64,000 nt of DNA from the NCBI GenBank assembly GCA_964546995.1, contig CAZJKO010000001.1:8504-72503 (forward strand). Reading direction: 5' to 3'. The notes below the pieces were generated by a model. The model worked only from the letters and a program-made list of their open reading frames with translations, was not told the DNA's origin and ran no database searches. The DNA is from an uncultured Muribaculaceae bacterium (GTDB taxonomy: Bacteria; Bacillota_I; Bacilli_A; RF39; UBA660). This document shows, piece by piece, positions 1-64,000 of this stretch (the stretch's first letter is position 1; every line of letters starts with the position of its first letter). The translations under genes were made by a program, and so were the position numbers.

Positions 1-619
1 CAAGATAGATGATTGGTTTTAACGTTAGAAAACTATAAGATTTTAACAATTGTTCTTCTTCATCCGTAAAACTTACTAACCGTAAGGGAATGTTTTTTTC
101 GAGGGCTTCTTTGGCTTTTTTTAGAGCCTCTACTTCTGTTAATGCTTCTTTCTCTTTGGTTGTTCTAGCTTTTTTTTCGATTTTGTCCATTCGGTTGTTA
201 ACGATGTCTAAGTCGGCAATGGCGAGCTCTAAATTAATCGTTTCGATGTCTCTTATGGGATCGACTGTTCCTTCTACATGGATAATGTTTTTGTCTTCAA
301 AGCAACGTACGACTTCACAAATAGCATCTACTTCTCTTATGTGAGATAGGAACTTATTTCCTAATCCTTCGCCGTTTGAAGCCCCTTTCACTAGTCCTGC
401 AATATCCGTAAATTCGTAACTTGTCGCAATTAAACGTTCTGGGTTATACATATTTTCTAATACTTCTAAACGTTTATCTGGTACGGTTACAACACCAACA
501 TTGGGGTCGATCGTTGCAAAAGGATAGTTCGCAGCTAAAATGTTTTTTTTGGTAATTGCATTGAATAAAGTCGATTTTCCTACATTTGGTAGACCGACGA
601 TTCCTGCTGTTAAGCTCAT
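1..619 (-). CDS. ychF: Ribosome-binding ATPase YchF (5' part; gene runs off the window edge)
   Basis: Reverse-strand translation from ATG at 619 gives MSLTAGIVGLPNVGKSTLFNAIT with a Walker A GxxxxGKS motif and the YchF/OLA1 G-domain; RBS AAGGAGTG lies upstream on the minus strand. Confidence 0.85.
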   Translation of the reverse strand, partial: MSLTAGIVGLPNVGKSTLFNAITKKNILAANYPFATIDPNVGVVTVPDKRLEVLENMYNPERLIATSYEFTDIAGLVKGASNGEGLGNKFLSHIREVDAICEVVRCFEDKNIIHVEGTVDPIRDIETINLELAIADLDIVNNRMDKIEKKARTTKEKEALTEVEALKKAKEALEKNIPLRLVSFTDEEEQLLKSYSFLTLKPIIYL

Positions 620-640
620 CAAAGTCACTCCTTTTTTAAA

Positions 641-676
641 TAAAAATATTATAGTTTATTCATTTCTGATTGTCTA
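641..676 (-). promoter_or_regulatory. Sigma-A-type promoter for ychF (-35 TAGACA, 17-nt spacer, -10 TATAAT on the minus strand)
   Basis: The reverse complement of 648-653 is TATAAT and of 671-676 is TAGACA, spaced 17 nt, about 25 nt upstream of the ychF RBS. Confidence 0.4.
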
Positions 677-695
677 CTATAATATTTATTTCTTT

Positions 696-2294
696 TTAAA
701 TTGTTGGTAAGACATTTGGTCCTAATGGTAACCCTAATAAGTACCATCCTAATGTTAACAATACCCAAGCTGCGCTAATTAAGAGACAGTATGGCATAAC
801 TAGGCGAATTCCTTTACTGATCGTTATAGGATGATTTTTATTTTGGGTATACATATTTAAATATCCAATATAAATTGCAAAATAAGCTAGTAGAGGGGTA
901 ATACCATTGGTCATAGAATCTCCTGCTCGCAAGAGTACTTGAGCAAATTGCGGAGAAATGTTCGATTGCATTAACATTGGGACCACGACTGGAGATAAAA
1001 TGGACCATTTTAATGATGGGGTTGTAATAAATAGGTTAGAAATAGCAATAACTAAAATAACCAATAAAATTAATGGTAGACCACTAAAGGCAGAATTGTT
1101 AATTAACTCTGCTCCCCAAGCGGTTAAAATTGTTCCGATATTTGTTTTTTTGAAGATGGCTATAAACTGTGATGCGAAAAAGATCACTAAAATGATTCCA
1201 CCTACATCATGTAAACACGTGGTGGCACCATTTATGATATCTTTATCATTTTTAATGGTTTTGGCACCTATACCGTAGGCTATTCCCATCAAGAGAAACA
1301 GAATGGCAATCATGTAAGTAAAACCATCTTGGAAGTATGAGTTTACACCAAATAATTGATTTAAATACGTCTTTTCCGTCATATCGAGAAGCATTCCAGA
1401 CCCTGGTAAGTTGGGAATGATCATGTATATAAATGCGATTACGACAAGAAACCCTATTACTAAAGCATAACGGAGACCTTTTTTCTCCCGTTTTTCTTTC
1501 GCAATTTTCTGTTGTTCTTCATCTTCTAAGCCAATAATATCCAGTTCTTCTGTTTGGTACGTTTCCGTCTGTTCGGGCGTATGATATTTTCCCAATTTAG
1601 GAAACACAATTTTTTCTAAAATGATCGTTCCGATAAAGGATAATAGTAAAGTCATGGCAATAATTAGGTATAAATTCGCTGTTAGACTTACATGAAATGC
1701 TTCATCAATAAGTCTTGCAGCAGTAGTTGTATAAGGAATAAGTGATACTTCAAGGGATCCTACAAATACCGTTACACCATAACCAAAGGCGACACCGCAA
1801 AAAGCGGCTATGATTCCTGCAAAGGGATTTCTATTGTTCGATTTATAGATGATCGCTGCTAATGGGATTAAGATAACATATCCAATTTCATTAATCAAGC
1901 TCGAGATAATTGCTAATAACAATACAAGAAAGGTAATCGTTTTGTTGTCCAGCTTGTTGATATGTCTTTTCATTACGGTATCTAAAAGCCCTGTCGACTG
2001 GGAAACACTAACTCCGATTAATGCAATGAGCAACATACTCAAAGGAGCAAAACTAATAAACGTTCGTGCGGCATTGCTGATTATATACTTCATTCCATCA
2101 TAATTTAACAAATTTTCTACTGTTACTAAAACCGAATCCAATTGTCCGTTGCTATCTATTTTGGTATATGTTCCTTGTATTTCAAAAAGTGATAAAATGC
2201 CACTTAATAAGACCACTATGATCGTTAATAGGATAAAGGATGTAATCGGATGCAAGTAGAATTTTTTTAGTTTTAATTTCTTTTTTTCTTTCAT
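696..2294 (-). CDS. abgT: AbgT/MtrF-family transporter (p-aminobenzoyl-glutamate / antimetabolite efflux family)
   Basis: 532-aa polytopic membrane protein; motifs FAPLSMLLIALIGV...GYVILIPLAAII...AGIIAAFCGVAFGYG align with MtrF/YdaH. Confidence 0.8.
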   Translation of the reverse strand: MKEKKKLKLKKFYLHPITSFILLTIIVVLLSGILSLFEIQGTYTKIDSNGQLDSVLVTVENLLNYDGMKYIISNAARTFISFAPLSMLLIALIGVSVSQSTGLLDTVMKRHINKLDNKTITFLVLLLAIISSLINEIGYVILIPLAAIIYKSNNRNPFAGIIAAFCGVAFGYGVTVFVGSLEVSLIPYTTTAARLIDEAFHVSLTANLYLIIAMTLLLSFIGTIILEKIVFPKLGKYHTPEQTETYQTEELDIIGLEDEEQQKIAKEKREKKGLRYALVIGFLVVIAFIYMIIPNLPGSGMLLDMTEKTYLNQLFGVNSYFQDGFTYMIAILFLLMGIAYGIGAKTIKNDKDIINGATTCLHDVGGIILVIFFASQFIAIFKKTNIGTILTAWGAELINNSAFSGLPLILLVILVIAISNLFITTPSLKWSILSPVVVPMLMQSNISPQFAQVLLRAGDSMTNGITPLLAYFAIYIGYLNMYTQNKNHPITISKGIRLVMPYCLLISAAWVLLTLGWYLLGLPLGPNVLPTI

Positions 2295-2494
2295 AGGTTA
2301 CCTTCCTTTGATAGGACTTTTTTTAACTTTTTATTGAAGTCAACTCGGGGAAGTAAAATGCTTCGCCCACACGAGATACATTTAATTTTAATATCGGCTC
2401 CTACTCTCGTAATTTCCCATTCGTTGGTTCCACAAGGATGTTGTTTTTTCATCATGACGATGGATCCTAATTGATAGTCTTTGTTATTTTCCAT
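2291..2494 (-). CDS. DUF951-family small protein (commonly next to spo0J/ychF in Firmicutes)
   Basis: 67 aa with a CGTNEWEI...CxxCGR zinc-ribbon-like motif; conserved position between parB and ychF. Confidence 0.6.
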   Translation of the reverse strand: MENNKDYQLGSIVMMKKQHPCGTNEWEITRVGADIKIKCISCGRSILLPRVDFNKKLKKVLSKEGNL

Positions 2495-2530
2495 GATTCA
2501 CCTGCTTATGGACTTTATCCGTTTTTTTGA

Positions 2531-3430
2531 TTATTTGTCTAGTTGCATAATTTCTAATAAGCGATTTAAGTCGTTGGAATTGACAAAAGTGATTTCTAGT
2601 TTATTGCTTTTAATTCGGACTTTTGTCCCCAATTTATCACTTATTTTTTCTTCGATGTATGTATATTCATTCGTTTTTTTCGGTTTCCTGGTACGACTAG
2701 TTTGAGGAACGATTTTGTGATATTCTTCTTGAGTTGACAATTCTTCTATTTGTCGTACGTTTAATCCTTCTGTTACTACTTTTTCTGCTAATTCTTTCAC
2801 TTTGGTATCATTTTCTATTTTACTTAATACACGGGCATGACTCATCGAAATTTTATTTTCCACTAAAAGGTCTTTTACTTCTTCTGGTAAGTGAAGAAGT
2901 CCTAACATGTTCGTAATATGGCTTCTACTTTTTCCTACTCTTGTCGATAATTCTTCTTGGGTTAATCCTAAGTTTTCAATGAGTTTTTTATATGCCATTG
3001 CTTCTTCTAGTGGGCTTAAATTTTCTCTTTGCAAGTTTTCTAGTAAAGCGATTTCCATCATTTCTTCATCGGTGAAATCGCGGATGATGGCAGGTATTTT
3101 TTCCAGTCCTGCTAATTTACTTGCTTTGACACGGCGTTCTCCTGCGATGATTTCATACCCTTTGATACTTTTTTTGGCAATGATCGGTTGAAATACACCA
3201 TGTTCTTTGATCGATGATGCTAATTCCTTTAGTGCATCTTCATCGAATGTCTTACGAGGTTGGTAGGGATTACTTCTCAACTCGTCTAAGTTCAGTTCGA
3301 CAATGGCATCTTTCGGCGTGGATGTAATAATTTTTTCTTCCATTTTACTATAATCGATGGGTTCACTATTAAATAGTTCTTCGAGACCACGACCTAACGC
3401 TTTTCGTTTATTCGTTTCCATTTCGTTCAA
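2531..3430 (-). CDS. spo0J: Chromosome partitioning protein ParB/Spo0J
   Basis: 299 aa; ParB N-terminal box (QPRKTFDEDALKELASSIKEHGVFQPI; GERRVKASKLAG) and HTH; located downstream of parA. Confidence 0.9.
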   Translation of the reverse strand: MNEMETNKRKALGRGLEELFNSEPIDYSKMEEKIITSTPKDAIVELNLDELRSNPYQPRKTFDEDALKELASSIKEHGVFQPIIAKKSIKGYEIIAGERRVKASKLAGLEKIPAIIRDFTDEEMMEIALLENLQRENLSPLEEAMAYKKLIENLGLTQEELSTRVGKSRSHITNMLGLLHLPEEVKDLLVENKISMSHARVLSKIENDTKVKELAEKVVTEGLNVRQIEELSTQEEYHKIVPQTSRTRKPKKTNEYTYIEEKISDKLGTKVRIKSNKLEITFVNSNDLNRLLEIMQLDK

Positions 3431-4205
3431 TCACTTCCTTTGCTAAGTTTATGTATGCTTCGCTTCCTCTACTTTTGGGATCATATGCTAGGATTGGCTC
3501 TCCGTGTGATGGGGCTTCGGTCAAGCGAATCAATCTTGGAATTATCGTATTATAAACGCGTTCTTTAAAATACTTTCTAATATCTTCGACAACTTCGAAA
3601 CCTAAATTTGTTCTAGAATCCAACATAGTTAATAATACGCCTTCGATATCTAAATTAGGATTTAAGGTTTTTTGGGCTAACATGATACTGTTTAGTAGTT
3701 GCATAATTCCTTCTAAGGCAAAAAATTCACACTGGACTGGTATAATGACAGAATCTGATGCCGTTAAAGCGTTTGTTGTAATCAATCCTAAAGAAGGAGG
3801 ACAATCGATGATTAAAAAATCAAAGTTATCTTTGTACGGATCTAAATGTTGTTTTAATTGTGCTCCTTTGGCAAAGCCTGGTTCCGTATGACTTTTTTCT
3901 AACAATTCGATGTCGATTCCTGCTAGGTTAATCGTGCCTGGCAAAACATATAAATTTTTATATTTTGTTTTAATTATTGCTTCTTCTAGTGTACAACTAC
4001 CATTTAAAACATCGTAGGCACTTAATTCAAAATCACCTTTATTATACCCTATTCCCGTTGTGGCATTTCCTTGGGGATCTAAATCTATTAGTAGTACTTT
4101 TTTTCCTAAAACAGCTAAAGAGGCCGATAAATTGATGCTCGTTGTAGTCTTTCCTACACCACCTTTTTGATTGACTAGTGCTATGATTTTTCCCATTTTT
4201 ATCAC
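3408..4205 (-). CDS. soj: Chromosome partitioning ATPase ParA/Soj
   Basis: 265 aa; deviant Walker A KGGVGKTTT; ParA/MinD family. Confidence 0.9.
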   Translation of the reverse strand: MIKMGKIIALVNQKGGVGKTTTSINLSASLAVLGKKVLLIDLDPQGNATTGIGYNKGDFELSAYDVLNGSCTLEEAIIKTKYKNLYVLPGTINLAGIDIELLEKSHTEPGFAKGAQLKQHLDPYKDNFDFLIIDCPPSLGLITTNALTASDSVIIPVQCEFFALEGIMQLLNSIMLAQKTLNPNLDIEGVLLTMLDSRTNLGFEVVEDIRKYFKERVYNTIIPRLIRLTEAPSHGEPILAYDPKSRGSEAYINLAKEVIERNGNE

Positions 4206-4313
4206 CTTTTCTTTATTGTACTGTCGTCCATTTCCATTTTACCAAAAAATATAACTTTAGGAAATGAAAATCGAGAAAAAAAGCAGACTCTTTTTTCTCT
4301 GCCTTTTGTCATT

Positions 4314-5528
4314 TTATTTGTCTTTATCGATTTTGATTACGATTTGATATTCTTTGTCTAAATCAATTTCCTCACTATCGATCTTTAATCCATTTCTTTC
4401 TATGACAGAAACAGCTTCTCTAATTGTATTAATTGCAGATTTCATATCGAACACTAGATTGCGATTTAAACTTTTATCGATTTCGTCACTCACTTCTTTT
4501 TTTTGTAAAATTTGAGAAGGGGTAAGATTTTCTACAAAATGAGGAGAATCTTCAATGATATCAAGTGTTTCGATCGGTTCATCAAGCGATGGTTTTTCGT
4601 TTTGAATCGTAAAATTATCGAAGGTGATATCTTGCGGTGTTTCCTCTTGTATTGAATCGATGATGGGTTCTTCGAACGATGGGACAAAGCGATAACTCGG
4701 TATCTCTTCTTGCGGTTCTTGGTGTTCTTCTTTCGAATCGATTTTTAAAAGAAAATCTAAATCTGCTTTTGGTTTTTCTTCAGGAATGATGTCTTTTGAT
4801 TTCATTCTTATTTTTTCTACATCCATAATATTGGATGTATTCACTGTATCGTCCATTGCTGGAGTTGGATCTATATTTATAAATTTGTTTTCTTCTTGTT
4901 CTACTTTTTCTTCTACACCCTTATTATCGTTCATCATCTTTATTTCACTATCCAATTCCTTTACTGTCATTCGACTTGCGATGACTTTTTTCATCATTTC
5001 CGCTTGTTTTTTTGGATCTTGGATATTTAATAAGCTACGGGCATGACGTTCTGATATTTGTTCTTTCATCAGTGCTTCTTGTACTTCTTCTGACAAGGTT
5101 AAAAGTCTTAGTTTATTGGCAACTGCCGATTGACTTTTTCCCATAGTTCTAGCCAGTTTTTCTTGTGTCATTTCATCTAGTTCTAGTATTTTTTGGTATG
5201 TTTTTGCTTCTTCTAAGGCGTTTAAATCACGACGTTGGAGATTTTCTAGAAGGGCGACTTTCGAGCTTTCTTTATCGTCTAAATTACGAATAATGGCTGG
5301 TATTTTCGTCATTCCTGCTAAAGCAGATGCTTTATAACGTCGTTCTCCCGCAATGATTTCATATTTACCACCAATATTTCTTACAATGATCGGTTGGATT
5401 ACACCGTGTTCTTTGATCGATGCCGCAAGTTCGCGCAATGCTCGATCATCGAATACTTCACGTGGTTGAAAACGATTGGGAATAATATCATCTAAATATA
5501 AATATACTACTTGACTTTCTTCTTGCAT
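4314..5528 (-). CDS. noc: ParB-like nucleoid occlusion protein (Noc-like) with a long acidic C-terminal extension
   Basis: N-terminal 280 aa has a ParB box (FQPREVFDDRALRELAASIKEHGVIQPIIVR; GERRYKASALAG) in the Noc position next to rsmG; C-terminal ~120 aa are E/D/I-rich low-complexity sequence. Confidence 0.75.
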   Translation of the reverse strand: MQEESQVVYLYLDDIIPNRFQPREVFDDRALRELAASIKEHGVIQPIIVRNIGGKYEIIAGERRYKASALAGMTKIPAIIRNLDDKESSKVALLENLQRRDLNALEEAKTYQKILELDEMTQEKLARTMGKSQSAVANKLRLLTLSEEVQEALMKEQISERHARSLLNIQDPKKQAEMMKKVIASRMTVKELDSEIKMMNDNKGVEEKVEQEENKFINIDPTPAMDDTVNTSNIMDVEKIRMKSKDIIPEEKPKADLDFLLKIDSKEEHQEPQEEIPSYRFVPSFEEPIIDSIQEETPQDITFDNFTIQNEKPSLDEPIETLDIIEDSPHFVENLTPSQILQKKEVSDEIDKSLNRNLVFDMKSAINTIREAVSVIERNGLKIDSEEIDLDKEYQIVIKIDKDK

Positions 5529-5572
5529 CTCAATCCCTCGCTTTTATTCTTTTTATTTACCCTATATTATCA

Positions 5573-6298
5573 TTATAACATCTTTTTTTGTTTTAAGGCA
5601 ACGTTTTTTTTCCTTCCTAATGTTTTCTTAGGATAACATGCTTTTGTTTGTTTTTCTTTTGTGATTTTTAAAAGCGTTCTTTGGGAATTTTCTTTTGGAA
5701 GAGAAAATTCGATTTTGTTTTCAATGAAACAATCTAAGTCCGAAAGAAGGGGTAAAGCTTCTTTTAATTCTTCTTCGACATTTCCTTTCATAACGAGAAA
5801 GGATCCCTTTATTTTCGTCATAGGTATCGCATAATTTAGTAACGTATTTAAAGATGCGACTGCCCGTGCTGTTACGATGTCGAAGGCTTCTTTTTTTTGT
5901 TTGGCATAATCTTCAGCTCTAATATGAATTGCTTGAATATTTTCTAACTTTAATTGATCAATTACGGTATTTAAATAATCGACTCTCTTTTTTAGAGAAT
6001 CAATTAATGTCATTTTTAAATGAGGAAACACAATCTTTAAGACAATTCCTGGAAAGCCTGCACCACTTCCAATATCACAAAAGGTCTCTATTTTTCTAAA
6101 ATCAGCAATTTTGGCAAGGGTTAAACTATCATAATAATGTTTTAAATAAACTTCTTCTTTTTCTGTTATGCGCGTTAGATTCATCACTTGATTCCACTTT
6201 ATTAACTGGTGATAAAACGCTTCTAGTTGATCTTGCTGTTGTATAGAAAGTTCGATTCCTAATTTCTTTATTTCTTTTTGAAATTCGTCACTATTCAT
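5573..6298 (-). CDS. rsmG: 16S rRNA (guanine527-N7)-methyltransferase RsmG (GidB)
   Basis: SAM-MTase motif DIGSGAGFPG; aligns with B. subtilis GidB from MNSDEF (the ATG 9 nt downstream of the ORF-track start has the better RBS spacing). Confidence 0.85.
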   Translation of the reverse strand: MNSDEFQKEIKKLGIELSIQQQDQLEAFYHQLIKWNQVMNLTRITEKEEVYLKHYYDSLTLAKIADFRKIETFCDIGSGAGFPGIVLKIVFPHLKMTLIDSLKKRVDYLNTVIDQLKLENIQAIHIRAEDYAKQKKEAFDIVTARAVASLNTLLNYAIPMTKIKGSFLVMKGNVEEELKEALPLLSDLDCFIENKIEFSLPKENSQRTLLKITKEKQTKACYPKKTLGRKKNVALKQKKML

Positions 6299-8156
6299 TT
6301 TGATCATTCCTTTTTAAATACACACTTAAAATAGCAATATCAGATGGATTGACGCCACTAATTCTCGTTGCTTGTCCAAGTGACGTTGGTTTTATTTCCG
6401 ATAATTTTTGGCGGGCTTCACTTGCCAAATTGGGAATTTTTTCATAATCGATGGTTTCTTTTATCTTATAATTTTCGAGTTTTATCATTTTTTCGGCTTC
6501 TTTCGTAGCCTTATCTATATATCCTTGATAGCGGGCATTGATTTCAACTTGTTCTAGAACGCTTTCGTCATCCTCTAGCGTTATAAAATGCCTTATGTCC
6601 GCGATGGTGATTTCGGGTCTTTTTAATAAATCGTATAGTGATATTCCATCTTTTAATGGGGCACTGTTTTTTTGTTCTAGATAGTCATTTACTTCTTTGA
6701 TTGGCGTTACTTTGGTATTTTGAAGAAGATTGGTTACTTCTCTTATCCTTTGTTCTTTTTGGGTTAAGCGATGATAAGCATCTTCTTTTATTAGCCCGAT
6801 TTGATAACCGTATTTTCTCAATCTTAAATCGGCATTATCGTGACGCAATAGAAGTCGATACTCTGCACGAGAAGTTAGCAGACGATAAGGATCTTTTACT
6901 CCTTTGGTTACTAAATCGTCGATTAAGACTCCAATATACGCTTCATTTCTTTTTAATATCAACGGGTCTTTTCCATCTAATTTAAGGGATGCATTGATTC
7001 CTGCCATTAATCCTTGGCATGCTGCTTCTTCGTATCCACTGGTACCGTTGATTTGGCCTGCGGTATAAAGTCCTTCGACGAGTTTTGTTTCTAACGTTTG
7101 TTTCAACTGTTTGGAATCGATGGCATCGTATTCTATGGCATAAGCATACTTTTTTATCACAGCGTGTTCTAATCCACTTAAACTATGAACCATTTCTTCT
7201 TGAATTTCGTGAGGCATACTTGTAGAAAATCCTTGTAAATACATATCATCGTAATAAATACTTTCTGGTTCTAAGAACAATTGATGGCGTTCTTTGTCGC
7301 TGAAACGAACCACTTTATCTTCAATCGATGGGCAGTACCTTGGGCCAATGCCTTCGACATAGCCTCCATACATACTCGATTCCTTTAAATGCTCTTTAAT
7401 AATTTGATGGGTTTTTTCGTTTGTATAAATTAAATGACATGGTAGTTGCTCTTCGATCTGATAGTTTGCAGGATGATCAAAGGAAAAACTGTGGAGTTTT
7501 GTTTCATCGCCTGGTTCTAATGACATTTTGGTAAAGTCGATACTCTTTTTTTCAATTCGAGGAGGTGTTCCTGTTTTTAATCTTAGAATATGAAACCCTA
7601 ATTCTTTCAGGCGATCACTTAGATGAAGAGATGGTTTTTCTTCGTGAGGACCACTAGACTTTTTCGTACTTCCTACTAATATCATGCCTTTCATGTATGT
7701 TCCCGTTGTCAATATTACTACTTTGGCCATAATCTTTGTCCCGTCCAATAACACAATTCCACGTATTTTCTTATCTTCAACGATCAGATCTTCTACCATA
7801 CCTTCATAAATGGTTAAGTTCTTTGTGGTTTCTAACGTTTGAATCATTTCTTTGGGGTATACTACTTTATCTGCTTGTGCTCGTAGTGCCCAAACAGCAG
7901 GACCCTTTTTGGTATTCAGCATTTTCATTTGGAGAACACTTTTATCGATGTTTTTGGCCATTTCTCCACCTAAAGCATCGATTTCACGAACGACAATCCC
8001 TTTAGCAGGTCCACCAATCGATGGATTACAAGGCATGTCTGCAATATTTTTTTTATTTCCTGTTATTAATAACGTTTTTTTGCCAAGTCTTGCACAAGCT
8101 AGTGAGGCTTCACAGCCAGCATGTCCTCCACCTACGACAATTACTTCGTATTCCAT
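6291..8156 (-). CDS. mnmG: tRNA uridine-5-carboxymethylaminomethyl modification enzyme MnmG (GidA)
   Basis: 621 aa; FAD-binding VIVVGGGHAGCEA; conserved MnmG C-terminus. Confidence 0.9.
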   Translation of the reverse strand: MEYEVIVVGGGHAGCEASLACARLGKKTLLITGNKKNIADMPCNPSIGGPAKGIVVREIDALGGEMAKNIDKSVLQMKMLNTKKGPAVWALRAQADKVVYPKEMIQTLETTKNLTIYEGMVEDLIVEDKKIRGIVLLDGTKIMAKVVILTTGTYMKGMILVGSTKKSSGPHEEKPSLHLSDRLKELGFHILRLKTGTPPRIEKKSIDFTKMSLEPGDETKLHSFSFDHPANYQIEEQLPCHLIYTNEKTHQIIKEHLKESSMYGGYVEGIGPRYCPSIEDKVVRFSDKERHQLFLEPESIYYDDMYLQGFSTSMPHEIQEEMVHSLSGLEHAVIKKYAYAIEYDAIDSKQLKQTLETKLVEGLYTAGQINGTSGYEEAACQGLMAGINASLKLDGKDPLILKRNEAYIGVLIDDLVTKGVKDPYRLLTSRAEYRLLLRHDNADLRLRKYGYQIGLIKEDAYHRLTQKEQRIREVTNLLQNTKVTPIKEVNDYLEQKNSAPLKDGISLYDLLKRPEITIADIRHFITLEDDESVLEQVEINARYQGYIDKATKEAEKMIKLENYKIKETIDYEKIPNLASEARQKLSEIKPTSLGQATRISGVNPSDIAILSVYLKRNDQNE

Positions 8157-8175
8157 ACTTCTTTCTTCCCTTCTT

Positions 8176-9531
8176 TTATTTTCCTAAGCAAAATTGACGA
8201 AACAATTGATCGATCAATTCTTCGGAATAGGTATCTCCCGTTATTTCTCCTAAAGTTTCCCATACTCTTTTTATATCTATTTCTACCATATCTATTGGCA
8301 TCTTTTGTTTTAAGGCTTCTTCAATATCTGCTAAAATGCTATATGCTTTCTTGGCAAGAGATATTTGTCTCGTATTACTTAAATAGTTGTAATCTTGAAA
8401 ATCGATTTGGTCATTATAAAATAGTTCTTTTATTTTCTCTTTTAATGGGATAATTCCTGCTTCTTCTTTGGTATTGGTATAGATAATGTGTCGATCTTTG
8501 ATTTGATCTAGATCTAATTTCGTTGGTAGATCATTTTTATTTACAATAATAATAGATGTTTTCTCTTTCGTTTGATCTAACAGACTCCGATCTTCTTCTT
8601 GTAGAGGCTCATTTTGATTTAATACTACTAGAACCAGATCAGCTTCTTTTAATAATGCGAAACTTTTTTCTACCCCTAGTTTTTCTACAATGTCTTCTGT
8701 TTGTCGAACGCCTGCCGTATCCATGATGTTTAATTGAATGCCATCTATAGTGATCGTTCCTTCCACAATATCCCGAGTCGTTCCTGCGACATCCGTTACG
8801 ATGGCCTTTTCTTCATCGAGAAGACGATTTAAGATACTACTTTTTCCCACATTTGGTCGACCAACAATGATCGTCTTGATTCCTTCTTTTATCATTTGTC
8901 CGTTTTCGCTACGCGTGATGATTTCGTTCATTTCTTGTCGCATAGTAACTAGTTCTTTTTCGATTTTTGTTATTGTCATTTCTTCGATATCTTCATATTC
9001 TGGGTAATCAATATTCACTTCGATAGACGCTAACAATTCCAATAGTTTTTTACGAAAGGATCTTATATAATTGGAAGTTTGTCCATTTAGTTGATGCATT
9101 GAAATTTTTCTTGCTTGTTCTGTTTTTCCTTCAATTAAATCCATGACGGCTTCGGCTTCTACTAAATCGATACGGCCGTTTAGAAACGCCCTTTTACTAA
9201 ATTCACCTGGTTCTGCTAAGCGAGCTCCATTGGTTAGAAGAAGTTCTAAGATGCGATTCGTCGTCGCAATTCCTCCGTGACAATTAATTTCGACTACGTC
9301 TTCTTTGGTATATGTTTTGGGAGCTTTCATGATCGATACCAATACTTCATCTATCATTTCATTTTGATTTACTATGTGTCCATAATGGATTGTATGGCTT
9401 GGTACTTTGGTTAAATCTTTTCCATCCCAAAGTTTGTTTACTAGCGAAATCGCTTCATTTCCACTTATGCGAATAATAGAAATGGCTCCTTTTCCTAATG
9501 CTGTGGCAACTGCAGCAATGGTATCTTCCAT
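8176..9531 (-). CDS. mnmE: tRNA modification GTPase MnmE (TrmE)
   Basis: 451 aa; G-domain GRPNVGKSS, DTAG; C-terminal CxGK. Confidence 0.9.
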   Translation of the reverse strand: MEDTIAAVATALGKGAISIIRISGNEAISLVNKLWDGKDLTKVPSHTIHYGHIVNQNEMIDEVLVSIMKAPKTYTKEDVVEINCHGGIATTNRILELLLTNGARLAEPGEFSKRAFLNGRIDLVEAEAVMDLIEGKTEQARKISMHQLNGQTSNYIRSFRKKLLELLASIEVNIDYPEYEDIEEMTITKIEKELVTMRQEMNEIITRSENGQMIKEGIKTIIVGRPNVGKSSILNRLLDEEKAIVTDVAGTTRDIVEGTITIDGIQLNIMDTAGVRQTEDIVEKLGVEKSFALLKEADLVLVVLNQNEPLQEEDRSLLDQTKEKTSIIIVNKNDLPTKLDLDQIKDRHIIYTNTKEEAGIIPLKEKIKELFYNDQIDFQDYNYLSNTRQISLAKKAYSILADIEEALKQKMPIDMVEIDIKRVWETLGEITGDTYSEELIDQLFRQFCLGK

Positions 9532-9612
9532 CGTATCACTTCCCTCTTTCGGATTGTATTATATCATTTTTTTAGGAAATTGAATAGTTTTTTAGAAAGA
9601 AAAAAGAAGGGT

Positions 9613-10233
9613 TTATTCTTCTTTCCATTTAATCATCACAGCTCGATTAGGTTCTTCTCCAACGCTTTCTGTATATACTTTTGGATGATCTTTTAATACG
9701 GTATGAACTATTCTTCGTTCGTACGAATTCATCGAATCAAGTTTTACTTCAATTTTGGTCGTAGCGACTTCTCTTGCAACTTTCTTAGCAAGTCTTTCGA
9801 TATCTTTTTGTTTATTTTGTTTATATTCTGATACGTCTAATGTAAACGGGAAAAATTGATCGATTTGCGTTTGAACGGCTTGTCTTGTTACGATAGTCAG
9901 AGCTTCTAATGTTCGTCCATTTTTACCTATCAATATTGCATTGTTGTCGGCATAGAGAACATACGTTACTTGATCAGGACGTCTTTTGACTTCGAGTTTG
10001 ATAGATAGTCCCATCTTTTTGGTAATCTCGATTAGAAATTCTTTAATAAACTGAATGACTTCTTCTCTTTCAATAACTTCTATTTCTACTTTTTTGCTTT
10101 TAAAAAGTCCTGTCGATTTCATTTCTTTTTCTGTAATATATAAATTTTCTTGTGTTTCACGAAGATCATTCATCGCTTGATTAATCGCGTCTTCTTTTGT
10201 TTTTCCTATATAACTATGCTTTTCCATGGGCAT
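9613..10233 (-). CDS. khpB: Jag/KhpB RNA-binding protein (Jag_N, KH, R3H domains)
   Basis: KH motif LIGKNGRTLEAL and R3H motif SMNSYERRIVH; start taken at MPMEKHS, which has RBS AAGGAG at 5-nt spacing. Confidence 0.8.
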   Translation of the reverse strand: MPMEKHSYIGKTKEDAINQAMNDLRETQENLYITEKEMKSTGLFKSKKVEIEVIEREEVIQFIKEFLIEITKKMGLSIKLEVKRRPDQVTYVLYADNNAILIGKNGRTLEALTIVTRQAVQTQIDQFFPFTLDVSEYKQNKQKDIERLAKKVAREVATTKIEVKLDSMNSYERRIVHTVLKDHPKVYTESVGEEPNRAVMIKWKEE

Positions 10234-11149
10234 CTTTACTCCTTTTGACAATTAAGTTTTGAACGACGGTGAAAAGATTTGTCGTAATCCAGTAAATCCC
10301 TAATGCGGCTGGCATAAAGAGACCCATGATGATGATCATTCCACACATAATTAATGGCATATGTTTCATTGCAGGATCGCTTGTCGTACTAGTGGTATTT
10401 AACTTAAATGAAAAATATGTTGAGATAGCAATGCATAGTACTAAAACGATATAAGCATAAAAGTTTTCTTTAGCAAATCCAACCATTGGAGTCGTTCCTA
10501 ATTGTAGAAATAAGAATTTTTCTTCAAAAATGGCAGGGACTCTATTAATGGCTTCTAAGAAAGCAATGAATAACGGCAATTGCAAAAAGGCATACAAACA
10601 TCCAGATAAAGGATTGATATTATATTTTTTATAAATCAAAGTCATTTCTTGACTTTTTTTCATCATGGTTTCTTGATCTGTCTTTCCTTCATATTTCTTT
10701 TCGATACGAGCAATTTCTGGTTGGGCTTTCTTAATTAGTTCTGATTGTAGTGCTGTTTTTCTTGTAATCGGATAAGCTATGAGTCTTATAGCAAGACTTA
10801 CAAATATTAACGATAATCCATAGCTACCAATGTATTTTCCTAACCAAAGAATGACAAAAGCAAGGGGTTTTACGAGCAATGTTGCCCAAAGTCCTTCATA
10901 CTTGCCAGAATTCATTTTAAATTCACTACACTCTGGCAATTCATCTATTTTCACTTTGTTTTCTTCATAGATTTTTATCGTTTCTTGATCTTTTGGCCGA
11001 CATAAGATGTTTTCCGTTAAGTTTTGTCCTGTTTCAGGGTTTTTTACTGCCTTTTTATTATTGTCTGTCATTGTTTTGGTGCATCCTGTTGAAATCACTA
11101 ATAATAAAATGAGAAGTACTACTTTCCATTTGTTTTTATTTTTCGGCAT
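10214..11149 (-). CDS. yidC: Membrane protein insertase YidC/OxaA (lipoprotein type)
   Basis: 311 aa; lipobox LVISTGC; conserved 60-kDa inner-membrane insertase core. Confidence 0.85.
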   Translation of the reverse strand: MPKNKNKWKVVLLILLLVISTGCTKTMTDNNKKAVKNPETGQNLTENILCRPKDQETIKIYEENKVKIDELPECSEFKMNSGKYEGLWATLLVKPLAFVILWLGKYIGSYGLSLIFVSLAIRLIAYPITRKTALQSELIKKAQPEIARIEKKYEGKTDQETMMKKSQEMTLIYKKYNINPLSGCLYAFLQLPLFIAFLEAINRVPAIFEEKFLFLQLGTTPMVGFAKENFYAYIVLVLCIAISTYFSFKLNTTSTTSDPAMKHMPLIMCGMIIIMGLFMPAALGIYWITTNLFTVVQNLIVKRSKDAHGKA

Positions 11150-11495
11150 TGGTTTTCTCCTTTTCTTGATTGTTTATTTTCCTTATTATATTAAGGAACG
11201 ATGCTTCTAATTCTTGATAAGAGCTATCTACACAGCTCTTTCTTATTATTATAATATAATCTCTATTATTTTGGTAGAGTTTTTTATGTTTATCTATGAT
11301 ATTTCTCATCTGGCGTTTTAAATGATTTCTTACCACAGCATTCCCTACTTTGGTTCCTACCGATATTCCAAAACGATAATTATTTTCTTTATTTGCTTGA
11401 TAATAAAGGACAAAATGATGGTTTTTATTCCCTACTCTTTTTTCAATGATTCGGTTAAAATCACGGTTTTCTTTGACGATATTTTTCTTTTTCAT
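11136..11495 (-). CDS. rnpA: Ribonuclease P protein component RnpA
   Basis: Internal ATG at 11495 with a GGAGGAG RBS; basic 119-aa protein (NRIKRRLR-like motif) directly downstream of rpmH; the 5' part of the longer track ORF is not coding. Confidence 0.8.
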   Translation of the reverse strand: MKKKNIVKENRDFNRIIEKRVGNKNHHFVLYYQANKENNYRFGISVGTKVGNAVVRNHLKRQMRNIIDKHKKLYQNNRDYIIIIRKSCVDSSYQELEASFLNIIRKINNQEKEKTNAEK

Positions 11496-11541
11496 GACTC
11501 CTCCACTTATATAAAAAAACCACCGTTTTCGAGTGGTATTC

Positions 11542-11664
11542 TTATTTTGATAATTGTTTACGACCTTTTTGACGACGTCTATTAATGATTCCTGCTTCCA
11601 TTCTTGCAAAAAATCCATGTTTTTTCGCTTTTTTACGATTATTTGGTTGATAAGTTCTCTTCAT
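11542..11664 (-). CDS. rpmH: 50S ribosomal protein L34
   Basis: [22 protein letters not shown]... matches L34; RBS GGAGGTGG precedes the ATG at 11664. Confidence 0.85.
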
Positions 11665-11754
11665 TCTTTCCACCTCCAGACATAAATCTACATTATTATA
11701 ATCAAAAAAATATTCGATTGTCAATGAAAACCATCAATTTATTTGATTATTCTA

Positions 11755-11950
11755 TTTTATTTTTTCCACATTATTAACAGACCTGTTTATATCTTTTTTC
11801 ACCATGTTGATAATTTTTTTTGCCTCTTGTGGAAAAAATGGGAATTTCTTTTTTATATAACTATTTGGTTTGTGGATAAGATTGTGGAAATCATGTGGAT
11901 AATCTTTTTTTTCTATTTTTAGTCTTGCTATTCATGTGGAAAATAGATAC
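11755..11950. promoter_or_regulatory. oriC DnaA-box cluster upstream of dnaA (incA/incB-like)
   Basis: Perfect TGTGGATAA at ~11871-11879 and ~11894-11902; one-mismatch boxes (TGTGGAAAA / TTTTCCACA) at ~11761, ~11828, ~11884, ~11935; the gene-strand switch occurs here. Confidence 0.8.
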
Positions 11951-12020
11951 AATAATGGTGACTTTGATAATTCTATTCGCTTGTTAGTTATTAGCTTACA
12001 AGTACAGGGGAAGTGGTAGG

Positions 12021-13409
12021 ATGGATGTCGTCGTTTTATGGACGAATTTTTTAAATCAAATAAAAACGGAAATTACATCGCTTTCTTTTGAGACTTGGTT
12101 TAAGGAAACGGAACTTTATGAACTGAAAGATGGGAAAGCAAAAGTCATTGTACCAATGCCTATACATAAAAAGCATTTGCGTGACAATTATCAGGAGTTA
12201 ATGATTGAAACTCTCAATCATGTTACTGGTACAAACTTTGAAATAGAGTACTTTTTAAAAGATGAAATCGAAGAAGTGGAATCTAATTCTTTAGAGATCA
12301 GTGATGGAGTAGGGAAGATGGTTATTTCTAGTGGAGTTCCTTACAATAATCCAATCGATTCTAATCTTAATAAAAATTATAATTTTGATAATTTTATTGT
12401 TGGAAATAGTAATAAGTTTGCTCATGCGGCAGCTTTATCTGTCGCCGAAAATCCTGGAAAAATGTATAATCCGTTATTTATTTATGGCAATAGTGGGCTA
12501 GGGAAGACACATCTTATGCATGCGATCGGGAATTATATCATACAAACTTCCAATAAAAAAGTCCTCTATGTTACGAGTGATCAATTTATTCAAGATTTCA
12601 TTGGTATTAATAAGAAAGATTCATCTGGTACGAATTTTAATTATGTCGAGTTTTTCAAAAATAAATATCGCAATGTCGATGTTCTCATCATTGACGATAT
12701 TCAATTCTTAGGAGGAGCAACACAGACACAGCAAGAGTTTTTTCATACCTTCAATACACTATATAGTGATAGTAAACAGATCATTATTTCTTCAGATCGA
12801 TCTCCTGATGATTTAAAATTGTTGGAAGACCGTCTTCGAACTCGGTTCTGTTGGGGATTAACTGTCGATATCTTTCCTCCTGACTTTTCCCTTCGAGTCG
12901 CTATTCTAAAGAAAAAAATATCCGCAGGATCTGTGGAAAAAAATATTCCTGAAGATGTCATCGAATACATTGCTTCCAACATGGGAAGTGACGTAAGACA
13001 GCTTGAAGGGTCCATTACGAGACTGGTCGCTTATTCTACTATTATGGGTGGTGCTTCGATCACAGTAGAACTTGCCATTGAAGCATTAAAAGACTATATT
13101 AACAAAGGAATCAGCGAGAAAGATGATGTAAGACGGATTCAAAAAGTCGTCAGTGAATACTTTCAAATTTCTATGGAAGATATTCGGTCAAAAAAGAGAA
13201 GTAGCAATATCGCTTTTCCAAGGCAAATTGCTATGTACCTTTGTCGCAAAATGACAAACGAATCCTTTCCTAAAATAGGAACAGAATTTGGTGGAAAAGA
13301 TCATTCTACAGTCATGCATTCTGTCGATAAAATAGAAAAAGAAATTGCTACCAATAAAGAACTTTTTAATATTATCGAAAAATTGAAGAAGGATATTGGG
13401 GGAGGGTAG
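12021..13409 (+). CDS. dnaA: Chromosomal replication initiator protein DnaA
   Basis: 462 aa; AAA+ Walker A GNSGLGKTHL; C-terminal DnaA-box-binding helix. Confidence 0.95.
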   Translation: MDVVVLWTNFLNQIKTEITSLSFETWFKETELYELKDGKAKVIVPMPIHKKHLRDNYQELMIETLNHVTGTNFEIEYFLKDEIEEVESNSLEISDGVGKMVISSGVPYNNPIDSNLNKNYNFDNFIVGNSNKFAHAAALSVAENPGKMYNPLFIYGNSGLGKTHLMHAIGNYIIQTSNKKVLYVTSDQFIQDFIGINKKDSSGTNFNYVEFFKNKYRNVDVLIIDDIQFLGGATQTQQEFFHTFNTLYSDSKQIIISSDRSPDDLKLLEDRLRTRFCWGLTVDIFPPDFSLRVAILKKKISAGSVEKNIPEDVIEYIASNMGSDVRQLEGSITRLVAYSTIMGGASITVELAIEALKDYINKGISEKDDVRRIQKVVSEYFQISMEDIRSKKRSSNIAFPRQIAMYLCRKMTNESFPKIGTEFGGKDHSTVMHSVDKIEKEIATNKELFNIIEKLKKDIGGG

Positions 13410-13548
13410 TTGTGGATTTTCATTCATTTTTCCACAACTTATCCACAAGAAAAAAAAGATAAAACTACTTGTTTATCACGGAAAAAAAGAATTATCCACA
13501 TTTTCCACAGTAATAATATAAAAACATATATAAGAAAGAAGGAATATT
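13410..13548. promoter_or_regulatory. oriC second DnaA-box cluster plus AT-rich unwinding element between dnaA and dnaN
   Basis: Perfect TTATCCACA at ~13439-13447 and ~13492-13500; TTTTCCACA at ~13428 and ~13501; a nearly pure A/T stretch 13511-13534 follows. Confidence 0.75.
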
Positions 13549-13550
13549 AT

Positions 13551-14678
13551 ATGAAATTAACGATTAAAAAAGAAGTATTACTAGAAGCATTAAATAAAGT
13601 TAGTAAAGCCATTTCTACTAAAAACTTAATTCCTGTATTAGCAGGTATTCGATTTGAACTTACAAAAGAAAAGTTGATTTTAACTGCTAGTGATAATGAT
13701 ATTACGATTCAAACTTTTATTTTAAATGATGATAAAGAAAAAATGACAGTAGAAGAAGAGGGTAGTATTATTATTCAAGGAAAGTATGTTTTAGATATTG
13801 TAAGAAAATTACCTGATGACTATATTCATATTGAAGTCATCGATGAATTAAAAATTCTTATCTATACACAGAATAGTGAATTTAATTTAAATGGGATTAA
13901 TGAACGGGAATACCCAAATATTAATCTTGAGGAAAATAAAAAACCAATTATTTTATCGAGTAAAGTATTTAAAGATATCGTTTATCAGACTTCGTTTGCA
14001 GCATCTACAGACGAATCAAAGCCAGTGTTAACAGGAATCAATTTTAAAATAGTTGGCAACGTTTTAGAATGTAATTCTACGGATAGTTATCGTTTGGCTC
14101 GGAAAATTATCAATTTAGATTCTGTTATTGAAGAAAATTATAATGTGGTTATTCCTAGTAAAAACTTAGTTGAGTTTACTAGAATTATGGGGGAGACGGT
14201 TCCTACACTTGAGTTACATATCTTTAATAATAAAATTCTCTTTAAGTACGATAATATATTGTTTCAATCTAGGCTTATTAATGGAACTTATCCTAATACT
14301 TCTAATCTGATGCCTGATGAAAGTATGCTTACTATTACGGTTCCTTTAACGGCATTTTATAATGTGATCGATCGAGCTAGTATTTTAACTAGTGATAAAG
14401 AAAAGAACATTGTTACCTTAGAAACAGTGGATAATAAGCTTATATTAAGGTCTAGTTCTTTGGAAATTGGCCGAGTAGAAGAAAAAATGGATGTTGTTAA
14501 GAATAATCAGGAGAATATTCGAATTTCTTTTAGTGCTCGTTATATGATGGAGGCTTTGAAAAGTTTTTCCACAGAAACGGTGGAACTTCACTTTGTTGGG
14601 GAAGTAAAGCCAATCATTATTAAAGATCCAAATGATGGTACATTAACGCAGTTAGTTTTACCAATTCGTACATATTAA
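13551..14678 (+). CDS. dnaN: DNA polymerase III beta sliding clamp DnaN
   Basis: True start is MKLTIKKEVLLEALNKV at 13551 (RBS AGAAGGAA); the upstream part of the track ORF is origin DNA. Confidence 0.9.
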   Translation: MKLTIKKEVLLEALNKVSKAISTKNLIPVLAGIRFELTKEKLILTASDNDITIQTFILNDDKEKMTVEEEGSIIIQGKYVLDIVRKLPDDYIHIEVIDELKILIYTQNSEFNLNGINEREYPNINLEENKKPIILSSKVFKDIVYQTSFAASTDESKPVLTGINFKIVGNVLECNSTDSYRLARKIINLDSVIEENYNVVIPSKNLVEFTRIMGETVPTLELHIFNNKILFKYDNILFQSRLINGTYPNTSNLMPDESMLTITVPLTAFYNVIDRASILTSDKEKNIVTLETVDNKLILRSSSLEIGRVEEKMDVVKNNQENIRISFSARYMMEALKSFSTETVELHFVGEVKPIIIKDPNDGTLTQLVLPIRTY

Positions 14679-14683
14679 ATATG

Positions 14684-14721
14684 AAGAATTTACGAAAAAG
14701 AAAGTAAATTCTTTTTTTTTC
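14684..14721 (+). terminator. Rho-independent terminator after dnaN
   Basis: Perfect 10-bp stem AAGAATTTAC / GTAAATTCTT, 10-nt loop, followed by a T9 run. Confidence 0.7.
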
Positions 14722-14813
14722 GTGTTTTTTCGACATAATTCTTCTTTTTTCGACAATTCTTTGTGCTAGGTTAGTGGCTATAACTTTTTCAAGTTATTGA
14801 AGGGGGTGATGTT

Positions 14814-15260
14814 ATGGATTGTTATGAAATCAATGAAGATACGCTTGCCATTTTGCCTGATGGTCATTATACTTCAAAGGTTATTGAACAAGATACTACT
14901 TATTTGATTCCTAGAAATCCTTATCGTATTATGGATGATAGTTGTCAGTATTTTGGAAGTAGTTTTGATGGAAGAGAAAAAGGAAGTAAGAGTATTCTTG
15001 GTTCTAGTTATAAGGTTCCCATTATCGTTGAAGAAATACGAGGACTTATCTTTTTTCCAACTGTTTCTAGAACCAAAGAAGAGTGTTGTTGGATTGGATT
15101 AAATCACGTAAAATCCTATGAAAAAAGTGGTACTAATACGAAAATTATTTTTCATAATAACAATTCTATTGTTGTTCCAGTATCGTATCAGTCTTTTCAA
15201 AATCAACTATTTCGGGCGACAAGATTAGAATCTGTTATAAAAAAGAGAGTAAATAAGTAA
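14814..15260 (+). CDS. comK: ComK-family competence transcription factor homolog (short form)
   Basis: Aligns with B. subtilis ComK: CYEINEDTLAILP / SYEVNGATIAVLP, DDSCQYFGSS / DRSCRFFGSS, IFFPTVS / IFLFPTLS, CCWIGLNHV / CGWISHVHV, PVSYQSFQNQLFR / PISYNSFENQVYR. Confidence 0.75.
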   Translation: MDCYEINEDTLAILPDGHYTSKVIEQDTTYLIPRNPYRIMDDSCQYFGSSFDGREKGSKSILGSSYKVPIIVEEIRGLIFFPTVSRTKEECCWIGLNHVKSYEKSGTNTKIIFHNNNSIVVPVSYQSFQNQLFRATRLESVIKKRVNK

Positions 15261-15374
15261 ATTTGCTCTCTTTTTGTAGGAAAAAACGAATATTTATGAT
15301 ATAATAATCTTGTATGTATAGGAGTATTTGTAATAGGGGATAGGTGATTTTATGGGGTTTTTGAGGCGTTATAG

Positions 15375-18432
<3,058 letters not shown>

Positions 18433-18447
18433 TGGGGGTGATGTAAT

Positions 18448-20928
18448 ATGGAAAATATTGAAAATATGGAAAGTAAACTAATTAATGTTAATATTTCGGA
18501 TAAAATGCAATCGGCTTTTCTAGATTATTCGATGAGTGTTATTGTTGCTCGTGCTTTGCCTGATGTTCGCGATGGTTTGAAACCTGTTCATCGACGCATT
18601 TTATACACGATGTTGGAGGAAGGCTTTACGCCTGATAAAAAGTATGTTAAGAGTGCCAATACAGTCGGAAATGTACTAGCACACTATCATCCACATGGGG
18701 ATACTGCTGTCTACGATACGATGGTGCGTATGGCACAGGACTTTAATTATCGTTTTCCACTTGTCGATGGTCACGGTAACTTTGGTTCGATTGATGGTTA
18801 TTCAGCGGCAGCACAGCGTTATACGGAAGCAAAATTATCAAAGATTTCGATGGAGCTTTTAAAAGATCTCAATAAAAATACGGTCGATTTTGTGGATAAC
18901 TACGATGGAGAACGAAAAGAACCATCTGTTTTACCATCTCGATTTCCCAACATTTTAGTCAATGGTACGATGGGTATTGCTGTTGGTATGGCTACCAATA
19001 TTCCTCCTCATAATTTAGGTGAAGTGATCAATGGTTGTATTGCAAAGATTGATAATCCACTTATTACTACAGAAGAATTGATGGAGTATATTAAAGGTCC
19101 TGATTTTCCAACTGGTGGTATTATTTTAGGAAATAGTGGTATTCGTAAAGCTTATGAGACGGGTAAAGGTGTTGTTGTTATTCGGGCTAAGGCTTATATT
19201 GAAGAGCATAATAATCGTCAGAGAATTGTCATTACCGAAATTCCTTATCAAGTGAATAAGACATCTCTTATAACGAAGATCGCTGATTTGGTACGAAATA
19301 AGCAAATAGAGGGTGTTTCTGATCTTCGTGATGAAACAGACCTTAAAGGTATTAAAATCGTTGTAGAGGTCAAAAAAGAGGCAAATGCGAACGTTGTATT
19401 GAATAATTTATATAAATATACGCAACTACAAGTTTCCTATGGAATTAATCTTTTAGCACTCGATGATGGACAACCTAAGGTATTGACTTTAAATGAAATT
19501 TTAGAGAAATATCTTAATCATCAAAAGATGGTTATTATCCGAAGAACGCAATTTGATTTAGATAAAGCAGAGCGACGCGCCCATATTTTGGAAGGATTGA
19601 AGATTGCTCTTGATCATATTGATGCCATCATTGATTTGATTAAAAACTCGAAAACAGATGAAGAAGCTGCTAATGGATTGATGAATCAATATCATTTGAG
19701 TGAATCTCAGGCTCAAGCTATTTTGGAGATGAAACTTCGTCGTTTGACTGGTTTAGAGAAGGAAAAAATTGAATCTGAACTTGCTGAACTTATGAAGACG
19801 ATTGAAGATTTACGTGCTATTCTTGCTAGTGATGAACGTATTTTAGGTATTATTAAGGACGAGATGATTGAAATTCGGGACAAGTATTCGGATGAGCGAA
19901 GGACGGCTATCGATATGACGGCGATCGAATATATTGAAGATGAGTCGTTAATTCCTGTGGAAAACATTGTTATTACTCTTACCAATAAAGGGTATATTAA
20001 GCGAGTTCCTGTGGATACTTATAAATCACAAAATCGTGGAGGAGTCGGCGTTAAAGGGATGACGACGAATGAGGAAGACTTTGTGGAACATTTGGTTTCT
20101 ATGGAAACTCACGATTATGTGTTATTTTTCTCTAATAAGGGTAGAGTATATCGTATTAAGGGTTACGAAATTCCAGAATATGGAAGACAATCTAAGGGTC
20201 TACCTATTGTTAATCTATTGTCTTTAGATAAAGATGAATATGTTAATTCGTTGATTTGTATTCGTGCGGATGATGAAGCTAAGTATTTATTGTTTGTAAC
20301 AAAAGGTGGACTTGTGAAACGTACAGATATTAGTGAATTTGATAATATTCGTACGAGTGGTAAGATTGCAATTATTCTTAAAGATGATGATGAATTGATT
20401 GCTGTTCGTAAAACAACAGGGGATAATCAGATCATTATTGGTACTAGCAGTGGTCGTATGGTTCGTTTTGAAGAAAGTGAAATAAGAGCTATGGGACGTA
20501 GTACTTCTGGAGTAAGAGGTGTCGATTTAGGAGATGCTCGCGTTGTTGGTAGTGAAGTTGTTTATGATGATCAACAAGTGTTAATTGTTACAGAAAAAGG
20601 ATATGGCAAGAAGACTTCTATTTCTGAATATCGTTTAACACATCGTGGTAGTAAAGGTGTTAAGGCATTAAACATTACTGAGAAGAATGGTAATATGGTT
20701 GCTTTGAAATGTGTTTATGGTGATGAAGATCTAATGATTATTACGGATAGTGGTATCATTATGAGGATGCCTATGGAACAAATTTCTACTTTAAAAAGAG
20801 CAACACAAGGTGTTCGTCTCATCAATTTGAAAGATCAACAAAAAGTAGCTACTGTCGCAACTCTTGCCAAAGAAGAGGAATCTTGCAATGATGAACAGAG
20901 TGTATCTATGGAAAACGAAACTGAATAA
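18448..20928 (+). CDS. gyrA: DNA gyrase subunit A
   Basis: 826 aa; QRDR region [10 protein letters not shown]; active-site Tyr region; C-terminal beta-pinwheel repeats. Confidence 0.95.
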
Positions 20929-20954
20929 AGTTACATAATATTTATAGCAAGTAT

Positions 20955-20993
20955 AGCAAGGCTAATTACAAATAATAGCCTTGCTATTTTTTT
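20955..20993 (+). terminator. Rho-independent terminator after gyrA
   Basis: Stem AGCAAGGCTA / TAGCCTTGCT (10 bp perfect) followed by T8. Confidence 0.75.
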
Positions 20994-21242
20994 GGCATAC
21001 AATTCATTCAAGTGACAAAAACTGTGGATAAAATATTTTCATAATATAAAATATTGTGTATAATTTTACTAAAGAAGTAATTTTCTATATGGTTATTGCT
21101 ATATTATTTTAAAATGTCGAGTTAAATTGGGTTTATTAAAGCGTGAATATTCTCATAAAGTTTCGTTAATTTATATTACTTTATTTTGTATTTTAAAAGT
21201 ATTCTTTTATCGTATTAGTTAATAATATAGACTGTAATTGTG

Positions 21243-21260
21243 ATGTTTCACGTGAAACAT
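21243..21260. other. parS: parS centromere-like site (perfect ATGTTTCACGTGAAACAT)
   Basis: 18-bp perfect palindrome containing the 16-bp Firmicute parS consensus TGTTNCACGTGAAACA. Confidence 0.8.
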
Positions 21261-21468
21261 CAGATATAAGTTTCCGTTTTTACTATAAATACGAGATCGA
21301 TTTATATAAATAAATTCTAATCATGTAATTTGGAAGACGAATAGCGATACTATTTATGCTAAACTTGAAGTTGCATAACTGAATATGACTTTTATAAATA
21401 GCAATTTATATAATTATCAATCTTTTATCTAACGATCGGTTTTTTATGAGAAGTTAAAAGATATCATA

Positions 21469-21486
21469 ATGTTTCACGTGAAACAT
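21469..21486. other. parS: parS centromere-like site (perfect ATGTTTCACGTGAAACAT)
   Basis: Identical 18-bp palindrome, second copy. Confidence 0.8.
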
Positions 21487-21617
21487 TATATGAATATAAT
21501 TCTGAATGTTCGTTTGAACTATATTGTACTTCAAACTTAACTTCATATTTTTATGAAAAGAGTTTGTTTTTTAAAACTGATAGATTCATAATAATGCGAT
21601 ATGTAAATTCTTATACA

Positions 21618-21635
21618 ATGTTTCACGTGAAACAT
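21618..21635. other. parS: parS centromere-like site (perfect ATGTTTCACGTGAAACAT)
   Basis: Identical 18-bp palindrome, third copy. Confidence 0.8.
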
Positions 21636-21779
21636 TGTATTCTTTTTAAAACATTGATGCTTTGGCTTGTATAAAAGAGAAGTTCGTTTCATATCATATA
21701 GAACAATAATATTGGAACTGCTTAAAACAAAAAAACAAGAAAGGTGGCATGCGATTTAAAATAATCATCGTTTTCTATA

Positions 21780-21797
21780 ATGTTTCACGTGAAACAT
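21780..21797. other. parS: parS centromere-like site (perfect ATGTTTCACGTGAAACAT)
   Basis: Identical 18-bp palindrome, fourth copy; an ATGTTTCA half-site also occurs at ~21834. Confidence 0.8.
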
Positions 21798-21896
21798 TAT
21801 AGATGGTATTTATTAAATGTTGAAAGTTATGGGATGTTTCAAAGATCTAATTTTCCAAGCTTTATGTTTTTATATCGTTCTAAACATATAGAAATT

Positions 21897-21910
21897 ATTT
21901 CCCGGGAAAT
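21897..21910. promoter_or_regulatory. Perfect palindrome ATTTCCCGGGAAAT 5 bp upstream of a TATAAT hexamer (candidate operator)
   Basis: 14-bp perfect palindrome; a second, related copy lies upstream of dnaX at 22682-22697. Confidence 0.3.
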
Positions 21911-22047
21911 ATTACTATAATATTTGTACTTTTAAAAGTCTTTTTATCTGTAAAATTTTAATGTTAAAGTGTACAATTTTGATTTCGATGTTGATATTTT
22001 ATTTTTTAATTTACGTATTATGTTAAGTTGTATTGATACTAAAATAG

Positions 22048-22076
22048 TTGCATCAATTAATAAAATATATTATGAT
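22048..22076 (+). promoter_or_regulatory. Sigma-A promoter of the SRP RNA gene (-35 TTGCAT, 17 nt, -10 TATGAT)
   Basis: Canonical spacing; places the predicted +1 G at ~22083, the 5' end of the SRP RNA helix. Confidence 0.6.
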
Positions 22077-22082
22077 GTTGAT

Positions 22083-22160
22083 GGTGCAATGAATGTGATC
22101 GGAACCAGGTCAGGATTGGAAGATAGCAGCCTTAACGATTTTCATTCATGTGCACCTTTC
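22083..22160 (+). ncRNA. ffs: Small (4.5S-type) signal recognition particle RNA
   Basis: Contains ACCAGGTCAGG...GGAAG..AGCAGCC, the conserved SRP RNA domain IV; closing helix GGUGCAAUGAAUG / CAUUCAUGUGCACC; U-rich tail; same neighbourhood (tadA/dnaX) as scr in Bacillus. Confidence 0.75.
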
Positions 22161-22185
22161 TTGTATATAAAGTGAGGAAATTAGT

Positions 22186-22635
22186 ATGTCTGATATTGAA
22201 TATATGAATGTTGCTTACGAGCAAGCTTTGATTGCGTATAACATGAACGAAGTGCCTGTTGGTGCAATAATTGTTTATCATGGCCAAATTATTGCGAAGG
22301 CTTATAATCAAAAAGATTCTTCTAATTGTGTTACGAACCATGCGGAAATTTTAGCGATAGAAGAGGCGAGTCGTTTTTTGAAAAATTGGCGTCTTAATGA
22401 GTGTATTATGTATGTTACACTTGAACCTTGTCCTATGTGCGCGAGTGCTATACAACAGGCTCGGATTGATACTCTTTATTATGGTGCTTCTGCTATTAAT
22501 AAGGATAATTTGGAAATTGTGGATAAAATTTTTAATAGTGTTAATGCAAATCAAAAGGTTTGTTTAAAAGCTCCTGTATTAAAGGATCAATGTACAAAGT
22601 TACTACAAGATTTTTTTTCTAAAGTAAGAAAATAG
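22186..22635 (+). CDS. tadA: tRNA-specific adenosine deaminase TadA
   Basis: 149 aa; zinc-binding motifs HAEILAI and PCPMCASAI. Confidence 0.9.
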   Translation: MSDIEYMNVAYEQALIAYNMNEVPVGAIIVYHGQIIAKAYNQKDSSNCVTNHAEILAIEEASRFLKNWRLNECIMYVTLEPCPMCASAIQQARIDTLYYGASAINKDNLEIVDKIFNSVNANQKVCLKAPVLKDQCTKLLQDFFSKVRK

Positions 22636-22659
22636 ATGTTTTTAAGACGAAAAAACGTT

Positions 22660-22712
22660 TGGTATAATTTTTGATAAAATTATTTCCTGGGAAATAAAAA
22701 GCGTGATATAAT
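22660..22712 (+). promoter_or_regulatory. dnaX promoter region: two extended -10 elements (TGGTATAAT, TGATATAAT) flanking the near-palindrome TATTTCCTGGGAAATA
   Basis: TGnTATAAT at ~22660-22668 and ~22704-22712; the palindrome at 22682-22697 lies between them. Confidence 0.4.
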
Positions 22713-22756
22713 ACTATTGTTTTATTAATTTCGTTTTCATATTGTGGGGGTGAATT

Positions 22757-24412
22757 ATGTATCAGGCACTTTATCGTAAATATAGACCTTCTTTGTTTAA
22801 AGAAATTGCTGGGCAACAAGTTGTTATAAAAATTTTACAAAATGCTTTAAAAACTTCTAAGATAAGTCATGCTTATTTGTTTTCTGGCCCACGTGGTACT
22901 GGTAAAACTACCATTGCTAAACTTCTTGCTAAAGCTGTAAATTGTTCTAATTTGCAGGATGGTGAACCTTGTGGTGTATGTGAACATTGTATTGATGCTT
23001 CTTCTAAAGAGTGCGTAGATATTATTGAAATCGATGCTGCTTCTAACAATGGCGTTGATGAGATAAGGGAGTTAAAAAATAAAATTAATTTGGTTCCTAA
23101 TTCATTAAAATATAAAGTTTATATTATTGATGAAGTTCATATGTTGTCCATTGGTGCGTTTAATGCTTTGTTGAAGACGTTAGAAGAACCACCTGAACAC
23201 GTTATTTTTATTTTAGCAACGACGGATCCTCAAAAAGTTCCTGTTACGATTGTTTCGCGGTGTCAATGTTTTTCTTTTAAAAAGATAAATTTTTCTGATA
23301 TGGTGGAAAAATTGAGCGAAGTAGCAACAAAAGAGCATATTTCTATTGACTCAGATGTGATCGATGAAATTGCTCGTTATGCCGATGGTGGTATGAGAGA
23401 TGCTCTTGGTCTTCTTGATCAACTTAGTTCTTATACTTTGGATACGATTACATTAGATGATTTTAGAAGTGTTAATGGGTTGTTGTCTGATGATGATATT
23501 CTTCAATTGCTAAATTATGTCTTTCACCAAGATTTTAAATCTGTTTTAGATTGTTTTGAATCATTATATAGTACAGGGAAAGATTTTATTCAATTAACTA
23601 ATCAAATGATTGAAATTTTGAGAAAACAATTGGTCGATTATTATATTTGTGATCAATCTTTAGTTGGAGATAAAGAACAATATTATCAATTGATTCTTAG
23701 GTTATCTGAAATCTTGGTTGATATGAAAAATGTAGGAAATGTTAAAGTGCTTCTCGAAATGACGTTGATAGGATTTATGAAATCACTTTCTTCCGATTCT
23801 TCTATCGAAAAAGAAATTTGCACTGACAATGTGGATAAAAGTAATCAGCCGATTCTTCCTAAAACAAAAGAAAAACCACATGTTGTGGAAAAGGTTGAAC
23901 CAGTTTTGAATGAAACTTCCATTGAAAGTAACGAATCCTTGATTTCTCTTCGCATTAATAATACTTTTGCTAAGGCTTCCAAACAGATATTGCTTGATTT
24001 GAAAGAAAAATGGTCACAATTAAATGATTTTGTTTTTAATCAGGAATTTGGATACTTGGTTTGTATTTTGTTGGATGGTACACTTAGAGCAGCAAGTGAT
24101 GAAAATGTGATTATTAGTTATCCGTATGATTCAATGGTGGAGAAGGGATATGGATGTATTTCTAAACTAGAGGAAATATTTACACGAGTATTTGGTATTT
24201 CGATTCATTTGGTTTTTATTACTGATGAAAGATGGAATCAGGAAAAAGCAGAGTTTATTCGGCGCAAAAATCAAAATGTGGCTTACGAGTATAAAAATGA
24301 ACCGCAAGAAGTTGTCAACGAAGTTCAAATCGATTTGAAATCGGGACAATCTGAAATTTCGCGTAGCGCAATTGAACTGTTTGGTGATATAGTAGAAATA
24401 GAAAAAAATTAG
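22757..24412 (+). CDS. dnaX: DNA polymerase III subunit tau/gamma DnaX
   Basis: 551 aa; Walker A GPRGTGKTT; zinc module CxxCxxC; SRC motif. Confidence 0.9.
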   Translation: MYQALYRKYRPSLFKEIAGQQVVIKILQNALKTSKISHAYLFSGPRGTGKTTIAKLLAKAVNCSNLQDGEPCGVCEHCIDASSKECVDIIEIDAASNNGVDEIRELKNKINLVPNSLKYKVYIIDEVHMLSIGAFNALLKTLEEPPEHVIFILATTDPQKVPVTIVSRCQCFSFKKINFSDMVEKLSEVATKEHISIDSDVIDEIARYADGGMRDALGLLDQLSSYTLDTITLDDFRSVNGLLSDDDILQLLNYVFHQDFKSVLDCFESLYSTGKDFIQLTNQMIEILRKQLVDYYICDQSLVGDKEQYYQLILRLSEILVDMKNVGNVKVLLEMTLIGFMKSLSSDSSIEKEICTDNVDKSNQPILPKTKEKPHVVEKVEPVLNETSIESNESLISLRINNTFAKASKQILLDLKEKWSQLNDFVFNQEFGYLVCILLDGTLRAASDENVIISYPYDSMVEKGYGCISKLEEIFTRVFGISIHLVFITDERWNQEKAEFIRRKNQNVAYEYKNEPQEVVNEVQIDLKSGQSEISRSAIELFGDIVEIEKN

Positions 24413-24427
24413 AAAGAAGGAATTAGT

Positions 24428-24727
24428 ATGAATATGCAAGCTCTTATGAAGCAAGCTCAAAATTTACAAAGAGATATGATGAAAGCGAAAGAAGAAATTG
24501 ATCAAATGACTTTTGTTGGGGAAAGTTCTTTAGTTAAAGTTACTATTAATGGGCAAAAGGAAGTTTTGAAAGTTGAAATTGATAAAGAAAGCGATCTTTC
24601 TTGCGATGATTTAGAACTTCTTGAGGATATGTTTGTTGTTGCAATTAATGCAGCGATGAAGCAAGTAGATGATATTACAGAAAAAAAGATGGGCAAATTT
24701 GGTAATTCTATGCCTGGGTTATTTTAG
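24428..24727 (+). CDS. ybaB: Nucleoid-associated protein YbaB/EbfC
   Basis: 99 aa; conserved MQALMKQAQNLQRDM...; position between dnaX and recR. Confidence 0.9.
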   Translation: MNMQALMKQAQNLQRDMMKAKEEIDQMTFVGESSLVKVTINGQKEVLKVEIDKESDLSCDDLELLEDMFVVAINAAMKQVDDITEKKMGKFGNSMPGLF

Positions 24728-24735
24728 GTATTATT

Positions 24736-25332
24736 ATGTATCCTGAAAGTTTGCGTAATTTAATTGAATCATTTAAATATTTTCCGGGAATTGGTGAGAA
24801 GACTGCAGAACGTCTTTCTTTTTCTGTTTTAGATTTGTCTTCAGAAAAAATTGAACTGTTTAAAGAAAGTTTAAATGATGTGAAAGAGAAATTGCATTTA
24901 TGTCCTAAATGCAATAGTTTAACGGATCGAGATCTTTGTTCTATTTGCAGTGATCCGTTGCGTGATTCTTCTTTGTTGTTAGTTGTAGAAGATGTGAGAA
25001 GTGTTTTTCTTTTTGAACGTCTCGGTATGTTTCATGGTCATTATCATGTTTTAGATGGATTGATTTCTCCATTAGATGGGATTAATCCTGAGGATATTCA
25101 GCTCGATAAGTTAATTGATCGCGTCAAAAACGGAGAATATTGCGAAATCATTTTAGCTTTTAAACCTAGTATAGAAGGAGAAACTACGGCACTTTACATT
25201 AAAAAGATTTTAGATGGTCTTCCTGTTATTGTTACACGGTTAGCTAGTGGTATTCCGATTGGTGCTGATATGGAATATATCGATGCTTTAACGCTTGAGA
25301 GAGCTTTGTCTGATCGTAAACAATTATCATAA
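24736..25332 (+). CDS. recR: Recombination protein RecR
   Basis: 198 aa; HhH motif YFPGIGEKTAERL; C4 zinc finger CPKCNSL...CSIC; Toprim domain. Confidence 0.9.
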   Translation: MYPESLRNLIESFKYFPGIGEKTAERLSFSVLDLSSEKIELFKESLNDVKEKLHLCPKCNSLTDRDLCSICSDPLRDSSLLLVVEDVRSVFLFERLGMFHGHYHVLDGLISPLDGINPEDIQLDKLIDRVKNGEYCEIILAFKPSIEGETTALYIKKILDGLPVIVTRLASGIPIGADMEYIDALTLERALSDRKQLS

Positions 25333-25371
25333 TTATTTTCTTTTTTCATAATTTTTAGTGGAGGAATAGTT

Positions 25372-25557
25372 ATGAAAAAGGTTTTGGATTTTCTTAAACG
25401 TTTTGTGTTGGGTGCATTTGTTTTATATGGATATAATTTAATTGCTGGATCATTTGGGCATGTTGTCCCTATTAATATTATTACAATTGGATTAGTGGGG
25501 ACGCTAGGTGTTCCTGCTTTATTTGCTTTAATTTTATTAAAAATTATTGCCTTTTAG
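25372..25557 (+). CDS. bofA: BofA-like small membrane protein (sigma-K processing regulator family)
   Basis: 61 aa, 2 TM; HVVPINIITIGLVGTLGVPAL aligns with B. subtilis BofA HIPINLITAGVTGFLGVPGL; it lies after recR, as bofA does in Bacillus. Confidence 0.55.
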   Translation: MKKVLDFLKRFVLGAFVLYGYNLIAGSFGHVVPINIITIGLVGTLGVPALFALILLKIIAF

Positions 25558-25567
25558 GAGGTGTTTT

Positions 25568-26443
25568 ATGTTAGAAGAATTTGTTATTGATCAGCCGCTT
25601 TTTTGTTCGGAAATAAAAGAAGCCGTTTTGAAAAATAGAAAAGTTTCTCATGCTTATTTGATCGAAAGCCACAATTATGAAAAAGCGCGGGAACTGGTTC
25701 TTGCTTTTTCGAAAGTTTTACTCAATTTGGACCATGAGATACATTGTTCACTTGAAAATAATCCGGATTTTAAGTGGATTGAGCCAGATGGTGGTTTATG
25801 GATTAAGAAAGAACAGTTGATCGATCTTCAAACTTCCTTTAAGACTAAATCTTTTGTGAATGGGCTTCGCGTTTATGTTATTTATGGTGCGGACAAGCTA
25901 AATAAGTCGTCAAGTAATGCTATGTTGAAATTTTTGGAAGAACCTTTTGATCAAATCGTTGCTATTTTAGTCACGCCGAATCGTTATCAAGTATTACCTA
26001 CTATCGTTTCTCGTTGTCAAGTTTTTTCTTTAGAGGAAAAAAGGCATACTTTGGAAAAAACAACGTTTGTTGAACGTGTTATTGATTTTTCTCTTCTTTT
26101 AGAGTCGAAGGGAAGTAAAAGTATTGCTTTTCTTTCGCCGTTTTATCAAGATTTATTTGCAACGAGGGAATCTTCGCTTGAAACAATGAAAGTTTTGTTT
26201 CATCTTTATACCGATTTTTTTGAAATGTTGGTTAAAAATACTCACTTAGAAGATCTTTATCCAGAAGAATTGATAAAAACAATTACAGATCAGAATATTT
26301 ATGATATAATAAACAAATTAAATGTGTTATCTGCTTATCAAGAACAGTTGAAATACAACGTCAATCTTAAAATGTGGTTAGATTCGTTTATTCTTTCGTT
26401 TGGAGGTGATAAAAGTGATCGAAGTAGTGGGAATTTCCATTAA
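25568..26443 (+). CDS. holB: DNA polymerase III subunit delta-prime HolB
   Basis: AAA+-like fold lacking the Walker A lysine (SHAYLI); SRC motif; start MLEEF at 25568 with RBS AGGAGGTG. Confidence 0.8.
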   Translation: MLEEFVIDQPLFCSEIKEAVLKNRKVSHAYLIESHNYEKARELVLAFSKVLLNLDHEIHCSLENNPDFKWIEPDGGLWIKKEQLIDLQTSFKTKSFVNGLRVYVIYGADKLNKSSSNAMLKFLEEPFDQIVAILVTPNRYQVLPTIVSRCQVFSLEEKRHTLEKTTFVERVIDFSLLLESKGSKSIAFLSPFYQDLFATRESSLETMKVLFHLYTDFFEMLVKNTHLEDLYPEELIKTITDQNIYDIINKLNVLSAYQEQLKYNVNLKMWLDSFILSFGGDKSDRSSGNFH

Positions 26444-27200
26444 GAAAAATGCTCGGGTTTATTATTTTTCACCGGAGAATTTGTCTTTTTCCATGGGTGA
26501 CTTTGTTGTTGTTGAAACTGAAAAAGGGTTACAATTTGGACAAGTTGTGGCTTTGCCTCATAAAAGAAAGAAAGAGGATTTGGTTCTACCTTTAAAAAAA
26601 GTGGTTCGTTTGGCTTTGCCTAAGGATATAGAACAATATAAGAAAAATGTAATAGAAGCAGAAAAAGCCCTTGAAAATGGTAGAAAATTTGCAAAGCAGT
26701 TGGGTCTTTCGATGCGTTTTATTGATGCACAGTTTACTCTTGATCGTAATCAATTGCTACTTAATTTCGTTGCTGATGAGAGAATTGATTTTAGGGAATT
26801 GGCAAAACGACTTGCTCAACTTTATAAAACGAGAATTGAGTTACGTCAAATTGGTGTTCGAGATAAGGCCAAGGAAATTGGTGGACTTGGGCCATGTGGA
26901 AGATTTTTGTGTTGTAATACTTTCTTGACTGATTTTAATAGTGTGTCTATCAATATGGCTAAAAATCAATTTTTATCTTTGAACCCTACTAAGATTAATG
27001 GGGTTTGTGGAAGACTTCTTTGTTGTTTAAATTATGAGGATGAGATGTATACAGAACTGCGAAAAGGGCTTCCTTCTTTGGGAATGTTGTGTGAGACTCC
27101 AGAAGGATTAGGAAAAGTTACTTCTGTCGATGTGTTTCATCGAACTTACAAAGTAGATGTTAAGGGTAAAGGTATTGTGGTGATGGAAGAGGATAAATGA
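26415..27200 (+). CDS. ricT: PSP1-domain protein RicT/YaaT (RicAFT complex subunit)
   Basis: PSP1 C-terminal domain with Cys cluster GPCGRFLCC...GVCGRLLCC; probable GTG start at 26415 after GGAGGTG (track ORF starts at 26400). Confidence 0.8.
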   Translation: MIEVVGISIKKNARVYYFSPENLSFSMGDFVVVETEKGLQFGQVVALPHKRKKEDLVLPLKKVVRLALPKDIEQYKKNVIEAEKALENGRKFAKQLGLSMRFIDAQFTLDRNQLLLNFVADERIDFRELAKRLAQLYKTRIELRQIGVRDKAKEIGGLGPCGRFLCCNTFLTDFNSVSINMAKNQFLSLNPTKINGVCGRLLCCLNYEDEMYTELRKGLPSLGMLCETPEGLGKVTSVDVFHRTYKVDVKGKGIVVMEEDK

Positions 27201-27925
27201 TGGAAGTATTGCACGATTTAGTTGGTTATTCTGATCGAAAGATTTTTGAGGATACAGAGGGTTTTTCTTTTTCCTTAGATTCTGTTTTGTTGGCAAGATT
27301 TGTCTCTCTTCGTTTGACGGATAAAAACATATTGGATTTAGGAACTGGTACTGCTCCCATTCCTTTGATTTTATCTGTTCGTAGTCATGCTCATATTACA
27401 GGAGTAGAACTTCAAAAACGAAGTGCTGATTTAGCTAAGCGGTCTGTGAAATACAATCATTTGGAAGCACAAATCGATATTGTTCAAACGGATATGAAGG
27501 ATTATGTTGAGCAAGTTTTACCCGAAACGTTTGATGTCATTACTGTAAATCCACCTTACTTTAAATACGATGCATCGTCGATTACGAACGTTTCTTATTC
27601 TAAGATGATTGCTCGGCACGAAGTGGCTATTACGCTTGAAGAAATCGTTTGTATTGCATCGAAGTTGCTTCGTCATCATGGCTGTTTGGCGATGGTTCAT
27701 CGTGCGGATCGATTGTTAGATGTGTTAGAGGTTTATCGTCGTTATCATATTGAACCAAAACGGATTCAATTTGTTTTTCCGAAGATGGGAAGAGATGCTA
27801 ACATGATTTTGATTGAAGGTAAAAAGAATGGGTCGTCAGGGGTTAAGATTGAAGAACCTCTTTACGTTCACAATGAAGATGATTCTTATACGGATATGGT
27901 TAAAGCTTTTTTTGAATGGAGGTAA
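27197..27925 (+). CDS. tRNA (adenine-N6)-methyltransferase-like SAM MTase (YabB/TrmN6 family)
   Basis: 242 aa; DLGTGTAPIPL and the N6-amino-MTase NPPY motif (VITVNPPYF). Confidence 0.75.
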   Translation: MMEVLHDLVGYSDRKIFEDTEGFSFSLDSVLLARFVSLRLTDKNILDLGTGTAPIPLILSVRSHAHITGVELQKRSADLAKRSVKYNHLEAQIDIVQTDMKDYVEQVLPETFDVITVNPPYFKYDASSITNVSYSKMIARHEVAITLEEIVCIASKLLRHHGCLAMVHRADRLLDVLEVYRRYHIEPKRIQFVFPKMGRDANMILIEGKKNGSSGVKIEEPLYVHNEDDSYTDMVKAFFEWR

Positions 27926-28776
27926 TCGTGGTGGTGAGTCAAAAAAGTTATCAAGATAATACAGGACATTTGTATTTAATTCCAACTCCTATTGGTAATT
28001 TGGATGATATGACAATGCGTGCTCTTAAAACGCTCGAAATGGTCGATTTTCTTTTATGTGAAGATACTAGAGTGACAGAACAATTGCTATCTCATTTTCA
28101 TCTTCGTAAAAAACTATATAGTTGTCACGATCACAACGAAGATGATATGAAACAGTTTGTCTTGGAGAAACTAGAAGAGCATAAGGAAATTGGATTGGTT
28201 ACGGATCGGGGAACGCCTATTATTAGTGATCCTGGATATAAGATTGTCGAAGAAGTGATCAAACATCATTTTCCTGTAATCGGTTTACCTGGACCAACGG
28301 CTTTTGTTCCTGCTCTGATTACGTCTGGTTTAGCACCTTCTCCTTTTCTATTTTATGGTTTTTTGAATGCCAAAAAGACAAAACGAGAGAAAGAATTATC
28401 TTCTTTAAAGCACTATCCATATACTATGATCTTTTATGAAGCTCCTCATCGTGTTTATGAGACACTTCAGTCTGTTTTGTCTGTTTTAGGAAATAGAAAG
28501 ATTAGTTTACATCGTGAAATTTCTAAGTTATATGAGGAGGTGTATCGTGGTACGATTGAAGAAGTGTTACCACTTGTACCTACGATGAAAGGGGAAATGG
28601 TTTTTTTGGTCGATGGAAATCACGATACTATTGATTATAGTCATTTATCTGTTAAAGATCATGTCGTTCTTTATACCTCTTCAGGAATGAGTGATATGGA
28701 AGCGATTAAAGAAGTAGCAAGGGAGCGTCATGTTCCAAAAGCTACGATCTATCAAGAATATCATAGAGGGAAGTGA
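27916..28776 (+). CDS. rsmI: 16S rRNA (cytidine1402-2'-O)-methyltransferase RsmI
   Basis: Tetrapyrrole-methylase fold; GHLYLIPTPIGNLDDMTMRAL...EDTR; true start may be GTG at ~27928. Confidence 0.85.
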   Translation: MEVIVVVSQKSYQDNTGHLYLIPTPIGNLDDMTMRALKTLEMVDFLLCEDTRVTEQLLSHFHLRKKLYSCHDHNEDDMKQFVLEKLEEHKEIGLVTDRGTPIISDPGYKIVEEVIKHHFPVIGLPGPTAFVPALITSGLAPSPFLFYGFLNAKKTKREKELSSLKHYPYTMIFYEAPHRVYETLQSVLSVLGNRKISLHREISKLYEEVYRGTIEEVLPLVPTMKGEMVFLVDGNHDTIDYSHLSVKDHVVLYTSSGMSDMEAIKEVARERHVPKATIYQEYHRGK

Positions 28777-28780
28777 TCAT

Positions 28781-29356
28781 ATGAAATTAATTGTAGGGTT
28801 AGGAAATCCTGGTAGGGAGTATGATAATACTAGACATAATGTTGGCTTTTTCATTTTAGATTCGTATTTAAAAGAAAGAGGGATTTCTCTTACAAAACAT
28901 AAAATGAACGGTCTTTACCAAGAGGAATGGATTCGTTCAGAAAGGGTTATTTTTTTAAAGCCTCAATCTTATATTAATTTGTCTGGTGAAGTAATTTCTT
29001 TTTTTGTTTCTTATTATAAAATTTCGTTATCTGATTTATTGATTATTCATGACGATATGGATTTAATGCTCGGGTGTTTCAAGTTAAAAGAAAGAGGAAG
29101 TAGCGCGGGACATAACGGTCTTAAAAACATTGAACTTCATTTAGCTACAAGAGAGTATAACCGTTTGAAAGTGGGAATTTCTAAGAATAAGAATATGGAT
29201 ATGAAAGATTATGTTTTAGGAAAGCTATCGAATGATGAACAAAAGGTTTTGCAACATGTTGTTCTTTCTACGAATCAAGTAATCGATCGTTTTATCGATG
29301 GTGAATCATTTCAGAGTTTAATGAGCCAATTTAATCAAAAAAATGGTGATATGTAA
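28781..29356 (+). CDS. pth: Peptidyl-tRNA hydrolase
   Basis: MKLIVGLGNPGREYDNTRHNVGF; start at the internal ATG 28781. Confidence 0.9.
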   Translation: MKLIVGLGNPGREYDNTRHNVGFFILDSYLKERGISLTKHKMNGLYQEEWIRSERVIFLKPQSYINLSGEVISFFVSYYKISLSDLLIIHDDMDLMLGCFKLKERGSSAGHNGLKNIELHLATREYNRLKVGISKNKNMDMKDYVLGKLSNDEQKVLQHVVLSTNQVIDRFIDGESFQSLMSQFNQKNGDM

Positions 29357-32300
29357 TGAAACCGCTTTTTGATTATTTACCACTTACTAAGACATCTAAC
29401 ATCGGATTAGTTGGACTAACGGATGGTTTTTTTAGTGCCTATTTAGTTCATTTGTTCCAACAGTCAAACCGTAATATTTTGATTGTTACTTCAACACTCT
29501 ATGAAGCAAATCAATTGTTTTCGTCTCTTAGCTGTTATACTAAAGATGTATTGTTATATCCAATGGATGATTTTTTGACGAGTGAAGCCGTTGCAACATC
29601 GCCAGATTTAATGGTTCATCGTTTGGAGACACTCGATATTCTTACGAGCGATACTAATCCACATATTGTTGTTACGCATCTGATGGGGTATTTGCGTTAT
29701 CTTCCAACAGTCGATGTTTATAAACGTAATACCCTTTCGTTAGAGATAGATATGGAAATCGGTCCCAAAGATTTGCAAAATAAGCTTTTTTCAATGGGTT
29801 ATACTCGTGAGACGATTGTTACCAAAACAGGAGAAATAGGGGTTCGTGGTTTTATCACAGATATTTTCCCTGTATCTTCTTCCCATCCTGTGCGAATTGA
29901 ATTTTTTGGTGATACGATAGAATCTATTCGTTATTTTGATGAAGAAACACAGAAATCTATCGAAGAAATCGATCACATTACGATTAAACCTTATACGGAA
30001 TTTTTGGTCGATGAAAGAAACGATGATCTTTCTTTTAAACAAAAATTTTTAAAACAGTACTCCAAAAAGATATCTTCTCTTAGCGATTATATTGATCATC
30101 CTATTGTTGTTTTTAAAGATTACAATCAACTTGTTTTTTCCTACCAGAAATTAGAAGAAGAAATTTTGGAGTATCGAACAAATAAAGATGTTTCTTTTAC
30201 GGACGATTATATGTTTTCTTTTGCTTCTCTTTATCCAAAAGAATGTATCCATTATATGACCATCGATAATTATGTTAGTTTTGCACGCGATTTGGAACTT
30301 GTATCTTTTGATGTGAAATCGATTTTGCCTTTTCATGAAAATATCGATTTGATTCGTTCTTTTTTAAAGGAAAGTTTGGATGCGTTAAAGACTGTTGTCG
30401 TTTGTTTAAAAGAATATCAGATCAAGAATTTTTTGAAACATATCGATTTACCTTACGTAGAAACGAACGAGTACGACATCTTTCCACAGAAATTGAATAT
30501 TATTTCTAAGGAAATTATGCAGGGATTTATTTATCAGGATCTCGTTGTTTTGTCTGATAAAGATCTTTTTCATGTCAAGGCTTCTAAAAAATCTTATAAA
30601 ACGAACTTTAAGTATGCATCTAAGATTAAAGATTTAACGAAGCTTTCGATCGGTGATTATGTCGTTCATCACGTTCATGGAATTGGTATATATAATGGTA
30701 TTCGTACGCTTAGTAAGGGGTCTATTCAAAAGGATTATATCGAAGTGTTATATCGTGGAAAAGATAAGCTTTATATTCCTGTAGAAAAGATCGATTTACT
30801 TAGTAAATATGCAGGAGGAGAGGGGGCTGTTCCTAAAATTCATCAACTTGGAGGTAGTGAATGGAGTAAGACGAAGCAACGCGTTCGCAATAAAATTAAA
30901 GATATTGCAGATAAACTTCTTCGAATTTATGCAGAACGAGAAATTCGACATGGTTTTATGTTTAGTAAGGATACGATTTATCAGAAGCAATTCGAAGATG
31001 AATTTCCTTATCAAGAGACAAAAGATCAACTTCTTTCGATAGAGCAAATTAAGGAAGATATGGAATCTAGTCATCCGATGGATCGGTTGCTCTGTGGCGA
31101 TGTAGGTTATGGTAAGACAGAAGTTGCATTTCGTGCTATTTTTAAAGCTGTTATGGATTCTAAACAAGTTCTTTATTTGTGCCCAACGACGATTCTTTCG
31201 AATCAACATTACGAAAATGCAAAGCAACGGTTTAAAAACTTTCCTGTACAGATTGCTCTTTTGAATCGATTTACCCCAAGGAAAGAAGTAAAACGCATTT
31301 TAGTGGGGTTAACTTCTGGTACGATCGATTTGGTGATTGGAACACATCGATTACTCGGGAAAGATGTTATTCCTAAAGATTTGGGGCTATTGATCATTGA
31401 TGAAGAGCAACGTTTTGGGGTTACTCATAAAGAAAGGATTAAGGAGTATAAGACGAATGTCGATGTACTTACGTTAACTGCGACACCTATTCCTAGGACT
31501 CTTCAGATGTCTATGGTGGGTATTCGAAGTTTATCTTTGATTGAAACTCCTCCTGTGGATCGCTATCCCGTTCAAACTTATGTTATTGAAGAAAATGATC
31601 AAATTATCAAGGAAGCTATTTATAAAGAGTTATCTCGGGATGGACAGGTCTTCTTGCTTTATAACCGTGTGGAAACGATTTTAGAAGAAGTGGACCGTAT
31701 TTCTCGGCTTGTTCCTGATGCAAGAATTACTTATGCCCATGGCAAAATGACTAAAACGGAACTTGAGGACCGCATGATTGCTTTTACCAATCACGAATAT
31801 GATGTTTTGATTTGTACGACGATTATCGAAACGGGAATAGATATTCCTAATGTGAATACTCTTATTATTAAAGATGCTGATCGTTTTGGTTTGGCTCAAC
31901 TTTATCAAATTAGAGGTAGAGTTGGACGTAGCAATAAAATTGCTTATGCTTATTTAATGTATCAGCCGTATAAGTTGTTGGGTGAAACGGCTATTAAGCG
32001 GCTTAATGTCATTAAAGAATTTACGGAACTTGGTAGTGGATTTTCTATTGCAACGAGGGATTTATCTATTCGTGGGGCCGGAGATATTTTAGGGAGTGAA
32101 CAAGCTGGTTTTATTGATACTATAGGGATTGATCTCTACCTTAAGATGTTGCAAGAAGAGGTCGATCGTTTAAAGGGAAATGCTGTTTCAATGGATGATG
32201 AAGGTGGAGATGAAAAACCTCTTCTCGATGTTGAAACTCATATTAAAGATCAGTATGTTAGTGAAAATGATTTGAAGATTGAGATTCATCGTAAGATTAA

Positions 32301-32661
32301 TGAAATTGATTCTTATGATAAATTGATCGCGGTTCAAAATGAAATAGAAGATCGTTTTGGAAAGATGGATGAAACTTTAATTATTTATATGTATGAAGAG
32401 TGGTTTGAAAAGTTAGCAAAACAATATGAGATTGAGAAAGTTCGGCAAACAAAGAATTCTATTGAATTAGTGTTTTCTTGTTCGATGTCTGAGAAAATTG
32501 ATACAGAGGCTCTTTTTGTTCAGGCTTTTCACATTACTACGATGTTTCGATTTCAAGCAAAACAGAATCGTATGATTATCATCCTCGATACGATTAAATT
32601 AGATAAGCATCCGATTTATTACTTAACGGAGTTAATTTCACAAATTCGACTAAAGGTGTAA
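29356..32661 (+). CDS. mfd: Transcription-repair coupling factor Mfd
   Basis: 1101 aa; UvrB-like N-terminus, RNAP-interacting domain, SF2 translocase motifs (GDVGYGKTEVA; DEEQRFG), TRG motif. Confidence 0.95.
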   Translation: MKPLFDYLPLTKTSNIGLVGLTDGFFSAYLVHLFQQSNRNILIVTSTLYEANQLFSSLSCYTKDVLLYPMDDFLTSEAVATSPDLMVHRLETLDILTSDTNPHIVVTHLMGYLRYLPTVDVYKRNTLSLEIDMEIGPKDLQNKLFSMGYTRETIVTKTGEIGVRGFITDIFPVSSSHPVRIEFFGDTIESIRYFDEETQKSIEEIDHITIKPYTEFLVDERNDDLSFKQKFLKQYSKKISSLSDYIDHPIVVFKDYNQLVFSYQKLEEEILEYRTNKDVSFTDDYMFSFASLYPKECIHYMTIDNYVSFARDLELVSFDVKSILPFHENIDLIRSFLKESLDALKTVVVCLKEYQIKNFLKHIDLPYVETNEYDIFPQKLNIISKEIMQGFIYQDLVVLSDKDLFHVKASKKSYKTNFKYASKIKDLTKLSIGDYVVHHVHGIGIYNGIRTLSKGSIQKDYIEVLYRGKDKLYIPVEKIDLLSKYAGGEGAVPKIHQLGGSEWSKTKQRVRNKIKDIADKLLRIYAEREIRHGFMFSKDTIYQKQFEDEFPYQETKDQLLSIEQIKEDMESSHPMDRLLCGDVGYGKTEVAFRAIFKAVMDSKQVLYLCPTTILSNQHYENAKQRFKNFPVQIALLNRFTPRKEVKRILVGLTSGTIDLVIGTHRLLGKDVIPKDLGLLIIDEEQRFGVTHKERIKEYKTNVDVLTLTATPIPRTLQMSMVGIRSLSLIETPPVDRYPVQTYVIEENDQIIKEAIYKELSRDGQVFLLYNRVETILEEVDRISRLVPDARITYAHGKMTKTELEDRMIAFTNHEYDVLICTTIIETGIDIPNVNTLIIKDADRFGLAQLYQIRGRVGRSNKIAYAYLMYQPYKLLGETAIKRLNVIKEFTELGSGFSIATRDLSIRGAGDILGSEQAGFIDTIGIDLYLKMLQEEVDRLKGNAVSMDDEGGDEKPLLDVETHIKDQYVSENDLKIEIHRKINEIDSYDKLIAVQNEIEDRFGKMDETLIIYMYEEWFEKLAKQYEIEKVRQTKNSIELVFSCSMSEKIDTEALFVQAFHITTMFRFQAKQNRMIIILDTIKLDKHPIYYLTELISQIRLKV

Positions 32662-32728
32662 TTTTGTTTTTCTTGACAATACTTTTTATCTTTTGTATTC
32701 TTGTAATGAGAATAGAAAAGGTGAAGTT

Positions 32729-41901: not shown

Positions 41902-42180
41902 ATGAAAATTACATCTGTTAATGTACGTAAGATCGAAAAAGAAGGATCTCGTATGAAAGGAATTGCTTCTGTTTTATTAGATGACAGTTTTGCCGTTCAC
42001 GATATTCGCATTATTGAAGGAGACAATGGTCTTTTTATCGCTATGCCTAGTAGAAAAACTGCTACTGGAGATTATCGCGATATTGCTCATCCCATTAATC
42101 CTGAAGTAAGAGGTATGTTTGAAGAAGCTATTATCGAAGCTTATAAAAATGCCGAAGATGTTTCAGCTTCAGAAGAGTAA
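41902..42180 (+). CDS. spoVG: Septation protein SpoVG
   Basis: [32 protein letters not shown]...RDIAHPIN aligns with B. subtilis SpoVG. Confidence 0.9.
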
Positions 42181-42257
42181 GAATTGTTAAGACCTTTTGG
42201 TCTTTTTTTGTTCTAATTTTTTTTGTTTGTCATAAACTCTAATAGGAGCTGAGAGCA

Positions 42258-42551
42258 ATGGAAACAAAAGATGCTGTTATGAACAATTACAATCATAGTA
42301 TTACTGTTACGGAACGAAAGAATTTGTTAATTACGGGTGTAAAACGTATTGAGAACTTTGATGATGAAGAGTTTTTTATGGAGACGGTGATGGGATATTT
42401 GATCGTTAAAGGCGAGGGATTAGAATTAATTAAGCTCGATACGTTGCAAGGAAATGTGTCGATTAAAGGACTCATCAAGAGTTTTGGATACGTCGATGAT
42501 GGTAATAAAAAAGATAAAGATACTGGTATTTTTAATAGGTTGTTTAAATGA
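42258..42551 (+). CDS. yabP: Sporulation protein YabP
   Basis: VMNNYNHSITVTERKNLLITGVKRIENFDDEEFFMETVMGYLIVKGEGLEL aligns with B. subtilis YabP. Confidence 0.85.
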   Translation: METKDAVMNNYNHSITVTERKNLLITGVKRIENFDDEEFFMETVMGYLIVKGEGLELIKLDTLQGNVSIKGLIKSFGYVDDGNKKDKDTGIFNRLFK

Positions 42552-42841
42552 CACTCGAAGTACAAATTCAGTCTCTTATTTACTCTTTTGTCTATGGACT
42601 CTTTTTTTCGTTCTTTTTTAATTTGCATTATCGTTATCTTTTTTTAGGGAAGCTTTGTTATCGTATCGTTGCGAGTATTTTCTTTGTTTTAGTCAATGAT
42701 TTTCTTTATTTTTTGCTTCTTCGAATGATCAATTGTGGCGTTATCCATCCTTACTTTTTCATGATGCTTTTAGCAGGTTTTTGTGTTGGTAATACGAAAA
42801 CGCGGGTGATTCGCTTTCTTTTCCGAAAACGTAAAGAGTGA
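42548..42841 (+). CDS. yabQ: Spore cortex biosynthesis membrane protein YabQ
   Basis: 97-aa multi-TM protein overlapping the yabP stop by 4 nt; conserved yabP-yabQ-divIC order. Confidence 0.7.
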   Translation: MTLEVQIQSLIYSFVYGLFFSFFFNLHYRYLFLGKLCYRIVASIFFVLVNDFLYFLLLRMINCGVIHPYFFMMLLAGFCVGNTKTRVIRFLFRKRKE

Positions 42842-42958
42842 TTTGTCTTCCTGTTGTATTTTGTCTATTTACTTATTTTTACGATGTTTTGTGTTCTTTT
42901 TTCTTGCCAAGGATTCTTTCTATCCTTTATAATATATATTAGGATAGTAGGTGATGAT

Positions 42959-43255
42959 TTGGCAAAGCGAAAGAAGAAGAATCAGAAATTAAAAAGGCGA
43001 ATGCTCTTTTTAGGATTTGGTTCCATTATTGTTATTACAATCACTGTTTTTTCTATTGGAAAGTATTGGGTTGAGATTTATCAAAAATATAAAGAAAAAC
43101 AAGAATTAGAGCAAAAACTTTATTCTTTAAAAGAAGAAGAAGATGCTCTTAAGGTGGATGTTGAACGGTTACAAGATCCTGAGTATGTTGCTCGTTATGC
43201 TAGAGAGAAATACTATTATTCGAAAGATGGAGAATTTATTTTGAGAATTCCTTAA
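42959..43255 (+). CDS. divIC: Septum formation initiator DivIC/FtsB-like
   Basis: Basic N-terminus KRKKKNQKLKRR, one TM, then a coiled coil, ending YVARYAREKYYYSKDGEFI; probable TTG start at 42959 after AGGTGA, with a TATAAT at 42929 making the longer track ORF unlikely. Confidence 0.65.
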   Translation: MAKRKKKNQKLKRRMLFLGFGSIIVITITVFSIGKYWVEIYQKYKEKQELEQKLYSLKEEEDALKVDVERLQDPEYVARYAREKYYYSKDGEFILRIP

Positions 43256-43332
43256 AAGGAATTCTTTTTTCTTCATTAAAGTGACAAATTCTTTTCTTTT
43301 TATTTGCTATGATCAGTTATCAGGTGATACTA

Positions 43333-43629
43333 ATGAAAGTGTTTGTGCTTATGGTTTGTTTGTTTTGTTCCTTTTATCTCTTTTTTTGTCAGGTTCTTTT
43401 TTCGATGGGGCTTCGGCATTTGAGACATGATCGCATATTTAGTATCGTGTTATTCTTGGTTCTTTTTTTGTGGAAGATATCGACTGTCCTCGACTTTTAT
43501 GTTTTCTATTTTGTTCAGTTGTGCGTGATTGTTTTGCTTGGTTATTTTGGTTTTCATGTTTTTTTGTTGGTAAAACATAAAATAGTTGTTGCGATTAAGC
43601 AATATATTCGATACAATGATAAATGGTGA
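43333..43629 (+). CDS. Small hypothetical membrane protein (T-rich ORF; may be spurious)
   Basis: RBS AGGTGA at 6-nt spacing to ATG 43333; F/L-rich 98 aa; upstream TGCTATGAT. Confidence 0.3.
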   Translation: MKVFVLMVCLFCSFYLFFCQVLFSMGLRHLRHDRIFSIVLFLVLFLWKISTVLDFYVFYFVQLCVIVLLGYFGFHVFLLVKHKIVVAIKQYIRYNDKW

Positions 43630-43634
43630 TGATA

Positions 43635-44942
43635 ATGGATTTATTGCGGGGTATTACATTGAAGAAAAACGATATTATTGTTCTCGGTTGTTCGAGTGGA
43701 CCCGATTCGATGGCGTTATTTGATTCCCTGTTAAGGGTGAGAGATTCTTTGTCATTATCGATTGTTTGTGCTCATGTCAATCACAACGTGAGAAAAGCGA
43801 GTGAAAAAGAACAAAAGTTTTTGGAGGATTATTGTAAAAAGCATCATGTTATCATGGAGTCTATGAAAATCGAAACGTACGGAGACGATAATTTTCACAA
43901 TGAGGCAAGAACGATTCGGTATCATTTTTTTGATGAAGTGGCGAAAAAGTATCATGCTACTTATCTTATGACTGCTCATCATGGAGATGATTTGGTGGAG
44001 ACTATTTTAATGCGTATTGTTAGAGGATCGACGTTAAAAGGATACAGTGGATTTCAAAAGTATATTCCGAATGATTCTTATACGATCGTTCGACCACTAA
44101 TTGAATTTACGAAAGAAGAATTGCTTTCCTACAATCGTCGTCATAAAGTTCCCTATTTTATCGATGCTTCGAATAAAAAAACAAAATACACGCGAAATCG
44201 TTACCGTAAATATGTCCTTCCTTTTTTAAAACGCGAAGATTCTCATGTTCATGAACATTTTTTGAAATATAGTGAACTATTGATGAGTTATTATCAATAT
44301 GTGGAGAAAGAAACGAAAAAAAGTTTGAAGAAAGTGTATCGTGATGGTTCTATTTTGTTATCTTCTTATCTTGAACTCGATCCTTTTTTACAAGATAAGG
44401 TGATCTATTCTATTTTAGAAGAAATTTATCAAGATGATTTGATGCTCGTATCTTCTAAGCATGTTCGTTTATTGGAAGATTTTTTTCATTCTAAAAAAAA
44501 CCGTGGTATGCTTTATTTGCCGAATGATTTTATGGTATTAAAGAATGGTGATGAGGTTTCGATTCGAAAAGAGATGTACGACATTAGTCAGTATGAGATT
44601 GAGTTAAACGATTATGTGTTGCTTCCTAATAAAAAACATTTAGAGATCGTGCAAGAAGAGGAGACAAATGGTAATGATGTTTGTCGAATTGATTGTAGTC
44701 AGGTTTTATTACCTCTTTCTGTTCGTACTAGGAGAATTGGGGATCGGATGGCGATTCGACCTGATGGTCATAAAAAAGTAAGCGATATTTTTATCGATCA
44801 AAAGATTCCTTATAGAGAAAGAGATCTTTGGCCTATCGTCGTCGATTCTAGGGGAGAAATCATTTGGATACCTGGTGTGAAAAAATCTAAAAAAGTAGCA
44901 AAAATGAATGAAAAGTATGATATAATAATTAAATATTATTAG
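43635..44942 (+). CDS. tilS: tRNA(Ile)-lysidine synthetase TilS
   Basis: PP-loop SSGPDSMAL; aligns with TilS from MDLLRG; C-terminal substrate-binding domain. Confidence 0.85.
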   Translation: MDLLRGITLKKNDIIVLGCSSGPDSMALFDSLLRVRDSLSLSIVCAHVNHNVRKASEKEQKFLEDYCKKHHVIMESMKIETYGDDNFHNEARTIRYHFFDEVAKKYHATYLMTAHHGDDLVETILMRIVRGSTLKGYSGFQKYIPNDSYTIVRPLIEFTKEELLSYNRRHKVPYFIDASNKKTKYTRNRYRKYVLPFLKREDSHVHEHFLKYSELLMSYYQYVEKETKKSLKKVYRDGSILLSSYLELDPFLQDKVIYSILEEIYQDDLMLVSSKHVRLLEDFFHSKKNRGMLYLPNDFMVLKNGDEVSIRKEMYDISQYEIELNDYVLLPNKKHLEIVQEEETNGNDVCRIDCSQVLLPLSVRTRRIGDRMAIRPDGHKKVSDIFIDQKIPYRERDLWPIVVDSRGEIIWIPGVKKSKKVAKMNEKYDIIIKYY

Positions 44943-44957
44943 TGAGGAGGAATCAGT

Positions 44958-46910
44958 GTGAATAAAAAGACTGTAAAGAGAGGATTACTACCTTATGTAT
45001 TTTTGGCAATTATCGTGATGGGGGTATTCTATTTCTTTAATATTATGAATCAGAAGGTAAATGTTTTTACTTATGATGAGTTTATGAAATATTTAAATAA
45101 AGGGGATGTAGAAGAGATTGTCGTCGTTCCGAGGGAGCGAGCACAGATCTACGAGATTCGTGGTAAGTTGAATGAATACGATAAGAATGAGACGTTCTTT
45201 GTTCGTGTTCCCCTTACGAATGAAGTGATGAAGAAGGTTGTGGAAGCGAGCGAATTAAACGAGTTTAAATTTAATACGGAAGCTGATCCAGAATCTAGCT
45301 CTCTTCTTCTTATTTTGATTAATGTAGTACCGATGGTGATTTTGATTGGTGGTGCGTTCTTCTTATTTACTCGCCAAATGGGTGGGGCAAATAAATCGAT
45401 GGATTTTGGTAAGAGTAAAGCGAAACTTAATACGGATAAAAACAAAGTTACTTTTCACGATGTAGCGGGGCTTAAGGAAGAAAAAGAAGAAGTAAAAGAA
45501 TTGATCGATTTTTTGAAGAATCCTAAAAAATTCCAAAAGTTGGGAGCACGTATTCCTAAGGGTGTATTGTTGTTTGGGCCTCCAGGGACTGGTAAAACGC
45601 TTCTTGCTCGTGCAGTAGCTGGAGAAGCGAATGTTCCTTTCTACTACATTAGTGGTTCTGATTTTGTTGAGTTATTTGTCGGTGTTGGTGCTAGTCGTGT
45701 GCGCGATATGTTTCAACAAGCGAAACGAAATGCTCCATGTCTTATCTTTATCGATGAAATCGATGCAGTAGGACGGCAACGTGGTACGGGTCTCGGTGGA
45801 GGACATGATGAAAGAGAACAAACTTTGAATCAATTACTTACCGAAATGGATGGGTTTGGTGCCAATGAAGGGATCATCATCATTGCGGCTACCAATCGTC
45901 CTGATGTTTTGGATCCTGCCCTTCTTCGGCCTGGTCGTTTCGATCGTCAAGTTACCGTTAATTTGCCTGATGTTAAGGGCCGTGAGGAAATTTTAAACGT
46001 TCATGCTCGCAATAAAATTTTGGCTCCAGGTGTGACACTTGAGAACTTAGCAAAGAGAACGCCAGGATTCAGTGGAGCTGATCTTGAAAACTTGTTGAAC
46101 GAAGCTGCACTTCTCGCTGTTAGACGCAATAAAGATGCGATTACGATGAGTGAAGTAGATGAAGCGACCGATCGTGTGTTGATGGGACCTGCTAAGACGA
46201 GTCGTAAATATAGTGAAAACGATCGCAAGTTGGTTGCTTATCATGAAGCAGGACACGTAGTGTTAGGTTTAAAATTAAATAGTGCTTCCGATGTTCAGAA
46301 AGTTACGATTATTCCACGAGGACCAGCTGGTGGATACACGATGATGCTTCCTAGCGAAGAGAAGATCAATTCGACAAAGACGGATCTTTTAGAGCAGATT
46401 ACGGGGTTACTTGGTGGTCGTGTTGCCGAAGAATTGACCTTTAAAGAAATTACGACTGGAGCACATAACGATTTTGAACGTGCGACTAAAATTGCTCGAG
46501 CTATGGTAACAGAATACGGTATGAGTGATTTGGGTCCTATGCAATTGGAACAACAATCTGGTGATGTGTTCTTAGGACGTGATTACAATAAGAGTCGTAA
46601 CTTTTCTAATGAAGTGGCTCATGAAATCGATTTAGAAATGAGAAAGATCATCGATGAATGTTATCGTAATGCGGAGAAGATTTTAAAAGCCAATAAAGAT
46701 TTATTAAAATTGATTGCTGAAGCATTGTTGGAATACGAAACGCTTACAAAAGAACAAATCGATTATTTGGTTGAGAACGGAACTATGTTAGAAAGTGATG
46801 GTTTGGAATCGATGTCTTTAACAAAGCTTCGGGAGATGGCTAAAGAAAAAGAGATTAAAGGTTATTCTAAGATGAATAAAGCTGAATTGATTAAAGAATT
46901 AATGAAATAA
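44958..46910 (+). CDS. ftsH: ATP-dependent zinc metalloprotease FtsH with a C-terminal Rho-N-like tail
   Basis: GTG start; Walker [17 protein letters not shown] zinc site; last ~35 aa [28 protein letters not shown] resemble the Rho N-terminal domain. Confidence 0.9.
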
Positions 46911-47057
46911 GATTTAAAAGCATATAGTACAGTATGCTTTTTCTTTTGTTTGATTTTTCGATTTGGGTGTGTTACAATATCTTTTTGTCAAATTTGGAAA
47001 AGGGATTTTCTTTTTTATATAAAGTGTGGTATGATAAAACAAAGTAGGAGGGGTCAC

Positions 47058-47315
47058 ATGACGAGTATTGAAAAGGGAGATATTTTGACACTTAGCGATG
47101 GTATTGAATATCTTACGATTGGTGTTGCTAAGGAAAATGGTGTTACTTATTTTTATTTGGCAGAGTTATCAGAACGAGATCATATGATATACTGTAAGCA
47201 AGATGATCAAGGTGCATTATCTGTTGTGGAAGATGAGGAAGAGATTAAACGTATTTTACCGTTGATCTATTGGTCTGTTTTCGGTCATGTTAAAGAAGAA
47301 GATGAGGTTATTTAG
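47058..47315 (+). CDS. Small acidic hypothetical protein (DUF1292/UPF0473-like)
   Basis: AGGAGG RBS precedes the ATG at 47058; 85 aa with IEYLTI...YFYL...EDEEE pattern. Confidence 0.5.
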   Translation: MTSIEKGDILTLSDGIEYLTIGVAKENGVTYFYLAELSERDHMIYCKQDDQGALSVVEDEEEIKRILPLIYWSVFGHVKEEDEVI

Positions 47316-47381
47316 TGAACTTTTTCTTTTTTTATGTTATAATCAGGTCATTCTATTTGTGATAGTGGGTGGTGACTTTTT

Positions 47382-48364
47382 ATGGAATGGAAAATTGGCG
47401 ATGTCGTGATTTCCAATCAGGTTGTGTTGGCTCCGATGGCAGGTATTGGAAATTCTTCTTACCGACGCATTGTGAAAGAGATGGGGTGTGGACTTGTCTT
47501 TGCGGAAATGGTTAGTGATAAAGCCCTTTTTTATCAAAATCAGAAAACGATCGATATGCTCTACATGACGGAAGAGGAACGCCCTATTGCTCAGCAAATT
47601 TTTGGTAGTGATGTCGATTCGTTTGTCCAAGCTAGCAAACTGATCGAAGAAGTGATGCATCCCGATATTATCGATATCAATATGGGGTGTCCGGTTCCGA
47701 AGGTTGCATTAAGAGCACAGGCGGGAGCGGCGTTATTGAAAGATCCTTCGAAGATTTATGAAATTGTCCATGCTGTCTGTCAAGCTGTTTCGGTTCCTGT
47801 TACGGTTAAAATAAGGAGCGGTTGGGATCAATCACACATCAATGCTTTAGAAGTTGCTCAGGCGTGTGAAAAAGCGGGTGCTAAGGCCATTAGTATCCAT
47901 GCTCGAACGAGGAGTCAGGGGTATACTGGTCGTGCTGATTGGAACATTATTAAGCAAGTGAAACAAGCTGTTTCGATTCCTGTCATTGGAAATGGGGATG
48001 TTAAGACCCCGATGGATGCAAAACGAATGTTGGATGAAACGGGGTGTGATGCTGTGATGATTGGCAGAGCTTGTCTTGGAAATCCATGGCTTATTCGCGA
48101 TACGGTCTCTTATCTTTCTACTGGTGTGATACCCGATGCTCCTAGTTCTACTTCTAAAATTGCTATGTGTTTAAAGCATCTTTCGTATCTTTCGTCTATC
48201 AAAGATGAGCGTGTGGCAATTTTAGAGATTCGCAATCACATTGCTTGGTATTTAAAAGGATTAAAAGGGGCAAATGAAATTAAGAATACTATCTATCAAT
48301 GTCAAACAATTCGTGATATAATTTTGATATTAGAGCAGTATCAGAAAGAAATGGAGGAAAACTG

Positions 48365-48365
<1 letters not shown>
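47382..48365 (+). CDS. dusB: tRNA-dihydrouridine synthase DusB
   Basis: TIM-barrel Dus motifs (LAPMAGIGNSSYR; conserved Cys in INMGCP). Confidence 0.85.
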
Positions 48366-50448
<2,083 letters not shown>

Positions 50449-50498
50449 TTGGCAAACGTTTTTGCTTATGCTATACTGATAATCGTGGAGGTGTTTTT

Positions 50499-50843
50499 AT
50501 GGCAAAGTTTTGCGATAATTGTGGTACCGAGTTGCAAGAAGGGCAAGATATCTGTTTGAAATGTGGAAAGATCATCAATAAGAAAGCTACTTCTAGTGAG
50601 ATGAATTCGTTGGCGCTAGCTGGTTTTATTGTTGCACTCGTTTCTTTGTTCCTTAATTTTTGGGGAATCGTCGGTATTGTTGCAACGGTATTATCCGGTG
50701 TTTCTTTACCACAGATTAAAAGTAGGGCTCAACAAGGGAAAGGGCTTGCTATTGCAGGACTCATCATTGGTATTTTCAGTATTCTTTATGGTTTATATAC
50801 GATTTTAATGCTCAGCGATGCAATTTCCTTTATTGTGATGTAG
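50499..50843 (+). CDS. Zinc-ribbon plus DUF4190-like small membrane protein
   Basis: CDNCG...CLKCG N-terminus followed by two TM helices. Confidence 0.6.
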   Translation: MAKFCDNCGTELQEGQDICLKCGKIINKKATSSEMNSLALAGFIVALVSLFLNFWGIVGIVATVLSGVSLPQIKSRAQQGKGLAIAGLIIGIFSILYGLYTILMLSDAISFIVM

Positions 50844-50941
50844 CATTGTTATCCTCCTTTTGGGAGGATTTTTTGTTTTGAATTCTCATAAACTATTTGT
50901 ATTCTTTGGAATTTATTGTATAATGATATTGGGAGGTTAAT

Positions 50942-52333
50942 ATGAAAAAATATAATTGGTTAAAAGTTGTACTTATTTCATTATTGGTCTTTGTGTTGCT
51001 TACTTGGATTTTACCAACGGCGATGTATCAAGGATCTTATATTGAAAATGCAAGAGAACAAATTGGTATTTTTGATCTTGGAACGTATCCTGTTGTGGTA
51101 TTTATGTACTTTGGATATATTGGACTATTTGTTTTGATGGTTGGTGGACTTTATGGCATTTTGAATAAAACGTCAGTGTACCGTAAACTGTTAGATTCCA
51201 TTGTCGACAAGATCAAAGGAAGGGAAGCTATTTTCTTATCGATTGTGATGGTGCTTTTATCGGTCATTACATCTGTTTCAGGACTTTCTTTAGGTTTGTT
51301 TGTCATATTTCCATTTTTAATTTCACTTATCTTATTGATGGGATATAACAAACTGGTTGCAGCAAGTGTTACTGTGGGGTCCGTTATTGTCGGTCTACTT
51401 GGAACGACTTATGCTGGAAATAGTATTGGTATTGTAAATCAAGCATTATCCCTTGAATATAAGACAGAAATTCTTACCAAAGTGATCATTTTGGTAATCG
51501 GTCTTGTCCTTCTTATTTTTAATACTTTAACGTATGCGAAGAAGGTTAAGGGTGCAGAAAAGATCGATACGGATTATTTGCCAGAGAAGAAGGAAACAAA
51601 GAAGAAGATATGGCCACTTGTGTTGGTATTCGATATCATGTTTATTGTTATGCTTTTATCTTCTATTACATGGAACGATTCGTTTGGACTTGATATTTTT
51701 GATACTGCACATAAAGCAGTAATGGAATTTGAAGTATTTGGATTTCCTATCTTTGGTAAATTGTTTGGTAACAACTTGGGTGCTTTTGGTACATGGACAT
51801 TTCGTGAGTTTTCACTTTTAGTATTCTTAGCATCTGTCATCATTGCTCTTATTTACCGCATTCGCTTTAATGAGTTCATTGAAAGTTTTGCTAAGGGAAT
51901 GAAGAAAGCACTTTATCCTGCTTTGTTGATTTTACTTATTTACTTATGTTTGGTTGTAACGACTTATCATCCATTCCAACTTGTTATTACCAAAGCCATT
52001 TTAGGTCTTACTAATGGATTCAATGTCGTTACGACAAGTTTTATGGCAATGATTTCCTCTTTATTTAATGTTGAGATGCTTTATACTGGACAAAGTACTT
52101 TACCATATTTTATTAGTGTCGTTACAGATACTTCGGTATATCCACTTGTCGGTATTATCTATCAAACGATCTATGCTGTTGTGATGTTAATTGCTCCAAC
52201 TAGTGCTGTTTTAGTAGGAACTCTTGCTTATTTAAAAGTACCTTATCAAGATTGGTTAAAGTATATTTGGAAATTATTACTTGAACTTATTGTCATACTT
52301 TTCATTATCTTTACGATTATCTTGTTAGTATAG
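50942..52333 (+). CDS. YfcC/DcuC-superfamily membrane transporter
   Basis: 463 aa, ~12 TM; blockwise similarity to E. coli YfcC. Confidence 0.65.
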   Translation: MKKYNWLKVVLISLLVFVLLTWILPTAMYQGSYIENAREQIGIFDLGTYPVVVFMYFGYIGLFVLMVGGLYGILNKTSVYRKLLDSIVDKIKGREAIFLSIVMVLLSVITSVSGLSLGLFVIFPFLISLILLMGYNKLVAASVTVGSVIVGLLGTTYAGNSIGIVNQALSLEYKTEILTKVIILVIGLVLLIFNTLTYAKKVKGAEKIDTDYLPEKKETKKKIWPLVLVFDIMFIVMLLSSITWNDSFGLDIFDTAHKAVMEFEVFGFPIFGKLFGNNLGAFGTWTFREFSLLVFLASVIIALIYRIRFNEFIESFAKGMKKALYPALLILLIYLCLVVTTYHPFQLVITKAILGLTNGFNVVTTSFMAMISSLFNVEMLYTGQSTLPYFISVVTDTSVYPLVGIIYQTIYAVVMLIAPTSAVLVGTLAYLKVPYQDWLKYIWKLLLELIVILFIIFTIILLV

Positions 52334-52355
52334 AACTCAAATGAGTTCTTTTTTG
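52333..52355 (+). terminator. Rho-independent terminator after the transporter gene
   Basis: GAACUCA-AA-UGAGUUC followed by U6. Confidence 0.7.
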
Positions 52356-52398
52356 TTACTGTGGCTACATAGTTTTATAAAAGAATCATAAAAAATGA

Positions 52399-52428
52399 TT
52401 GACAAGAAAAGCTGATCCAGGGTATAGT
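52399..52428 (+). promoter_or_regulatory. Sigma-A promoter (TTGACA, 17-18 nt, TATAGT) of the lemA-like gene
   Basis: Consensus -35 and a near-consensus -10 about 25 nt upstream of the AGGGAG RBS. Confidence 0.55.
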
Positions 52429-52454
52429 GAGATCAAAGAGTAGGGAGTGATAAA

Positions 52455-53615
52455 GTGAAAGATCAAAAGAAAGGTAATATAGGGGCGATTGGAATTGGTG
52501 CTATTCTCTATTTAGCCATTATTATTGTCGCTATTATGTTTATTATTGTTCCAGGTGTAAAGGAATTAAAAAGTGGTCGTGATGTTAAGAGTTTGACTTA
52601 TGAAGAAAAGACAAAATTAATTGATGAGGTAAATCAAAATTATGGTGTGAAAGAACAAGAAGTGCGTGATAAGTATGTTCCAACTACTACCGAAATCAAT
52701 CAAAAATATCGTGATTTAGAATCACAAATAAAAAATGAATATGCAGTAAAGGAACAAGAGATTCAGCGTCAAATCAGTGCGAAAGAAGAGATGCGTAATA
52801 AAGAATTTTTTGCTAGTGGTTTTAGTAATCTCTACTATACTTTAGGTGATGAAATACAAGCATTACGAAATGAAAAAAACGATTTGGAAAGCCAAAAACA
52901 AAAAGAAATTTTTAATAACGAAATAAAGATGCAAAAAGAATTAGAGTCCGTTGAGGTAAATCAAGTTGCTGAATTAAAGCGATTAAATGAAACTAAGCAA
53001 GATGAAATTGCTAAAATAAATAATCAAAATGATCATAAAAAAGAGACTCAAATCAAAGGAATGATTAAAATAGGTATCGGGTGTATTGTGCTATTAATTC
53101 CTTTATTATACATCGTATCAATCTTTAATAAATTGACTCATTTACGTAATTCTGTGAAGGAAAAATGGAGTCAGGTCGATGTCTTTTTGAAACAGCGTAC
53201 CGATTTAATTCCCAATATTGTAGAGTCTGTTAAGGGTTTTTCAACGCATGAGAAGTCTACGTTAACCAGTGTTACCAAGGCAAGAAATCAAGCCTTAAAT
53301 GCTACGACAAAAGAAGAAGAGATCGATGCCAATAAGAACTTAAGTCATCTCGTTCATCGGTTGTTACTTTTACAAGAAGACTATCCTGAGTTAAAATCTG
53401 ATCGTAACTTTCTCGATTTACAGAATAATTTAAGAGAAATCGAAGAAGAAATTTCTTCTGCAAGACAAGACTATAATAAAGCAGTTTTGAACTATAAAAA
53501 TAAAATAGAAATGTTTCCCTCTAATATCATTGCAAGTATCTTTCGTTTTCAACCAGAGTTATTTTTCCATGTAGGGGAAGAAGAGAAGGAAACCCCAAAT
53601 GTTCATTTTGAATAA
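52455..53615 (+). CDS. lemA: LemA-family protein with an additional N-terminal TM plus ~170-aa coiled-coil extension
   Basis: C-terminal 190 aa is the LemA domain (TM, then KWSQVDVFLKQRTDLIPN...YNKAVLNYKNKIEMFPSNIIASIF); N-terminal half has a second TM and internally repeated YGVKEQEVRDKY / YAVKEQEIQRQ segments. Confidence 0.75.
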   Translation: MKDQKKGNIGAIGIGAILYLAIIIVAIMFIIVPGVKELKSGRDVKSLTYEEKTKLIDEVNQNYGVKEQEVRDKYVPTTTEINQKYRDLESQIKNEYAVKEQEIQRQISAKEEMRNKEFFASGFSNLYYTLGDEIQALRNEKNDLESQKQKEIFNNEIKMQKELESVEVNQVAELKRLNETKQDEIAKINNQNDHKKETQIKGMIKIGIGCIVLLIPLLYIVSIFNKLTHLRNSVKEKWSQVDVFLKQRTDLIPNIVESVKGFSTHEKSTLTSVTKARNQALNATTKEEEIDANKNLSHLVHRLLLLQEDYPELKSDRNFLDLQNNLREIEEEISSARQDYNKAVLNYKNKIEMFPSNIIASIFRFQPELFFHVGEEEKETPNVHFE

Positions 53616-53627
53616 GTGAATTTTAAG

Positions 53628-53656
53628 AAGAATATGAATATTCATGTTCTTTTTTT
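53628..53656 (+). terminator. Rho-independent terminator (10-bp stem, 4-nt loop, U7)
   Basis: AAGAAUAUGA-AUAU-UCAUGUUCUU (one G.U pair) followed by U-run. Confidence 0.65.
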
Positions 53657-53687
53657 GAACAATTTTTTATCATAAAAAAAGAACATG

Positions 53688-54044
53688 CTATCCATCATGC
53701 ACTTTGCTCTGTTTCTTTCGTTCTTTGAACTGTTTTACTTTTATCCAGTGTTCTTCTGTTGGTGGTTCTTTTGTTTGGTTTAATTCTAGCAGTATTTCAT
53801 TTAATTCACGAAATCCTTGGTAGTCACCATTATTTTCGAAAGAGTGAATGTATGCTTGACCTTCTGCACTTAAGATCGCTCCAATATTTAATAGATAGTC
53901 TTTGTCTAAATCTTCGTATTCGCCATAAATTTTCTTAAAGCAATGATGGTACGAGTAAGGATTTTTTCTCGTTATTTTGTAGCCTAACCAATCTACTTGT
54001 TGTGGTTTATAAATTTTGATCATTTTTTTTAAAATACATGTCAT
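53688..54044 (-). CDS. Hypothetical protein (118 aa from internal ATG; track ORF uses an upstream TTG)
   Basis: RBS GAGGGT at 7-nt spacing to the ATG (MTCILKK) as calculated from the track ORF; no recognisable family; opposite orientation to neighbours. Confidence 0.45.
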   Translation of the reverse strand: MTCILKKMIKIYKPQQVDWLGYKITRKNPYSYHHCFKKIYGEYEDLDKDYLLNIGAILSAEGQAYIHSFENNGDYQGFRELNEILLELNQTKEPPTEEHWIKVKQFKERKKQSKVHDG

Positions 54045-54167
54045 TTTTTTACCCTCTGAACTTATCTTTTCTATTATGATCATAGCACAACTATTTTTAT
54101 TTTTAAATATTTGTCGATCAATTTGATAAAAATTTACATAAAAAAGTTTCCACAAAACTTGTGGAAA

Positions 54168-54374
54168 TTAATTGTTTTCTATTTTCTTTGTGACTAGGTC
54201 TGTTAGATACCAGTCGACATCGATTTCTGTTTTTAATTTTTCTTTTTTTACTTCTTTATTAAACAATTTGTGTTCGTAGCAGTAGTCAATTAACTCTTCT
54301 AGGGTGTTAAACTTTTGTTCTAAGACATCGCGATATGCGACATAGACATTCTTTTTTCGTTCCAATATGTACAT
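54168..54374 (-). CDS. Hypothetical small protein (68 aa)
   Basis: Intact ORF co-oriented with the 53688 gene; no recognisable family. Confidence 0.4.
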   Translation of the reverse strand: MYILERKKNVYVAYRDVLEQKFNTLEELIDYCYEHKLFNKEVKKEKLKTEIDVDWYLTDLVTKKIENN

Positions 54375-54496
54375 TCTATCACCTCGTACTTATTATCTTA
54401 TCATAGCACTATAAATTTTGTCACTATTTTGGGGGCATAAATGATTGCGTAAACTTACAAGATAACCATAGAATAATAGTAGAAGGAGAGAGGGAT

Positions 54497-56809
54497 ATGT
54501 TTTCCAAATTTAGTGAAGAAGCACAAAAGGTATTGGTAGAAGCAAAGAAGGAAATGATGGATTTGAAACATCCTTATGTGGGAAGTGAGCATTTACTTCT
54601 TGCGATTCTTTCGAATACGAATTTGGATGTGACGAGAAGGCTTCTTTCGTATCAACTTGATTATAAGCGTTTTAAGGAAGAAATTATTTCTGTTGTAGGT
54701 GTCGGTAGTGATGTGAATCGGTGGTTTTTGTATACTCCTTTGCTTAAGCGAATTTTAGAGACGGCTATGTTAGATGCGAAAGAAGAAAACGATGGAGAAG
54801 TGACAGTTGAGCATTTGTTTCTTTCGCTTTTAGAAGAGGGAGAGGGCGTTGCTATTCGTACGATGATGGGGATGAATTTGGATATTGAGGCAATCTATCA
54901 AGATTTTTCCACAAAAATTGTGCAAAAAAAAGGTAAGAGTAAGAAAAAGTTGTTGATTGAGGAATTTGCAGTAGATTTTAATAAGAAGGCACTTGCTCAT
55001 GAAGTGGATCCTGTCATTGGAAGGGATGAGGAATTAAGTCGAATTGTGGAAATTCTTTCTAGAAGAACCAAGAATAATCCTCTTTTAATTGGCGATGCCG
55101 GAGTTGGTAAGACGGCTATTGTCGAGGCACTTGCCGAACGAATTGTGTTAGGGCAAGTTCCGAAGCGGTTACGAAATAAGCGCATTTTATCTTTGTCGAT
55201 GGCAGGGTTGGTAGCAGGTACGAAATATCGAGGTGAATTTGAAGAGAGAATTGGTAAGATTTTAAAAGAAGTAGAAGCCAACGACGATATTATTTTGTTT
55301 ATCGATGAGATCCATACGTTGGTTGGAGCAGGTGGTGCGGAAGGTGCTATCGATGCTTCTAATATTTTGAAACCGGCTTTATCGCGGGGGAAGATTCGGT
55401 TGATTGGGGCAACGACAACACAGGAGTATAAAGAATGTATGGAAAAGGATAAGGCTCTTGAAAGACGGTTTCAGGTTGTCTATGTCGAAGAGCCAGATAT
55501 CGATAAGGTGTATGCGATTCTTTCAAAGTTAAAACCTATTTATGAAGGATTCCATGGTGTTTCTGTACCTGATGATGTGTTGCGGTTGTTGATTCAGCTT
55601 TCGGATAAATACATTTACGATCGGAAGCAGCCAGATCGAGCGATCGATATTTTGGATGAAGTGTGTGCGAAAGTTTCTTTGCAAAAAACGTCCGATGATA
55701 TTCAAATCGATCAACTTACTAACGAGTTGAATCATGTTCTTTCCAAAAAGAATGAAGCCATTATGAATCAAAATTTCGAAGAAGCTTCTTCGTTACATGA
55801 GGTAGAGCAGCAATTGGAAGATGAGAAAAATCGTTTGGAGCTAGCGTCACTTGCTAAATCGAAAGTACGAGTTGTAACTGCGGAAATGATTGCGGATGTG
55901 ATTCGTTTGAAGACGAAAATTCCCGTTTATGAACTTATGGATACTTCTCTTCATTCGTTAAAGAAAATGGAGGAATCGTTACTTTCTTCTGTTTTAGGGC
56001 AGAGTGATGCCGTTCATACTCTTTGTAATGTGACAAAGCGAATGCAGTTGGGATATGATTGTGAACAGAAGCCTCATTCTTTCTTATTTGTGGGTCCTAC
56101 AGGAACAGGAAAAACTTTGCTTGCTAAGAAATATGCAGAGTTTCTATTTGGAAAAGAACACTTGATTCGTTTAGATATGAGTGAATATCGGGAAAGTCAT
56201 TCTGTCAGTAAAATTATAGGATCCCCACCTGGCTATGTTGGGTATTCGGATTACAAAAATGTGTTAGAAGAAGTACGAAACCATCCTCATTCTGTATTGC
56301 TCTTAGATGAAATTGAGAAAGCTCATCCTGCGGTTATTCAACTTTTTTTACAAGTACTCGACGAGGGACGACTTACTGATTCTAAAGGAAACGTTGTTCG
56401 TTTTGATCATGTTATTGTCATTCTTACATCGAATGTTGGTTTTCAGAAGGGAGCGTTAGGTTTCTCTTCTAGTCTTGATTTGAATATCGAAGCGAAATTA
56501 AAAGAGTTTTTGAGTATGGAATTTATCAACCGCATCGACGAAACACTCATTTTTAAACCGCTTAGTGAAGAAGTCATTCGGCAAATTCTTGTGCAAAAGT
56601 TAGATCAAATGAAAGAGCGTTTTGCTAAGAAAAAGGTATTGTTAGATTTTTCTTCTTCCATGATTTCCGATTTGGTCCATCTTTCTTGTTTTCGGGAATT
56701 TGGGGCAAGAAGGCTCGATAAAGTGTTGGCAGATAAATTGGATGTTTTGGTTATCGACCAGATTCTAGATGGAAAACAGGAAATTTTTATCGATCGTATT
56801 GGTGCCTAA
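54497..56809 (+). CDS. clpC: ATP-dependent Clp protease ATP-binding subunit ClpC
   Basis: Two Clp_N repeats, AAA1 (GDAGVGKTAIVE), UVR-like linker (NQNFEEASSLHEVEQQLEDE), AAA2 ([12 protein letters not shown]). Confidence 0.85.
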   Translation: MFSKFSEEAQKVLVEAKKEMMDLKHPYVGSEHLLLAILSNTNLDVTRRLLSYQLDYKRFKEEIISVVGVGSDVNRWFLYTPLLKRILETAMLDAKEENDGEVTVEHLFLSLLEEGEGVAIRTMMGMNLDIEAIYQDFSTKIVQKKGKSKKKLLIEEFAVDFNKKALAHEVDPVIGRDEELSRIVEILSRRTKNNPLLIGDAGVGKTAIVEALAERIVLGQVPKRLRNKRILSLSMAGLVAGTKYRGEFEERIGKILKEVEANDDIILFIDEIHTLVGAGGAEGAIDASNILKPALSRGKIRLIGATTTQEYKECMEKDKALERRFQVVYVEEPDIDKVYAILSKLKPIYEGFHGVSVPDDVLRLLIQLSDKYIYDRKQPDRAIDILDEVCAKVSLQKTSDDIQIDQLTNELNHVLSKKNEAIMNQNFEEASSLHEVEQQLEDEKNRLELASLAKSKVRVVTAEMIADVIRLKTKIPVYELMDTSLHSLKKMEESLLSSVLGQSDAVHTLCNVTKRMQLGYDCEQKPHSFLFVGPTGTGKTLLAKKYAEFLFGKEHLIRLDMSEYRESHSVSKIIGSPPGYVGYSDYKNVLEEVRNHPHSVLLLDEIEKAHPAVIQLFLQVLDEGRLTDSKGNVVRFDHVIVILTSNVGFQKGALGFSSSLDLNIEAKLKEFLSMEFINRIDETLIFKPLSEEVIRQILVQKLDQMKERFAKKKVLLDFSSSMISDLVHLSCFREFGARRLDKVLADKLDVLVIDQILDGKQEIFIDRIGA

Positions 56810-56886
56810 AATGGGGTGCCTTTTTTCTTTTTAAATTATTCGTTTTTCTTGGTATTTTATGTTATAATAACGACAGGTGATGAAGA

Positions 56887-58311
56887 ATGGAAAAAGTTAG
56901 AACACGATTTGCTCCTAGTCCTACGGGGTACATGCATCTTGGGAATTTGCGTAGTGCTCTTTTTGAGTATTTGGTTGCAAAGAGTCAAGGTGGAGATTTT
57001 CTTTTGCGAATCGAAGATACGGATCAAAAACGCTACGTAGAAGGGGCGGTCGATTTTATTATTGATACGTTATCTTTGTGTGGAATTACGGTAGATGAAG
57101 GTCCTACTGTCGGGGGAGATTGTGGTCCTTATTTTCAAAGTGAACGGTTGAGTATCTATCAAGAGTATGCACATAAATTAGTCGATATGGGAAAAGCATA
57201 CTACTGTTTTTGTACAGAAGAAAGACTCAATCAGTTACGGGAAGAAGCGGATCTTCGTAAGGTGCCATTTTTATACGATGGGCACTGTAAACACTATTCG
57301 AAAGAGGAAGCTCTTCAAAAGATTCAAAATGGGGAACCTTACGTCATTCGTCAAGCAATGCCAAAGACGGGTGTTACGTCGTACGACGATTTGGCCTACG
57401 GTCACATTTCTGTTGAGAATAGCGTGTTAGAAGATCAAATTTTATTAAAGTCCGATGGCTATCCTACTTACAATTTTGCTAATGTAATCGACGATCATTT
57501 GATGGGGATTACCCATGTTGTAAGGGGAAATGAGTATTTATCTTCTACTCCTAAGTATTTGCTTTTATATGAAGCATTTGGTTGGGTGAGTCCTTTGTAT
57601 ATTCATCTTCCTCATATTATTAAAGAGGGTGGAAAAAAGCTTTCAAAGCGCGAAGGGGACGCTTCGTTCATGGATTTGTATGAAGATGGTTATCTACCTA
57701 GTGCTATCGTCAACTATTTGGCATTACTTGGATGGAGTCCTAGTGATAATCAGGAGATCTTTTCTATGGAGGAATTGATTGCAAAGTTCGATCCGCATCG
57801 CATTAACAATTCTCCAGCCGTCTACGATATTAAGAAACTACAGTGGGTTAATGCTCATTATATTAAGAGTATGGATTTTGAAGATTATTATCAGTTGGTA
57901 CGACCTTTTTTAGCACGTGCTTACGATCTTTCGAATAAAGAGGACGAATGGGTTCGTCATTTGGTTAGAATTTATCAAAATCATATTTCTTACGGAAGAG
58001 AAATTGTCGATGTTACGTCTCTTTTCTTTCAAGACGATCTTTCGTTTTCGGATGAGTGTAAGCTTTTTATGGAACAAGAAGGTATTAGCAATACGCTTTC
58101 TGTGTTTAAGAAGGAAGTTCTCGCTATTTCCGATTGGTCTATTGCTTCTATTCAAGATGCAATCAATCAGACGAAAGAAAAAAGTGGCGCAAAAGGGAAA
58201 ATGCTTTTTATGCCTATTCGTATTCAGACAACAGGGGTAATGCATGGTCCTGAACTTGCCGATACTCTCTATTTATTGGGGCGCGATACAATTTTAAAAA
58301 GACTTGGGTAA
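56887..58311 (+). CDS. gltX: Glutamate--tRNA ligase
   Basis: HIGH-class motif PTGYMHLGN; KMSKS variant KLSKR. Confidence 0.9.
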   Translation: MEKVRTRFAPSPTGYMHLGNLRSALFEYLVAKSQGGDFLLRIEDTDQKRYVEGAVDFIIDTLSLCGITVDEGPTVGGDCGPYFQSERLSIYQEYAHKLVDMGKAYYCFCTEERLNQLREEADLRKVPFLYDGHCKHYSKEEALQKIQNGEPYVIRQAMPKTGVTSYDDLAYGHISVENSVLEDQILLKSDGYPTYNFANVIDDHLMGITHVVRGNEYLSSTPKYLLLYEAFGWVSPLYIHLPHIIKEGGKKLSKREGDASFMDLYEDGYLPSAIVNYLALLGWSPSDNQEIFSMEELIAKFDPHRINNSPAVYDIKKLQWVNAHYIKSMDFEDYYQLVRPFLARAYDLSNKEDEWVRHLVRIYQNHISYGREIVDVTSLFFQDDLSFSDECKLFMEQEGISNTLSVFKKEVLAISDWSIASIQDAINQTKEKSGAKGKMLFMPIRIQTTGVMHGPELADTLYLLGRDTILKRLG

Positions 58312-58365
58312 AACACATATTTATCCCATAAACTTATTATATAATGAAAGGAGTTAGGTGATGAT

Positions 58366-59754
58366 ATGAAAGTATATAATACACTTTCTTTGGAACTAGA
58401 AGAATTCGTTCCTCACGAAGAAGGGAAAGTTTTCATGTACACATGTGGTCCCACTGTTTACTATTTTGCTCACATTGGTAATTTGCGTACCTACATCTTT
58501 GAAGATGTTTTGGAAAAGGGTCTTACTTACTTGGGGTATGATGTAAAGCGTGTTATGAATATTACTGATGTAGGACATATGACGAGTGATAATGACGTTG
58601 GGGAAGATAAGATGGTCAAGGGTGCTCTTCGTGAAGGGAAAACGGTTTACGAAATTGCCGACTTTTATACCAAAGCATTTTTTAGCGATTTGGAAAAACT
58701 CAATATCAAGAAGCCTGGCATAGTTGAAAAAGCGAGCGATCACATCGATATGTACATTAAAATGATCGAAGTATTACTGGATAAAGGGTACGCTTATGCG
58801 TCGAATGGTAATATTTATTTTGATGTTAGTAAAGCGGTCGATTACTATCAACTTTCTCATAAAAATCCAGATGAGTTGATGGTCGGTGTTCGCGATACGG
58901 TCGAAGAAGATTCGTTTAAGAAAAATCCGTACGATTTTGGACTTTGGTTTACGGTTTCTAAGTTTTCCAATCAAGTGATGAAATGGGATTCTCCTTGGGG
59001 TGTTGGGTATCCAGGATGGCATATCGAGTGTTCTGGTATTTCGATTGAGCATTTAGGAGAATACTTGGATATTCACTGTGGAGGAGTCGATAACATTTTT
59101 CCTCACCATACGAACGAGATTGCTCAGAGTGAAGCTTATTTAGGGCATAAATGGTGCCGTTACTTTATGCATGGGGAACATTTGAACGATGCGAGTGGAA
59201 AGATGAGTAAATCAAAGGGAGATGTCCTTACGGTTTCCTATTTAGAACAATTAGGGTACGATCCTTTGAGTTATCGCTATTTCTGTTTGGGTAGTCATTA
59301 TCGAAAACCGCTTGTCTTTTCGTTTGAGTCGTTAGATGGTGCATCAAAGGCCTATAAGAAATTGAAAACAAAAGTTCAAATGCTTTCTAAAGATGGAGAA
59401 ATCGATGAAAGTAAGATTTCTTTCTATCAAAATCAATTTAGGGAAGCCTTGGAGAACGATTTGAATACTTCGATGATGCTTACTACTTTGTATGACGTGT
59501 TAAAAGATGAGACGTTAAGTGATGCTTCTAAATCTCGTTTGGTTGAAGAAATGGATGCTGTTTTGGGGCTTCGTCTTTTGGAAAAAGAAGGAACATATCA
59601 AGTGGACGATGACATCTTAGCTAAAATCGAAGAACGCAATCGAGCAAAGAAAGAGAAGAATTTTTCTTTCGCCGATCAGATACGTGATGATTTATTGAAG
59701 CAGGGAATTAAGTTAATCGATACGCGCGAAGGGACGACGTTCGAGCGTATTTAA
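58366..59754 (+). CDS. cysS: Cysteine--tRNA ligase
   Basis: HIGH motif (FAHIGNLRTY), zinc-binding Cys, KMSKS (KMSKSKGD). Confidence 0.9.
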   Translation: MKVYNTLSLELEEFVPHEEGKVFMYTCGPTVYYFAHIGNLRTYIFEDVLEKGLTYLGYDVKRVMNITDVGHMTSDNDVGEDKMVKGALREGKTVYEIADFYTKAFFSDLEKLNIKKPGIVEKASDHIDMYIKMIEVLLDKGYAYASNGNIYFDVSKAVDYYQLSHKNPDELMVGVRDTVEEDSFKKNPYDFGLWFTVSKFSNQVMKWDSPWGVGYPGWHIECSGISIEHLGEYLDIHCGGVDNIFPHHTNEIAQSEAYLGHKWCRYFMHGEHLNDASGKMSKSKGDVLTVSYLEQLGYDPLSYRYFCLGSHYRKPLVFSFESLDGASKAYKKLKTKVQMLSKDGEIDESKISFYQNQFREALENDLNTSMMLTTLYDVLKDETLSDASKSRLVEEMDAVLGLRLLEKEGTYQVDDDILAKIEERNRAKKEKNFSFADQIRDDLLKQGIKLIDTREGTTFERI

Positions 59755-59761
59755 AGGAGCG

Positions 59762-60466
59762 ATGAACATGCCAATTTATTATGGATTAGATTTAACGGGG
59801 TGGATTTTAATTGTCGTTGCAACGATCATTACGGTTGTTGCCGATATTTATGTAAACAATTGTTATCGTAAGTACAAGAGAATCAACAATAAGAATGGTC
59901 TTAGTGGATGTGAAGTTGCTCGAAAGATATTAGATAGTAATGGTCTTAATTCTGTTCATGTTGTCGAGACGAGTGGAGTTTTATCCGATCATTACGATCC
60001 AAGCCGGAAAGTTGTAAGACTTTCAAAGGACATTTTTCATGGGACGACGCTTGCCTCTAGTGCCGTAGCAGCCCACGAAGTAGGGCATGCCATTCAAGAT
60101 CGCGATAATTATGTTTTTATACGGATCCGTGGTTTTTTGGTTCCCTTTGTCAATTTTGGAAGCAAATTTGGATACATTGTATTGTTGATTGGTCTTATTT
60201 TTGGCTATATGGATTTAGCTTGGGGTGGAATTGGTCTATTATTACTTATTTTGCTTTTTCAACTTGTCACTTTGCCTGTCGAGTTTAATGCGTCGAATCG
60301 GGCTTTGATGGAACTTAAGAAGCTTTCTCTTTTAGAAGAAGACGAGTTACAAGGAAGCAGTAAGATGTTACGCGCTGCTGCATATACTTATGTTGCGTCC
60401 CTTGCTAATACGATTCTTCAGATTTTACGCCTCATTTTGATCGTTGCTAATCGAAGTGATGATTAA
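59762..60466 (+). CDS. Membrane zinc metallopeptidase (Zn_peptidase_2 / YpuA-like)
   Basis: HEVGHAIQ zinc motif; several TM segments; start may be the second ATG (59768). Confidence 0.7.
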   Translation: MNMPIYYGLDLTGWILIVVATIITVVADIYVNNCYRKYKRINNKNGLSGCEVARKILDSNGLNSVHVVETSGVLSDHYDPSRKVVRLSKDIFHGTTLASSAVAAHEVGHAIQDRDNYVFIRIRGFLVPFVNFGSKFGYIVLLIGLIFGYMDLAWGGIGLLLLILLFQLVTLPVEFNASNRALMELKKLSLLEEDELQGSSKMLRAAAYTYVASLANTILQILRLILIVANRSDD

Positions 60467-60487
60467 AACGCTTATGGCGTTTTTTTA
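60465..60487 (+). terminator. Rho-independent terminator
   Basis: AAAACGC-UUAUG-GCGUUUU plus U-run. Confidence 0.65.
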
Positions 60488-60577
60488 TATATTAGGAAAG
60501 TGCGTTTAAATTCTTGTTCAAAAAAAACGGCCTCATTTAAAACGAAGTTCACAACAAAAAGATTAAAGTTTAAATCT

Positions 60578-60814
60578 TTAATCATCTAAATCAATAGGAA
60601 ACATAGTACTACCACAGTAAGGACAATCCATCTTGGGAGTACTTTTCTTTTTGATAAATTTTAAAAAAACTATACATTCATTTACAATAAAATCGGGAAC
60701 TGGATCCAATTTGTGACATTTTTTACATTTAAAAATATATATTTTTTCATCTTTCCCAAAATAATCTTGAGCTTCTTTTAATATTTTCGTAATTTCTTTT
60801 TCTTCTTTATTCAT
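60578..60814 (-). CDS. Hypothetical zinc-ribbon small protein (CxxC...CxxC)
   Basis: 78 aa; FKCKKCHKL...DCPYCGS; minus-strand hairpin GATTAAAG...CTTTAATC plus U-run at 60551-60583 acts as its terminator. Confidence 0.5.
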   Translation of the reverse strand: MNKEEKEITKILKEAQDYFGKDEKIYIFKCKKCHKLDPVPDFIVNECIVFLKFIKKKSTPKMDCPYCGSTMFPIDLDD

Positions 60815-60939
60815 GATATATCTCCATTAAGTATAAATACGATTATAGTATATCATTGTATTGTTACAAATTGGACAATTAATAGGATCAGATTCAAAAT
60901 TAATGACAATCAGTGAACGCCACATATTTAATTTTTTTT

Positions 60940-62345
60940 GATAATCAGATTTTTCTTATTCTATCTTCTTTTTATAGAATAAGAAAATGATATTAATTTT
61001 ATCAAAACCATTGATACGAACACTTGTTCTCGATATAATTGGTGCAGGTAGGTGATGAAATATGATTATTCATAAATCTTATAAATTTAGAGTATACCCT
61101 GATTCAAATCAAAAAGAATTAATTCATAAAACTTTTGGATGTAATCGATTTATTTATAATCATTATTTGGAAGATAAAAAAAGTGAATATGAAAAAACAA
61201 AGCATTCTAAAACTCTTTATGAATGTATCAAAGATATTCCATCACTATATAATGAACGACCATATCTAAAAGAAATTGATTCAATGAGTCTTAGATGTAC
61301 AATATTTGACTTAGATAATGCCTTTAAAGGATTTTATAAAGGAATTAGAAATTATCCAAAATTTAAAAGTAAATATGATAAAAATAGCTATAGAACGAAT
61401 ATGATAACAAATCATTATAATGGAAAAACTTATAAAAATATAAAACTAGATTTACAAAATAAAACAGTTACATTACCAAAACTAAAAGAAATGAAGATAA
61501 AAGGTTATAGAAATTTGGTTAAAATAAATGGAAGAATTATTCATGCTACTTTATCAAGAGAACATAATGGAAAATACTATGTATCAATATTATATGAACA
61601 AGAAGTTGGTATTCCAAAATTGAAACCAAATCGTATTGTAGGAATAACTTAGGAATAAAAGATATTGTTATCACTTCAGATAATATGAGATATAGTAATG
61701 AAAAAGTAATAAAGAAATATGAAAAAAGAATCAAGAGGAAACAAAAAAAACTAGCAAGAAAGGAAAAAGGAAGTAATAATTATTATAAATGCAAACAAGA
61801 ATTAGCTAGACTGTATTCAAAGTTAAAAAATGCAAGAAAGTACATTATAGAAGAAATCACAAAAACAATTACAGACACATATGACATTATTGTAACAGAA
61901 ACACTTAAAATAAAAAGTATGATTAAAAATCATCAATTAACGAAATCTTTAACAGATGTTACATTAGGAGAATTAATGAGAAAACTAGAGTATAAAGCAA
62001 ATTGGAAAGGGAAAAAAATATATAAAGTAGATCCTTATTATCCAAGTAGCCAATTATGTAGTGTTTGTGGATATCAAAATAAAATAATCAAAAATTTAAG
62101 TGTAAGAAAATATATATGTCCAAAGTGTCAAAATGAATTAGATAGAGATCAGAATGCCGCAGTTAATATTATGTTTGAAGGAATAAAACAGTATATGAAA
62201 GAATTGGTATAAGGACAAAAACAAAAAATAATTTTGAACAATTGGTACGGTAGCGACTATCGGAAGTTAAGTCTATGAAGAGGCGTAGTCTCAGTGAAGT
62301 AGAAAAACCATATCGTGAGGTATGGTAGTCAAAATTTATTTTGAC
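60940..62345 (+). mobile_element. IS200/IS605-family element carrying only tnpB (IS1341-like), with LE/RE subterminal hairpins
   Basis: 12-bp perfect hairpin TTCTTATTCTAT/ATAGAATAAGAA at 60953-60988 upstream of tnpB; structured GC-richer tail with hairpins CCATATCGTGAGGTATGG and GTCAAAATTTATTTTGAC (62328-62345) downstream; boundaries approximate. Confidence 0.5.
61062..62212 (+). pseudogene. tnpB: TnpB (OrfB, RuvC-like RNA-guided nuclease) disrupted by a 1-nt frameshift
   Basis: Two consecutive ORFs: the first ends ...RIVGIT*, the second continues in the +1 frame LGIKDIVITSDN; restoring one G in GGAATA(G)ACTTAGGAATAAAAG recreates the conserved VGIDLGIKD motif; C-terminal zinc finger CSVCG...CPKCQ present. 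Confidence 0.75.
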
Positions 62346-62443
62346 TTTTGTTCTCCACAAAATTTGTGGATAAATGAATTTAAACTTTTGTTTTTGGTGC
62401 ATTTTTTCCATTTTTTTGTTAAAATCGTGATGGAGGAAGAAGT

Positions 62444-62830
62444 ATGAATGTGATTGAGATTAATGTGTTGGTGCTTGCTTATATGGGAGATACGATTTAT
62501 GAAGACTACATTCGAAAACATCTTATCTTAAAGGGAATTAGTCATGTAGGAGAGTTACAAAAAGAGTCCATTCGTTACGTTAGTGCGAAGAGTCAAGCGA
62601 AATTTTTGACGATGCTCCTTGAAAACGCTATTTTTCTCGAAGATGAAGTTGATGTTCTTCGGCGTGCACGCAATTACAAAAGCAATAGTCATCCTAAAAA
62701 TTGTGATATTGTTACTTATAAACATGCAACAGCATTAGAAGCAGTGATTGGCTATTTATATTTGAATGAACGATATTCACGAATTGAGAGAATTATGAAG
62801 GAAATTTTGAAGGAGGAAACAGAATGCTAG
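62444..62830 (+). CDS. mrnC: Mini-ribonuclease 3 (Mini-III, MrnC)
   Basis: RNase III signature without a dsRBD (LAYMGDTIYEDYIR...HATALEAVIGYLYL); position between cysS and rlmB as in Bacillus. Confidence 0.85.
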   Translation: MNVIEINVLVLAYMGDTIYEDYIRKHLILKGISHVGELQKESIRYVSAKSQAKFLTMLLENAIFLEDEVDVLRRARNYKSNSHPKNCDIVTYKHATALEAVIGYLYLNERYSRIERIMKEILKEETEC

Positions 62831-63522
62831 CGTATGGAAAAACGGTCGCTTACGAGTTGTTACAAAATCCGAAAATGGTGAAAAGAGTTATTTTGCGAGA
62901 GGGATTCGATGATAAAACAATCTTTTCTCTTCTAGAAAATTCGTCTTTTAAGGTTGAATACTTAGACAAATTGCGTTTTTCTAAAGTTGCAGAAGGAAAT
63001 CACCAAGGTATAATAGTGGACATTGAGGACTTTCCTTATCAATCATTAGAGGAAGTATTCAAAAAAGATCCTTCCTTTGTTCTCATCTTAGATCACTTAG
63101 AAGATCCCCATAATTTAGGAGCTATTGTACGTACGGCAGAAGCTGCTGGAGTCGATGCGATCATCCTTCCTAAAAACCGTAGCGTTTCCGTGACTCCTAC
63201 TGTGATGAAGACTAGTGCTGGAGCTATTTTTCATGTACCGATTTCGCTCGTTACCAATTTACATCAGTCTATCGAATCGCTTAAAAAGAACGGTTTTTGG
63301 ATCGTAGGAACCGATATGGAGAACAGTCAAGATTATCGTTCTATTCCCTACGATGGTAAAATTGCATTGGTCATTGGAAGTGAAGGATTTGGTATGAGTC
63401 GGTTGGTTCGTTCTTCTTGTGATTTTATTGCTCGTATTCCTATGTACGGTAAGGTGAATAGTTTAAATGCATCTGTTGCTAGTGCTATTATGATTTATGA
63501 GGTAGTCCGCAATAGAAAGTAG
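62824..63522 (+). CDS. rlmB: 23S rRNA (guanosine2251-2'-O)-methyltransferase RlmB (SpoU/TrmH family)
   Basis: SpoU MTase motifs (LDHLEDPHNLGAIVRTAEAAG; GSEGFGMSRLV; NSLNASVA). Confidence 0.85.
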   Translation: MLAYGKTVAYELLQNPKMVKRVILREGFDDKTIFSLLENSSFKVEYLDKLRFSKVAEGNHQGIIVDIEDFPYQSLEEVFKKDPSFVLILDHLEDPHNLGAIVRTAEAAGVDAIILPKNRSVSVTPTVMKTSAGAIFHVPISLVTNLHQSIESLKKNGFWIVGTDMENSQDYRSIPYDGKIALVIGSEGFGMSRLVRSSCDFIARIPMYGKVNSLNASVASAIMIYEVVRNRK

Positions 63523-63530
63523 GTTTTATT

Positions 63531-64000
63531 GTGGAATATAAAGATTTAAATGATTATGAAATTCTTTATTTAGTGGAAGAAAACAATGAGGATGCGGTTT
63601 CTACTCTCTATGAGAAGTACCGTCCTGTCATCGAACGTTATGCCTATCAATACTATATGCGTTTTAAAAATCGAGGCGTTAGTTACGATGATTTCGTTCA
63701 AGAAGCGTATATTGGTTTTTATTCTTCGATTACCAAATTCGATAAAAATCGAGCAGTATTGTTCTATACTTTTGCGTGTATTTGTATTCAGAGTCGTCTT
63801 TATAATTATAGTAGGAAGTTTTTAACTTATAAAAAGGATGCTTCTTGTTACGTTTATTCTTACGATGATGAAATAGAGTCACTCGATCTTTCTTATTTCG
63901 AAGTGTTAGAAGACCCTCGGGATAATCCGGTTGAACTTTTAGATCAAGATTCTCTTTTTTGTTTTTTGATTTCCTTTAAACATGAATTATCTTTTAAACA
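63531..64000 (+). CDS. sigH: Sigma-H-like sigma-70 family factor (5' part; continues past the window)
   Basis: GTG start; region 2 similarity to B. subtilis SigH (DDFVQEAYIGFYSSITKFDKNRAVLFYTFACICIQSRL vs EDIVQEGMIGLYKSIRDFKEDKLTSFKAFAELCITRQI); the track ORF 63586-63825 is in a different frame. Confidence 0.7.
   Translation, partial: MEYKDLNDYEILYLVEENNEDAVSTLYEKYRPVIERYAYQYYMRFKNRGVSYDDFVQEAYIGFYSSITKFDKNRAVLFYTFACICIQSRLYNYSRKFLTYKKDASCYVYSYDDEIESLDLSYFEVLEDPRDNPVELLDQDSLFCFLISFKHELSFK

Follow-up and report, generated by a model that had tools for sequence, protein, structure and literature searches.

The closest described relatives of the locus presented here are the ParABS centromeres of bacterial chromosomes, in which the genes of a ParA/ParB pair are found near oriC and the parS sites, which share a 16-bp consensus, lie in the origin domain (10 sites for Spo0J in B. 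subtilis, parS1-4 in P. aeruginosa and four sites in S. pneumoniae). In many species, a parS site is also present inside parB. Two other systems serve for comparison: the F plasmid centromere sopC is made of 12 tandem 43-bp repeats, and in Caulobacter the division inhibitor MipZ, a ParA-like ATPase, is recruited via a protein contact with ParB. Multiple parS sites near oriC are the usual state; P. aeruginosa, for example, has four of them in this vicinity (PMC4368675, PMC7022226). The Noc proteins of B. subtilis and S. aureus recognize their own 16-bp sequence, the Noc-binding site or NBS (PMC7383237, PMC8429893). Canonical NBS are single sites, ~40–70 in number, dispersed across half to two-thirds of the chromosome on the side of the origin, 41 loci being documented in S. 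aureus and the pattern of B. subtilis being similar (PMC5540599, PMC8429893). The region of the terminus is typically devoid of them. In B. subtilis, nucleoid occlusion needs helix α1 of Noc, a 10-residue membrane-targeting sequence (PMC8429893).

The window, i.e. the whole 64-kb stretch of DNA that was analysed, covers the replication origin and its surroundings in a low-GC Bacillota chromosome (~33% GC). A bipartite oriC (11762..13509, no strand assigned) is made of two DnaA-box clusters (11762-11943 and 13428-13509) that flank dnaA (12021-13409), and the GC skew switches sign near 12 kb. The genes found to the left of oriC are gidB, a gene encoding a 404-aa protein of the ParB family, parA and a 299-aa parB. 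To its right, gyrA (18448..20928, forward strand) is followed by its own canonical intrinsic terminator (~20953-20993, forward strand, -18.4 kcal/mol) and by a 1.15-kb non-coding gap that ends at the SRP RNA gene (22078-22164, forward strand, identified by an Rfam match) and tadA (22186-22635, forward strand), with dnaX next. This gap harbours the parS array described below. The DnaA-box clusters and the skew switch place oriC 7.7–9.5 kb from the array, and the parA and parB genes are ~17.8 kb away from it; the original prediction had given about 9 kb and about 17 kb, respectively, and these values agree with the computed ones. Neither a small protein nor a known RNA explains the spacer: all ORFs overlapping the parS sites encode at most 49 aa, a 68-aa spacer ORF overlaps the SRP RNA, and Rfam finds no RNA in the spacer other than the SRP RNA.

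The 18-mer ATGTTTCACGTGAAACAT occurs in exactly four identical copies in the 64-kb window, all of them packed in 555 bp of this single non-coding spacer. As originally predicted, they start at 21243, 21469, 21618 and 21780, with spacings of 226, 149 and 162 bp. In 100 dinucleotide-preserving shuffles, no match to ATGTTTCACGTGAAACAT was obtained, which rules out a chance origin of the four matches. All copies display zero mismatches with the 16-bp inverted-repeat parS consensus TGTTNCACGTGAAACA, so that the claimed agreement with the consensus and the claimed identity of the copies are both borne out. Each copy (no strand assigned) is included in a longer perfect palindrome: copy 1 (21243..21260) in a palindrome of 22 bp (21241-21262), copy 2 (21469..21486) in one of 24 bp (21466-21489), copy 3 (21618..21635) in one of 28 bp (21613-21640), which is followed by TCTTTTT, and copy 4 (21780..21797) in one of 30 bp (21774-21803). 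Beyond the four sites, the window contains no further TGTTNCACGTGAAACA 16-mer at up to 2 mismatches, and the 64 kb around oriC contain no further TGTTTCACGTGAAACA at up to 3 mismatches. Inside parB, no parS is found even when up to 4 mismatches to TGTTTCACGTGAAACA are allowed; the predicted absence of parS from spo0J and from the rest of the 64 kb thus holds at these thresholds.

The perfect identity of the copies had been attributed to homogenisation or strong selection, and the data distinguish between these two possibilities. TRF detects no tandem repeat in the window array, and when the four array units are aligned, conservation is limited to the 18-mer, the inter-site DNA being dissimilar. 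These two results rule out a recent tandem duplication or a homogenised unit in the window. As the inter-site DNA is unrelated, selection acting on every site individually accounts better for the identity of the parS copies than a recent duplication does; the second half of the original proposal is therefore retained and the first is not. A strain whose sequence is 99.5% identical to the window over 16 kb (L201) displays 19 differences over the 1257 bp of the spacer, and neither the parS copies nor the NBS are affected; as only ~1.3 differences would be expected in these sites by chance, this sparing is suggestive only.

The proteins expected to act on such sites are encoded in the window. The parA gene (soj; 3408..4205, reverse strand) encodes a 265-aa ATPase of the ParA/MinD type, and parB (spo0J; 2531..3430, reverse strand) encodes a 299-aa protein with ParB_N, HTH_ParB and ParB_C domains, the CTP motifs GERR and ENLQR, and B. 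subtilis Spo0J as its top structural match (6sdk, 8.5e-66). Four positions (173, 179, 184 and 201) govern the choice between the two types of sites, the reference residues being RTAG for the recognition of parS by ParB and QKKR for the recognition of NBS by Noc; among parS binders, R173 is invariant, G, S, T or C is permitted at 201 and any residue at 179 and 184 (PMC7383237). The numbering used here was checked on the B. subtilis Noc chain, where QKKR falls in the same register. The ParB of the window carries R173/M179/H184/S201 and is thus of the parS type. Together with the consensus match, the associated ParA and the origin-proximal position, this supports the view that this ParB, canonical in its sequence, is cognate to the four sites, to which it is predicted to bind.

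Compared with the ParABS centromeres described above, the locus shares the 16-bp consensus, the ParA/ParB pair near oriC, the location of the sites in the origin domain and, in ParB, the GERR and ENLQR motifs and R173. It differs by the packing of all four sites in 555 bp with none in parB, by the perfection of all copies, which are included in longer palindromes, and, at the level of the clade (see below), by a fixed gyrA-tadA position and a frequent expansion of the cluster to tandem arrays. The original prediction had opposed the tight array to the dispersed sites of B. subtilis and, in doing so, overstated its novelty, since many bacteria normally have multi-parS clusters near oriC. As several parS near oriC are usual, the parS cluster alone belongs to a known kind and is an ordinary, although unusually clean, centromere. 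The unusual part of the locus is the presence of NBS and of a Noc-like paralog alongside parS.

Indeed, the same spacer carries a perfect 16-bp NBS, TATTTCCCGGGAAATA (21896..21911), located 99 bp past the fourth parS copy. An NBS with one mismatch, TATTTCCTGGGAAATA (22681..22696), is found ~0.8 kb further, in the tadA-dnaX spacer; neither site is assigned a strand. The NBS component of the window is therefore minimal, with one perfect and one near-perfect site. No decayed NBS was detected between the parS copies of the window at up to 6 mismatches, and so the window is not a degraded version of a one-to-one parS/NBS array, a possibility that was considered and rejected on this basis. The two NBS and the Noc-like paralog were absent from the original prediction, which dealt with the parS sites.

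This paralog, hereafter NocL (4314..5528, reverse strand, 404 aa), occupies the position of noc, between gidB and parA. Its specificity residues are Q173/K179/T184/R201. Q173 and R201 are the NBS-specific contacts, and a lysine at either 179 or 184 is sufficient (PMC7383237); NocL has this lysine at 179 and a threonine instead of a lysine at 184. It retains the CTP motifs, and its structural matches to Noc (7nfu, 1e-60; 7ol9, 3.8e-55) are better than that to Spo0J (1.1e-49). However, NocL aligns only from residue 23 of the Geobacillus Noc and from residue 29 of the B. subtilis Noc, and its start lies ~22 residues later than that of canonical Noc proteins, 44 nt after the gidB stop codon. The late start of the alignment and the short distance to gidB indicate that NocL is devoid of helices α1 and α2, and hence of the N-terminal amphipathic membrane-targeting helix of Noc. 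With the NCBIfam model TIGR04285 (nucleoid_noc), NocL scores 307 bits, below the cut-off of 315, versus 239 for the ParB of the same genome. The match to this model is split in two stretches, which implies that the C-terminal domain is Noc-like and that it is preceded by an inserted acidic linker of ~150 residues; this linker carries conserved short motifs.

These characteristics are not restricted to the window. The best 120 NocL homologs, which range from 359 to 519 aa, all have a short N-terminus (120/120), with 14–19 residues before the PNRFQPR motif, and Q-K-x-R is present in 118 of them, i.e. in all of the 118 that could be parsed. The acidic linker of NocL proteins ranges from 100 to 250 aa; its length varies among homologs, and the motifs EKPxADLDSLL, PPKFI/PRFI and F-K/R-F-F/I/V are conserved. 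The likeness with the Noc-NBS systems of B. subtilis and S. aureus thus includes an identical 16-bp NBS, a paralog in the gidB-noc-parA-parB position, Q173/K179/R201, the CTP motifs and a Noc-type C-terminal domain. In contrast to B. subtilis Noc, NocL has no amphipathic N-terminal helix, contains an acidic linker and falls 8 bits under the NCBIfam cut-off. It is therefore described as Noc-like in its predicted site recognition and is not filed as a canonical nucleoid occlusion protein. The cognate protein of the NBS is most likely NocL, which would load on these sites and spread over the DNA that ParB would also cover.

The comparison of orthologous gyrA-tadA spacers, suggested together with the original prediction, reveals a parS cluster at the same place in close relatives. 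Two samplings were based on a single protein each. With GyrA only, the ten closest genomes belong to uncultured Bacilli, including 'Ca. Onthousia' (GyrA identity 59–70%); nine of them, which are the closest relatives in GTDB, carry parS-like sites straight after gyrA, in up to 9 copies, and in eight of these nine, NBS are found within the cluster. In the 70 loci of more distant genomes sampled by GyrA, the number of parS-like sites never exceeds two. Several of the relatives' contigs end within the array; more generally, parS/NBS arrays interrupt this locus in many metagenome assemblies. With DnaN only, three more species were found in which the genes from parA to dnaX are ordered as in the window, and all three possess a long Noc-like gene and 2–4 parS in the gap. 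The sister species (L203, DnaN 92%) carries 4 perfect parS that are interspersed with 5 NBS in DNA without repeats. A more distant species (L205, DnaN 77%) carries 4 perfect parS and no NBS inside the gap, and the third one (L207) 2–3 parS and 2 NBS in the gap. A perfect NBS is also present in the tadA-dnaX spacer of L203 (at 19235) and of L205 (at 18964). The window, L203 and L205 are thus alike in having four perfect parS in unique DNA, and the gap of L205, devoid of NBS, indicates that the co-location of parS and NBS is frequent but not obligatory. On the basis of these samplings, the parS cluster of the gyrA-tadA gap is a conserved feature of the clade.

In other relatives, the association of the two types of sites is striking. 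Six loci (L001-L006) display a strict alternation of these sites, which are arranged in tandem units of 76 or ~127 bp, L004 being an example of the latter. A scan of metagenomes for NBS cores located 14–44 nt from a parS core retrieved at least 120 contigs, with a GC content mostly of 19–35%. Nearly all of these matches are found in a gyrA-[cluster]-tadA-dnaX-ebfC-recR synteny, as identified by tblastn with the proteins of the window; the exception is L167, where parS and NBS are located between a ParB-like gene and parA-parB. Across contigs, the tandem periods are ~61, 62, 72, 76, 82, 105 and 127 bp, and each unit contains one parS and one NBS. Such short units, repeated head to tail and each bearing a binding site, are reminiscent of F sopC; they are found in L001-L006, L087, L091 and L092 and in further relatives (L105, L155, L176 and L200). 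Unlike sopC, the units of the clade hold sites for two ParB-family proteins and the element is chromosomal; moreover, the array of the window is not tandem, whereas those of many relatives are. As judged from synteny and site content, the window carries in its spacer one version of a predicted centromere cassette that is conserved in the clade formed by 'Ca. Onthousia' and related uncultured Bacilli of low GC content from the gut and rumen. NBS share the spacer with parS in most of these bacteria, commonly in one-to-one alternation.

The sites of both types are largely confined to this cassette. In 129 loci, the main cluster accounts for 367 parS and 342 NBS (at most 1 mismatch), counts that overstate the number of independent events since tandem copies are not independent. 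Outside the main cluster, the same 129 loci, scanned over ~20 kb per relative, contain only 4 parS and 27 NBS in 847 kb (~1 NBS per 31 kb); the loci from metagenomes had been chosen by parS-NBS adjacency. In the origin-proximal DNA scanned, the NBS of the window and of its relatives are thus concentrated in the centromere spacer and often alternate with parS, contrary to the scattered NBS of canonical Noc systems. A literature search of incomplete coverage retrieved no account of arrays that combine parS with NBS, nor of Noc homologs lacking the N-terminal helix.

Altogether, we consider it very probable from sequence comparison that the palindromes are chromosomal parS, i.e. loading sites of the ParB clamp, that the spacer is the centromere of this chromosome, near oriC, and that it belongs to a parS/NBS cassette typical of the clade. 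Among the alternatives, the one that survives best, though it is unlikely, accepts the sites as genuine parS and denies the array a dominant role as centromere: sites of equal quality would be scattered elsewhere on the chromosome, as in B. subtilis, and the spacer would be a locally dense patch. The scan of this genome covers 64 kb, and B. subtilis and other bacteria have from 4 to more than 10 sites across the origin-proximal region (PMC7022226), which would be in line with such a distribution. It is nevertheless at odds with the absence of any further site at up to 3 mismatches in the 64 kb around oriC, parB included, with the scarcity of parS outside the main cluster in the 129 related loci, and with the position of the cluster, which is kept across the clade.

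A second alternative, less probable than the first, stems from the palindromes that extend beyond parS. In the window, the flanks of these palindromes differ among copies and are complementary within each copy; by our calculation, the probability of the sixteen matched flank pairs is ~1e-8 (per-position match chance of 0.31). In L203, the palindromes reach 32 bp (ATCCACAATG...CATTGTGGAT), with A- and T-runs at their sides. Clade-wide, flank pairs 2–5 of parS are complementary more often than expected from base frequencies (148 versus 103 expected for pair 3), and no such excess is observed in the flanks of NBS. A T-run is present on at least one side of 50% of the extended-palindrome parS of the clade, versus 22% of the short ones and 19% of random positions. 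At the RNA level, the window parS are predicted to form hairpins of -9 to -15 kcal/mol, with z-scores near -5 for copies 3 and 4, and two of the four palindromes are flagged as terminator-like. All these data would fit palindromes acting mainly as intrinsic-terminator or insulator hairpins of the spacer, their match to parS being secondary. However, the canonical gyrA terminator is already present upstream of the array, a clear U-tract is found at copy 3 alone among the four, and 69% of the parS of the clade extend just 0–2 bp past the 16-mer. Furthermore, many parS of the clade are asymmetric (TGTTTCACGTGGAACA) and would mispair as hairpins, the clade-invariant part corresponds precisely to the 16–18 bp recognized by ParB, and a terminator does not require the parS consensus to be kept at every base over hundreds of sites. 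Termination was thus judged unlikely as a main role, given the terminator of gyrA itself, the weakness of the stems and the single U-tract. It would be at best an added function, for example the shielding of loading sites from read-through. The extended palindromes themselves point either to an additional hairpin role in RNA or DNA, such as this shielding, or to a template-switch mutation process that perfects palindromes.

The last alternative, i.e. operators at which some unrelated, palindrome-binding protein would regulate the SRP RNA or tadA-dnaX, or remnants of small mobile or REP-like repeats, is barely credible: the sites do precede the SRP RNA and tadA, palindromic 18-mers have the typical shape of operators and promoter-like hexamers overlap some of them, but the promoter scan gives 11 hits versus 12.2 expected from shuffles (which also rejects a promoter function of the sites), the sites match perfectly a well-defined consensus and the gene of the corresponding protein is close by, they are confined in the window to this spacer without flanking repeats or target duplications, and their variation from 2 to at least 9 copies with tandem expansion in relatives would be unexpected for an operator.

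If the palindromes are parS, as we favour, the centromere would function as follows. ParB dimers would bind each parS, close around DNA upon CTP binding and slide into the flanking DNA. With four sites in 555 bp, the rate of ParB loading would be multiplied, and the outcome would be a single dense ParB complex available for ParA-driven segregation of the origin. By analogy with B. subtilis and other bacteria (PMC7022226), SMC would probably be loaded at this complex. NocL would most likely nucleate at the adjacent NBS, then spread across the same region as ParB.

Beyond this, a two-clamp centromere can be proposed only tentatively, and we regard it as rather doubtful at present. In the gyrA-tadA spacer of the clade, ParB and a helix-less Noc paralog would be loaded from interleaved sites at a single origin-proximal locus and would spread on the same DNA; NocL would then reside in the partition complex as one of its components and not act as a genome-wide occlusion factor, and the motifs of its linker (ADLDSLL, PPKFI and F-K/R-F-F) could recruit partners involved in division, replication or the membrane, in a MipZ-like manner. 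The parallel with MipZ and ParB is a functional analogy only: in both cases, a second factor of division or of the cell cycle might be concentrated at the segregating origin. Unlike MipZ, the second factor of the clade would be a clamp of the ParB family that has DNA sites of its own. By this analogy, NocL could be a centromere-resident adaptor for the control of division or replication. The Noc of S. aureus affects replication initiation (PMC5540599).

ParB-parS and Noc-NBS are already in use as DNA-labelling tools (PMC11109969), and the clade may provide compact natural cassettes of parS and NBS for this purpose. With regard to biology, the clade carries sites for two diverged CTP clamps of the ParB family on one short stretch near oriC. 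This arrangement raises the question of whether two orthogonal clamps that slide on a single track pass each other, block each other or cooperate, as well as that of the role of a Noc protein without membrane anchor. More largely, it raises the question of how gut Bacilli with small genomes link the segregation of their origin to division or to the initiation of replication.

The four ParB sites parS-1 to parS-4 of the gyrA-tadA gap (the centromere spacer) are each enclosed in a longer perfect palindrome (21241-21262, 21466-21489, 21613-21640 and 21774-21803), the flanks of which are complementary within each copy and differ from copy to copy. The parS sites of L203, a related locus found via DnaN, likewise lie within longer perfect palindromes (17640-18530). 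T-runs next to such extended palindromes are enriched throughout the clade (50% versus about 20%).

The centromere spacer also carries a perfect DnaA box, TTATCCACA (21023-21031, minus strand), about 210 bp before parS-1, and a second box with one mismatch (21055-21063). An identical TTATCCACA box is found in the spacer of L207, and the parS flanks of L203, AAATCCACA, are similar to DnaA boxes. The oriC itself is bipartite, as in B. subtilis: dnaA is flanked by two DnaA-box clusters (11762-11943 and 13428-13509).

In relatives, contigs end inside tandem arrays of parS and Noc-binding sites (NBS), both among loci retrieved via GyrA (L001, L002, L005 and L008) and among metagenome loci (L087, L092, L095, L176 and L200). 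As many assemblies stop there, real array lengths are underestimated and, across the clade, assembly systematically breaks at this locus. Furthermore, several relatives have one isolated perfect NBS at about 7 kb downstream from the array (L003, 19837; L004, 21296; L006, 19800; L010, 20425), a recurrence which suggests that some dispersed NBS have a conserved position besides the centromere cluster. Among the matches listed, the sole placeable metagenome locus outside the gyrA-tadA context is L167, from a different organism with a higher GC content (49%), where three parS and one NBS (1553-2320) lie between a ParB-like gene and parA-parB.

The Noc-like protein (4314-5528, minus strand) has an acidic linker (approximately residues 200-355) with short motifs conserved in the alignment of its homologs: EKPxADLDSLL, PPKFI/PRFI and F-K/R-F-F/I/V. 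The last is similar to FSRFF, a motif of the membrane helix of canonical Noc, and might represent a membrane-binding or partner-binding motif that has moved into the linker.

Elsewhere in the window, a 541-aa ORF (34312-35937) is preceded by a T-box leader (34138-34338, plus strand; Rfam RF00230, 115 bits).

Finally, a ComK-family gene (14814-15260, plus strand; PF06338, 2e-43) lies between dnaN and recF. It is conserved at this position throughout the clade of the window (L001-L008, L010, L203, L205, L207 and many metagenome loci) and is absent from it in the more distant relatives L009 and L011-L017. This gene may be a clade marker, or its location may hint at a link between competence regulation and the origin region.
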